Virus record (IMG/VR): IMGVR_UViG_3300037245_002163
Location: 1 to 64,000 of that record
Direction: 5' to 3' (one strand)
Origin: a virus
Length of the DNA stretch: 64,000 bases
The position numbers were made by a program, and so were the translations under genes. Under the pieces are notes generated by a model. It was not told where the DNA came from. It searched no databases and saw only the letters and a program-made list of their open reading frames with translations. Below, one piece after another: positions 1-64,000 of the stretch. Each line of letters opens with the position of its first letter. The stretch's first letter is position 1.

Positions 1-641
1 ATGCCATCGACCTAACCGGCAACCACACGATCGACGACGGCACGCCCATTTTCAGCAACGTGAAGCAAAGCCACTACACCTATGACAGCGCCGACATGCT
101 TGAAGCATCGATCTCCGCGGGCACGGCACCGCGGGTGCTCGCTGATTCGCAAGCGCACCAAATCCCGCTCGCAAATCCCGTGACGTTCGGGTTCTTTATG
201 CGCCCGTCCCAATACAACGGGAGCCCGTACTTTATGTGCTCCGGCGCAGCGACCGCCACGGGCAACTACGGGATTCATCGAAGTACCGTAACCGGATGGC
301 ACCACACAGGCACCGGCTTTACCGCGCTCGGAGATCACGAGGAGATCACAGAGGCGCCCCGCACGTTCCACGTTGCGCTGGCGATCTCCGGCGGGCGCGG
401 CGCATCCCCGGCCGCAGAGTTCTACCTAAACGGCACGCCGGTATGGTCCGGTAACTTGGGCGCGTCGATTGCGCCGCTCACCACGCATAACCTTGGCCTC
501 ACAGCCGCCTCTACAGCCGACGACTCCAATTGGCAGGGGCATTTTTGCAACGCCTTCATTTCCGATACGGTGCTCGACCCGGCGACAATCAAAAACCTAT
601 CCGATGAGTCGTTTGGACACGCATCGCCCTTCATGATCTAA
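1..641 (+). CDS. Virion/tail protein with C-terminal LamG/concanavalin-like domain (5' truncated by window)
   Basis: Frame is open from position 3, upstream of the listed GTG at 60. TFHVALAI...EFYLNG...WQGHFCNAFISDTVL is a LamG-like pattern. Confidence 0.6.
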   Translation, partial: AIDLTGNHTIDDGTPIFSNVKQSHYTYDSADMLEASISAGTAPRVLADSQAHQIPLANPVTFGFFMRPSQYNGSPYFMCSGAATATGNYGIHRSTVTGWHHTGTGFTALGDHEEITEAPRTFHVALAISGGRGASPAAEFYLNGTPVWSGNLGASIAPLTTHNLGLTAASTADDSNWQGHFCNAFISDTVLDPATIKNLSDESFGHASPFMI

Positions 642-689
642 GAGCTAACCCATGACTATCGACACGACTCAGAAAGCACGGTCTTACGA

Positions 690-1115
690 ATGAGCTTGCT
701 GATCTTATTTGACAGCGGCGCAGGCGACGCTGATCCCCTTTCGATCACGAGCGTGAGCGACCCCATCGTGCCCCGGCGCGGCGGCAAGGTAGTCAAGATC
801 CTTGGTACGGGCTTTGAAGCGGGGATCGTGGTCGATCTTTTGCAGGCTTCGGTTGTCCAGGGGACGGGATACATCTTCGACCCTGACTTCGACGTGACCG
901 CAACGTGCGTTTTCGTGGGGCTCCCGCCCCTTCCCGATGGGGTCTACGACCTACAAGTGACCGTGGGGATCGATATCGCCACCTTTGTCGCCGCATTCGA
1001 TTACCGGCTCTTCGCCGAAGAGACCAAAGCGCAGCGCGTGCGTGGGGGCTTCGCCACGCCGTGGCGGGTCGGGCCGCGCGTCCTAACCAGTAACACCGCG
1101 GGGCTACAGCTATGA
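690..1115 (+). CDS. IPT/TIG (Ig-like) domain virion protein
   Basis: SITSVSDPIVPRRGGKVVKILGTGF...GVYDLQVTVG is a typical IPT/TIG pattern; lies in the tail cluster. Confidence 0.65.
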   Translation: MSLLILFDSGAGDADPLSITSVSDPIVPRRGGKVVKILGTGFEAGIVVDLLQASVVQGTGYIFDPDFDVTATCVFVGLPPLPDGVYDLQVTVGIDIATFVAAFDYRLFAEETKAQRVRGGFATPWRVGPRVLTSNTAGLQL

Positions 1116-2212
1116 GCTTAGACCAGGGCCTATTTTCCGCGGTTCTGGACGCGATCTTTGGCTCCGACGAGGATATCGCCGGCAAGCCCGTGACGCGGCT
1201 TGTGGCGACGCTCAGCGACACGGAGACCACCGCGATGGGGGTCGAAAGCACGCTCAGCATCGGCGAGTACACGGACGGCGCGGAAGACGCGCTCTTGCTT
1301 GTGGGCGGCGAGATTATTAGCGCGACGGCTCGGCTGAATGGCCCGTCGACTTTCGAGTTCCAAACGCTCACGCGGGGGCTCAGCGACACGGAGCCGAAGG
1401 TCCATCCGGTGGGGACGCTCGTGTTCGATCTGAGTGGCAACGCTAGTGGGCTCGACCACCTACGGCGCGGCTTTTTGGTGAATCACGCGGTCGGCGAAGA
1501 CCTAGATATCATCGGTCGCAATCTGGGGCTCGTTCGCTGCCCCGGTATCACAGAAGAGCAATGGCGGGCGATCATCAAAGCGGTGGCCTATCTCCCCAAG
1601 ACCACCATCCATGCCTTCGATGAGGCCCTTACGGCCCTTCTAGGGGCCAGTCAGTACACCCTTCGCGAGAACATTACCGCGGACCCTTGGAAGGTCTTCG
1701 TGGCGATTATCACGACGCTCGCCACGAGCCTACAAGGCCGGTTTTTCCTGAATGGCGGCGAGCCCCAACTCACCACGGGGCTCAACAGCGTGGAAGTGGA
1801 CTACGGAGCGGTCGACGGCGCGGAAGCGCCCTACCCCGGAGCCTTGACGGCGACTCTTGGGCTTCGCGAGATCGCGTATCCCGCCGACGTAGCTGCCGAC
1901 GCGATTGTCGGCGTTTACGACGATACGCCCCAAGTGCGGCGGGGATTCCGAGAGGGCCTTACCAACTACTTTTTGCCAGGGGGCACCGTTTCAGGGACCA
2001 CGATCACGCTCGGCACGAGCCCCGGAGCCGCAAGCACGCCTGTGATCGTTGATTACACGGCATTCGGCGCGCACTACTTGGCCTACAACGAGAACATACA
2101 GGACGATGGCGACTTCTATGCCTATCTCTCCGATCCGCTCCTAGCGGCGCGATGCCTACTAGAACAGATCCGGGCCGCCGGGGTACAAGTCGAAGTGACA
2201 ATAAAGGTGTAA
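1112..2212 (+). CDS. Baseplate wedge / tail-I-like protein
   Basis: AVGEDLDIIGRNLGLVR...TEEQWRAIIKA and C-terminal IRAAGVQVEV resemble baseplate wedge proteins; precedes the fibre gene. Confidence 0.65.
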   Translation: MSLDQGLFSAVLDAIFGSDEDIAGKPVTRLVATLSDTETTAMGVESTLSIGEYTDGAEDALLLVGGEIISATARLNGPSTFEFQTLTRGLSDTEPKVHPVGTLVFDLSGNASGLDHLRRGFLVNHAVGEDLDIIGRNLGLVRCPGITEEQWRAIIKAVAYLPKTTIHAFDEALTALLGASQYTLRENITADPWKVFVAIITTLATSLQGRFFLNGGEPQLTTGLNSVEVDYGAVDGAEAPYPGALTATLGLREIAYPADVAADAIVGVYDDTPQVRRGFREGLTNYFLPGGTVSGTTITLGTSPGAASTPVIVDYTAFGAHYLAYNENIQDDGDFYAYLSDPLLAARCLLEQIRAAGVQVEVTIKV

Positions 2213-2215
2213 CAA

Positions 2216-4708
2216 ATGCGAATCGTCAAATGGACTCCACAAGAGCGCGTCGATATCCCCGATATCACTGCGATGGGTTTTCTCGTGCTGGGCGAGTTTC
2301 GCCGCACGGTGCGCGGCACCCTAGGAGTCGACGGCAACTCGATCATCAACGGCTTCACAGTCGAGCCCGCTGGGGTGCCCGATACCACGATCACCGTGAA
2401 GCTCGATGACGGTGGTGTGCTGAGCTTTGCGTACGGCGCTGAGATTATTGGCGCGCGCACGGACTACGGCCAGCTCATCGGCGGCGACAACTCCGATGGG
2501 AACACCGAAGGCAACGCGCAGCAATCGATCGACTTCACCGGCCAGCCGGTCGCGACCTACACCGTCAAAATCCGTTTCCTGTACTCGGACGGCGCCAATG
2601 ACAACCGCGCCTTTTGGAACGAAACGGGCAACACGGAATTCATTTCCGCCATCGATACCCGCCACCTTCCGCAGTACGAAATTTCGATCACCGGGGCGGG
2701 GCCTGAGTGGATCGATTTGGCCGACGTGGTGTGGGACAACGTATCGATTGACGCCGGGGATATCACAGACCTTCGGGAAGGCACATTCGAAGGCCCCGCG
2801 CCCTACCAGCAAACTACCAAGCTCGGTTCCGGCGGCATGCCCGACTTTACGCGAAGCGCCGCCCGCACTGACACGGGCTTGAACGCGGTCTACCCGGCCA
2901 TACGAGGGCTCGCGCGCCAGATTCAGGATATCAAGGGACCGGACGACGCCGGCAACTGGAATTGGTGGAACGACCCCTACATGCCGCTCGACCCATCGAG
3001 CACGCTCACGCGCGAGCGCACTACGAGCCTTCGGTCGCTTCGCACCGTGCATTACACGATCGGGGACGGCCTTAGAACCTTCGGGGACTTCAACGGGTAC
3101 GGGGTTGGTGAGGGCCTAGACGCGTGCTTGACGCACATCGAAACCGAAGACGCGAATATCCAAGGCCGCGTCACCATTCAGATCCTTGTGAGCGGGGACG
3201 GCACGACCACGGGCACCCCCTTCCAAGTCACCAACTACTCGTTTAGCTATACCAGCGTCGAAATTTTGGGCGGGGGCGCGAATAACAGGGCATTCCATAG
3301 CTATATCCAGCCCGTGGGAACGCTCACCACCCCGGTGTTCTCGATCACTTCGGGGACACTCGACTTCAAACTGCAAGACCTACGCATTCAGGGGTCGGGC
3401 TTCGACCCGGTGAAGATGGTCTACATGGCTACCGCATCCACGTTCATCATGCGCGGCTGTTACGGCGGCCCCCGAGGTACGGTAGCGGCCCCCACATTCG
3501 AGCTTGGGCGCGGGGATAACATCATTGAAGACAACGAAATGCTTTACAGCACTTGGAAACTTGCGGGTGGGGGCAACACTTCCAACTCGATAATGCAGCG
3601 GTGCTTCATCGGCGGCGAAATAGAGATTGATGGCACCGACTCTTGGGTCTTCCGCGATTGCGTGATCTTTCAGGTAGATAACACGCTTTCGATGGTCACG
3701 ATCACGAACGCGAGCGGTCTGCTTTTCGACAACTGCTTTTTCTACGCCAATGAGCCAGACGAAGATAACGTCCACATCGATAACGCGGGTGGTGCTTGGA
3801 ATGATATCCGCTTTTCGCGGTGCAAGTTCCAACAGAGTTGGGTGAGCGGCGTACACGCGCCCGATGCGGGTGCCAACGGTGCGGAAGGAACGGGCTGGTC
3901 CATCTATGCGAACAACTCCGCCGACTCATCCAACGGACGCGGCTTTGTCGTAGAGCACTGTACCTTCGACGGCGCAGCGGGGCACTCCGATGCGGGCGGC
4001 ATCTACATGTACGATCTAGAGGAAGCGTCGATTATCGGGAACGAGTTCCGTGAGTTCGGCACCGTCGCAGGGGCCGATCGTGTCACGCTGATTCGCGCGG
4101 AGAGCAATAACATTGGCTACGGCCAATACTTGCTCATTGCGAATAACATGGCCGCCGAGTGGGCGTCGCCCGTGACTGAGGACGAGGCCGACCATACGTG
4201 CATCTACGTTGACAGTATCAAAGGCGTCGTGATCAACGGCAACAAACTAGGCGGCCCCGGCGTGCTGGGCAACGGCCGTGAGAATGGCATCCGGCTAATC
4301 GATGCGGACTACTCGGTAGTTTCGGGCAACGCGTTTCATAGTTTCAATAGCAATATCTCCGAAGGGATTTTGACTTCGTACTCTTCCCTCATCGTGATCA
4401 ACGGCAATATGTTCAACCATTGCCAAAATGGGATTTGGGTAACCGGAGTCGCGACGGCCGCCAATATCACGGGGAACGTCCTTTGGGGCGATGGAGAAGA
4501 CGCCACCACGGGCGCCATCTATTGCGCCATCGATTACAGCGTCGTTTCAAGCAACATCATTCGAGGCTGCGGCACGGCCTCGATGTACTGCTCCGGCGAT
4601 GACAGCCTAATTGTGGGCAACCAAGCCGATGGCCAGTTCTCAGACGGGATCGCTTCCGGCCAAAAGATGTTCAACAGCACGCATAACGTGGCCACGGCGT
4701 TCGTATGA
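2216..4708 (+). CDS. Tail fibre/tailspike with right-handed parallel beta-helix (pectin-lyase-like) domain
   Basis: 830 aa; repeated I/V-x-G-N rungs (VINGNK, VSGNAF, VINGNMF, ITGNVL, IVGNQ) in the C-terminal half. Confidence 0.8.
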   Translation: MRIVKWTPQERVDIPDITAMGFLVLGEFRRTVRGTLGVDGNSIINGFTVEPAGVPDTTITVKLDDGGVLSFAYGAEIIGARTDYGQLIGGDNSDGNTEGNAQQSIDFTGQPVATYTVKIRFLYSDGANDNRAFWNETGNTEFISAIDTRHLPQYEISITGAGPEWIDLADVVWDNVSIDAGDITDLREGTFEGPAPYQQTTKLGSGGMPDFTRSAARTDTGLNAVYPAIRGLARQIQDIKGPDDAGNWNWWNDPYMPLDPSSTLTRERTTSLRSLRTVHYTIGDGLRTFGDFNGYGVGEGLDACLTHIETEDANIQGRVTIQILVSGDGTTTGTPFQVTNYSFSYTSVEILGGGANNRAFHSYIQPVGTLTTPVFSITSGTLDFKLQDLRIQGSGFDPVKMVYMATASTFIMRGCYGGPRGTVAAPTFELGRGDNIIEDNEMLYSTWKLAGGGNTSNSIMQRCFIGGEIEIDGTDSWVFRDCVIFQVDNTLSMVTITNASGLLFDNCFFYANEPDEDNVHIDNAGGAWNDIRFSRCKFQQSWVSGVHAPDAGANGAEGTGWSIYANNSADSSNGRGFVVEHCTFDGAAGHSDAGGIYMYDLEEASIIGNEFREFGTVAGADRVTLIRAESNNIGYGQYLLIANNMAAEWASPVTEDEADHTCIYVDSIKGVVINGNKLGGPGVLGNGRENGIRLIDADYSVVSGNAFHSFNSNISEGILTSYSSLIVINGNMFNHCQNGIWVTGVATAANITGNVLWGDGEDATTGAIYCAIDYSVVSSNIIRGCGTASMYCSGDDSLIVGNQADGQFSDGIASGQKMFNSTHNVATAFV

Positions 4709-5208
4709 TCGAATGGTTTCAGATCGCAATCGAGCCTCACTGGCCATTTCTCATGGCGATGGTGGCGTTCATGGTGATCGGCCAAGTCATGAAGGGCTCA
4801 GTGTTCACTCGCGAGCGCGCCTACGCGCAGTACGCCGATGAGCTTCCGCGACACGTGAGCCACTTGCCAGGGACGCCGCGTGTACTTCGAAAGTTCCGCA
4901 AGTTTTGGTGGTGGACCTACAAGAGCTTGCCGCTGCACCCGATGCTCGCGGGCATCGCGCTCGGCATGATCATCGTGGAGCCGGAGCCCGGTATCGTTGG
5001 CCCAGAGGCTTCACTTTACTTCGCGACGGCGGGTGCGTGTTCGGTCTTTCTTTACCAAGTCGTCAAAGGGCTTTTGAAGCGCAAGGATATCGAGCTGCCG
5101 GCGCTCCCCGGCCAAAGCAAGAGCCCGGCCTTTCAAGTGCCCAAGCCGCCGAAGGTGCCCGACGTGGCCACGGTGCTCCAAAATCTGGACGACAAGGACG
5201 TTGAATGA
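4705..5208 (+). CDS. Holin-like membrane protein
   Basis: Three hydrophobic segments and a charged C-tail; directly after the fibre gene with ATGA overlap. Confidence 0.55.
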   Translation: MIEWFQIAIEPHWPFLMAMVAFMVIGQVMKGSVFTRERAYAQYADELPRHVSHLPGTPRVLRKFRKFWWWTYKSLPLHPMLAGIALGMIIVEPEPGIVGPEASLYFATAGACSVFLYQVVKGLLKRKDIELPALPGQSKSPAFQVPKPPKVPDVATVLQNLDDKDVE

Positions 5209-5558
5209 CCTGGCCTCTATGGCTCATCAAAGCCGGGCGGTGGATCAGCAAGAACACGCAAGCCGCGCTCGCCGCGCTTGTGCTCGTCTTCGGCGCGGGG
5301 CTCGCGTACACGTATCACAAACGACGCCTTGGTAGCGTGAAGGATCTCTTGGCGGTCGAGCAAGCCCAAAAAGAGATCGTGGCCCTGCAAACGGAGCGCA
5401 AGATGCTCGCGCAAATGGGCACCACGCTACAGGCCGACCTGGACGTGATCGACCTACGCATCGATGAACGCAAGCGGACCATCGTGGGCTTGCATGAGGG
5501 GGCCGCAGGGCTCGATGATAACCAAGTGGCCGATGCGTTCGCTCGGCTCGGATATTGA
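5205..5558 (+). CDS. Inner-membrane anchored coiled-coil protein (i-spanin-like)
   Basis: N-terminal TM helix followed by coiled coil; position in the lysis cassette. Confidence 0.5.
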   Translation: MTWPLWLIKAGRWISKNTQAALAALVLVFGAGLAYTYHKRRLGSVKDLLAVEQAQKEIVALQTERKMLAQMGTTLQADLDVIDLRIDERKRTIVGLHEGAAGLDDNQVADAFARLGY

Positions 5559-5567
5559 GGGGGAACC

Positions 5568-5663
5568 ATGAGCAAGCTCGACAAAGTAAACACTAAGAAG
5601 GTCGCCGTACTCGCCGCTATCGGCGTCGCCGTGATCGTCGTTCTGTATCTCGTCTTCGCGTGA
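5568..5663 (+). CDS. 31-aa single-TM peptide MSKLDKVNTKKVAVLAAIGVAVIVVLYLVFA (below ORF-track cut-off)
   Basis: SD GAGGGGG upstream; stop overlaps next start (GTGA); fills the gap exactly. Confidence 0.75.
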   Translation: MSKLDKVNTKKVAVLAAIGVAVIVVLYLVFA

Positions 5664-6121
5664 AGTCAGCGATCCTGATCGCGATATGGCTCATGGCTTC
5701 GCCGGCCGCAGCGGCGGAGCCCGTGCAGCCTATCGAGCTTTGCGCGCCCGACGTGCGCGTGCGCCGGGTTCAAATGACCCACCAAGGCGAGCCGGGGATC
5801 TGGTTCGATGCCCGTGTGGCCAAGTGCATGCTGGTCCAGCTCCAGACCATCGATGCGCTCCGGGCTCAGGCCATGGACTACGAAGTGCGTGCCGGCATGC
5901 ACGGCCAACTCACGCTTTTGCTGGAGCGCCAAGTCGACCTAGCCGCCCTGGAGTCGGAAAAGGCCGTAGGCGCTCTCCAGAGGGCCGTGAAGGGGCAGCG
6001 GGAAGCCGAGGAAGCCTTGAACAAGCCAGGGCGCTCACGGGCCTTGTGGTTCGCCCTAGGCGTATTCTCAGGCGTGCTCGTGATCGGCGTGAGCGCCTAC
6101 GCGATCAACGCAACCCGCTGA
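5660..6121 (+). CDS. Exported coiled-coil protein with C-terminal TM anchor (spanin-like)
   Basis: SPase I-type signal (…SPAAAA/E), coiled coil, C-terminal LWFALGVFSGVLVIGVSAYAI. Confidence 0.5.
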   Translation: MKSAILIAIWLMASPAAAAEPVQPIELCAPDVRVRRVQMTHQGEPGIWFDARVAKCMLVQLQTIDALRAQAMDYEVRAGMHGQLTLLLERQVDLAALESEKAVGALQRAVKGQREAEEALNKPGRSRALWFALGVFSGVLVIGVSAYAINATR

Positions 6122-6512
6122 TCAGAAGCCTAGGCGTTGCGGGTCGGGTTACACACGTGGCTCGCCAATTCGGGCTTGGGAACCCCCCATGATCGACTTT
6201 CGCTTTGCTTTTTGCAGGGTCGAGCCCGCAAACGACGGGAGCCTCACGCCATTATCCCCGGAGCCCTAACCGACTGACGACTTACGGCTTCGCACGGCAA
6301 GCGCAGTCTTTCCGGGCGCTTGACGGCTAGCCGGCGGATAAGCTCGTCACAGTTGCTACCCCTCACAGACGCTACTCAGGGGGATACGTGACACGGGCGT
6401 ACGGGAGCTAAGTGCTTGAAACGCCGCCGCAATAGGTGCCATACGCGACGGTTCATTGCACCACTACTTTCGAGGCTCACTCATGGGCCTCAAAGCGTAC
6501 ACGCCCGCGGAG
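6122..6512 (-). ncRNA. Putative ~390-nt highly structured non-coding RNA
   Basis: Gap between convergent genes contains many nested helices; G-U pairs favour the minus strand (see findings). Confidence 0.6.
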
Positions 6513-6833
6513 TCACCCGCGCTCGATACGGTCGGCGAGTTCACGGAGCATTCGGGTCACGATGGCCCGTGTCGATAGCCCGCTCTTGCGGATGGTGCGC
6601 GGCGGTTGCTTCGGCTTGGGCACGCCATTGCTCAGCGAGGGATGGGGCTCGCGCCGCCGGATAACGCACTCTTCGGAATGGTAGCCATCGAGCCCATCGC
6701 ACTCCGGGCAGATCCGGCGCACGGCACGGACGGCAAGGGGGTCTTCGGGGAGCGCGTCTTGAAGCCGCGCCATCGCTTCATCGTCGGAGCCCGGTACGAA
6801 GCCAAGCAGGGAATGGTATCGGGGCTTGCTCAT
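6513..6833 (-). CDS. Hypothetical protein (CxxC...HxxxC zinc motif)
   Basis: 106-aa ORF directly downstream of 6842-7429. Confidence 0.65.
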   Translation of the reverse strand: MSKPRYHSLLGFVPGSDDEAMARLQDALPEDPLAVRAVRRICPECDGLDGYHSEECVIRRREPHPSLSNGVPKPKQPPRTIRKSGLSTRAIVTRMLRELADRIERG

Positions 6834-6841
6834 GGGGGCGC

Positions 6842-7429
6842 TTAGGACGCTTCACGGCTCAGGCGGAGCCGCACGGCCAACTGGTTATCGCTCAGGTTCT
6901 CAGTCGAATCCATCGCGCCTTCGAATGCCTTGGCCATGCGCGCGAGCTTTTGCCGCTTTTGCTTTAGGAGGGTCGTGCTCCGCTTGAGTTGCCGCTCCAA
7001 CTCTTTGACCCGCTTTTCGTTCTCTACCACGCTCTTGCGGAGTGCGTCGTACTTCTTATCGAGCGTGGGCTTGCTGCGCTTGCGCTTCGGCTTGTGCTCC
7101 ATGGGTTCATAGCCGACGTTGGGCACATCCGCATAGACCCGATGCAGACTCGCGCGAGTCACGTCGGGCTTGGCGCACTTGACCATCCCGTACGCGACGG
7201 CGCCGGCCGCTTGAACCATCGATGCGTCGTTCTGAGGCAGTTGGATGGTGATCGTGAGACCCGATGCCCAGATCCGAACCGCACGGGCTCGCGTCCTGGT
7301 AATGAACCGGACGGTGTAGCCGGCAGTGGAAAGAAGCGCGTGCTCTTGGGCGCACTTGTGGCCCAGCGTGATCGCGCGCCGCAGTACCCGACCTTGGTAC
7401 TTCGTTTCGTTGACGAGTTTATTGCGCAT
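6842..7429 (-). CDS. Hypothetical basic coiled-coil protein with C-terminal LSD..L..RL motif
   Basis: 195 aa; TATACT lies 6 nt before the ATG (leaderless). Confidence 0.75.
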   Translation of the reverse strand: MRNKLVNETKYQGRVLRRAITLGHKCAQEHALLSTAGYTVRFITRTRARAVRIWASGLTITIQLPQNDASMVQAAGAVAYGMVKCAKPDVTRASLHRVYADVPNVGYEPMEHKPKRKRSKPTLDKKYDALRKSVVENEKRVKELERQLKRSTTLLKQKRQKLARMAKAFEGAMDSTENLSDNQLAVRLRLSREAS

Positions 7430-7463
7430 GCACCAAGTATAGCATGCGCCGTATACGATGCAA
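7430..7463 (-). promoter_or_regulatory. Sigma70-type promoter with CGTATACG palindrome in the spacer
   Basis: TTGCAT-16-TATACT-6-ATG; CGTATACG at 7450-7457. Confidence 0.65.
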
Positions 7464-7501
7464 ATGGACCGCAGCTCGCTTCGCCCGGAAAACGCGGGGG
7501 A

Positions 7502-7588
7502 TTAGGTCAATCGGAGCACAAGCAAGATGAGGATCGCGATGATGAGAATGCTGATCGCGGCTGACGCGAGCTGGTTCAAATGCTTCAT
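7502..7588 (-). CDS. 28-aa hydrophobic peptide MKHLNQLASAAISILIIAILILLVLRLT
   Basis: Extended -10 TGT-TACGCT, 6 nt, then ATG (leaderless); single TM helix. Confidence 0.6.
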   Translation of the reverse strand: MKHLNQLASAAISILIIAILILLVLRLT

Positions 7589-7599
7589 GCCCGGAGCGT

Positions 7600-7635
7600 A
7601 ACAAAGAGAAGCCCCCGGATCACTCCAGGGGCTTC
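7600..7635 (-). terminator. Intrinsic terminator
   Basis: GAAGCCCC/GGGGCTTC stem followed by TCTTTGTT on the minus strand. Confidence 0.7.
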
Positions 7636-8321
7636 CCCGTCCTACAACTTTGTCCCGGCTCACACGGCGCAACTTACATGGCTTCACTGAAGGGAGAAGA
7701 CCGCGCCGCGCGAGTTGCCCGGAGCCTAGCACGCACCCCTCCCGGTCGCCGGTCCTGGCCCGGCGTCGCTCTACATCGTCGGGGGCTGCGCCCCGTGAGT
7801 CGGGGGCTTCGCTTCGCTTGCCCCCTCCGTGTCTCGACAAACTTTGCCATCGGATCGGAACGCTTAGTGAAAGCGGCGATTCGATCCTCTTGTCCCACGC
7901 ACAAGTGCGCACACACGCGAGGCACCCTCGCTGCAAAAATCCAACCCCATCCAACTATGACCCAGCTTGCGTCGTTACAACTTGGGGGGATACACAGCCG
8001 CCTACGACCCACCCCCGCTAATGCTCTGCGATGATCCGCTAGGAGTGCGCGATTATCCCTTGGTCTGTCATTGGCTCTAGGTGTTCAACCGATCGCGCTA
8101 TCACGGCACGTGTCATAGACCCGCGCCCCTCTTGCACCCCGACTCCGTTCACAGGCATTACGGCCGCTCTTCGGCTGCCCCGGATCGAGTTCACTAGCGA
8201 TGCTTCCGTGTCCGTTCGGATGACCACGAGGGCTTGTAGATCGATCCGTGCTTGACAGGCAAGCGCGAAGTTTGGTAGCGCCGGATCTCCCCCAACCCCC
8301 CACAAAGGATGTGCGAACATC

Positions 8322-9353
8322 ATGACTTCCAAACTTGTCCAGGTTCGGCTGGATCTCATCGATCCTAACCCTTACCGGCATCTAAAACGATACCCTTTCG
8401 TCCAGTCGAAACTCGATTCGTTGCAACGCTCGATCGAGGACGTGGGCTTTTGGGAAGGCGTGATCGCCCGCAAGGTCGGTCGCCGCCACCAACTCGCTTT
8501 CGGGCACCACCGATTCGAAGCTGCCCGTCGCAGCAAACTCAAAAGCATCCCCCTCGTGGTTCGTGATCTGAGCGATGAGCGCATGATCGAAATGATGGGC
8601 CGTGAAAATCTCGAAGACTACAACGCTGACTTTCCGTGCATGCTCGAATCGTGGCAAGCGGCGCGCGAGTTCCGAGCGCACGAGTTCGACGACCTTGATA
8701 ACATAATGATTGCGCGCACTTTGGGCTGGACCACTGTCAGTGGGAAGGGGCGTAACAAAGCGGAGCGCATGAATAACACGGCCAAGGCGTGCTCCGCGGC
8801 CGACTCGCTGATCGAAGGCGGCTACCTGAAACGCAAAGAGCTGGACGGCCTTGCGGTTCGATCGGCGCTCGACATTTGTACGCGCGCGCAGACTCGTGTG
8901 AAGCAGCTCGATGCGTTGGCGGCCAAGGGGCACCGTACGCGGAGCGACGTGGAGCGCGCTAAGAAGCGCGTCGGCAAGGCCGCGGAGACCACGGCCAAAG
9001 AAGTGCGCAAGGGTCACGTGACCCACACCGAAGTGGCGGGACGCGTGGATTACAACGTCGCCGGGGTTCGGCGCACCAAGCCGAGCCCGCTCTTCGCGAA
9101 GTTCGGCGATTCAACGGCGACGGCCATCGGGCGCATGCTCGATGAAGACGCCATCGCCAAACGGCTTGGCCAGATCATCGCGGTCAAAAAAGAGATCACG
9201 TTGGCCGACGATCGTCGCGCGGTGCGCAATATCGATCGCGAGTTGGAAAAGCTCGAAAAGAGAATCGCTAGGTGGCGCAAGCGGCTTCAACCCGCCGCTG
9301 CGAAATCGCTCAATGGTAACGGTGCGCGCGCGAGTGTGCGGGGGGTGGCCTAA
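8322..9353 (+). CDS. ParB N-terminal (ParB/Srx) domain protein
   Basis: IDPNPYR...LQRSIEDVG...LAFGHHRFEAARR...IPLVVRDLSDE...ENL. Confidence 0.85.
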   Translation: MTSKLVQVRLDLIDPNPYRHLKRYPFVQSKLDSLQRSIEDVGFWEGVIARKVGRRHQLAFGHHRFEAARRSKLKSIPLVVRDLSDERMIEMMGRENLEDYNADFPCMLESWQAAREFRAHEFDDLDNIMIARTLGWTTVSGKGRNKAERMNNTAKACSAADSLIEGGYLKRKELDGLAVRSALDICTRAQTRVKQLDALAAKGHRTRSDVERAKKRVGKAAETTAKEVRKGHVTHTEVAGRVDYNVAGVRRTKPSPLFAKFGDSTATAIGRMLDEDAIAKRLGQIIAVKKEITLADDRRAVRNIDRELEKLEKRIARWRKRLQPAAAKSLNGNGARASVRGVA

Positions 9354-9868
9354 TGGAAAACTCGAAATACCTACGGCGCAAGAAAGCGGAAGCGTGCCCC
9401 ATTCACCAAGCGGTCTACCAACTTGCGAGCGAGGATATCGTAGACCGCGGTGTTTTCGAGAAGATTGATCTCTTGAAAAGACTCCACTTCGAAGCCGTCG
9501 CGGGCAGCATTCGCTGGGACTACATTTCGGGGTGGATCGAAGCCGAATTGAAGTGTGAGCTGGTTCCGTTGGTAAGCCGCTACTTCCGCCGGCACCGGCA
9601 AGCGGACGTGCAGGATAACCCGGCGGAGTACATCGCTTCGGGCCACGGCAAGAAAACGATGGGCTACGGCGCGGTCGGGTTCAACGAATTGCTCAACTCG
9701 ATCTACATTCACCGGGCCAAGCAACGTGCCGCGGTTACCAACGGCGTGGGCAAGGCGTTCCGTGCGTACATGAGCGAAGTGGAGAAGCGCGGCCTAGAGC
9801 TGCCCACGGACCTGAGCTTGCTGCCATCGGGCGACCCGCCAGAGGCCGGCGAGCAGCACGCTCAGTAG
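9353..9868 (+). CDS. Hypothetical protein coupled to the ParB-like gene
   Basis: TAATG stop/start overlap; 171 aa. Confidence 0.7.
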   Translation: MENSKYLRRKKAEACPIHQAVYQLASEDIVDRGVFEKIDLLKRLHFEAVAGSIRWDYISGWIEAELKCELVPLVSRYFRRHRQADVQDNPAEYIASGHGKKTMGYGAVGFNELLNSIYIHRAKQRAAVTNGVGKAFRAYMSEVEKRGLELPTDLSLLPSGDPPEAGEQHAQ

Positions 9869-10036
9869 AACGCCCGGCGCCCCCTGGTAGGCCAGGGAGC
9901 GTAAGGTCCGCGCGCTCGATCATCGAACCCGCTCCCGGTGGTCTGGCAAGACCGCCGTGCTCTTGGTTCAGAAGATGTGGGTGGGAGCGAGCTGCAACAC
10001 CATTGCTGCCCCGATGATCGATGACCGGGGTTCTAC
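9865..10036. ncRNA. Putative ~170-nt multibranched structured RNA
   Basis: Closing stem GTAGAAC(G)CCCGG/CCGGGGTTCTAC, inner TCGATCATCG/CGATGATCGA, CGCTCCC/GGGAGCG, plus side hairpins. Confidence 0.5.
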
Positions 10037-10176
10037 AATTATCGCGGCCCGCGAAGCAAGCGCCTTGTGATAGAAAGGCAACCGCCCTGAGCCTATGCGC
10101 GGCGACTCAGGGCGGTTCATGTGCAAAAACAGGGGTTCGTTCTCGCGTGACGACATGACCCTACAGCCCACCCCAC

Positions 10177-10212
10177 AAAAAGCAACGGCCTAGGTTTGGG
10201 AGCCTAGGCCGC
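10177..10212 (-). terminator. Intrinsic terminator-like hairpin, antisense to the flanking genes
   Basis: CGGCCTAGG/CCTAGGCCG stem followed by TTGCTTTTT on the minus strand. Confidence 0.55.
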
Positions 10213-10328
10213 TACCGGCACAACGAATAACTTTCGACGACACATCCCCCAGGAGTTTGGGAAGCCCCCCATGGGATAACGGCATTGTGCCATTATCCCC
10301 TGAGTTGGGCAAGCACATCCAATTGCCC

Positions 10329-11699
10329 ATGATTCACCTAGTACGCGGCAACAGCTTCACGGATATTCACGGCGCCCCGCAGTGGTTTCTCGACTACATC
10401 GCGCGCCACCTGAGTATCCCCGTCGAAGTGCGCCACAAGAAAGGCGCCCGCTTCGGCAAGATATGGTGGCACGAGGGCGAGCCTTGGGGCTCCCTGGTCC
10501 ACGATAACCGTGTCGCCGCCGGCCTCACGCCGTACGTCGAAAAGCTCGCCGCGCACTACGGGCTCCAATCGCAGACGCGGGATATTCGCGTGGCGCCCGA
10601 AGAGCAAGTGCCGTGGTGGAGCGTGAGCGCGAAGTGGCGCCCGTACCAAGACGACATTCACCGCAAAGTCTGCGCGAGCCCGACCGGGATCATCAACGCG
10701 GTGCCACGGAGCGGCAAGACACTTATGGCAGCGCGCACCATTGACTCTCTTGCGTTGCCCGCGCTCTACATCGCGCCTTCCGTGGCCATCGTGCGCCAGA
10801 CCTACAACGTCTTTTGCGAGCACTTCGGCGAACACATGGTCGCCCGGCTCGATGGGTCGGCCAAGAAACATGAACGGGATATTGAGAAGCCCATCGTGAT
10901 CTCCACGACGCCTAGCGCCGTTCGCCTATCGCGGGATTGGTACGACACGCGCGACGTGCTGATCATCGACGAGTCTCACCATAGCGCGGCCGAGACCTAC
11001 CACCGGATCAACTCGCTCGCGCAGAATGTGCACTACCGCTACTTATTCACAGGCACGAATTTCCGTTCTGGCGACGATACGCTGGCGATGGAAGCGATCT
11101 GTTCACAGGTTATCCACCGGGTAACTGTTGGCGATCTCGTTCCGAAGTATCTCGCGAAACCGCGCGTTTTCTTTGCGCCCGTGAAGGGGCCGAAGGTGAG
11201 CGCGGAAGACTGGCGCGCGGCGTATGACAAGGGGATCGTAGACTACGAACCGCGTAACAATCTTATCGTCCACTTAGCGACGATGCTCTCTCAGGATAAT
11301 GCGTTGCCGACGATCGTGTTGGTACGCCGCCGCAAGCACGCGAACATGCTCGCCGAACGCATCCCGAACGCGGTCGCCGTGAAGGGTGGTGAGGCTATTC
11401 TCACGAATGATTCCATCAAAGATTTCCTTGCCGGCAAGGTGCAAGTGCTGGTAGGAACAACGGTCCTAGGGGAAGGTGTTGACGTGCCGTGCGCAGCGGC
11501 TTTGATATACGCTTCCGGTGGTGCTGAAGGGGTCTCGATGCTGCAATCGTATTTTCGTCCGTTGACCGCCCATGAGGGCAAGAAGACGGCGTACATTTAC
11601 GACTTCATCGATTCGCAGCACCGCACACTTCGACGGCACAGCAAACAACGGATCGATTTCGCGCGGTTACATTTGGGAGACTGCGTGAACGCTCCGTGA
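10329..11699 (+). CDS. Superfamily 2 DExH helicase (UvsW/ResIII-like)
   Basis: PRSGKT, IIDESHH, FTGT, GEGVDVP; ATG at 10329 preferred over TTG at 10257. Confidence 0.9.
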   Translation: MIHLVRGNSFTDIHGAPQWFLDYIARHLSIPVEVRHKKGARFGKIWWHEGEPWGSLVHDNRVAAGLTPYVEKLAAHYGLQSQTRDIRVAPEEQVPWWSVSAKWRPYQDDIHRKVCASPTGIINAVPRSGKTLMAARTIDSLALPALYIAPSVAIVRQTYNVFCEHFGEHMVARLDGSAKKHERDIEKPIVISTTPSAVRLSRDWYDTRDVLIIDESHHSAAETYHRINSLAQNVHYRYLFTGTNFRSGDDTLAMEAICSQVIHRVTVGDLVPKYLAKPRVFFAPVKGPKVSAEDWRAAYDKGIVDYEPRNNLIVHLATMLSQDNALPTIVLVRRRKHANMLAERIPNAVAVKGGEAILTNDSIKDFLAGKVQVLVGTTVLGEGVDVPCAAALIYASGGAEGVSMLQSYFRPLTAHEGKKTAYIYDFIDSQHRTLRRHSKQRIDFARLHLGDCVNAP

Positions 11700-11721
11700 C
11701 GAAAGGCATTGGGACGGCACA

Positions 11722-12324
11722 ATGGGGACAATGGTTTGGGAAACCTTAGAGCACTATCATCAACTCAGAACAAAGTACGGACGCAAGAGACCACGCAAGG
11801 TCGCTGCGGACAAAACGCGCGAAGACTCTGAGCACATCGCGCAGTTTCTTACGTGGTGCGGCGATCAACAGTTACCGCCGCGGCTGTTCATGGAAAAGCG
11901 TTTCGAAGCGATGTATCGAGCATCGCGTCGCAAAGCAGTTCCCCGTGCATCCCAGCTCGCAAGTGATCGTCTTGCCGAGTGCTGGCCACGAGTCGAGCAG
12001 AGCCACTACACCGATCAGCACGCTAAGCGGGTAACCCAAGGGCAAGACACGACGGTGCAGATCAACGTGCGCGCGTTGACCGCCGACCCGATGCCCTACC
12101 AGGAAGACGTGAAGCGTCAGAACGCCGGCATGCCCGAAGGGTGCCTCGCGATGCAGAAGTATTCAGGCGGCTACCATCCGAAGAGCGATTGGTGCAAGGG
12201 GTGCGCGTGCAAAGCCGCGTGTACCGACCAGCTCCGATCCGTGCATGGCTTTGACGTGGTGGCGCTCCGCACGGGACGCTACCAGCAAGTGCCAAATCAA
12301 ATCTTACGAGCGGCGTTTGGGTAG
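11722..12324 (+). CDS. Hypothetical replication-associated protein (possible helicase loader/initiator)
   Basis: Between two helicases; YHPKSDWCKGCACKAAC zinc-type motif. Confidence 0.55.
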   Translation: MGTMVWETLEHYHQLRTKYGRKRPRKVAADKTREDSEHIAQFLTWCGDQQLPPRLFMEKRFEAMYRASRRKAVPRASQLASDRLAECWPRVEQSHYTDQHAKRVTQGQDTTVQINVRALTADPMPYQEDVKRQNAGMPEGCLAMQKYSGGYHPKSDWCKGCACKAACTDQLRSVHGFDVVALRTGRYQQVPNQILRAAFG

Positions 12325-12327
12325 GCC

Positions 12328-13695
12328 GTGTCAGTGTTCTCGTTCGATGCGAGCTTTCAAAGGGCGGTGCTCCGCCTTTGCATGGTGGATGACGCGTTTT
12401 GCCTCCGGGCTCTTCAATGGCTAGAGCCGGCGCACTTCACGACCCCGGCCTTCGGGTGGGTATTCAAGCAATGCGACGCGCACTGGCAGCAATACCAGAC
12501 GCGGTGTACGGAGATCCCGCTACGCCAAGCCTTGCAACAGCTTCCCGACGATAAGCGGGCGCTCTACGCGGGCGAGCTAGAGGCGATCGTGGCCTTGGGC
12601 CTTGTGCCCGAAGCCGCCTACATCCGGCATGAGCTATCGGAGTTCTGTAAGCGGGCCATGTTCGCAGACACGCACGCGCAAGCGGCGGTCCACTTCAATC
12701 AGGGGCAGTTCGAAGACGCCTATGCGCTCACGGCCAAGGCGTCGGAAAAGATGGCGGAGATCGACTTCGGCACGGAAGACCGTCAGTGGTTTTTCGATGA
12801 GCTAGGCGACCGCCAAGTAGGCCGCTGGAAAAATCAGAGCGCGCTTCGCCCTGAGCCTTTCTTTACGGGCATCCATGATCTCGATGCGCGTACCAACGGG
12901 GGCGTGCATCTAGGCGAGCTATGGGTCGTCTTCGCGTACGCCAAGCGGTGTAAGTCGACGTGGCTCATCAATCAGGGGTTCAACGCCTTGAACGTCATGG
13001 CGCGGCCCGTGCTCCACATCGTGCTTGAAGGTTCGGGCGAACAGATCGCGGCCCGCTACGATGCGATCTTTAGCCAAGAGCTGTACACGAACGTCAAGCA
13101 CGGGAATATCAACGCCACGGCTTACCGGGCCATGCACGAGCGGTACGCGCGCCTCAAAAAGAAGCTAGTGATCCGCACGTTGAACGATTGGGATGTGAAC
13201 GTGCTGCACATTCAGGCTGAGATCGCCAAGCTCAAAGCGCAGAATTTCAAGCCTGAGCTGTTGCTCGTCGACTACATGGATCTGTTGCGCTCGCGTTCGA
13301 ACGTCGACAGCGAGACTCAGCACCAAGTCAACGCGGCTCGCGATCTGAAACGGCTTGTGAACCAAGAGAAAGTCGCGTGCTGGAGCGCGTGGCAGGCTCA
13401 GAGGCCCAAGCCGGGCTCCCAAGAGAAAGAACACGTGCTCACAAGCTCCAACGTCGCCGATGCCTACGCCAAGGTCCGCATCGTGGACGCCTATGGGAGC
13501 CTGAATGCCACGGATGCGGAGATGGCGGAAGGCCGGATGCGGGTGTACATGGAAGGCCACCGCGATGCCCCGATCGGCAAGCTCTACACGATCCGCAACG
13601 ATCTGAGCACCATGCGCATGATCACGGCCGTCGAAGGGACCGGCGAATCCCTGGTCCCGCCGCCACCATCCGACACCTACCGGGCGCCGTCGTGA
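12328..13695 (+). CDS. DnaB-like (SF4) replicative helicase
   Basis: TGIHDLDARTNGG...GEL, variant Walker A AYAKRCKST, VLE, LLLVDYMDLL, SAWQAQR. Confidence 0.9.
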   Translation: MSVFSFDASFQRAVLRLCMVDDAFCLRALQWLEPAHFTTPAFGWVFKQCDAHWQQYQTRCTEIPLRQALQQLPDDKRALYAGELEAIVALGLVPEAAYIRHELSEFCKRAMFADTHAQAAVHFNQGQFEDAYALTAKASEKMAEIDFGTEDRQWFFDELGDRQVGRWKNQSALRPEPFFTGIHDLDARTNGGVHLGELWVVFAYAKRCKSTWLINQGFNALNVMARPVLHIVLEGSGEQIAARYDAIFSQELYTNVKHGNINATAYRAMHERYARLKKKLVIRTLNDWDVNVLHIQAEIAKLKAQNFKPELLLVDYMDLLRSRSNVDSETQHQVNAARDLKRLVNQEKVACWSAWQAQRPKPGSQEKEHVLTSSNVADAYAKVRIVDAYGSLNATDAEMAEGRMRVYMEGHRDAPIGKLYTIRNDLSTMRMITAVEGTGESLVPPPPSDTYRAPS

Positions 13696-14702
13696 TCGAC
13701 TTCGACCGCGCGCTCCGCCAGCTCGATGTGGGCGCCTTCATTCAGAAGGTAGGGGGCCAAAAAGAGTCACGGTCGGCCCAGAGCCACGAATACCTGTTGC
13801 CGTGCCCGAAGTGCGGCTCTTCGCGGCTTCGATGGAACCACCATAAAGACGCGTGGATCTGTTGGGGGTGCAACCGAACGGGGAACACGGCGATGCTTGT
13901 GCAGCTCGCCTTTGGCATCAACGCTGACGCGGCCCGCAAGTTCATCCTAGACGGGTACGACGGTGGGGATGGGAACCATGCGAGCCTAGATGTGCAGTGC
14001 ATCGCCCCCGTCGCCCCGAAGCGAGCCCAGCTCCGCCGGCTCCCGACTATCCCATGGCCTACGGACGTGGAACGGCTCGCGTACGTACACATGCACGCCC
14101 AAGCGTGGATCTACTTGCACAAGCGTGGTGTGACCCAAGAGCAAGCCGCCGCGTGGCACTTGGGCTTTTGCCGGCACGGGTGGCTCAAAGGCTATCTCTT
14201 CTTTCCCGTCTACATGGACGACGGGCTAGTGTACTGGCAAGCGCGCGCAGCTTTCGACCCACCGGGTGGGGAGCGCAAGGGATTCAAAAAGACCATGAAC
14301 CCGAAGAGCGTCGAAGGGAACGCGTTGGCCGGCGACGTGTTGCTCAACTACGATCGCGCACGTACCGAAGAGCACGTCGTGATTACCGAAGGGCCGTTCG
14401 ATGCGATCAAGGTGGGCATCAACGCGGTGTCGCTACTTGGGAAGGTCGCAACGCCGCACAAGGTGGCCCGGCTCTTACGCATGCGCGCGATGCGCTACAC
14501 GATCTATCTCGACCGCGGGCAAGAGGAACGGCAGTACGCCGAAGCACTCGCGCGACAACTCAGCGTGCAAGCGCCGACGTTCATCGCGACTCCCCCAGAA
14601 GGTTACGACCCCGGCGCTCTAACCCCCGAACAGAACGCATGGGTAATCAACAGAGCGGTGCGCTACAAAGCGCAGCTCAGCGAACGCCCGTTAGCCCACT
14701 AG
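13692..14702 (+). CDS. DNA primase (zinc ribbon + TOPRIM)
   Basis: CPKC...CWGC, VITEGPFDAI, YLD, GYDPG; GTG start overlaps the helicase stop. Confidence 0.9.
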   Translation: MIDFDRALRQLDVGAFIQKVGGQKESRSAQSHEYLLPCPKCGSSRLRWNHHKDAWICWGCNRTGNTAMLVQLAFGINADAARKFILDGYDGGDGNHASLDVQCIAPVAPKRAQLRRLPTIPWPTDVERLAYVHMHAQAWIYLHKRGVTQEQAAAWHLGFCRHGWLKGYLFFPVYMDDGLVYWQARAAFDPPGGERKGFKKTMNPKSVEGNALAGDVLLNYDRARTEEHVVITEGPFDAIKVGINAVSLLGKVATPHKVARLLRMRAMRYTIYLDRGQEERQYAEALARQLSVQAPTFIATPPEGYDPGALTPEQNAWVINRAVRYKAQLSERPLAH

Positions 14703-14891
14703 CGACTGCCACTTCACCCTTCCGCCCGTGGCGGTTTCAATCTTGCGTGCGGTTGCAACCGTAGCGACTCGCGTGCCTTTGAACAGGTCGTGAACAGTCT
14801 GGTAGCGAAGCCCTGTAAGCCTCGCCAAGTCGGCTCGCGCCCCGTGCCCGCGCTTATCGCACCAGCGTTGGAGATCGGATTTTTTGCTCAT
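14691..14891 (-). CDS. Cro/CI-type HTH transcription regulator
   Basis: RADLARLTGLRYQTVHDLFKG...ARKIETATGGRV; promoter TTGACC-17-CATAAT-6-ATG at 14898-14926. Confidence 0.85.
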   Translation of the reverse strand: MSKKSDLQRWCDKRGHGARADLARLTGLRYQTVHDLFKGTRVATVATARKIETATGGRVKWQSLVG

Positions 14892-14968
14892 CCTCTGATT
14901 ATGAGGGATGGCGGATGGACGGTCAATCGGTTAGTTTTCCAGGGAAAAAGGTCCATTTGAAATTATCC

Positions 14969-15020
14969 TTGCATCGTCTACGGTCGGTCGGCTACTCTTA
15001 GTAGTGAAGGGACCAAGACC
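14969..15020 (+). promoter_or_regulatory. Early promoter/leader cassette, copy 1
   Basis: TTGCAT-18-TACTCT; CGTCTACG in spacer; leader TGAAGGGACCAAGACC-ATG. Confidence 0.75.
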
Positions 15021-15902
15021 ATGACCGAAACAAAGACCACCCGCATCACCATCAAGACCGCCGACGACGCCCGCGCGTACCTTACGACGCAGAGCTTCAA
15101 CTTCAGCCGCGTCCAGGTCGACGACAATGGCAACGAGTACGAAGAGCATCGCGAGACCTGCAAGCGTTGCGGCGGCGCGGGCTACTACCCCACGCAGTTT
15201 CACGGCGCGTGTTTCGAGTGCGGCGGCAGCCCCCCGAACCGCATCGTGCGCACGTCGCTCATCGCCATCGCGAAGCGGGCTCGCAAGGTCGAGCTTGCCG
15301 CCAACAAGCGGGCTCGCAAGGCCGCGGTCGAAATGGCCGAGCGCAACGAGCGCACCGCCCGCGAAGCCACTGAGTTCGATGCTGCCTTCCCGACCATGCG
15401 CGCCGAGCTTGCCGACTACCTCCCCTACTACTGCGAAGCCGAAGGCACCAACCTCGCGAACAAGGAACACCGCATCTTGAACGACATGGCGACGAAGCTC
15501 GCGCGCTACGGTTCAATCTCCGAGAAGGCCGTCACGTTCGCCCGCAAGATGCTCGCCGACGAAGCCGCCCCGAAGGCCGTGCTTACCGAAGGCCGCTACG
15601 AGATGGCCGGCACCATCATCAAAGCGGACATTCACGAGAACCAGTACGGCTCCACTTGGAAGATGACCGTCAAGCTCCCCGATGGCTCGTGCGTTTGGGG
15701 CACCATCCCGGCCGATATCATCAACGTGGCTGTTGAGGCCCGCGTCGACTACGACCAGTTCATCGGCGACATTCTCAGGGGCGCGACCGTGACCTTCACG
15801 GCGACCGTCACCCGCTCCGACAAGTCGACCGACTTCGGCTTTTTCAAGCGCCCCGCCAAGGGCGCGACCGTCACCATCGTGACCGCACGCACGGAGGCGT
15901 GA
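15021..15902 (+). CDS. Hypothetical early protein (CxxCxGxG zinc finger, OB-fold-like C-terminus)
   Basis: CKRCGGAG...CFECGG; strong C-ending codon bias; conserved leader. Confidence 0.75.
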   Translation: MTETKTTRITIKTADDARAYLTTQSFNFSRVQVDDNGNEYEEHRETCKRCGGAGYYPTQFHGACFECGGSPPNRIVRTSLIAIAKRARKVELAANKRARKAAVEMAERNERTAREATEFDAAFPTMRAELADYLPYYCEAEGTNLANKEHRILNDMATKLARYGSISEKAVTFARKMLADEAAPKAVLTEGRYEMAGTIIKADIHENQYGSTWKMTVKLPDGSCVWGTIPADIINVAVEARVDYDQFIGDILRGATVTFTATVTRSDKSTDFGFFKRPAKGATVTIVTARTEA

Positions 15903-15904
15903 GC

Positions 15905-15956
15905 TTGACGGCCGTACACGATTCATCGTATAGAGAGATTGAAGGGAACGAAGACC
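15905..15956 (+). promoter_or_regulatory. Early promoter/leader cassette, copy 2
   Basis: TTGACG-18-TATAGA; CGTACACG in spacer; leader TGAAGGGAACGAAGACC-ATG. Confidence 0.8.
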
Positions 15957-16910
15957 ATGGCGAACCAGAGAAAACGAAAGAAGGGGGCTCCGCTGTTCGA
16001 CCACGCGGGCGTGCGGCCTCGCAAGAATGTGAAGATCGGCGATACGGGCGTTGTCATGCCCGGCCTCGCTGAGCGGCACTTCCTGAGCCCCAGCCCCCAG
16101 CCCTACCGCTTTCCCCAGCGCGAGGTTACCGACTTGGCTGCGGGCCTCACGTTGGGCACGAACGTCATGCTCACTGGACCCACGGGGTGCGGCAAGACTT
16201 CGCTCGTCGCGCGGATCGCTTCCGAGCTGGGTCGGCCGTTCGTTCGGTTCAACTGCGATGGTGAGACGCGGGTTTCGAATCTGCGCGGCATGATGCGCCC
16301 GACCAGCGATGGCGGCGTGCTGAGCTTGAAGTTCAATCCCGGCGACTTGGCCGTTGCGATGCGCGAGGGCTATTGGGTTCTCTTCGACGAGATCGACGCG
16401 GCGCTCCCGAGCGTGCTCTTCGTTTTGCAGCCGGTGCTCGAAGAGGGTAACCGCTCGCTGCACATCCCTGAGACCGGCGAGACCGTTATCCCGCATGAAG
16501 ACTTCGCGGTGTTCGCTACGGGCAACACGATCGGCTACCGCGCCATGGCGCGAGCACGCCACGCCGGCACGCATTCGTTGAACGCGGCTTTCCTTGACCG
16601 CTTCGGGATCGTGATCGACTGCGGCTACCCGGAGCGCAAAGAAGAGATCAAGCGGATTCAGTGTCACGTGTCGGATCTCAAAATCGACTTCATTGACTCC
16701 GCTTGCCGCGTGGCGAACAAGCTCCGCCAAGACAAAAACTTCGTGAGCGATTTTTCGACGCGCCGGCTGATTCAGTGGTGCAAGGTCATGGAGCTAATGG
16801 GCGACGGGATTCGCGCTGCGGAGCTGACGATTCTGCGCAAGCTCGAAAGCCCGACCGATGCAGAGGTCGCCAAGCAAGCCATCAACCGCCAGTTTGGGTA
16901 CGACAAATGA
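15957..16910 (+). CDS. MoxR/CbbQ/CobS-like AAA+ ATPase
   Basis: GPTGCGKT, LFDEID, FATGNT, NAAFLDRF, FSTRRL. Confidence 0.9.
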   Translation: MANQRKRKKGAPLFDHAGVRPRKNVKIGDTGVVMPGLAERHFLSPSPQPYRFPQREVTDLAAGLTLGTNVMLTGPTGCGKTSLVARIASELGRPFVRFNCDGETRVSNLRGMMRPTSDGGVLSLKFNPGDLAVAMREGYWVLFDEIDAALPSVLFVLQPVLEEGNRSLHIPETGETVIPHEDFAVFATGNTIGYRAMARARHAGTHSLNAAFLDRFGIVIDCGYPERKEEIKRIQCHVSDLKIDFIDSACRVANKLRQDKNFVSDFSTRRLIQWCKVMELMGDGIRAAELTILRKLESPTDAEVAKQAINRQFGYDK

Positions 16911-18958
16911 TCGACCTGCAACACGTCATGGAGCGCGTTGGCCGCATCGTAGCGGCCGACCAGCTACTCAAAGTCGACGTGCGCGGCGTCAAGGCGTTCG
17001 CCGTCAAAGGCCGCGTCGTGCTCCCGGCGATCGAAAACTACGATTGGTTGGGCGAGCATGCGGGCCGGATGCTTCATGGCTTGCTCGACCATGAGTGTGG
17101 CCACGCGAGCTTCACTGACTTTGAAGTGATCAAACGGATCGTCGCCGAAGAGACCCCCGCGTTCAAGGCGCTTTGGAACGCGCTAGAAGACGGGATGGTT
17201 GAACGCTTGAAGGGCGCGGAGTACCGGGGCTGCGCGCAGAACATCGAACAGCTTCACGACTGGTATTGGGAGCACGGCGGCGATGGCAACAGCCCGATCT
17301 CTGAGGTCATTGCATCGCACCCCGATCTTTGGACGGCGTTTTGCTTGGGCGCGCACACGGTGGTGGCGCCTTACGGTGGGCACCCCATTGCGACCATCGA
17401 AGAGCTGCACACGGACGCGGGCCGGATGCTGCGCGAAGTCGAAGCCGAGCTTGCCAAGGTGGCCACGGCGACTACGACCGAAGAGATATTCGCCATTACT
17501 AAGACGATCTACGAATGGTTCACGGACGTGGCTGAGCCGCCCAAGCCCGAGCCCGAGCCCGAAGAGTCAGACGAGGATGAAGACGGGGGTGGCGATACGC
17601 GCGATGATGAAGCGGACGATGACTGCGATGCGGAAGATCCTTCTGACGACGTTGACGATGACGACGCTGACGATGCTGACGATGACGGCGATGACAGTCG
17701 GGCTCGTCAGCGCGATGCTGAGCCCGAGGAAGACGACACGGAGGAAGACACGGCCGGCGAGGGGGGCGGTTCCGAGGACCAGCCCGATGACGGCACGGAC
17801 GCGACCGCCAAGGTCGAGCGCAGCAAGAGCCCGATCGTGGATCGTGACTTGGAACGGTGGACTAGGGACGGCACACCGCTGAATCCCGAAGACGCGATCC
17901 AGGTGCGCGTGCGGAGCGTCTTCGAACAACCGCGTTACGTCCAGCCCTATACGGTCTTTAGCCATGAGTTCGATCTTGTGCGTGACTTTTCGGCTGAGAA
18001 CGTGGTCACGGGCAATCAGTTCGCCGCCGATATGAAGGCAGCGCGCGCGGCAAGTGAGCCGCTTGCGATTGCTTTCGAGTCGGCGCTTCGGGCCAAGCGC
18101 GATCTGCGCGCGGTCGGCGGCTTCGACGAGGGGCTGGTCGACCCGGACCTTCTAGGCGAGTTCGCGGTGGGCGCGTGCCCGGTGGATCAGCTCTACCAGC
18201 AATACGTTGCGGAAGACTCTGACGACGTGGCGGTTTCCATCTTGCTCGATTGCTCCGGCTCCATGGGCAACGGGCCGAAGTCGAAGAGCCACTTGGCCAA
18301 GGTCACGGCGCTCGCGCTGCATCAAGCCTTGGCCTCATGCCAGATCGAACATGAGATCACGGGCTTCACCACCTACGAAAGCCACTACGCCAATCGATGG
18401 GTCTCTAGCGACGACGCTTTCCGAAAGCACGCCGCTGAGAACATGGACGCGGCCCGTGCAGCACTCAAAGAAGCGGAAGAGCAGGGGACCGATATCAGCA
18501 AGTTTGCGCGCATCTATCGGATGATCGGGGAAAACACGCTCATCCAAGTGCCCGTCTATGGCGTGTTCAAGAGCTTTGGCGCCACGGACGCGCGGGGGCT
18601 GGAGAACGTCGCCGGCCTCAGTCACAACCTGGACGGCGAAGCGGTGCTTTGGCAAGCGAAGCGGCTGGCGAAGCGAGCGGAGAAGCGGCGGGTCATGTTC
18701 GTACTGAGTGACGGGCAGCCCGAAGGGAGCATCGATAACGCCCAAGGCGCGCTCTACCTGACAGAAGCGGTCCAGCGGGTGCTCGCGTCGGGCATCGAAA
18801 TCTACGGTATCGGGATGGATAGCGCGGCCGTCCGCACGTTCTATCCTGAGCATTGGGTGTGCTCTGACATGCAAGACCTAGGAAGGCTTGCCATGACGGC
18901 GATGACCGATGTATTGCTTCGGTCCCGCATGGAGCGTCAATGGGTACGGGTAGCCTGA
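16907..18958 (+). CDS. CobT-like protein with HExxH motif, acidic linker and vWA domain
   Basis: HECGH...LEDGMVE; D/E-rich linker; MIDAS DCSGSM, NLDGEA, LSDGQP. Confidence 0.85.
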   Translation: MIDLQHVMERVGRIVAADQLLKVDVRGVKAFAVKGRVVLPAIENYDWLGEHAGRMLHGLLDHECGHASFTDFEVIKRIVAEETPAFKALWNALEDGMVERLKGAEYRGCAQNIEQLHDWYWEHGGDGNSPISEVIASHPDLWTAFCLGAHTVVAPYGGHPIATIEELHTDAGRMLREVEAELAKVATATTTEEIFAITKTIYEWFTDVAEPPKPEPEPEESDEDEDGGGDTRDDEADDDCDAEDPSDDVDDDDADDADDDGDDSRARQRDAEPEEDDTEEDTAGEGGGSEDQPDDGTDATAKVERSKSPIVDRDLERWTRDGTPLNPEDAIQVRVRSVFEQPRYVQPYTVFSHEFDLVRDFSAENVVTGNQFAADMKAARAASEPLAIAFESALRAKRDLRAVGGFDEGLVDPDLLGEFAVGACPVDQLYQQYVAEDSDDVAVSILLDCSGSMGNGPKSKSHLAKVTALALHQALASCQIEHEITGFTTYESHYANRWVSSDDAFRKHAAENMDAARAALKEAEEQGTDISKFARIYRMIGENTLIQVPVYGVFKSFGATDARGLENVAGLSHNLDGEAVLWQAKRLAKRAEKRRVMFVLSDGQPEGSIDNAQGALYLTEAVQRVLASGIEIYGIGMDSAAVRTFYPEHWVCSDMQDLGRLAMTAMTDVLLRSRMERQWVRVA

Positions 18959-20343
18959 CATGGGAGGACTGTTGGCCAGTGGTCGAAGCAGAAGCACGGC
19001 GATGGCGCCGCGCGGGGGAAGAGATCGGGCTCGACCCGGACGACCTAACCCAAGAGGCTTCGATCGCGGCTGTACAGTGCGTGGAGCGATGGCGCCCCGA
19101 TGGGGGTGGTCGTACGGCGTACGTGCGCACGGCCATTCGCAATCGTTTCGCGAACGTACGCAAGCAAGCCCTACGTCAACGGCGCGTGCCACACGACGCC
19201 GCTGGACGACCCCGGCCGGAATGGGTGGGCAGCTATGATGCGCTTTCCGCGGATAATGAGTTGCGCTCTTCGGCCGTCTTCGATAAGGGTCGAATCGAGT
19301 CACGACAAGCATTACAAGTTTTGCACGATCGACTACCAAGGCGGGATTGGGAGTTTTTGGTTAGATCGTTCGTGCAGGGGGCACATTTGGCGAGGGGGCT
19401 CGCGCCGGCACAACGGCAGCAACTACAAAGCCGGCTTCGGGAAATCCAGGGGCGGGCACGACGCATTCTCAGCGGGATTCTCACAACTCACGAGGAACAA
19501 CCGATGAATGCTGCCATTCCGCAACCGAACATAGAAGAGCTTCCCGAGTGCCACGCGAAAGGCCAACAGCCGCAAGGCTATGACCGGGAAGATCCGGTGT
19601 GCTGGAATTGCCGGGACAAGTTCACGTGCTTGCCGGCCGCGCTCGACAAGCATTTGATAGTGGGGACGCTCCGCGATGATACGGAGATCCACGCCGTTCA
19701 TGCCGAAGAGATGAGCTTCCGAACGGCGATCGAGCGGATGAAGGCCCGGCTTCGGGTGACTGAGGCCGGCGGCGAAGTGCCGACTGACTTAGACGTGAGA
19801 ACCCCCATCGCCGAAACCGGGGTACGCCCCGCCCCCGCCCCCGCGCCTGAGCCCGTTCCTGAGCCTGAGCCCGTTGTGGAAGAGCCCCCAGAAGCCCCTG
19901 AGCCGCCCCCTGAGCCCGCCGCCAAAGAGCCCGCGCCAACGCCGCCGCCCCCTAAGAAGCGGCCCCCAGCGCCCGTGCCAGGGCTTGTGAACGCCGAAGG
20001 GCTCCCCACGCTAAAGAACGGCAAGCCGCTCCCGCCCATCCGCCAGCTCAGCGTCAAGCAAATGAAGGCCGCGCTCGCTCGTATCAAGGTCGGGCAAGGC
20101 TTCGCGCTGGACGTGGGGATGCAGCTCGTCCGCAAGACCAAAGACGGCGACAATATCATCGTACAGCTCGTCCCGACCGGCTTCCGATTGGATGGGGTGG
20201 TCTACAGCTCGCTTTCGACGGCGATCATGTATCGACTGCGCAAGGTGACGAGCGGCAATGCCTATTTCAGCATCGCTACCCACCAATGCACTGAAATCTG
20301 GTCGAAGAAGGGCGAAGTGCTTGCCGGCTATTCCACGTCATGA
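18940..20343 (+). CDS. Sigma-70 region-2-like domain fused to a Cys-rich module, Pro-rich linker and DUF2924/RAMA-like domain
   Basis: DDLTQEASIAAVQCVERW...AYVRTAIRNRFAN; C-terminal GMQLVRK...GFRLDGVVYSSLSTA...SGNAYF. Confidence 0.7.
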   Translation: MGTGSLTWEDCWPVVEAEARRWRRAGEEIGLDPDDLTQEASIAAVQCVERWRPDGGGRTAYVRTAIRNRFANVRKQALRQRRVPHDAAGRPRPEWVGSYDALSADNELRSSAVFDKGRIESRQALQVLHDRLPRRDWEFLVRSFVQGAHLARGLAPAQRQQLQSRLREIQGRARRILSGILTTHEEQPMNAAIPQPNIEELPECHAKGQQPQGYDREDPVCWNCRDKFTCLPAALDKHLIVGTLRDDTEIHAVHAEEMSFRTAIERMKARLRVTEAGGEVPTDLDVRTPIAETGVRPAPAPAPEPVPEPEPVVEEPPEAPEPPPEPAAKEPAPTPPPPKKRPPAPVPGLVNAEGLPTLKNGKPLPPIRQLSVKQMKAALARIKVGQGFALDVGMQLVRKTKDGDNIIVQLVPTGFRLDGVVYSSLSTAIMYRLRKVTSGNAYFSIATHQCTEIWSKKGEVLAGYSTS

Positions 20344-20594
20344 ATGGCTGGATCATCAACCTTTGGGATAGCGCCGACTGCCGCGAAGAGACCCGGCAGC
20401 AACCCCCGATCTTCTACTTCACGGATGGGGCTCCGTGCTTTGAAGTCTGGTTCTGGCATTGCGACTTGTATCGATGGTTCGTCATGAGTTATCAAGCAGA
20501 CCCCCGGCTCGAAGCGCAAGGCGTGGTCTACTTCCATCCCGATGAAACCCCCGATCATCTACGTGCTCGATTCAAAGCCCTAGCGATCAATTGA
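20340..20594 (+). CDS. Hypothetical protein
   Basis: 4-nt overlaps with both neighbours. Confidence 0.65.
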   Translation: MNGWIINLWDSADCREETRQQPPIFYFTDGAPCFEVWFWHCDLYRWFVMSYQADPRLEAQGVVYFHPDETPDHLRARFKALAIN

Positions 20595-22720
20595 ACGCCT
20601 CTGATCAACTCAGTCTCGTCGGCATAGAGCACCAATGGCCGAAGCCGGAAGTGATCAAGACACGTACGGGCAAAATCGAATTGGTGTATCGGCTTGTGCA
20701 GACGCCCGCGGAGCTAACGGCGATGCGCGATCAGCTCGTCAAGACCACGCATATCGTTTACGACTCCGAAACGAGCGGGCTCTTCGTACACCTAGGCGCG
20801 CGCATCATTGGCCATGCGCTCGCGTGTTACACCGGGCCGACTCAGATCACCGCGTGGTACATCCCGATCCGGCACATCGGCGTGGACAATGAAGAGGCCC
20901 CTCAACTCCCGGTCGAGCTAGTGAGCGAAGCCGTAGCGGCGATCCTTGCGGCGCCCGGATGGTGCGGGTTCTTCCACGCGAAGTTCGATTGGGCGCAGCT
21001 CCGCGCCGATGGCATTCCGTTCAAGCGCACGTTCGAAGACGTGGCCACGCTCGCCACGGCGGATAATGAGAACGAGCCGACGTTCGCGCTAAAGAACCTA
21101 GCCGCCAAGTATTGCGACAAGGAAGCGCGCGCTGAGCAAAAAGAGATGGACGAATGGATGCGTGCGGACGCGCGCAAGCTGGGGCTCCCGTACAAAAAGC
21201 GCCGCCGCGAAGTCGACGGTGTTCTAGGTGAAGCGTCCTACATGGACCGCTTTGGCTTCGCGCGTTCGCCGATCAATCTCTGCGGCAAGTACGCATGCAA
21301 AGACGTGTTCTACACGATCTACCTTGCGCTTGTGCGGTACAAGTCAGTGTCCACGCAATGGGCTGCGGTGGTCGCTCGCGAAAACAAAGTCTCGAAGATC
21401 CTACATGAGATGGAATGGAACGGGCTGCCCGCGAACGCGGCGCTCATTCGCGACACGCACGATCGCACGGAGGTCGAGTACAACTACTGGCTAGCCGAAG
21501 CTCGCCGGCTTACGGGCAACCCGGAGTTTGCAGGCACGGACGCGGAGCTGCGCACGCTGTTCTACGGCAAGCTGGCCATGCGGGTGCCGAAGGAAACCAA
21601 AAAGGGGAAGCAGGCTTCGGTCGACAAAGAAGCGCGCCTCTTGCTCGCGAAGCAGTACCCAGCGCACGGCGAGTTGCTGGACACGCTTGGCAATCTCGCT
21701 CGCGCGCACAAGCTGTTCACGACCTACACGGCCAACTTCTTACGGTACGTGAGCCCGACCACGGGGCGCATTCACGCGAGCTACAATCAGCTTGAACGTC
21801 GCGAGAAAGGCGGCCCCCCCGTGACGGGCCGGCTTAGCTCCGCCGATCCGAACATGCAGAACATCGATTCGCGCCCCATGGAGTTGCGCGACGGCAGCAC
21901 GGTCGAGATCCGGCGCTACTTCACGGTGCCCGAAGGCTACATCCGCTTCTATATCGATTTCAGCCAAATCGAGCTGCGCGTGCTCACTTGGTACTGCCAA
22001 GACCCGGTGCTTTTGGAGTGCTACCGGATGGGCCTAGACGTGCATCAAATCATTGCGGACCAGTTGGGGATTCTGCGCAAGATCGCGAAGCAGGTAAACT
22101 TCGGCAACAGCTACGGCATGACTGAGATTGGGCTCGCGCTCCGCATCCCCGGCTACTACGACGATCCAGTGGGCACGCGCGAGTACGCCAAGAAAGTGCT
22201 GGCGGCCTACTTCGAAAAGTACCGGAACATCCGACTGTTCAAGGTGGCGGCGGCGCAGCAAATGAGAGAGAACGGCAACCTATTCGTGTCGCCCTTTGGC
22301 CGTCCCCGGCGCATCGCGCTTCTGAGCGCCGAAGAGCAGTGGCTACGGGAGCGCGGCGAGCGGCAAATGATGAGCAGTATCGTCAGTGGTACAGCCGCCG
22401 ATCTCATGAAGGAATCGATGATTCGTTGCGACGGGATCTTGCAAGAGCATGAGTTGGGCTACGGAGTGCGCGGCGACGCGGGCGCCAAGCAAGTGCAGAC
22501 GATTCACGATGAGCTGGTTTTCGATGTGCCGAACGAGCCCGGATGGGCGGCGCTACTTGTGAAGCTCGCGCGCACGATGGAAGACTGGCCCATGTTCTCA
22601 GCCCCCGAAGGGCGCGAGGGCGTGCCGATCCAAGTGAGCGCGGATATCAGCACCACGACATGGGCCGACAAGCGTGCTGTAGAAATCCTTCCCGACGATA
22701 CGCTTCGTTGGGCCGCGTAA
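20591..22720 (+). CDS. polA: Family A DNA polymerase (3'-5' exonuclease + polymerase)
   Basis: YDSETSG, HAKFD, YACKD, TGRLSSADPNMQNI, DFSQIELR, KQVNFGNSYG, IHDEL. Confidence 0.95.
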   Translation: MNASDQLSLVGIEHQWPKPEVIKTRTGKIELVYRLVQTPAELTAMRDQLVKTTHIVYDSETSGLFVHLGARIIGHALACYTGPTQITAWYIPIRHIGVDNEEAPQLPVELVSEAVAAILAAPGWCGFFHAKFDWAQLRADGIPFKRTFEDVATLATADNENEPTFALKNLAAKYCDKEARAEQKEMDEWMRADARKLGLPYKKRRREVDGVLGEASYMDRFGFARSPINLCGKYACKDVFYTIYLALVRYKSVSTQWAAVVARENKVSKILHEMEWNGLPANAALIRDTHDRTEVEYNYWLAEARRLTGNPEFAGTDAELRTLFYGKLAMRVPKETKKGKQASVDKEARLLLAKQYPAHGELLDTLGNLARAHKLFTTYTANFLRYVSPTTGRIHASYNQLERREKGGPPVTGRLSSADPNMQNIDSRPMELRDGSTVEIRRYFTVPEGYIRFYIDFSQIELRVLTWYCQDPVLLECYRMGLDVHQIIADQLGILRKIAKQVNFGNSYGMTEIGLALRIPGYYDDPVGTREYAKKVLAAYFEKYRNIRLFKVAAAQQMRENGNLFVSPFGRPRRIALLSAEEQWLRERGERQMMSSIVSGTAADLMKESMIRCDGILQEHELGYGVRGDAGAKQVQTIHDELVFDVPNEPGWAALLVKLARTMEDWPMFSAPEGREGVPIQVSADISTTTWADKRAVEILPDDTLRWAA

Positions 22721-22753
22721 ATATCCTCTGATCAGACGTTGTATAGGTAAGGC

Positions 22754-23374
22754 ATGCCCCCGAATCGTTTTGTGCCGGCGAGCGAGATCGTTCGCCGATT
22801 GAAGCTATCAATGCCCGTTCACTTGGATGGGCTGGTCGACCCTCTTGGGAATGAGTTTTCGATCCACCGCGAAAATCTCATGGAGCTGTTGACCACGGAT
22901 ATCGATGCGCTTCCCTTCGACAACCAAAGCGTGAGCCCGCTCTACATGGAGATGGCGCGAGCGCAGCGTGCGTGTGAATGGGGCGCCGATCAGCTCGACA
23001 CGCGGTACGTGCGTTGGAAGGCGCAGAAGGCCGCGGAGTTTCGCGACGCTGCGGAAAAGAAGCCCACGGTGGCGGAAGTCGAAGGCTTCTACCGGCAGCA
23101 CGATGAGTATGTGGAGATGGTCGACGCACCAAAGAGTCTTCGCGTGCTTTCTAACTTGTTTGCGGACGCGAAAAACGCGTTTCTTATGAAGGCCCGTGCC
23201 CAAGAGCATCAAAGCAAGCTCATGGCAGGGCATGAGTCTTCGATACGGTACGACGATCAACAGCAACGACTGACTGAGCTTGAAGAGCTGGACCAGGCAA
23301 CCGCCGAAGCAATCCAGCAAAGCGGCTCAGCGAAAGCAGCGGCCGACTACGTGCGGTCCCTGAAAGGCGAATGA
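22754..23374 (+). CDS. UvsY-like helical recombination mediator (putative)
   Basis: All-helical protein with KPTVAEVEG...DEY...AFLMK pattern; lies next to SSB and RecA. Confidence 0.5.
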   Translation: MPPNRFVPASEIVRRLKLSMPVHLDGLVDPLGNEFSIHRENLMELLTTDIDALPFDNQSVSPLYMEMARAQRACEWGADQLDTRYVRWKAQKAAEFRDAAEKKPTVAEVEGFYRQHDEYVEMVDAPKSLRVLSNLFADAKNAFLMKARAQEHQSKLMAGHESSIRYDDQQQRLTELEELDQATAEAIQQSGSAKAAADYVRSLKGE

Positions 23375-24702
23375 CAATGCAGCTTCCCCCCGGATACCTA
23401 ATCCACCCTCAGAACCCCGCGTACATGTACAACCCGCAGAGCGGGGAAGTGCTTGAAGCGCAAGCCGCCGTTGCGCCCCCGGTGCCGCCGGCTCCAGCGC
23501 CCGCGCCCGTAGCGGTGCCCGTGCCCGCGCCCATGCCGATGGCAGCTCCCGCGCCTATGGTGCCCGCCGCGCAAGCGGAGCCAAGCTACGGAGCGGTCGA
23601 TATAGGCGCGATGGGCCAAGACAGTCAGAGCGTTTTCAGCTCCACGGGCAAGAAAATCTATCTCAACTTCCCAGCGACGCCGAGCACGATCGGCGATAGC
23701 GTGTCGCTCCCGGTGCGCTTGCTCCCCCCGTGGACTTCGGGCCGTAGCTTCGCGCATGTGAAGTACGCGGAGCATCGCTTGGATGCGGTGCTCGTCCCCG
23801 ATGCAGGTAAGCGCCAGTTCGTATATGCCACTTGCTACGATAGCGAGGGCGGCCCCGGACGGTGCCCGATCTGCGAAGCGCAAAAGCTCGACACGACCGG
23901 CGATCTGGCCAAGTACCGCCCGAAGGGGAAGTACATGTGGCAAGCCCTTGCGCTCGACAATATCAAGCAACACTTCCGCCAGCGGTTCGATGAGGCGACC
24001 CAACAGCCCATGCTCCAGGCCAACGGCGATCCCGTGTGGGACGTAGTTCCGGCCGTCATTCGAATGTCACCTACGCTGCACCGTGCGGTTACGAAGTTCT
24101 TTGAAAAGAAGGGCGACGCGACGCACCCCGTGACCGGCTACGGCATGGAGCTGATCAAGACCAAGACCGGCGCCGGCTCCATGGAGATCGAATACTCCGC
24201 CATGGACACGGCCCCGTCCCAGATCGACGCGACGCTCATGCCCGTGCTCGCGAACCTGATCGACCTACAGGCTCAGGTTCACTTTTACTCGCTCCCAGAG
24301 ATGCAGCTCATCGCGCAGAACATGCTGGCGACGGTTGCGGCTCCGGCAGAGGCCCCCGCGGCCTACCAGCCGCCCCCGCAAGCGCCCTTGGCCCCGGTGG
24401 CAACGCCCCCAGCGGCCCCAGCGATGCCCCCAGCGGCCCCGCAAGCGGCTCCCGCGGCGCCAGTCGTCCCCCAAGCTCCGCAGACCGCAGCGCCCCCGTT
24501 GCCCCCTGCTACGGCTCCGGGTGGCATCCCGGCGGCGCCCCCCGTGGGCTCGCCGAACGTCCCTCCGACCGCAGCACCCGCGCCGGGGCTCCCGGCTGGG
24601 ATGCAGCCGCCGCCCGCTGCGCCGCCCGGAGAGCCGGGCCGAACCCCGGAAGAATTTGAGCAAGGCTTGCTTGGCGAGAACCAGGGCGCAACGCCGTTCT
24701 AA
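23371..24702 (+). CDS. gp32-like single-stranded DNA-binding protein with Pro/Ala-rich tails
   Basis: VRLLPP...H...C...CPICE; GDATHPVTGY; acidic/aromatic C-terminus ending TPF. Confidence 0.7.
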   Translation: MTMQLPPGYLIHPQNPAYMYNPQSGEVLEAQAAVAPPVPPAPAPAPVAVPVPAPMPMAAPAPMVPAAQAEPSYGAVDIGAMGQDSQSVFSSTGKKIYLNFPATPSTIGDSVSLPVRLLPPWTSGRSFAHVKYAEHRLDAVLVPDAGKRQFVYATCYDSEGGPGRCPICEAQKLDTTGDLAKYRPKGKYMWQALALDNIKQHFRQRFDEATQQPMLQANGDPVWDVVPAVIRMSPTLHRAVTKFFEKKGDATHPVTGYGMELIKTKTGAGSMEIEYSAMDTAPSQIDATLMPVLANLIDLQAQVHFYSLPEMQLIAQNMLATVAAPAEAPAAYQPPPQAPLAPVATPPAAPAMPPAAPQAAPAAPVVPQAPQTAAPPLPPATAPGGIPAAPPVGSPNVPPTAAPAPGLPAGMQPPPAAPPGEPGRTPEEFEQGLLGENQGATPF

Positions 24703-25820
24703 TGGCAGTTGCAAAGCGGAAAAACGCACGCAAAGCACCATCGAAGAAAGCTCCCGCAAAGAAGACGCCAGCGAACAAGCGCAAGCGCAAGCCCACGGGG
24801 AAGCCGGCGAGCCCGAAAGAGTTCCTGAAAGGGCTCAAAGGGAGCGAGGATGACACGTCGTTTCGGTTCTTATCCGACTCGATATTCCTGAAAAGCCGTG
24901 AACGGCTCCCGACTGGCGTGCTCGCGCTCGACAAGCTGAGCGGTGGCGGCTGGCCCGTGGGCTCGCTTGTCGAAGTGGCGGCGTGGGAAGGGGTCGGCAA
25001 GAGCACCCTACTCGACCAGTCCGTGGCTCAGGTGCAGCGGGTCGGCGGTACAGCGGCGGTCATTGACACGGAGGGCGCGCGCGACTTGGGCTACATGGCG
25101 CTTCTAGGGGTCGACCCTGAGAAGGTGATCCACATGAGCGCCTACACCATCGAAGAGTGCTTCGCTCGCATCGATGAGATCCTAAATCGCCAGGAAGAGC
25201 TAGGCCGTGAGCGCGCGCTCGCGCCGCTGTTCATTGTGTGGGATTCGATCGGGGGGACACCGGCCAAGGCGGAGAGCGAGGGCGGAACCGACTCGAATCA
25301 CATGGCGGTCGGCGCCAAGCGAATCAAGCAAAACCTTCGACGCATCATGCTCCGGCTTCCCGAGCTTCGGACGTGTCTGGTCGTGACGAATCACTTCTAC
25401 AAAGAGCTGGGACCGTTTGGCGGCTTGCAAACGCCGGGCGGGAGCGGGCTGCGCTACTTCCCACACCTACGGGTGCGGCTTATGCGCAAAGGCCAAGTCA
25501 AATCGGGGCTCCGCTTGATCGGCCATGAAGTCGAGTGCCAGGTCAAAAAGACGCGGCTAGGGCCGATGCCCCCGCCCACCAAAGCAGGGCTGATCTACGG
25601 GAGCGGCTTTGATAACTCGTTCACGCTTTTCGATTGGGCGCTAGAGCACGGCGAGGGAGCTGGGCACAAGTGGGTAACTCAGCGGGGCGCGTGGTACTCC
25701 CTTGTCGAGCCCGGCCAAGAGCCCGTCACGTTTCAACATGGCTTCGTAGGGTTCGGGGCGCTCATGAACGAGCGACCGGAGCTTTACCAAAAACTGGTAG
25801 CGGGGTATCTGGGGGGATGA
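24702..25820 (+). CDS. recA: RecA/UvsX recombinase
   Basis: TGVLALDKLSGGGWPVG, EGVGKST, IDTE, VWDSI, TPGGSGLRY. Confidence 0.95.
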   Translation: MAVAKRKNARKAPSKKAPAKKTPANKRKRKPTGKPASPKEFLKGLKGSEDDTSFRFLSDSIFLKSRERLPTGVLALDKLSGGGWPVGSLVEVAAWEGVGKSTLLDQSVAQVQRVGGTAAVIDTEGARDLGYMALLGVDPEKVIHMSAYTIEECFARIDEILNRQEELGRERALAPLFIVWDSIGGTPAKAESEGGTDSNHMAVGAKRIKQNLRRIMLRLPELRTCLVVTNHFYKELGPFGGLQTPGGSGLRYFPHLRVRLMRKGQVKSGLRLIGHEVECQVKKTRLGPMPPPTKAGLIYGSGFDNSFTLFDWALEHGEGAGHKWVTQRGAWYSLVEPGQEPVTFQHGFVGFGALMNERPELYQKLVAGYLGG

Positions 25821-26167
25821 GTAAGAAGCCTAAGAAGCCGATAGAGGGGCAGTGGTCATTGCCGTTTGTGAGGGGTTCGGAGACCAGCAGAGCGGCGGCG
25901 AAATCCATGGAGCCGGTCGCCGGAACGCAACGCGCTAGGGTGCGCGATCATGTGTCGGGTTGCGGCACTGTTGGCTCAATACGGGAGCAAACAGGTTTGG
26001 CACTTGGGATGAAGCACCAAAGTGTGACGGCGCGCTTCAAGGATCTGATCGACGCAGGGTATCTACGCGAAACGCAACGAAGGCGGAGAACGACAACGGG
26101 GCATTGGGCGGTCGTGTGCGTGACCCCTGAGTATTGGAATCGAGAAACGGACGATGGGGTACAATGA
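25817..26167 (+). CDS. Winged-HTH protein
   Basis: TSRAAA...LGMKHQSVTARFKDLIDAGYL...RRTTTG; ATG overlaps the recA stop. Confidence 0.7.
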   Translation: MSKKPKKPIEGQWSLPFVRGSETSRAAAKSMEPVAGTQRARVRDHVSGCGTVGSIREQTGLALGMKHQSVTARFKDLIDAGYLRETQRRRRTTTGHWAVVCVTPEYWNRETDDGVQ

Positions 26168-26406
26168 GCGATCTACGTAAGGGGGGACCGTCCTGTAAGA
26201 AGTGGCGGTTCATAGCGCACACGGGGAACACGCCGGTTTCGGCAGTGGATTTGGGCGATCTCGATGAGGTCGTGATTGCTGATTGGCTGCACGTCGAACG
26301 TATGGATGGCGACGCGTGGTGGATTCAGATCGGTGACAAGGTGTTCGATGTGTTCTTGAAAAAGGACGGCACGGTAAAGACGATGGTGGAACGCAGTGAC
26401 GACTAA
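26164..26406 (+). CDS. Hypothetical protein
   Basis: ATGA overlap; in operon. Confidence 0.6.
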   Translation: MSDLRKGGPSCKKWRFIAHTGNTPVSAVDLGDLDEVVIADWLHVERMDGDAWWIQIGDKVFDVFLKKDGTVKTMVERSDD

Positions 26407-29383
26407 AAAACGCAGCAAGAAAACCGCACGCCCGATCGATGACGTGGTGCTCGCTCCGTGGAAGGCGGTAGTCTTCGGCGACCTTCACGTGTCGCAAAAG
26501 ACGCTCGACCGTTGCCTAGACGTGCTCGCGCGTGTGCGCACGTTAGCGCAGACGCATGACGCGATGGTGATCTGTACGGGTGACTTCTGGCATCAACGGG
26601 GCGTCTTGAGTGTGCGGCAAATGGACGCGCTACTCGATGAGCTTGATCAGTGGAAGGGCATAGAGTTTGTGATCATTCCGGGCAATCACGATCAGGTGAG
26701 CCAAGATGGGACGATCCACGGCGTGCGCATGTTCGGCGCGTACCCCAATATCACCGTCGCGACTGAGCCGTTGCTTTGGCACCATAGCAAGGTCGCATTC
26801 TTACCGTGGCGCGAAGAGCCGGGCGAACAAGCGAAGCTCTTTGCGGAGCTTGAAGGCGGCACCCCCTGGACCGTCTTTGCGCATGCCGAAGTGCAAGGTG
26901 CGACTACCAACGGCGCGCATATCTCGCCCGGTCGTGTGAGCATCGCCGAAGTCGAAGCGGATACGCGTGCGTGCTATTGCGGGCACTATCACAAGCGTCA
27001 GAAGCTAGGGAAGCATACGTGGTACTTGGGCTCGCCCTTCGAACAGAATTTCGGAGAGCGCGACATGCCGCACGGCGTGGCGCTCATCGAAGAGGGGCAT
27101 GCCGAGCCTCACTTTATCGACTTCGACGATCTGCCCAAGCACCATCGGCTGGTCTACGGCAAGAGCTGGAAAGACGCGGCAACGATCGCGGCGCACGATA
27201 TCGTCGAAGTGCATGCGCCCGCCGATGTAATGGGCACGGATCGGCTCGCTCAGGTGATCGAAACGATCCCAGCGGCCGATGTGCGCACGCTCTTGGCGAC
27301 TGAGGAAGACGATGAGATCAGCGTCCCGTCGATCGCCATGGGGCTCGATGAGGCGATGCACCAATGGGTCGAAGACTGCGACGGCACCGATCTCGACAAG
27401 TTCCGGCTACGTCAGCTTGGCCAGACCATCCTGGCGGAGATCCCAGAGGCGCGAGCGGTACAACCGTTAGCGCCAGAAGTTGATATCAAGCGGGTGACCG
27501 TTACGGACTTCTGCGGGGTTCGGGGCACGCGATCCTTCGACTTCCCCGATGGGGTGACGCTGATCAAAGGCCCGATGGGCGCCGGCAAAACGTCCATGAT
27601 GGATGCGCTTACGTGGGTCTTCTTTGGGACGACTACGCCCCGCAAGGCCGGCAGCCATGGCGCGAGCCTTCGGGCCGATGAGGTGGTCCACGATGAAGCG
27701 GCGAGCTGCACCGTGGTCGCCGAAGTGGCGCTACAGGGCCGGAAACAGCCCGTGGTCGTCACGCGCACTAAGAAGCGCGGCGTTGGGAGCAAGGCCAAGC
27801 TCACGGGGATCAAGGCCCCCGATGGCATCGCCGACCAGCAAGAGCTGATCCATGCCACGCTGGGGATCAATCACGCCCTTTGGCGCACGTGCGTCTACTT
27901 GGGGCAAGGGTCCGTGGGCAACTTTGTCACGGACGCCGACAAGCGCCGTAAAGACCTTCTGAGCGCCGCGTTCGGCCTAGACGCATGCCCGACTGCCCAA
28001 ACGTACGTACGCGCCCGGCTCAAAGACGTAGAGGGCTCCGTGGAGCGGCTACGGATGCAAATGCACTCCGACGAGCGCGCGATCCAAGTGCTTCAAGAAA
28101 CGGACTACAAGGTGCAGATCGCGCAGTGGGAAGAGCACCGCAAGATTGCCCTAGAGGCCGCGCGAAAAGAGGGTGAGGGCGCCAAAGAGCTAATGGGGCA
28201 GTGCGACGGGCACTTGCAGAGCGAAGAGCAATGGCTGCAAAGCAAGGCCAGCCATACGGAGCACGTCGACACGCTTACCAAGTCGCTGATCCGATCGTCG
28301 CCGCAGAACAAGGCCGCGGAGCTACAGCAACAGTTCGGCGCGCTCAAAGCCGAAAAGGCCATGATCGAGCGCGATGAGGCCCTTGTGCGCCAAGAGCTAG
28401 ATCGGCATTTCGATGCGGTGAAAAACGGCACAAGCGTATGCCCGACTTGCGAGCGGCCCTTCGATGCGTCCCATCAAGAGCAACACGCCGCCGCCTTGGA
28501 CGCCAAGGTACGCGGCTTCGTGGCGACCATTCAGACGTTCGATGTGAAAATGAGCGATCTCAGCGTCAAGATGGGCGAGCTGGACACGGGGGCCGACCAG
28601 CAATCGGCGCACATCGAAGCCCAGATCCAAGAGAGCCGGGAAGCCCTCGAAAAGTGCGCCGAAGCTCTCAACACCTTGACCGTGATCAAGACTAACCGGG
28701 TGAACGCGGAGAAGCGGCTGCATGAGGCTCGCGCGGAGTACACGCGACGCGAGCGCGAAGTGAACCCCTTCGGGGCCAAGCAAGCCGAGTGCGAAGCCAA
28801 GATCGCTACGCTCACAAGCAAGCAAGCGGCGGATCGTGTCGAGATGGATTCGTACGATGAGAAGCGGAACGACTTTTCGTTCTGGGAACGGGGCTTCGGG
28901 GCCAAGGGGCTCCCGGTGCTTGTGCTCCGCGCGGCGCTCCATGAGCTGGAGACCTACGCCAACACGTTCATGAGCCAGCTTCTACAGGGCCGGATCTTCA
29001 CGAAACTACTCATGAAGGGCGAAGAGCTAAAGATCCACTTCTACGCCGTCGACCCGGTAAGCGGGAAGGTCCATGAGCGGCGCTACGAACAGCTCAGCGG
29101 CGGCGAGCGCCGATGCGTAGAGTTGTCGTTCAATCCATTCGCGCTAGGCGAGATGGTGTTCAATCGCTGCGGGGTGCGGGTCAACACGCTCATCGTGGAC
29201 GAGCTGACGACCCACCTAGGGCAAGACGAAAAGCCGATCGTGTGCGATATCCTTCGAGACCTAGACCGGAAATCCGTGGTTGTCATTGACCACGATCTAT
29301 CCGTACAAGGCGAGTTCGATCAGGTATGGGATCTAAGCGCGCCGCCAGAAGCGGTGCCGGAAGCCGAAGCGGGGGCCGCATGA
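26396..29383 (+). CDS. Fused SbcD(Mre11)-SbcC(Rad50) nuclease/ATPase
   Basis: GDLH, GD, GNHD, GHYH phosphoesterase motifs, then GPMGAGKT, CPTC zinc hook, LSGGE, IVDE and IDH in a single ORF. Confidence 0.9.
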   Translation: MTTKKRSKKTARPIDDVVLAPWKAVVFGDLHVSQKTLDRCLDVLARVRTLAQTHDAMVICTGDFWHQRGVLSVRQMDALLDELDQWKGIEFVIIPGNHDQVSQDGTIHGVRMFGAYPNITVATEPLLWHHSKVAFLPWREEPGEQAKLFAELEGGTPWTVFAHAEVQGATTNGAHISPGRVSIAEVEADTRACYCGHYHKRQKLGKHTWYLGSPFEQNFGERDMPHGVALIEEGHAEPHFIDFDDLPKHHRLVYGKSWKDAATIAAHDIVEVHAPADVMGTDRLAQVIETIPAADVRTLLATEEDDEISVPSIAMGLDEAMHQWVEDCDGTDLDKFRLRQLGQTILAEIPEARAVQPLAPEVDIKRVTVTDFCGVRGTRSFDFPDGVTLIKGPMGAGKTSMMDALTWVFFGTTTPRKAGSHGASLRADEVVHDEAASCTVVAEVALQGRKQPVVVTRTKKRGVGSKAKLTGIKAPDGIADQQELIHATLGINHALWRTCVYLGQGSVGNFVTDADKRRKDLLSAAFGLDACPTAQTYVRARLKDVEGSVERLRMQMHSDERAIQVLQETDYKVQIAQWEEHRKIALEAARKEGEGAKELMGQCDGHLQSEEQWLQSKASHTEHVDTLTKSLIRSSPQNKAAELQQQFGALKAEKAMIERDEALVRQELDRHFDAVKNGTSVCPTCERPFDASHQEQHAAALDAKVRGFVATIQTFDVKMSDLSVKMGELDTGADQQSAHIEAQIQESREALEKCAEALNTLTVIKTNRVNAEKRLHEARAEYTRREREVNPFGAKQAECEAKIATLTSKQAADRVEMDSYDEKRNDFSFWERGFGAKGLPVLVLRAALHELETYANTFMSQLLQGRIFTKLLMKGEELKIHFYAVDPVSGKVHERRYEQLSGGERRCVELSFNPFALGEMVFNRCGVRVNTLIVDELTTHLGQDEKPIVCDILRDLDRKSVVVIDHDLSVQGEFDQVWDLSAPPEAVPEAEAGAA

Positions 29384-29856
29384 GAACGGAAGTGGGGAAG
29401 GATCGGGACCGATTGAAGCGTGAGAACGCGCGCTTGCGGGAGCGCATTCACAAGATGGAATCCCCCGATGAGGTTCGACGCGACACGGAGCATTGGTACG
29501 AAGTGGTCGAATACTTCGACGCGGATGCGATCCAGAAGCTCCCGGTCGACGGGGGTAGCGCGTTCATCATGGGCAAGCTCGATGAAGTGAACATCGTCGA
29601 AGTGGGCAAGGGCACGCCGATGGACGCGATCAAGCGGCTAGGGGAATGGCTCAAAGAGAATGGCATCGATGCTTTGCTGGTCTCCGAAGGCGTCAAGTTC
29701 ATGAAGCTCCGCCCCGCAACCGATACCCAATCCGAAAAGCTCGACCGTTACGAGCAAACGAGGCGCGACGCGGAATCCGAAGCCGACAAGCCCCCGCTGC
29801 CGGAGGGACCGCCGGAGCCCAAGCACATCCCCGAAGAGTTCGAAGGCCGCGCTTGA
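29380..29856 (+). CDS. Hypothetical protein
   Basis: ATGA overlap with the sbcDC stop. Confidence 0.65.
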   Translation: MRTEVGKDRDRLKRENARLRERIHKMESPDEVRRDTEHWYEVVEYFDADAIQKLPVDGGSAFIMGKLDEVNIVEVGKGTPMDAIKRLGEWLKENGIDALLVSEGVKFMKLRPATDTQSEKLDRYEQTRRDAESEADKPPLPEGPPEPKHIPEEFEGRA

Positions 29857-30395
29857 AGGTTGTCTACATGGGCATAGACCCCGGCAAGACCGGGGCACTT
29901 GCCATGCGCTCGCTGGACGGCTTGTGGCGCGGTGTGGACTGCCCGCTTGTCGAAACCAGTACCAAGACGCGTAAGAGCAAGACGACGGGCAAGGTCACCA
30001 CGACCGTCAAAAAAGAGTCGAGCCCCGTGCTCATGGCAGAGCTGATTCGTGACGTTATGGAAGCCGCGGTTCATAAAGATGCGCGGTTCGTTGTCTACGT
30101 CGAAAAGGTCTCCGCCATGCCGGGCCAGGGCGTTACGAGCATGTTTAGCTTTGGGCGCAACTTCGGGCAGTGGGAAGGGGCCGTTGCCGCGCTTGGCTGC
30201 GAAATACACTACGTCACTCCGCAGCGTTGGAAAAAGGTCATGCTCGCCGATGCCCCGAAGGGGAAAGAAGCCTCACGCATGAAGGCGTTACAGCTCTTCC
30301 CCTACCTTGCCGCTGAGTTGAAACGCAAAAAGGATAATGGCCGCGCCGAAGCTCTGTTGATCGGGGAGTACGGCCGTCGCGCTGAAAGCACCTAG
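29853..30395 (+). CDS. RuvC-like Holliday junction resolvase
   Basis: MGIDPGKTGA, YVEKV, SMFSFG, VTPQRWKK, DNGRAEALLI. Confidence 0.9.
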   Translation: MKVVYMGIDPGKTGALAMRSLDGLWRGVDCPLVETSTKTRKSKTTGKVTTTVKKESSPVLMAELIRDVMEAAVHKDARFVVYVEKVSAMPGQGVTSMFSFGRNFGQWEGAVAALGCEIHYVTPQRWKKVMLADAPKGKEASRMKALQLFPYLAAELKRKKDNGRAEALLIGEYGRRAEST

Positions 30396-30677
30396 GTGAC
30401 ACGCCAAGAGATAGAAGAGTCGCTACAGCTCCGCGTGGGCTACTTGTTTGGGGTCGCGCCCGCGTCAGTGCGGGTGGTGTGGGACGCGCGCAAAGACAAG
30501 CCGCGTATTCGCGTCCCGAGCCGGCTGCACACGGTGCTGTTCACGGATGAACAGCGAGCGGAGATCATCGGCGACGCAATCGACACGGTGCTCCGTCAAG
30601 AGCTAAAGTCGCTTGGCGATACCACGGAGCTGAGCGACGAAGAGCTGACCGCGCGATTGCGAGCCCTACGTGACTGA
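30396..30677 (+). CDS. Hypothetical protein with C-terminal LSDEEL motif
   Basis: 93 aa; ends DTTELSDEELTARLRALRD. Confidence 0.7.
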   Translation: MTRQEIEESLQLRVGYLFGVAPASVRVVWDARKDKPRIRVPSRLHTVLFTDEQRAEIIGDAIDTVLRQELKSLGDTTELSDEELTARLRALRD

Positions 30678-31473
30678 TCCCAAGCCCCCTAAGAAACGTC
30701 GACTGCGAAAGAGGCGCATCCCCAAGAAAGCGCCCGCAAAGAAAGCGCCCGCAAAGAAGGCCCGTAAGAAGCGGGTCATGAAGCCGAAAAAGGCCGCGCT
30801 CCAAAAGGATCTCCCGAAGACCCACGTGGTGCGCCAGCAAGCCCTTGCTGACTTTGTGAGCGACGTGGAGAGCCGCGATGAGGGCTACCACTACATACGC
30901 GAGGATCGCACGTACGAAAAGCACGTGACGATCCACATCTTTCGCAAGTGGAAGCACACGGACGAATGGGAGCTGCACCGGGCCGCGTATTGGGCCGAAG
31001 CGCAAAAGATGCTCCTAGAGAAGACGCGCGATCAGACCGTGCAAATGCTCGCCGACTCGATGAAGCAAATGAACGAGCTGCGCGGCTTTGCCATCGAATG
31101 GTGCGACCCCGTGCGGGACGAGGAAACGGGCGAAGTGCTCCGCTACCCCGCGGAAGACGATGAGGGCAAGCCCCATCGGTTCGCCGGCAAACCCATGCTA
31201 GTGGTGCGCCCGCGCAACTACGAGGGGGCCGTGGCTGCCGCGCTCGCGCTCGATGATGCGGTGCGTGAGCGGCGCGATGAAGTGCTGCGGCTCACGGGCC
31301 AAGGGGAGAGCACATCGAAGGTGTCCGTCGACCCGGTAGTGCAGCAAGTGAAGCTCTCCGCCGAAGACCTTCGTTCGATGGCGCAAGCACTTACCAAGCG
31401 CCGGCAACCGGAGTTGGTAACGCACGCGATTGACATTAGGCCGGAAGACCATAGGCCACACCATGAAGAATGA
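30670..31473 (+). CDS. Hypothetical protein, possible terminase small subunit
   Basis: KKAPAKK tail, HTH-like WKHTDEW segment, helical body; function inferred only. Confidence 0.4.
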   Translation: MTDPKPPKKRRLRKRRIPKKAPAKKAPAKKARKKRVMKPKKAALQKDLPKTHVVRQQALADFVSDVESRDEGYHYIREDRTYEKHVTIHIFRKWKHTDEWELHRAAYWAEAQKMLLEKTRDQTVQMLADSMKQMNELRGFAIEWCDPVRDEETGEVLRYPAEDDEGKPHRFAGKPMLVVRPRNYEGAVAAALALDDAVRERRDEVLRLTGQGESTSKVSVDPVVQQVKLSAEDLRSMAQALTKRRQPELVTHAIDIRPEDHRPHHEE

Positions 31474-32516
31474 AGGGCCGCGCATCGCGGGTGCCGTGCA
31501 TCCTGCTACCACTGAGGGATTCCGTAAGTTTTTGCAGGAAGCGAATCGCGTTGAACGTGACGGCTATGAGCTGATCGCGGTGGTTCCGTTGGGTCCGCAG
31601 ATCGGTGCCGTGTTCCGCCGTCGCAAAATGGGTACATCCGTTGACACGAATAACAGTTTTTTCGAATAGCTGGTCACGATACGCTTAGGGCGTGCGGAAG
31701 GCTACGCTTCGCAAAATAGAGCGCGCTAGGAAACGCTTGCTTACTTCGATATCCGCGTTGAACCATGCGGATGACTTAGATGCTCGCGCGTGTGGACTGT
31801 TGCAAGAGCTAACCGCGGAGACGTTGCGTCAGTTGCCGGTGTTGGTCGACGCGCGGACCATGAAAGCCGATGCGATCATTTTGACGCGGGCTCAACTTCA
31901 TGACTTATTAGCCCGCTTCGGGTTAGACTTACTAACCGTGCAGACCGGGGGGCTGTTGCACGGGGACGACTGAGTGTTTGGCTTTGCGGTCGCAGTGGTG
32001 GACCGCGGCAGGGGGGAACAGTGTTCCAAATGATTCGCGCACTAGTGTGCGACGGGTGCTTTCGCTATGAGCGGGCGCCTGAGAAGGTAGAGATCAAGAA
32101 AGGGGAGCGCACGCCGCTGCCCGATGGGTGGGAACGGGTCAAGCTCAAAGGCTGGGTCGGTAGCTTCCACGTGTGCAGCGATTCGTGCGTGACTTTACTG
32201 ACGGATCGTATAAAACCGCCCAATGGCCATATGGACTGACAAAGACTTCACCCGCCGCCACTATGCCGTCGAAAGCCCCGCGCTAGATGAGGCCCGGCGT
32301 ATCGAGCTGCGGATCATCGTGGACGGCAAAACCATGGTGCAGACTACGGCGCGCGAGCCGGGGATCATGGCTTTCGTGAGCAAGCCGAACGACCAGGGCT
32401 TCGAAATTGAGATCATCGAAGCTACGGGCGCGAAGTACACGGATGTTCGTACGCCGGCCGGGGAGACCACGGAGCCCTTGGCTCGCTGGCAAAAAGAGGC
32501 CCTAGGGCTGGAATGA
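31463..32516 (+). CDS. Four small hypothetical genes (31463-31669, 31692-31973, 32021-32239 zinc finger, 32223-32516)
   Basis: Tightly packed same-strand ORFs; CDGC...PDGW...CSDSC in 32021-32239. Confidence 0.6.
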
Positions 32517-32989
32517 GGGTCGAGCACCGCTCTCAGCGATCCGACCATGAGACCCCTGAGAGCATTCTCATACGGGTGCGCGCCATTGCGCCGATCGGGC
32601 TCGATCCGGCGAGCCGCAAGGGCAACCCCACCAAAGCGCGGGTTTACCTCACGCCCGATAAAGACGGGCTCGTGCGCCCCTGGACCCATAGCGGGCTCGT
32701 GTACGTGAATCCCCCCTACGGGCGCGCTCACAACCGCGTATGGGCGCGCAAGATAGCCATAGAGGGCAAAGCAGGGGCGGAGATCGTCGGCCTTGTAGCG
32801 TCCCGCACGGGCTCCAAATGGTTCGATGAGATGTGGACCGCCGACCGGATCTGTTTCGTGCGGGGGCGCATCCGTTTCGTGGGCGCTGACGCTGGGGCTC
32901 CGTTCGATTCTGCGATCTGCTATTGGGGGGAGCGCGCCAAGCGATTCGATGAGGCGTTCCGCAGCTTAGGGAAGCTGATCCGGCCGTAA
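32513..32989 (+). CDS. Phage Dam-type DNA N6-adenine methyltransferase
   Basis: ETP...LDPAS...DGL..PW...VYVNPPY...RTGSKWF...RGRIRF. Confidence 0.9.
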   Translation: MRVEHRSQRSDHETPESILIRVRAIAPIGLDPASRKGNPTKARVYLTPDKDGLVRPWTHSGLVYVNPPYGRAHNRVWARKIAIEGKAGAEIVGLVASRTGSKWFDEMWTADRICFVRGRIRFVGADAGAPFDSAICYWGERAKRFDEAFRSLGKLIRP

Positions 32990-33010
32990 GATGGCGCTAC
33001 TCTACGCTCC

Positions 33011-33418
33011 GTGGCCAAGCCCCAAGATATCGCCCGGCTACCGTGGGATCAGCCCCGCAGCCACGCGTGGACGACGGCGCATCAACGCGCGCTCGTAATC
33101 GGGTATCTCGAAGGCTACGTGGCTAGCCGGAGCTGGGGCCAAGGCTGGGAAGTCGAAGAGCGGTTCATGGACAGCGGGGTGAACGTACACGTCGCCACGG
33201 GGCCGACTGGCCCTCCGAAAGAACGAACATTTCACCAACGGCCGGGAATGCCTATCCTTGTGCTGGCGGTTTTGCGCGCAAAGGATAATGAGCGATTCGA
33301 GTGCGGCTTGCATTTTCCGCGCGGCACAGACACGGACGTAGGGGAGATCGCGGTGAAATTGGGACTGGCGGCGCACTCATTTGACGCACTTCACCGTGAG
33401 GTTTCGTGGGTGTTCTGA
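33011..33418 (+). CDS. Hypothetical protein
   Basis: 135 aa; TACTCT 7 nt before the GTG. Confidence 0.6.
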   Translation: MAKPQDIARLPWDQPRSHAWTTAHQRALVIGYLEGYVASRSWGQGWEVEERFMDSGVNVHVATGPTGPPKERTFHQRPGMPILVLAVLRAKDNERFECGLHFPRGTDTDVGEIAVKLGLAAHSFDALHREVSWVF

Positions 33419-34149
33419 GGCGCGGAAGCCGGGGGCGGTTGCCGTTCGATATCTCCGGGGCGCTTCGCCCCGAAGGCTTTGGTCCGCTCCCTGAGATCGA
33501 CGATGACAGCGATATCGACGGCTTGCCGTGGCATCGGCGAACCGAAGACGCGTGGACCGATCTGCCCTTCCGCAACGTGATCCGCTCCCAGATCGCGCAT
33601 TACCTCAAGTGCCGGCCCGTCGTGAGCAAGTGGGAGCTTTGGGAGATTGCGACCACGGTCAAAAGCTCATGCACCCGACTACCCGCCGATGAAGCCTACC
33701 TTCGACTTCGGATCACCACGTGCGTGGGTGGGGATGGCTGTGGGTGCTCGCATGAGGGGTGCAAGCAATGTGAAGTCGCGTCGCCGTTTCCGGTCGAAGC
33801 GCGCAATCCGGTCGACTCGAATCAGATTTTCGCCCGCATGTTCAACTCTCTCGATATCCTCTGTGGGCTAGTCGTGAGTGGACCAGGCATAGGGATTCGG
33901 TTCTACAATGAGACGCCAAGTGGGGCGATCGATGGGATCAATACTGATTTCCTTGTGAGTCAGAAGTTCTTTGCAAACCGTGAGGCTGTTTATCTGAATG
34001 GAGTGAGGCAAAAGCCAGGCGCCACATGTGACTACACGCGGGCTGAATCCGGTGGGACCGGAACGGGTTTTGATACGATTCGGTTCATAAATTTTGCACC
34101 CATTCCAGGGGACAGTATTTTGATTGACTATGACCTACAAGGGGTCTGA
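33406..34149 (+). CDS. Putative virion protein
   Basis: C-terminal ETPSGAIDGINTDF...VYLNGVRQ...DYT...P..GD beta-module seen in phage structural proteins. Confidence 0.6.
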   Translation: MGVLRRGSRGRLPFDISGALRPEGFGPLPEIDDDSDIDGLPWHRRTEDAWTDLPFRNVIRSQIAHYLKCRPVVSKWELWEIATTVKSSCTRLPADEAYLRLRITTCVGGDGCGCSHEGCKQCEVASPFPVEARNPVDSNQIFARMFNSLDILCGLVVSGPGIGIRFYNETPSGAIDGINTDFLVSQKFFANREAVYLNGVRQKPGATCDYTRAESGGTGTGFDTIRFINFAPIPGDSILIDYDLQGV

Positions 34150-34171
34150 GGGGACTAAGGGGGAACACTAG

Positions 34172-36097
34172 ATGGCACGCACATGGATTCGACAAGATAT
34201 CCAAATCGGGAGTACGCAAGACACTCTCGCTGGATTCGTAGATAACACATCGCCGGCTTCCACAATGGAGTCGGCAGCCAGCACAATCACGGACGACCTG
34301 AATAATCTTCGGTCAATCGCTTCGCTGCACCTCGATGGGCAGTCGAACAATTGGTACGACGATCTCATCGCTCCGAGCACGCTGGAAACCGGCACCAAGC
34401 GAGGGATCAACACGCTGAATGACGGCCTTCACGCGGTTGAAAAGAAGCGCGTTCTGCGGGAGGTTCAAAATCTCGAAGACGTGACTGTTGCTGCGGGCGA
34501 TGCGGCGACGGGAACACTGACTTCCACGGGGCAGCCCGCGAACGACGACGACGTTACGATCGGAAGCCAGGTTTACACTTGGAAGACGATTCTGACTGGC
34601 GCTGCGGACGAAGTGTTCATCGGCGGCACTCAGGCGCTCTCCATGGAGAACCTACGCCGCGCCATCAATGACGATGGGACCGCGGGCACTAACTACGGCA
34701 CCGGCACTGTTGCCAACGCCGATGTGACGGCCACGGACACGGCGACCACGGTTATCGTGACGGCCATTCTTGCCGGCACAGTCGGTAACTCGATTGCCAC
34801 GACTGAGAACGGTGCGAACACGGACTGGACCAGCGGTGCAACGCTCGCTGGCGGTACGGATTCAAACTGGGTGATTCTTACGCTCTCCGAGGTTCCTTCG
34901 CAGGACACCGCAGCGGTTGGCGCAGTCACCACGTTGGGCACCGTAGTCGCGTTCCACGCGGGCAGCTTCGGCACGCACTCGCTCGATGAGGTTGCAGGGC
35001 CAACGGCTATTTCGCCGTTGAACCTTGTACACGTTATTGACGCGGCGACGCATGACCCGATCTTGTCGGGTGGCACGGTCGTTTACGGTCTCTTGCAGAC
35101 TGAGACCGCAACCGATGAGCACACGATGACGGGCACAACCGCGTTCCGTGTGCAGATTTCGTTTGTTCGGGTCAACACCGGAACCGATGATCTCGAAGCG
35201 GTTCCGACCAGCGACATTCAGGGCAAGACGATTCACTACCAGTCGCATGAGCGAGTTCGGCTCGAAGACTTGAACGAGTACGACTTCCTTGGCGGGGGCA
35301 TCATCGATATCCCGGCGGGTACGACTGTCACTCGTCAGGTTGGCTACGACAACCAGGGTGTCACCCCGGTTGACTTGGGCACGAATGCGATTCTCGACCT
35401 TGAAGGCGCGGGGCTCTCATGGTCGGTTCGCGATGACCTAGAGGCGACTCTCTTCGAGATCGTTGAAGGTTCGTCGGGCGGCACTTCGCAGGTAAACATT
35501 CACAGCGATGTGGACGAGTTCGATGTGGATGCGGTGGTCAATGACTTCACCGCGGGCGTCACGGTCGGCAGTGGCGGTGCTCGACCTATCGCGGTTGGCG
35601 TCACTAGCGGCGAGATCGCAACCACGGCGGGCAATCTTCGGATTATCGCAGCCGACGAAATGTACTTCGATGACGTGAACCAGACGGGTTCCACGTGGGC
35701 ACAAACGGACGGTATCAAGCTCTCCGAGACCACGGGGGAATGGGATGCCTTCGAAACGGCTTTCGGCGAAGTCTCATTGCTCAATGCGATTCAGCAAGCC
35801 TACAGTGGGCAGATCCGAACCAAGGTCCAGGCGACGCTCACGGCGAACGTCACGCTGAGCAACGATGTGAACGGTCCAGGCACCGCGCATAACAATACCG
35901 ATGTGGACTTGGCACCGTTCGATAACGTCACGTTCAACACGGACGTTGACGTGTTCCTGAATGGTGAGCTAATGCGCTACACGGACGACGTAGTTGCGGG
36001 TGGCACGCCGGCCGAAGGTGACTTGCAGTTTCTCTTCAATTTGAAGGGGACCGGCACGAAGCCCGACCAAATCACAGTGATCGTCAACGGACAGTAA
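34172..36097 (+). CDS. Putative major virion structural protein (641 aa, T/G/D-rich)
   Basis: Strong SD; sheath-like insert ATGTLT...VTIG...GNSIAT...TLAGG; VFLNGELM module. Confidence 0.65.
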   Translation: MARTWIRQDIQIGSTQDTLAGFVDNTSPASTMESAASTITDDLNNLRSIASLHLDGQSNNWYDDLIAPSTLETGTKRGINTLNDGLHAVEKKRVLREVQNLEDVTVAAGDAATGTLTSTGQPANDDDVTIGSQVYTWKTILTGAADEVFIGGTQALSMENLRRAINDDGTAGTNYGTGTVANADVTATDTATTVIVTAILAGTVGNSIATTENGANTDWTSGATLAGGTDSNWVILTLSEVPSQDTAAVGAVTTLGTVVAFHAGSFGTHSLDEVAGPTAISPLNLVHVIDAATHDPILSGGTVVYGLLQTETATDEHTMTGTTAFRVQISFVRVNTGTDDLEAVPTSDIQGKTIHYQSHERVRLEDLNEYDFLGGGIIDIPAGTTVTRQVGYDNQGVTPVDLGTNAILDLEGAGLSWSVRDDLEATLFEIVEGSSGGTSQVNIHSDVDEFDVDAVVNDFTAGVTVGSGGARPIAVGVTSGEIATTAGNLRIIAADEMYFDDVNQTGSTWAQTDGIKLSETTGEWDAFETAFGEVSLLNAIQQAYSGQIRTKVQATLTANVTLSNDVNGPGTAHNNTDVDLAPFDNVTFNTDVDVFLNGELMRYTDDVVAGGTPAEGDLQFLFNLKGTGTKPDQITVIVNGQ

Positions 36098-36100
36098 TCA

Positions 36101-36712
36101 ATGCTTGAACACGTTCTCGGTAAGGTAGAAGTCTCTGGCCAAATCGGAGACAAGCTCGATGAGGCTCTAAAGGGGGCCGAGAACGAGGTTCAACAGCGCA
36201 AGGGGATGCAGGCCGGTTGCCAGCTATCCGCGAAAGCGGTAGCCGGCTTGCTTCCACACGTTGACAAAGCCTTTGATGAGGGGGAGCTAGATGGGCTCTC
36301 CGCGCTCGAAATGAAGGGGCTTCTAAAGAAGTGGCTCGTGCGCGGGATGGAAGCCACGGAGAACCTGTATAAGCGCGCTCAGGCCGAAGAGATGGTCGCC
36401 GCTGGCAAGGTCGCCGCGATGAATCTCGCCGTGACGATCACCAAGCGGTATCACGACTCCGCAGCGGCACGCGCCCGGCAACTTACCGCGCCCGATGAGT
36501 CTGAGACTGAGGCCGAAGCCGGCGAGCGTCGGAGGGGCCGTAAGCACGGCGAGCACCCGGCGGGAAGCCCGCTCGATGAGCGCCGTGAGGCCGCAGCCGA
36601 AGAGGCCGTCGACAAGGCGCTCGCGGACGCGAAAGAGACGCCCAAAAAGCCGACTAAGAAGACCGCGCCGAAGAAAAGGCGCACCGTACGGCCGCCAAAG
36701 AAAGCGAAGTAA
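36101..36712 (+). CDS. Hypothetical helical protein with Lys-rich tail
   Basis: 203 aa, in operon. Confidence 0.7.
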   Translation: MLEHVLGKVEVSGQIGDKLDEALKGAENEVQQRKGMQAGCQLSAKAVAGLLPHVDKAFDEGELDGLSALEMKGLLKKWLVRGMEATENLYKRAQAEEMVAAGKVAAMNLAVTITKRYHDSAAARARQLTAPDESETEAEAGERRRGRKHGEHPAGSPLDERREAAAEEAVDKALADAKETPKKPTKKTAPKKRRTVRPPKKAK

Positions 36713-36715
36713 GCA

Positions 36716-37165
36716 GTGGCGGGAGCGCGCGATGAGCGAGTTGCCGACCTATTCTTTGTCGACACCACCGCCGAAGGGAACCCCGCAGAAGAGGGGCTAG
36801 TCCGCTATGTGAGCGGCGATCTTGTCGCGTTCCTAGGGGGTGTGGTCAAGAGCCTCACGACGGGCTCAGGGCTCAGCGAGGGAGCGCACCGTGCGCTCGA
36901 TCAGCTCATCCATGGCATCGCGGAGAACAGCTTCGAGGAAATGACCTACGCCGGCAACAAGGTCACGGCGATCATTGTGTGGACCGATGCGGGCAAAACA
37001 ACGAAGATCCGCGAAGAGCTGTTCACGTACACGGGGAACCAGGCGACGACGATCGTCACCAAGCAATACGATGTGGCGGGGGCATTGATCGTGGGCGAAA
37101 CGATGACTGAGACACTGAGCTACACCGGCACCAAGATCGACGATATCACGCGGGTCATGAGCTAA
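36716..37165 (+). CDS. Putative virion protein
   Basis: Repeated TYxG beta-hairpins. Confidence 0.6.
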   Translation: MAGARDERVADLFFVDTTAEGNPAEEGLVRYVSGDLVAFLGGVVKSLTTGSGLSEGAHRALDQLIHGIAENSFEEMTYAGNKVTAIIVWTDAGKTTKIREELFTYTGNQATTIVTKQYDVAGALIVGETMTETLSYTGTKIDDITRVMS

Positions 37166-38022
37166 TGGCCGGCGTCGTAGTCGTCAATCAACCGCCGGTC
37201 ACGCTCTACGATTCGAGCGGCAATGAGATCGCGCCGTCCACCGAAGCCACGCTAGAGGCCGCGCGGGTGCTGTTGGTGGCGCTCGAAGGCAAAGACTACG
37301 CGACGCAAGCGACGCTCGCCACGCGCGCTAGCGAAGCCACGCTCGAAGCGGCGCGAGTGCTGTTGGTATCCCTGGACGGTAAAGACTTCGCCACGGAGAC
37401 GACCCAAGTGGCCTTGGGCGTCATTCTGAGCGCCATCGAAGTCAAGGTGGCCACGGAGACTACGCTTGCGACGCGGGCCAGCGAAACCACGCTGGCTCTG
37501 ACGAAGGGTGTGCTGGACACGATCTACACACGACAGAACGACCGCAACCAGAAGACCCAGCTCACCAACGGAACCCTCGACGTAACCGTTACGGCCGACG
37601 CGTCGATCAACCGCCTACAGATCGCTGGCAAGGTATCGGTCACTGGCGCAATCGCACCCCCGGCCACGACACAAGTGCTCATCCATGCCGACACTCCGCT
37701 GACAGTAGGTAGTCACGATTCGGTCTACGTGATTCCTGATGGGGAGGTGTTTCATATTCAAGAGATTCACCAAGGCAATGAAGATCCAACGAAGGGCGCA
37801 TCTGTTGAAATCATCTACTACAACGGGACAGAGCACTTGCTTGAACGGGTCTACTCCGCAGGCTCAACGGTGACGATTGGCTACCCGGAGATCAACGCGG
37901 CGAGGGATGGAACGTCGATGGTCGGCAACGCAGGCGGCACGAACACGATCATCACTCGCCGCCTAAAGTATTCAGGTTCCAACATTGCAATCGAAACAGA
38001 GGTCGTGGGGTACGTTGTATGA
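37165..38022 (+). CDS. Putative virion fibre-like protein with internal ~30-aa tandem repeats
   Basis: EATLEAARVLLVxLxGKDxAT occurs twice and ATxxTLATRASExTL twice. Confidence 0.65.
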   Translation: MAGVVVVNQPPVTLYDSSGNEIAPSTEATLEAARVLLVALEGKDYATQATLATRASEATLEAARVLLVSLDGKDFATETTQVALGVILSAIEVKVATETTLATRASETTLALTKGVLDTIYTRQNDRNQKTQLTNGTLDVTVTADASINRLQIAGKVSVTGAIAPPATTQVLIHADTPLTVGSHDSVYVIPDGEVFHIQEIHQGNEDPTKGASVEIIYYNGTEHLLERVYSAGSTVTIGYPEINAARDGTSMVGNAGGTNTIITRRLKYSGSNIAIETEVVGYVV

Positions 38023-39266
38023 GGGTGCTCTACATCGAGTACGCGCTTTGGAAGCAGATCACGCAGACGCGGGGCTTCACCGCGTTCCATGAGGTCGTCA
38101 CAACGGATACCTTGCGGGTGTGGTCGGGAATGCCCGAAGTGGTCTACGCCGCCGACGTGGAGCCCGCCAACTTCGCGGACTGGCAGGCCGCCTTCCCCAG
38201 CTCGACCCTTGTGCTGGGCGAGGATACTGCGCTTGCGAATATCGCGGGCCTTGGCGCTACGCTGCAACCCCGAAGTGCGGATGGCACGCCGCAAACGGCG
38301 GGTCAAAATCTCACGCTGGGCCAGCTCGCTTTCACGCGAGCGGACGACGGCACTGAGCCCATGAACGTCAACGGCGAGGCTTCCGGCACTCCCGTGAACC
38401 TTTGGAACGGCACGGGTGGCGGTGATACCGGAGCTGACTGGCCCGCATCGGGCACCGGATCAGAGCAAGCCGCAGCGGACGCCGGGGCCGGCACAAACGG
38501 CTGGGATACCGGGGTCGCTGCGCAGAACGACGCTACCGATTTCGACAACGGCTCCCTAGTGGATGTGGATGCGCTCTACGGCGATTTGCAGTTTCAGATC
38601 AATCCGCAGGCGTGGCCCGCAACTTCACGGCTTCGGGTCGGGTTTCTCGATGCGTCGAACAATCTCGTGGGCAACTGGCGTCGGGCCGAAAACTACACGA
38701 CGAATATGGATCTCGGCATTTGGCAGCCCGTGTCGATTCCGATCGTGGACTTTGCGCTCACAGGGCAAGTGCAAAAGCTCCACTTTGAGTACCGGAGTAC
38801 CAGCGGGCAGCACCACTACTTCGACGATATCAAGCTCGTGCCATCGGGTGGGAACGGTCCCTACCGCTTTCGGGTGGCCGCGCCTAATGCGCTCACGCGC
38901 TACCACGTATCGATGATTGTGTTCATGGTGAGCGGCCCAACCGCGGGCTGGACTTCGACCAGCTTTGCGAACATTTCGGCGCTCTCGAAGGGGGTCATTT
39001 TGCGCCAGCGCCGGATCTCCGATGGGGCCGTGCTTTGGAGCTTCAACTCAAAGGATAATGTGGAGCTGTTCGGTCGCTACCATCCCCAAGACGATATTGA
39101 GTTCGCCGATGGCACTTTGCTTGTCGGGTTCATGGTCAAGCCCGGCAAGGCGAGCATCGTGGTGAGCGATGACGCGGTGTTGGAGTTCGTAGTGCGGGAT
39201 GACTTGAGCGCACTGGCCGCCGCCCGCGCATTCGCGCACTACGGGGTAGAGGTACTAGAGCCATGA
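38019..39266 (+). CDS. Putative virion protein with carbohydrate-binding-like domain
   Basis: WQPVSIPIVDF...HYFDDIKL CBM-like motif. Confidence 0.55.
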   Translation: MRVLYIEYALWKQITQTRGFTAFHEVVTTDTLRVWSGMPEVVYAADVEPANFADWQAAFPSSTLVLGEDTALANIAGLGATLQPRSADGTPQTAGQNLTLGQLAFTRADDGTEPMNVNGEASGTPVNLWNGTGGGDTGADWPASGTGSEQAAADAGAGTNGWDTGVAAQNDATDFDNGSLVDVDALYGDLQFQINPQAWPATSRLRVGFLDASNNLVGNWRRAENYTTNMDLGIWQPVSIPIVDFALTGQVQKLHFEYRSTSGQHHYFDDIKLVPSGGNGPYRFRVAAPNALTRYHVSMIVFMVSGPTAGWTSTSFANISALSKGVILRQRRISDGAVLWSFNSKDNVELFGRYHPQDDIEFADGTLLVGFMVKPGKASIVVSDDAVLEFVVRDDLSALAAARAFAHYGVEVLEP

Positions 39267-39985
39267 GTATCAGCATGAAGCGGTCGCCCGTGACGAGCGA
39301 TGGTCGACCCATCTACCTCACGAGCCGATTTCGAGGCAACGTCGATCCGTTCTTCGCGGGCTCAGGGGATAATGAGAACGGGCGCGGGCAAGACGATCTG
39401 TTTTGCTTGCATTGGGCGACGGCGCCAACCGAGGCCGAAGACAAGACGCAAACCTTTGGGTTCTGCGACTGGATCTACATCGCCAAGGGCACGGTGCAGT
39501 GGTGCAACGCGGGGCCGGGGGATTACGTGAGCTTTCACGCGTTCGCGCCAGCGACCACGGTCACGCCGAACACGGATGCGGGCAACTGCAATCTCGTAGC
39601 CACGGGCTTGGGGTTCAACACCATTATCCCCGCAGCGGGCAACGGCTCACACGACTACGCCGACCCCGTTCCGGTCCCGGCCTTCAATGCAGCCGGCGAG
39701 CCCAACGGGCACTGGCTATGGAGCGAGCCCGACGCCGGCAAGGGCGACATGACGTTCAAGGGCGACGGCGCTCAAATGTATAACCTCTACGACGCTACGC
39801 TCCCGTTGGTCTATTGGATCAAAAAGCTCCCGTTGATCGGCAACCATAGTGCGTTGCTCCAACCCGAAACCAAGGCCCGTAAGGTGCTCCCCCATTGGAA
39901 GTTCAAAGTGACCGTCCACAACGAATCGCTAGGCGCGCTCCAAGCGACCTGGCATTTGGATTGCGCACGGAAGAGCACGTTATGA
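39263..39985 (+). CDS. Putative virion protein
   Basis: 240 aa; ATGA overlap. Confidence 0.55.
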   Translation: MSISMKRSPVTSDGRPIYLTSRFRGNVDPFFAGSGDNENGRGQDDLFCLHWATAPTEAEDKTQTFGFCDWIYIAKGTVQWCNAGPGDYVSFHAFAPATTVTPNTDAGNCNLVATGLGFNTIIPAAGNGSHDYADPVPVPAFNAAGEPNGHWLWSEPDAGKGDMTFKGDGAQMYNLYDATLPLVYWIKKLPLIGNHSALLQPETKARKVLPHWKFKVTVHNESLGALQATWHLDCARKSTL

Positions 39986-40006
39986 GTAGCACGCAAAGGG
40001 GGGTTT

Positions 40007-40912
40007 ATGCGCGCACTGGTTTTAGGGGGAGGGGGCAGTAAGGGTCCGTATCATTTAGGTGCGATCACTTCGCTGCTTTCGCAGGGATACCGATTTGACT
40101 TGTTCGCGGGGGTGAGCGTGGGGGCGCTCATGGCCGCATACCTAGCGCAGTTCGATGACCGCGATGTGCTCATAGGCCATCGCGCGTTGGTCGATATCAT
40201 GATGCGGCTCAACACGACTGACGTGTGGCGCAATTGGAAGTTCTGGCGTCGCGTCGCCGGCCTTTGGAAGACGAGCATCTACAACTCATCGGGGCTCCAT
40301 GCGCTCATCGAAAAGAGCGTGGACCCAAAGAAGATCCGTGAGAGCGGTAAGAAGCTGCGCATCGGCGCCGTGGATCTCTACAGTCGCGGGTACGAAGTGT
40401 TCGATGAGACCTATGTTCCGCTCAACAAAGCCATCGCCGCCAGTGCTTCACTGCCGTTCGCATTCTCGCCCGTGAGCATGGGCGGGAGCTTGTGGGTCGA
40501 CGGGGGTGTACGCGCCATGACGCCTTTGGCATCGGCTATCGAAGCGGGAGCAACCGACATAGTGGCGATCACGCTACAGCCCAAAGAGGCGAGCTTGAAG
40601 TTCAAAGACAAACCGAACGCGCTCGACATTGGGCTGCATTCGATTGATCTCATGAGCGACGAGATCGTGACGAAGGATATCAAGATCGCGCAGCTCTACA
40701 CGAAGATCAGGGGCCTAGAGCTACAGCTCGCCGGGGCGTGCGGCCATGCGCTCGACCACACCACGAACAAGCGGGCCGTGAAGGTGCTGCACATCCGGCC
40801 GCAGTTCGCCTTGAACGAGGATAGCGCCAAGTTCATGCCCGCCGAAGCCGTTCGCCTGTACCAACAGGGCCAGGAAGACGCTCAGCATGCGGTGTTTTTG
40901 GCCACGCCTTGA
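40007..40912 (+). CDS. Patatin-like phospholipase
   Basis: GGGSKG oxyanion loop, GVSVG nucleophile elbow, ASASLP, VDGG. Confidence 0.93.
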   Translation: MRALVLGGGGSKGPYHLGAITSLLSQGYRFDLFAGVSVGALMAAYLAQFDDRDVLIGHRALVDIMMRLNTTDVWRNWKFWRRVAGLWKTSIYNSSGLHALIEKSVDPKKIRESGKKLRIGAVDLYSRGYEVFDETYVPLNKAIAASASLPFAFSPVSMGGSLWVDGGVRAMTPLASAIEAGATDIVAITLQPKEASLKFKDKPNALDIGLHSIDLMSDEIVTKDIKIAQLYTKIRGLELQLAGACGHALDHTTNKRAVKVLHIRPQFALNEDSAKFMPAEAVRLYQQGQEDAQHAVFLATP

Positions 40913-40944
40913 CTACCTAATCGACCGTCTATTATGCTGGGGAT

Positions 40945-41601
40945 ATGGAGCCCCACTACCCATGGGACGATGAGCCCAACGTCGGCGCGACCGATGCGTA
41001 CGGGTATCGCTGCCGGCTGCGGCGCAATACGGACCTAGGAACGTGGTGCGGCTACGTGGTTATCCCCGCCGATCATCCGTGGTACGGGGTCTCGCTCTCC
41101 GACCTTGACGACGTGCGCGTGCATGGCGGCGTGACCTACTCCGGCGATAATCTGTACGAAGGGGAATGGGTCATAGGCTTCGACTGCGGCCATGCGTTCG
41201 ATCTGATCCCCAAGCTCATGACGGGCGAGCTGGGGAACGAGCCCCCGCTAGGCCCGCAAGGGATCTACCGGGACTACGACTACGCGATGGGCGAAGCCGC
41301 CGCGATAGCGCAGCAAGCGCAGCAAGCCGTGGCCAATCCCGATGACCCGCTCGACCGCAGCGACGAAGAGCTGACGCGTGCGCTCAAAAGGCTCCGCGGC
41401 GAAGTCGTGGCAAAGGCTCCCGAGCCCGGAGCGCCGCCAGAGTACGTGCGGCACCCGGACGAGACCGATGGGGAGTTCAAGCGGCGTATCATCGAAGACA
41501 ATGCCCGCGTCGCTGCCGGCATGGCGCCCCGTAGGCGCCCCAAGCTCTCCGCCGCCGCCGAAGCACGCATCGATGACCCGGAGCGCAAAGACCCATGGTA
41601 G
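40945..41601 (+). CDS. Conserved-type phage hypothetical protein (WCGYV...VHGGVTY...GFDCGH) with SDEEL motif
   Basis: Promoter TTGACT-18-TATGCT-6-ATG. Confidence 0.75.
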   Translation: MEPHYPWDDEPNVGATDAYGYRCRLRRNTDLGTWCGYVVIPADHPWYGVSLSDLDDVRVHGGVTYSGDNLYEGEWVIGFDCGHAFDLIPKLMTGELGNEPPLGPQGIYRDYDYAMGEAAAIAQQAQQAVANPDDPLDRSDEELTRALKRLRGEVVAKAPEPGAPPEYVRHPDETDGEFKRRIIEDNARVAAGMAPRRRPKLSAAAEARIDDPERKDPW

Positions 41602-42299
41602 GGGATAATGACGACACCACGGATCTGAGCGATGCGGCGCTCATGCGACGGCTCAAAAGGCTACGCGGCGAAGACGCACCAGAGCCCGAACCCAAGCCGA
41701 AGCGCGAGCGCAGCGCGTTCGATGGGATCGATCTGGGGATCGCGCCCCCGTATGAGCTGCCCGACTTGCATGAGCATGGGCTCATCGCGATGGATCATGA
41801 AATGAGCCGTTCGGAGCGGCACGATGCGATCGAGCATCGGCTCACGTGCAAGGTCATTCACGATGACATGGCCGAAGAGATTCAGAAGAGCATGCGCTTC
41901 GACCTACGGCTGCACCTTCCCGGCATGTTCCAACATACCAGCGCGGTTGTGTGCGAACGCTACGATGCTGGCACGCGCACGGCCGTGTTCCGGCCCATCG
42001 AAGAGCTGCCCCCGGTCCCGAAGCTCGTGCCCATGCCGGAGCCCACGGAGCCCGTGCTGTTGATCATCGGTCGAAGTGACCGCGCCGAAGAGTTTGCGCG
42101 GGTCCGCAATGTGGCTTGGAAGTCGGTTCGAACGAGCCGCGATTTGCGGGGCCATGCGCCCGGTACGAAGCTGATCGTGCTCGATGAGGGCTACCCGCAC
42201 AGCCCCGAAGAGCTGGAAAAGCTGTTGGCGTTGGCCGCCGACCGCGGCTACGAAGCGGAGATGGTGACCTTCGGCCGCACGTCCCCCTCCGAGTTCTGA
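41595..42299 (+). CDS. Hypothetical protein with N-terminal LSD..L..RL motif
   Basis: 234 aa. Confidence 0.7.
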   Translation: MVGDNDDTTDLSDAALMRRLKRLRGEDAPEPEPKPKRERSAFDGIDLGIAPPYELPDLHEHGLIAMDHEMSRSERHDAIEHRLTCKVIHDDMAEEIQKSMRFDLRLHLPGMFQHTSAVVCERYDAGTRTAVFRPIEELPPVPKLVPMPEPTEPVLLIIGRSDRAEEFARVRNVAWKSVRTSRDLRGHAPGTKLIVLDEGYPHSPEELEKLLALAADRGYEAEMVTFGRTSPSEF

Positions 42300-42396
42300 T
42301 TATCCTTTGGTTGCGGTGGTGGCTTGGGAGCCTTGTCCGCTTCGTTTAGTTCCCCCCATTTGCTCATACTTCATAGTCTGGCGTACGATGAGCCGT

Positions 42397-42786
42397 ATGG
42401 CCTCAGAAGAGAGCACTGTTGACCTGAGCGACGAAGAGCTGACGCAACGGCTTCGACTCGCGCGTGGGCAGAGTGCGGTGCGGGCTGCCACGGCCGACTC
42501 GATTGCCGATCAGCTTCGCAAGGGAGCCGACGCGATGAAGATCCGCGGCGTGAGCATTGACTCCGTGCTCATCGATGATCCGATCAGGGATATCGATCTC
42601 GTTCCGCTGCCGTCGATTACCGACCCTTACGACCCGAGCGTGTACGAACACAAGATCGAGCCCTATTGGGGAACGAGCACGGGGCGAATCACGACGCCGT
42701 ACGTTAGCCACACGGATATTGACGTGAAGGTGAGCGCCAACAGCACCGACCTACGCTTCGACAATTGCACCGGGGAAACGAAATGA
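42397..42786 (+). CDS. Hypothetical protein with N-terminal LSDEEL motif
   Basis: Start at ATG 42388 or 42397; TACGAT upstream. Confidence 0.65.
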   Translation: MASEESTVDLSDEELTQRLRLARGQSAVRAATADSIADQLRKGADAMKIRGVSIDSVLIDDPIRDIDLVPLPSITDPYDPSVYEHKIEPYWGTSTGRITTPYVSHTDIDVKVSANSTDLRFDNCTGETK

Positions 42787-43789
42787 GCGTCGAAGACCGC
42801 AGAGTACGCGACGCCGCTATCGAGTTAGCCGAAGCCACGCTCGACATGCTGAGCCGCCGCAACGCCCATCCGGTGTTGCACGTGAAACGTGCTTATCGCG
42901 CCGAAGTGACCGCGCTCAAAGAAGAGCAGTTCATGGTCAAGCTCATGACGTACCAACAGCGCAAGCGGCGACTGACGAGCGAAGCCTCAAAAGACCGTGT
43001 ATAAAGCCCGCGGGGGCCATGGATCTGGAGACGTTCGTAGAGCACGCGGCACGTTATGCCGCGTTGCAAAAGAAGCTCACTCGTAAAGCGTTGCTGCAAG
43101 CGATTGACGGGCGGGATAGTCTGCACCCGGAGGACGCGGATCACTTGGCTGACTTTCTCGATGAGATCAGTGCTGACTTGAGCGATGAGGGGGAGACCCT
43201 TCGACTCGCAGAAGCGGTGCGCGGAAGATAACCCAGCCATGGAACCGAACGACCTTCGATGCTTGGTGACAAACAACGCGTGCAGCGCGGATTGCACGTG
43301 CGTCAACTGCCAGCTTCACGCGCAGTTCAATCAGCATTTCAGCGGTACGGCGAGCGGACCCCATGAGGCGCCAAAGGATAATGAGCCTGAGTGGTGGGAG
43401 TTACCGGGGGGTAGCTTGTGAGTGTGCAGAGCGCCTTCGACAAGTTGAACGCCCGCCGCATCGCCCTTGTCGTCCGTAAGCTGGACGGTGGGCTCGATGC
43501 GGAGCACACGGCGGAGCTAGAGGCCGTGACGGTGCGCTGCGATGCGGTGGTCAACGCGCTGTTCCCCGTGCCGAGTCTCGAAGAGATTGGGAAGCGTCTT
43601 GGCCTTGCCGGGCTCGAAGACCGGGAAGACCGCCAGCTCGAAATGCTCTTCGCATGTGCGCCACCCGATTGCTCATGGTGCGGAGCCCCGCATGAGGGAG
43701 GGCCGGAGTGTTGCGAGGATAATGAGCGGAGCGAGGGGCCAGCCGGGGGAGCCGCTGAGAGCCAGTGCAGCCGAACGGGACCGTCCTAA
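42783..43789 (+). CDS. Four small hypothetical genes (42783-43004, 43019-43231, 43239-43421, 43418-43789)
   Basis: Packed same-strand ORFs with overlaps or SD sites. Confidence 0.6.
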
Positions 43790-44203
43790 ATGGGCCGAAA
43801 GAAGATATCTACGACCGTTTATGTGGAACCTGAGCAAGACATTGCGCTCAAAAAGCTCCGTGATCGCACGGGTATTCCGATGGCCGTGCTCATCCGTGAC
43901 GCCATCGATACGATGCTCCGCCGCTGGGAGAACGAGCATGACGTGCTCGACCACGTGGATCAGCTTGTGGCTGAGAAGCGCAAAGAGGCCGACGATGCGC
44001 ACCGCCACGCCGATATCATGGTCGAAGAGCTGGACGTGCTGGCGGAGCACTGCCGGCAAGTCGAGTCAGAGCGCGATCAGTGCCGCAATCTGGTCCAGCA
44101 CTACCGTGGCGCGCTCAGAGGGGTCCAGGGCCGCCTGAGCGACCTTCTGACGGCTTCGCCGAGCTTCTACCTAGACCAAGACGATGAAAAAGAAGAGCCC
44201 TAA
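43790..44203 (+). CDS. Ribbon-helix-helix DNA-binding protein with coiled-coil tail
   Basis: KKISTTVYVEPEQDIALKKLRDRTGIPMAVLIRDAIDTML. Confidence 0.85.
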   Translation: MGRKKISTTVYVEPEQDIALKKLRDRTGIPMAVLIRDAIDTMLRRWENEHDVLDHVDQLVAEKRKEADDAHRHADIMVEELDVLAEHCRQVESERDQCRNLVQHYRGALRGVQGRLSDLLTASPSFYLDQDDEKEEP

Positions 44204-44205
44204 GC

Positions 44206-44391
44206 GTGGCTGATAGGCCCCCGCGCGAAGATATCCTGTTGGAGCGTATCGAGCGGGCCAAAGAGGCCCTTGTGCGGCTACGCTCCAACTGCGCCCAACA
44301 AGTGGCTTTCGTCGAATCGCTCGAAGAGACCTACACGAAGTGGTTCGGCGACAAAGAGGATACCAAGCCTCAGAAGCTCCCCGAACGCTAG
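44206..44391 (+). CDS. Hypothetical protein
   Basis: 61 aa; last gene of the plus-strand run. Confidence 0.55.
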   Translation: MADRPPREDILLERIERAKEALVRLRSNCAQQVAFVESLEETYTKWFGDKEDTKPQKLPER

Positions 44392-44552
44392 GCGTAGCGC
44401 CCCTTGAACCACGTGTGGCATCCGCAGTGCTCACAGACGGCGGGATTGGTGACGACGTGCACGGGCTTCTGGCACGAGGCGCAGCGAGGGATGGGACGGT
44501 AGCGAGGCCGGCGAACCTTGCGCACGAGCCAAAACAGCAACCGACCCCCCAT
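44388..44552 (-). CDS. 54-aa zinc-ribbon peptide
   Basis: Hand translation MGGRLLFWLVRK...CASC...CEHC...KGRYA. Confidence 0.5.
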   Translation of the reverse strand: MGGRLLFWLVRKVRRPRYRPIPRCASCQKPVHVVTNPAVCEHCGCHTWFKGRYA

Positions 44553-44577
44553 GAATCAAGGGTGTCATAAGCCGCTG

Positions 44578-44684
44578 AAAAAATCCTTGGCGTCGCCCGT
44601 GCGGTGAATCTGATCCCGTGTGAGGGGGTCACGCTGAACCCGACCCTGTTTTTGCGCTGCGGGCGATCACCAAGGAAGGGGAAT
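44578..44684 (-). ncRNA. Putative ~107-nt sRNA
   Basis: TTGACA(44714-19)-17-TAGGTT(44691-96) promoter, no ORF, closing stems TCCTTGG/CCAAGGA and TCGCCCG/CGGGCGA, ends in T6. Confidence 0.7.
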
Positions 44685-44809
44685 GACCGTAACCTAAGCG
44701 CCGCCCAAGGTAGTGTCAATATCCCTTAGCAGCTCGACACAAGCGTGGCGATGATGAAGCCGGCGGCCATGGTCAAGCCGAATGCGGTTTCGAGGTCCAC
44801 ACTTGAAGG

Positions 44810-44938
44810 CTACGTGATCACGCACCCGACCGCAGCGGCGCCGAGCACTGCGCCCAAAAGACTTCCGCTCATGAGGTAGAGCGAGACGAGCGTAAAGCCC
44901 AAGCACGTCAATCCACGAAATGGTCGATTCATAATCAT
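44810..44938 (-). CDS. 42-aa hydrophobic peptide
   Basis: MIMNRPFRGLTCLGFTLVSLYLMSGSLLGAVLGAAAVGCVIT. Confidence 0.45.
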   Translation of the reverse strand: MIMNRPFRGLTCLGFTLVSLYLMSGSLLGAVLGAAAVGCVIT

Positions 44939-45002
44939 CCCCAAGCCCCCTGCGGACACACGCTAGCATGCGGTACACTCACTCGCTGGGGGGACACAAC
45001 CT

Positions 45003-45092
45003 ATGCTTACCGATGAACGCAACGGGCTCGCATTGCTCATGATCTCAGGGATGGTCGCGCTCGCGTACCAAACCGTCGCAGTAGGGTGGTGA
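45003..45092 (+). CDS. 29-aa hydrophobic peptide
   Basis: MLTDERNGLALLMISGMVALAYQTVAVGW; GGGGGA SD. Confidence 0.45.
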   Translation: MLTDERNGLALLMISGMVALAYQTVAVGW

Positions 45093-45099
45093 CGCCGGC

Positions 45100-45339
45100 T
45101 TAGTGCGTGGTCCGTATATCCCCGGTCTCGATGAACGCGAGCGCCAGATCGTCGGAGCATCCTTCGGCGAAAAAGCGTTCTGCGCCATTGAGACCGGGGC
45201 GGAACAAGAGCCATCCATGAGTGGTGTAGCGGGCGAATCGGTCGCCCTTGATGGCGCTTACGTGACGAAAACCGACGTGTAAATGCGCATCCGCTTCGCC
45301 GAATGCGGTACGGAGTTGCGCGAGTCGATCAGGGGACAT
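45100..45339 (-). CDS. Hypothetical protein
   Basis: AAAGGA SD; 79 aa. Confidence 0.6.
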   Translation of the reverse strand: MSPDRLAQLRTAFGEADAHLHVGFRHVSAIKGDRFARYTTHGWLLFRPGLNGAERFFAEGCSDDLALAFIETGDIRTTH

Positions 45340-45438
45340 GGGGGATCGTCCTTTCGATGTTCATGAGCGCATTGTTTGCGTGTGTCGTCCAGTACGTGCT
45401 GTAAGTTCGCGCGATCATTTGGCAACCCCCACACCCGA

Positions 45439-46017
45439 TTAGAACAGGTGGGCTTTTGCAGTGCGCACGCGAAACTTCGGCGCTCCGTTGCGGCGTAACA
45501 CGACTTCGGTCACGCCGGCAGCGATGGCGTCTTTATCACGGGCGACCGCCACATCCGTGGCCCATTCCCAGCGCGTGAGCGAGGGTGAGGGGTCACGGTA
45601 GTCGCACCAAAAGTGCAGCCCTTCGACCGCGAAGATGCACACGACGTGCCCCTTGCTCTTCTGGCCCTCGCGCCCGTACCAAACGGTGCCGAGCCATGCG
45701 GCGCTTGCGAGCCCGCTTTGCAAGAGCGCCGTACACCAATAGAGCGCGTGATCATCGCAGTCCCCAAACTCCGTGTCGCCGGCATTGATCTTTGCCTGAA
45801 ACTTGCCGGGGCACATGAGCACATCGAGCACGCCCTTGATCGGATCGGGGCGCCAGTGCTGTCCCCATTTCAAGGCTTCGACGATCTCCCGCGTGGTGTA
45901 GTAGTGGTCGAGGTCGGGCCATCGTCGCCAGCCAGTGAGCCATTGGGTGAGCCCGTACCAAAGCGGCACGAGCCAGTAGAGGCGCTTGTAGAAAAAGCGC
46001 ACGAGCTTGTCAGTCAT
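45439..46017 (-). CDS. Transglutaminase-like/papain-fold cysteine peptidase
   Basis: GDCDDHA...GHVVC...WCD catalytic triad pattern. Confidence 0.7.
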   Translation of the reverse strand: MTDKLVRFFYKRLYWLVPLWYGLTQWLTGWRRWPDLDHYYTTREIVEALKWGQHWRPDPIKGVLDVLMCPGKFQAKINAGDTEFGDCDDHALYWCTALLQSGLASAAWLGTVWYGREGQKSKGHVVCIFAVEGLHFWCDYRDPSPSLTRWEWATDVAVARDKDAIAAGVTEVVLRRNGAPKFRVRTAKAHLF

Positions 46018-46039
46018 TGTGAATCCCCCTGAGCGTAGG

Positions 46040-48017
46040 TTAGCTCTTGCGGGGCGTTGCCCGCCACGGGCTAGGCCCGATCGTGTCGACGTGCTCTTGT
46101 TGCGTGAAGGTGCACAGAGCGTCGGGATGGCGGTTGTACCAATCGAAGACTTCGCGGATGGGGTGGCCTACGAAGCGTTTCGTGGCCGGGATCGAACGGT
46201 ACACATGGCCAAGCACGACCACGAAATCGATGTTCAATTCGTGTGTTTGGAAGTTGGCGACTCCCGTGAAGCTAGACCAGCCAAGCAAAGGGGTACGCAT
46301 GCTCCGATTACTAACCCAAGCGCCCCGTGCTCACCAGTTATTGTGGGGAAAGCGTAGCGCAAAACAAATGCGCAGAATGGGTTCGTGGGTGCGAAGCCAG
46401 GTGGAGCATTCCACATCGGTCCAGTCATTGGGCATGTACATGGAACACTTGCCCACGGGCAAGTGCAGAGCCCGCGCCCGTAGCGTGTAGCGCGTCGTCA
46501 TGGGGATATCGGGGAGCATGGCTTCTGCGATGAAGCGAGGCGACGGCTTGTCGGGCTCGATGTATTCGTACAGCTCCCCGTGCGGCTTTTCGAGCACTAG
46601 GATGCGCCGGTCATGGCGCACGGCGATGAAGCGGGGCTGTTGGTGCTCGATGAGGGAAGGGACCATTATCCTTAGTTGTCTTGGGCAGCTCTTTCCGCGT
46701 CCAGATCGTCGGCCCATCGGATGAGCCTGAGCCCGAGCGCGCGAGCCTTGCGTGTCGTCATGTGGAACGTGTGCGGCGTCCCGTCTTTGGTTTTCAGTTC
46801 CAAGCCCACGATGGGCTGGTCCGCGGGAACAATATCGTTGGGGTCTGCGGGGATCTTGTCAGCCATTATCCTTTGCTTTCGGTTTCGGGGTTCACGTCGT
46901 GCGCATCGCTAGCTTCGGGGTTCAAGCACGGCTGCCCTTCGGAGATGCACACGCCGTCAAGGATCTGTTCGATATCGATGCCCACGCCGCGCCAGCTTCG
47001 GTACGCACTGGTATACGCCGTGCCGTGTTCGTTGCGCACGCGTGCTCGCCAGCGCCCGGTGCGTGTCCGGTACAGCAATATCTCCGCGTTGCTCATGATT
47101 ATCCCTTGCTTGCTTTGCATCGCACGATCGCCACGATCTCATCGCCGGGATACCATGTACGGGTCTCTTGGAAGTACGCGCCGTCGTCCGCTTCGAAGCG
47201 CATCGTCACGAGCACGTAGAGCCCGGCGAGCTGAGTCACGCCGTCTTCGCCGTGGTAGTCGCCGACCTTGATCACTTCGGTCACACGGTGAACGCCTTCG
47301 ATGGCGTCGCCTTTGCACAGCTTACTCGCTCTGACGTTGCGCATGGTTGTCGACTGTGAACGCGGGGGCTTCGAGGATAACCGAATCGCCGGGTGTCGAG
47401 CACCACGCTACGGCGAGCAATAGCCAAAGGAACACGTGAAGGTCAAGCGCCATTGCGCTCTGCGGCGATCTCTTCGGCGCGTAGCTTCACCTTCACGGCG
47501 CACGGATCGCACAAGCATGGCGACTCCCATTTGCCGTCCATTTCCATGCGCATGCACACGGTGGCGCCGCCTATGCCGCACACTTCGCAGTCTTCGGCCT
47601 CACGCAACCGTACGAAGCTCCGGCGCAGATCGTTGGCGTGTTGCTCCGTGCCGAGTGTGAAGCCCACGATCAACGGGATGGCGAACAAGGTCGCATCCTC
47701 TTTCATTATCCCCCGCGCTTCGGCTTCGGGGCTTTCGTAGCGGATAACCCAGCCGCGCGCTTTCACCATCGCGAGCACGTGCTCTGCGATCTCATAGATA
47801 TCACCCACCGCTATTATCCTCGCTGCACCGCTACGAGCGTCGCCGGGTCCATGAGGGTGCGCTCGCCGGTCTCCGTGGTGATCAGGATCTTGCCGCCGCG
47901 AAAGCTCACGTCCGTGATTCGCGAGTATCCTCCGGTAGCAACCATGATACGCACGGCGCGCGTTAGCTCGCGCGCTTCGATGCGATCGGTGGTGGGCTTC
48001 TTATCGAGTAGGTGCAT
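46040..48017 (-). CDS. Run of small hypothetical genes (46040-46300, 46331-46666, 46672-46866, 46866-47096, 47099-47344, 47443-47808, 47814-48017)
   Basis: Packed minus-strand ORFs; most junctions are formed by GGATAAT. Confidence 0.6.
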
Positions 48018-48019
48018 GA

Positions 48020-48577
48020 TTATCCTCTAGGGGCGGTAGGTGGTAGCTCATGGGCTTTTTGGGCTTCGCGCAGCTCCCGCACAAGCGCGGGAACGACGTA
48101 CTTGCGGAGCACCATACGAGCTTTGGCATCGGATGGCGTCAGCTTGCGAAGCGTGAATCGGATGACCCGGTGAACGCGCTTCACGTGTAGCAGGGCGATG
48201 GCAGTTTGGCCGAAGTAGGCCGGGGGGAAGGCGCCGCTTTCGCGCAGCTCAAAGTCGAGCCACTGGCCCCATTGCGACTGAGTGTCGACGCACTTGCTGC
48301 GGATGGTGCCGGCCGTCCATCGGGGATCGTCCGCGAAGCCGATGCTGTAGGTGGCCACGCATGCCGTGTACGCCAGCTCTGAGCGCAGCGCCCGCTCACG
48401 GTAGAGCACGGGGATGCGATCGTAGTTGGGGCCGGCAGCGTCGGCGCTGTCTTGGTACTGGCGCTTGGCATCGGCGAACGCCCACACCGGAGCTTGCGCG
48501 AGCACCGGAACCGCGGGGGCTCCGATGGCCAGCCAAAGGATAATGGTGGTGGCCAGCTCGATGCGTTGGCGGGTCAT
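48020..48577 (-). CDS. Exported hypothetical protein (signal peptide)
   Basis: Hydrophobic N-terminus ending VLA/Q. Confidence 0.65.
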   Translation of the reverse strand: MTRQRIELATTIILWLAIGAPAVPVLAQAPVWAFADAKRQYQDSADAAGPNYDRIPVLYRERALRSELAYTACVATYSIGFADDPRWTAGTIRSKCVDTQSQWGQWLDFELRESGAFPPAYFGQTAIALLHVKRVHRVIRFTLRKLTPSDAKARMVLRKYVVPALVRELREAQKAHELPPTAPRG

Positions 48578-49035
48578 GACGCGGCTTTGGTTTCAGCGTC
48601 GCGTAGTAGCGCCTGGAGCACTTCGATCGGGCCGGTCGCGTCTTGTAGCGTTTGCGCACGGCCTTGGCTGTAGCCGCGATCGTAGCGATCGGTCTCTTCG
48701 CGTGCGTCGCGTTCGGAAGCGATGCGCTCCGTGGCCATGCCGTCCAGAACGTCGGCAAGGGTCTCGCGCATGCGCACAAGGTCGTCGACTGCGATCGTGG
48801 CGGTCGTCACGGGGATCATCCATCCGTAGCCGACTTGCTCTTGGTAGTCGTCTTCCCCGATGGCGTTGCACATGCCGGAGCCGTAGCGCCCGCACTGGTA
48901 GTCAGCGCGATCCGCTTCGATGCGCACCTTGCGCACGGCCTTGCCGTTTTTGTCGCGGGCCACGATGCCCAAGTGGGTCGTGTAGTTGTAGTCGTAATCG
49001 ATGTGCGCGGTGGTGTAGCGGATAATGGTTTCCAT
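48574..49035 (-). CDS. Hypothetical early protein
   Basis: ATG follows the conserved leader. Confidence 0.75.
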   Translation of the reverse strand: METIIRYTTAHIDYDYNYTTHLGIVARDKNGKAVRKVRIEADRADYQCGRYGSGMCNAIGEDDYQEQVGYGWMIPVTTATIAVDDLVRMRETLADVLDGMATERIASERDAREETDRYDRGYSQGRAQTLQDATGPIEVLQALLRDAETKAAS

Positions 49036-49087
49036 GGTCTTCGTTCCCTTCACCTAGAGTGTACGGCACGCCGTATACGGCCGTCAA
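49036..49087 (-). promoter_or_regulatory. Early promoter/leader cassette, copy 3
   Basis: TTGACG-18-TACACT; CCGTATACGG in spacer; TGAAGGGAACGAAGACC-ATG. Confidence 0.85.

Positions 49088-64000: not shown

What the first reader, a model, noticed from the sequence alone, without database searches (positions are those of the whole stretch)
7600..7735. Candidate trans-acting antisense RNA against the shared early-gene leader
TGAAGGGAGAAGACC at 7688-7702 is a copy of the early leader that is not followed by ATG and lies in non-coding DNA just upstream of a minus-strand terminator (7600-7635). A minus-strand RNA would present GGUCUUC-UCCCUUCA inside a GGCUC/GAGCC + GCAACU/AGUUGC stem. It could pair 8+7 bp (2-nt bulge) across the SD-to-start region of the identical leaders and less perfectly with the others, so one sRNA could shut off the regulon. 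Alternative: a decayed plus-strand cassette, since CACACGGCGCA upstream resembles the 7450 spacer.
Basis: inference. Interest (0 to 1): 0.78.

Follow-up and report, generated by a model that had tools for sequence, protein, structure and literature searches.

The report
Anti-leader hairpin in phage non-coding RNA
A 15-base copy of the ribosome-binding leader shared by seven genes of this phage sits, read backwards, in a conserved hairpin at the end of a 650-base non-coding stretch, so its RNA could switch those genes off by pairing; there are no expression data, and a sister phage lacks the copy.

Summary
The sequence observation holds, with corrections. TGAAGGGAGAAGACC (7688-7702, +) is a non-random, 2-nt-shorter copy of a start-codon-anchored leader. 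That leader, GAAGGGA-N4-5-RGACC-ATG, follows seven promoters of this 101-kb phage, and four copies are identical. The copy has no start codon and lies in truly non-coding DNA.

On the minus strand it occupies the apical part of a hairpin. The hairpin stem (7659-7670/7703-7714) shows one compensatory change and two G·U pairs that form only on that strand. A conserved intrinsic terminator (7597-7637) follows. Both elements form the 3' end of a roughly 650-nt conserved, structured, gene-free region, which has the most C-rich plus strand in the genome.

The anti-leader costs about 6 kcal/mol to open. The four identical leaders are its best non-self targets genome-wide.

Against the reading:
- No promoter or transcript is shown.
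- The homologous hairpin in a sister clade, which uses the same leader family, lacks the motif.
- Its conservation in the one close relative is not exceptional.

The "decayed plus-strand cassette" alternative has no support beyond the motif itself.

Verdict: a plausible but unproven c4-like trans antisense element, odds about 0.4. This scan noted a similar idea before on other DNA (e1-5965903).

The parts
7688..7702 (-). Anti-leader. The minus-strand RNA reads GGUCUUCUCCCUUCA, complementary to the shared leader UGAAGGGA(AC)GAAGACC.
   Evidence: Identical in L012. Absent in L002.
7653..7723 (-). Hairpin carrying the anti-leader. Outer stem 7653-7659/7717-7723; main 12-bp stem 7659-7670/7703-7714; apical CUUC-AGU-GAAG mini-stem (7682-7692).
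   Evidence: Fold dG -71 kcal/mol, z -3.2. C7665-G7708 becomes T-A in L012. A7662·C7711 and A7664·C7709 are G·U pairs only on the minus strand. Opening cost is 6.0 kcal/mol for the 15 nt and 1.4-2.3 for UCCCUUCA.
7597..7637 (-). Intrinsic terminator: 12-14-bp GC-rich stem, GUGA loop, U-rich tail.
   Evidence: Conserved in L012 and L002, with compensation and a conserved U·G wobble.
7638..8245 (-). Conserved, structured, gene-free region of which the hairpin is the 3' domain. The 5' end and promoter are not determined; the candidate is TTGCCT-18-TACAAG at 8262-8233.
   Evidence: 89% identity to L012, above the 83% identity over the whole 5265-8732 alignment including the flanking genes, and blocks of about 90% to L002. 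26 pairs with double changes against 1-5 in slid controls. Most negative GC skew in the genome. No Rfam match.
7502..7588 (-). Conserved 28-codon membrane-peptide gene (MKHLNQLASAAISILIIAILILLVLRLT), starting about 10 nt after the terminator.
   Evidence: 9 synonymous against 2-3 non-synonymous codon differences versus L012 and L002.
7429..7464 (-). Promoter TTTGCA-17-TATACT with a CGTATACG palindrome. It drives the leaderless 195-aa gene (6842-7429).
   Evidence: Conserved in L012 and L002.
15005..15023 (+). Predicted target leader (variant GAAGGGACCAAGACC-ATG) of a 293-aa gene.
15940..15959 (+). Predicted target leader (canonical TGAAGGGAACGAAGACC-ATG) of a CobS/MoxR-like AAA ATPase gene.
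49033..49052 (-). Predicted target leader (canonical) of a 153-aa gene.
50594..50613 (-). Predicted target leader (canonical) of a 76-aa gene.
51859..51878 (-). Predicted target leader (variant GAAGGGAAGAGAGACC-ATG) of a 71-aa gene.
53154..53172 (+). Predicted target leader (variant GAAGGGACGAACGACC-ATG) of a 180-aa gene.

Best explanation
The window is the first 64 kb of a 101-kb phage contig. Seven of its genes start behind a promoter-plus-leader unit: TTGAC(A/G)-17-TAnnnT, about 6-9 nt, GAAGGGA, 4-5 nt, (A/G)GACC, ATG. The 20-nt leader is essentially the whole 5'UTR (Shine-Dalgarno sequence plus spacer).

The copy at 7688-7702 is not a gene start. It lies in a roughly 650-nt gene-free, conserved, structured region. 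Inferred: this region is transcribed on the minus strand and ends at the intrinsic terminator 7597-7637, directly before a conserved 28-codon membrane-peptide gene.

In that RNA the penultimate hairpin holds GGUCUUCUCCCUUCA in its weakly paired apical part. The SD-complementary half, UCCCUUCA, sits in or next to the loop.

Most likely mechanism (inferred, not shown): this hairpin acts in trans, either within the long RNA or as a 3'-end fragment of it. It acts like the loop-presented antisense of phage P1 c4 RNA, kissing the SD of the leader mRNAs and extending to 8+7 bp up to the start codon. This would block ribosome binding on the four identical leaders strongly and on the three variants more weakly.

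Shown: the motif, its non-randomness, the hairpin and terminator with covariation, the non-coding status, the low opening energy and the target ranking.

Inferred: transcription, strand, processing, pairing in vivo, and timing.
For: - Motif non-random: 0.01 expected per window.
- The motif is anchored to ATG in all 7 leaders here. In the 7 leaders of the relative G001 it lies at the start codon too (5 directly, 2 with one extra A). Its distance to the -10 varies, so the leader is a translation-level element.
- Hairpin z = -3.2.
- One double compensatory change, one A·C to A-T change, and two G·U pairs that form only on the minus strand.
- Terminator with U-tract, compensation and a conserved U·G wobble in three phages.
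- An unbiased count of single mismatches inside Watson-Crick helices gives G·U 10 against A·C 3 on the minus strand.
- The region is non-coding yet more conserved than the average over the whole alignment, which includes the flanking genes.
- Opening energy is 6.0 kcal/mol against a duplex of -21.9 to -24.4.
- The four identical leaders are the top four non-self hits among about 100,000 genome windows, and all seven are in the top 14.
- The cassette promoters carry their own palindromic operator-like sites (TACGG-N4-CCGTA), so the leader need not be a DNA operator.
- Loop-presented antisense against an RBS is an established phage mechanism (c4, sar; PMC12197685).
Against: - No transcript evidence.
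- No sigma-70-type promoter for a short or long minus-strand RNA. Only a weak conserved TTGCnn-18-TACAAG was seen.
- The homologous hairpin in L002/L003 (G001) reads GAAGCGCACCCCGACC and cannot pair with that phage's leaders, although G001 has seven such leaders.
- Identity of the motif in L012 is not unusual. The unpaired-site divergence is 14.7%, and nine identical runs of 20 nt or more occur in the region.
- Stability of the whole region is not significant (z -1.1).
- A nested-only cofold gives no gain over control start regions. This method cannot model loop-loop pairing.
- The complementarity carries a 2-nt bulge.
- Whether L012's phage has the leaders, or whether G003 has the anti-leader, could not be tested because both are fragments.
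Confidence: 0.4

Rival explanations
1. Relic without regulatory role. A short piece of a leader was captured in, or converged within, a hairpin whose real job is structural, as part of the 650-nt RNA or as a stabilising 3' stem. The complementarity to the leaders has no consequence.
For: The sister clade keeps a hairpin at this place with the same GAAG...8 nt...GACC frame but a degenerate interior (11 of 16 positions), as expected if the motif is dispensable. Motif conservation in L012 is not exceptional. The duplex has a 2-nt bulge.
Against: A 14-15-nt match to the most common leader is expected 0.01 times per window. It lies exactly in the openable apical part, while the opposite side of the same loop changed at 9 of 18 positions. 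No mechanism for capturing only 15 nt is evident.
Confidence: 0.22
2. Cis-acting element of a long leader. The 650-nt RNA is the 5'UTR of the 28-codon peptide gene. The hairpin next to the terminator takes part in attenuation, for example CUUCUCC pairing with GGGGAAG of the terminator's 5' arm. The similarity to the leaders is incidental or serves to sense them.
For: The terminator ends about 10 nt before the conserved peptide gene, which has no promoter of its own. A 6-7-bp alternative pairing between the anti-leader and the terminator's 5' arm can be drawn by inspecting the sequences.
Against: The alternative helix is far weaker than the 12-14-bp terminator. L002 lacks the sequence but keeps the terminator and the peptide gene. 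The peptide gene has no GAAGGGA-type SD to be sequestered.
Confidence: 0.12
3. DNA-level site. The leader motif is bound as DNA by a phage regulator, and 7688-7702 is an extra operator in the control region.
For: The motif lies at about +1 to +17 of seven promoters. A leaderless, possibly regulatory 195-aa gene lies next door.
Against: The motif keeps a fixed distance to the ATG, not to the -10. The spacing of its halves varies by 4-6 nt among the leaders. The promoters already carry palindromic TACGG-N4-CCGTA / CGTATACG sites, better suited to a dimeric repressor. The 7688 copy has no promoter to control.
Confidence: 0.08
4. Decayed or weak plus-strand promoter-leader cassette. TTGTCC-18-TTACAT would drive a plus-strand RNA starting near 7686.
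For: Hexamers of 3-4 out of 6 lie at about the right distance from the motif.
Against: The upstream 50 nt are no more similar to the seven cassette promoters than shuffles are (p=0.31). The -10-like hexamer is not kept in L012 (TTACAT becomes ATAGAT, and the spacer is longer). There is no start codon or conserved ORF downstream. The plus-strand fold shows no signal (z -0.1), and the wobble pairs are mismatches on this strand.
Confidence: 0.06
5. The whole region is a replication or R-loop origin, or a module-junction element, rather than a regulatory RNA. A G-rich minus-strand transcript over the C-rich plus strand would prime or open DNA next to the replication genes.
For: It has the most extreme GC skew of the genome. 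It lies directly upstream of the ParB, helicase and DnaB genes. The right end of the region is a module boundary: the parB module is present here and absent in L002.
Against: There are no iterons or AT-rich stretch. The hairpins with compensatory changes and the terminator point to a folded RNA product. This reading does not explain the leader copy.
Confidence: 0.07

Closest known systems
c4 antisense RNA of phages P1 and P7 (as reviewed in PMC12197685)
   Same: A phage-encoded RNA acting in trans, whose complementary sequences sit in loops and pair around the ribosome-binding site to block translation. It lies in a regulatory region next to a regulator gene and may be cut from a longer transcript.
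   Different: c4 controls one operon (icd/ant) through two short boxes on the same transcript. Here the predicted targets are seven dispersed promoter-proximal genes sharing one leader. There is no sequence or Rfam relationship. Processing and expression are unknown.
sar RNA of P22 and OOP RNA of lambda (PMC12197685)
   Same: Small phage antisense RNAs ending in an intrinsic terminator that repress translation or stability of a phage mRNA.
   Different: Those are cis-encoded, fully complementary and act on a single target. This element is trans-encoded, with 15 nt of bulged complementarity to many targets.
T4 RegB and RegA (PMC3014915)
   Same: In function, a phage shutting off many early mRNAs at once through a feature shared by their translation initiation regions. 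RegB cuts GGAG Shine-Dalgarno sequences; RegA binds start regions.
   Different: Those are proteins. Here the proposed agent is an RNA carrying an anti-SD-like loop.
   Same: The same logic: one identical ribosome-binding block on several early genes and its complement in a non-coding phage RNA.
   Different: It concerns a different phage group, places the complement in a short late-operon leader, and is equally unverified by experiment. It was not re-tested here.
3'-end-derived bacterial sRNAs (own knowledge)
   Same: A regulatory hairpin directly upstream of the terminator of a longer transcript, usable after processing.
   Different: No processing site, Hfq-type signal or host is known here.

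Membership tests
Trans-acting base-pairing antisense RNA (c4-like) | The locus is transcribed into a stable RNA on the strand carrying the complement. | not testable with these tools
The only indirect evidence is the minus-strand terminator and the strand-specific wobble pairs.
Trans-acting base-pairing antisense RNA (c4-like) | The complementary stretch is accessible (loop or single strand). | tested here: met
   Opening energy is 6.0 kcal/mol for the 15 nt and 1.4-2.3 for UCCCUUCA, in both the window and L012.
Trans-acting base-pairing antisense RNA (c4-like) | Specific complementarity to the translation initiation region of its targets, beyond chance. | tested here: met
   The leaders take ranks 2-5, 9, 13 and 14 of about 100,000 windows. 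The motif is expected 0.01 times per window.
Trans-acting base-pairing antisense RNA (c4-like) | The seed is conserved, or co-varies with its targets, across relatives. | tested here: inconclusive
   The seed is identical in L012, whose leaders are unknown because the contig is only 3.6 kb. The leaders are identical in G003, whose locus is missing. The seed is absent in G001/L002, although the leaders are present there.
Trans-acting base-pairing antisense RNA (c4-like) | The target is repressed when the RNA is expressed. | not testable with these tools
   This needs reporter or toeprint assays.
Intrinsic (Rho-independent) terminator | A GC-rich stem-loop followed by a U-run on the transcribed strand. 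| tested here: met
   Stem 7606-7619/7624-7637 plus UCUCUUUGUU on the minus strand, with the U-rich tail kept in L012 and L002. The simple scanner did not list it.
Promoter-leader cassette of this phage (a complete or decayed copy) | TTGAC(A/G)-17-TAnnnT with a TACGG/CCGTA-type spacer upstream of the leader, and ATG directly after (A/G)GACC. | tested here: not met
   There is no ATG. The upstream similarity is at shuffle level. The -10-like hexamer lacks the invariant final T or second A and is not conserved.
Any curated RNA family (Rfam 15) | A covariance-model match. | tested here: not met
   No match with E up to 1 in 6000-10000 on either strand. No tRNA or tmRNA here.

The most novel reading that the evidence does not exclude
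A roughly 650-nt structured phage RNA of a family not yet described carries, in its last hairpin, an anti-Shine-Dalgarno/anti-leader loop. With it the RNA shuts off translation of a whole set of dispersed promoter-proximal genes at once. This would be an RNA counterpart of T4 RegB/RegA, layered on a separate palindromic operator control of the same promoters.
Probability: 0.3. Interest if true: 0.75.

Novelty: new variant of a known kind. Interest (0 to 1): 0.55.

Why it matters
Phage antisense RNAs known so far act on one gene or one operon. A single RNA aimed at a leader shared by many early transcription units would be a regulon-wide, RNA-based temporal switch in a virus.

It would also explain why the whole 5'UTR is kept identical on unrelated genes. 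The leader is 100% identical in the related phage G003, at 86-91% overall identity.

Independently of that reading, the 650-nt conserved, covarying, gene-free region with the most extreme strand composition of the genome is an unclassified structured element worth mapping.

The case can be tested directly with leader::reporter fusions and compensatory mutations, even without the unknown host.

Tried and rejected
**Searches that found nothing**
- Rfam, both strands, E up to 1: nothing.
- tRNA/tmRNA: none near the locus.
- blastn against the phage records: no match.
- Relatives by ParB: only a distant locus with different upstream DNA.
- The 195-aa protein as a single query: nothing in viral contigs.
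- The alignment query in genome contigs: nothing.
- An 18-mer of the conserved block in genome contigs: 11 chance hits with no extended similarity.
- Exact anti-leader in viral contigs: none.
- A further conserved-block pattern: only the two known contigs.

DNA around the nine protein homologues P0001-P0009 could therefore not be fetched.

**Analyses that did not help**
- A probe that included the GC-rich stem gave unspecific duplex hits and was replaced by the core probe.
- RNAcofold ddG was no better than control start regions. I judged it uninformative because it cannot represent loop-loop pairing.
- Whole-region stability z-scores are weak.

**Ideas considered and dropped**
- A second anti-SD-like loop (CACUCCUA, 8040-8047) has no matching sites elsewhere.
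- No other stretch of the region is complementary to several start regions.
- CTACAA(C/G) as a repeated promoter motif: the hits are mostly in coding DNA.
- Plus-strand small ORFs after the motif (TTG CCC GGA GCC TAG) are not conserved.
- A cis antiterminator made from the anti-leader is too weak and is absent in L002.

Full report
**Context.** The window is the first 64 kb of a single 101,300-bp virus record with 61% G+C. Around the finding, two minus-strand genes end at 7429: 6513-6833 and a 195-aa gene at 6842-7429. A ParB_N protein gene (8322-9353), a helicase and a DnaB-like gene follow on the plus strand. No convincing ORF lies between 7604 and 8322.

**The observation.** TGAAGGGAGAAGACC is at 7688-7702 on the plus strand, but nothing else in the window matches it closely. 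Seven genes of the genome begin with GAAGGGA, 4-5 nt, (A/G)GACC, ATG. Each leader lies 6-9 nt behind a TTGAC(A/G)-17-TAnnnT promoter-like site.
- Four leaders are identical (TGAAGGGAACGAAGACCATG): +15941, -49051, -50612 and -85101 in genome coordinates.
- Three are variants: +15006, +53154 and -51877.

The 7688 copy is the canonical leader minus the AC dinucleotide, and GCG follows it. A match of this kind is expected 0.01 times per window, so it is not chance.

The related complete phage G001 (the contig of L003) has seven such units with different spacers. Five have ATG directly after GACC and two have one extra A. The related fragment G003, 86-91% identical, keeps two canonical leaders exactly. 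The motif keeps its distance to the start codon, not to the -10. It is therefore a translation-initiation element, in effect the whole 5'UTR.

The genes behind the leaders are a CobS/MoxR-like ATPase and small proteins of unknown function. That they are "early" genes is plausible but not shown.

**Is it a decayed plus-strand cassette?** The 50 nt upstream of the copy are no more similar to the seven cassette promoters than dinucleotide shuffles are (summed score p=0.31). The -10-like hexamer is poor and changes in the close relative. No start codon or conserved frame follows. I reject this reading as the main explanation.

**Relatives.** Three independent versions of the locus were obtained.
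- L012 is a 3.6-kb metagenome contig, 83% identical over 5265-8732.
- L002 and L003 are two IMG/VR contigs that are identical here. Their helicase is 91% identical in protein, and the locus is 69% identical in DNA.

All three share the same order of elements:
- the leaderless promoter of the 195-aa gene;
- a 28-codon membrane-peptide gene (7588-7502, minus), with 9 synonymous against 2-3 non-synonymous codon differences;
- the terminator;
- a long gene-free region.

L002 lacks the parB module, so the right end of the region (about 8246) is a module boundary.

**The terminator and the hairpin.** On the minus strand, 7637-7606 forms a 12-14-bp GC-rich stem with a GUGA loop, followed by UCUCUUUGUU. 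L012 has a G-C to A-U compensation in this stem. All three versions keep a U·G wobble that would be a C·A mismatch on the plus strand, and all keep a U-rich tail.

Directly upstream, 7723-7653 folds into a hairpin. The 145-nt stretch 7596-7740, which contains this hairpin and the terminator, folds with dG -71 kcal/mol and z -3.2 on the minus strand, against z -2.7 on the plus strand.
- Its main stem pairs 7659-7670 with 7703-7714.
- Against L012, C7665-G7708 becomes T-A, and A7662·C7711 becomes A-T.
- A7662·C7711 and A7664·C7709 are G·U pairs only on the minus strand.

The anti-leader GGUCUUCUCCCUUCA starts at the top of the main stem and runs into the apical region. There, one of its two CUUC repeats pairs with a single GAAG. 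The predicted loop is AGU in the window and UCCCUUCA in L012.

The other side of the apical region changed at 9 of 18 positions between the two phages, and the anti-leader side changed at none. This contrast is only weak evidence. Unpaired sites diverge by just 14.7% overall, and nine identical runs of 20 nt or more exist in the region.

**Pairing potential.**
- Opening all 15 nt costs 6.0 kcal/mol. Opening UCCCUUCA costs 1.4-2.3 kcal/mol, in both phages.
- The duplex with the canonical leader is 8+7 bp with a 2-nt bulge, at -21.9 to -24.4 kcal/mol.
- In a scan of both strands of the genome, the four identical leaders are the best four non-self sites, and all seven are within the best 14. This ranking follows partly by construction.
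- A nested-only cofold gives no advantage over control start regions, but it cannot model a loop-loop complex.

From my own knowledge of 16S 3' ends (...CCUCCUUUCU), GAAGGGA is a fair extended Shine-Dalgarno sequence, and UCCCUUC mimics the ribosomal partner with better complementarity.

**The larger element.** 7597-8245 is non-coding: substitutions fall 26/21/19 by phase, and there are 1-nt and 4-nt indels. Yet it is 89% identical to L012, more than the 83% over the whole alignment including the flanking genes, and it has blocks of about 90% identity to the distant L002.

RNAalifold on the three sequences gives many hairpins with conserved stems and variable loops. 26 pairs changed on both sides, against 1-5 when the partners are slid. 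One example is hairpin 8028-8059, which is rewritten in all three phages.
- The minus strand folds better (-198 against -164 kcal/mol in the alignment), but part of this is composition. Single-sequence z-scores are only -1.1 (minus) and -0.1 (plus).
- An unbiased count of single mismatches inside Watson-Crick-only helices gives G·U 10 against A·C 3 in the minus-strand sense.
- The region has the most negative GC skew of the whole genome.
- No Rfam family matches.
- No sigma-70-type promoter was found on either strand. A weak TTGCnn-18-TACAAG is kept in all three versions at the right end. Alternatively, CUACAA there pairs with UUGUAG next to the hairpin and closes the whole RNA.

I conclude that the finding is the 3' domain of a longer conserved element. 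That element is most probably a minus-strand RNA, and its 5' end is undetermined.

**What weakens the antisense reading.** In L002/L003 the homologous hairpin is shorter and reads GAAGCGCACCCCGACC. This has the same 16-nt frame as a canonical leader, 11 of 16 identical, but it cannot pair with that phage's leaders. Any function is therefore lineage-specific or dispensable. No expression data could be obtained, and DNA for further relatives could not be fetched.

**Related observations.**
- The cassette promoters of both phages carry palindromic TACGG-N4-CCGTA / CGTATACG sites over the spacer and -10. The promoter of the 195-aa gene has CGTATACG. This looks like a separate, DNA-level control, and it makes a DNA-operator role for the leader motif less likely.
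It has a TTGACA-17-TAGGTT promoter, a 5' tail AUUCCCCUUCC, a long closing helix and a U-run, with z -3.5. It is 86% conserved in G001. Its plus-strand text GAAGGGGAATGACC is leader-like. However, apart from the 53154 variant at rank 17, the leaders rank only 55-135 among its predicted targets. It shows that this phage group has at least one promoter-and-terminator-bounded small RNA with an anti-SD-like end, and it is a second candidate for the same job.

**Comparison with known systems.** The closest in mechanism are P1/P7 c4 (loop-presented antisense to an RBS, acting in trans) and P22 sar (PMC12197685). The closest in logic are T4 RegB and RegA, proteins that inactivate many early mRNAs through their shared initiation regions (PMC3014915). 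An RNA doing this for a multi-operon set would be a new variant. This scan has raised the same idea before for lambda-like prophages (e1-5965903, unverified).

**Verdict.**
- Rivals: a relic at about 0.2, a cis role at about 0.1, and smaller odds for a DNA site, a plus-strand cassette or an origin-type element.
- Interest is 0.55.

Noticed in passing
window 7502-7588 (-): A conserved 28-codon hydrophobic peptide gene (MKHLNQLASAAISILIIAILILLVLRLT) starts about 10 nt after the terminator. It has no promoter or clear SD of its own. There are 9 synonymous against 2-3 non-synonymous codon differences to two relatives. It may be expressed by terminator readthrough. The layout recalls a type I toxin or a small membrane effector.
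   Followed up: partly
window 7429-7464 (-); genome 85143-85190: Leaderless promoters TTTGCA-17-TATACT, with ATG 6 nt after the -10, carry the palindrome CGTATACG. A near twin lies at genome 85166 (CGTATACG-N8-TATACT).
   Followed up: partly
window 49062-49075, 50628-50641, 51889-51902; L006 and L008-L011 in G001: The leader-bearing promoters contain a palindrome TACGG-N4-CCGTA overlapping the spacer and -10. It is conserved in the relative G001 and is a likely operator of a dimeric repressor. The neighbouring leaderless 195-aa protein is a candidate for that repressor.
   Followed up: partly
window 44578-44719 (-): A stand-alone small RNA candidate of about 107 nt. It has a TTGACA-17-TAGGTT promoter, a 5' tail AUUCCCCUUCC, a long closing helix and a U6 end, with z -3.5. 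It is 86% conserved in G001. The leader-like text GAAGGGGAATGACC lies on the opposite strand. Apart from the 53154 variant at rank 17, the leaders rank only 55-135 among its predicted targets.
   Followed up: partly
window 8028-8059 (-): A hairpin whose stem is rewritten by compensatory changes in all three phages (GAUAAUCGCG / GGCAGCCGCG / CACACGAGCG, each with its matching partner). Its loop CACUCCUA is anti-SD-like and kept in L012. No matching target sites were found elsewhere in the genome.
   Followed up: yes
window 7550-8550: The most negative GC skew (-0.16) of any 650-nt window in the 101-kb genome, so the plus strand is C-rich. The opposite extreme (+0.29) lies at about 25.7 kb.
   Followed up: partly
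window 8246-9870 against L002 9519-9554: The parB-like gene and the following 171-aa gene are present here and in L012 but absent in L002/L003. The break lies exactly at the end of the conserved non-coding region, which marks a module junction.
   Followed up: partly
window 51043-51203 (-): tRNA-Ile(GAT) and tRNA-Ala(TGC) lie 1 nt apart. This is the pair typical of rRNA operon spacers, here inside a phage with no rRNA nearby.
   Followed up: no
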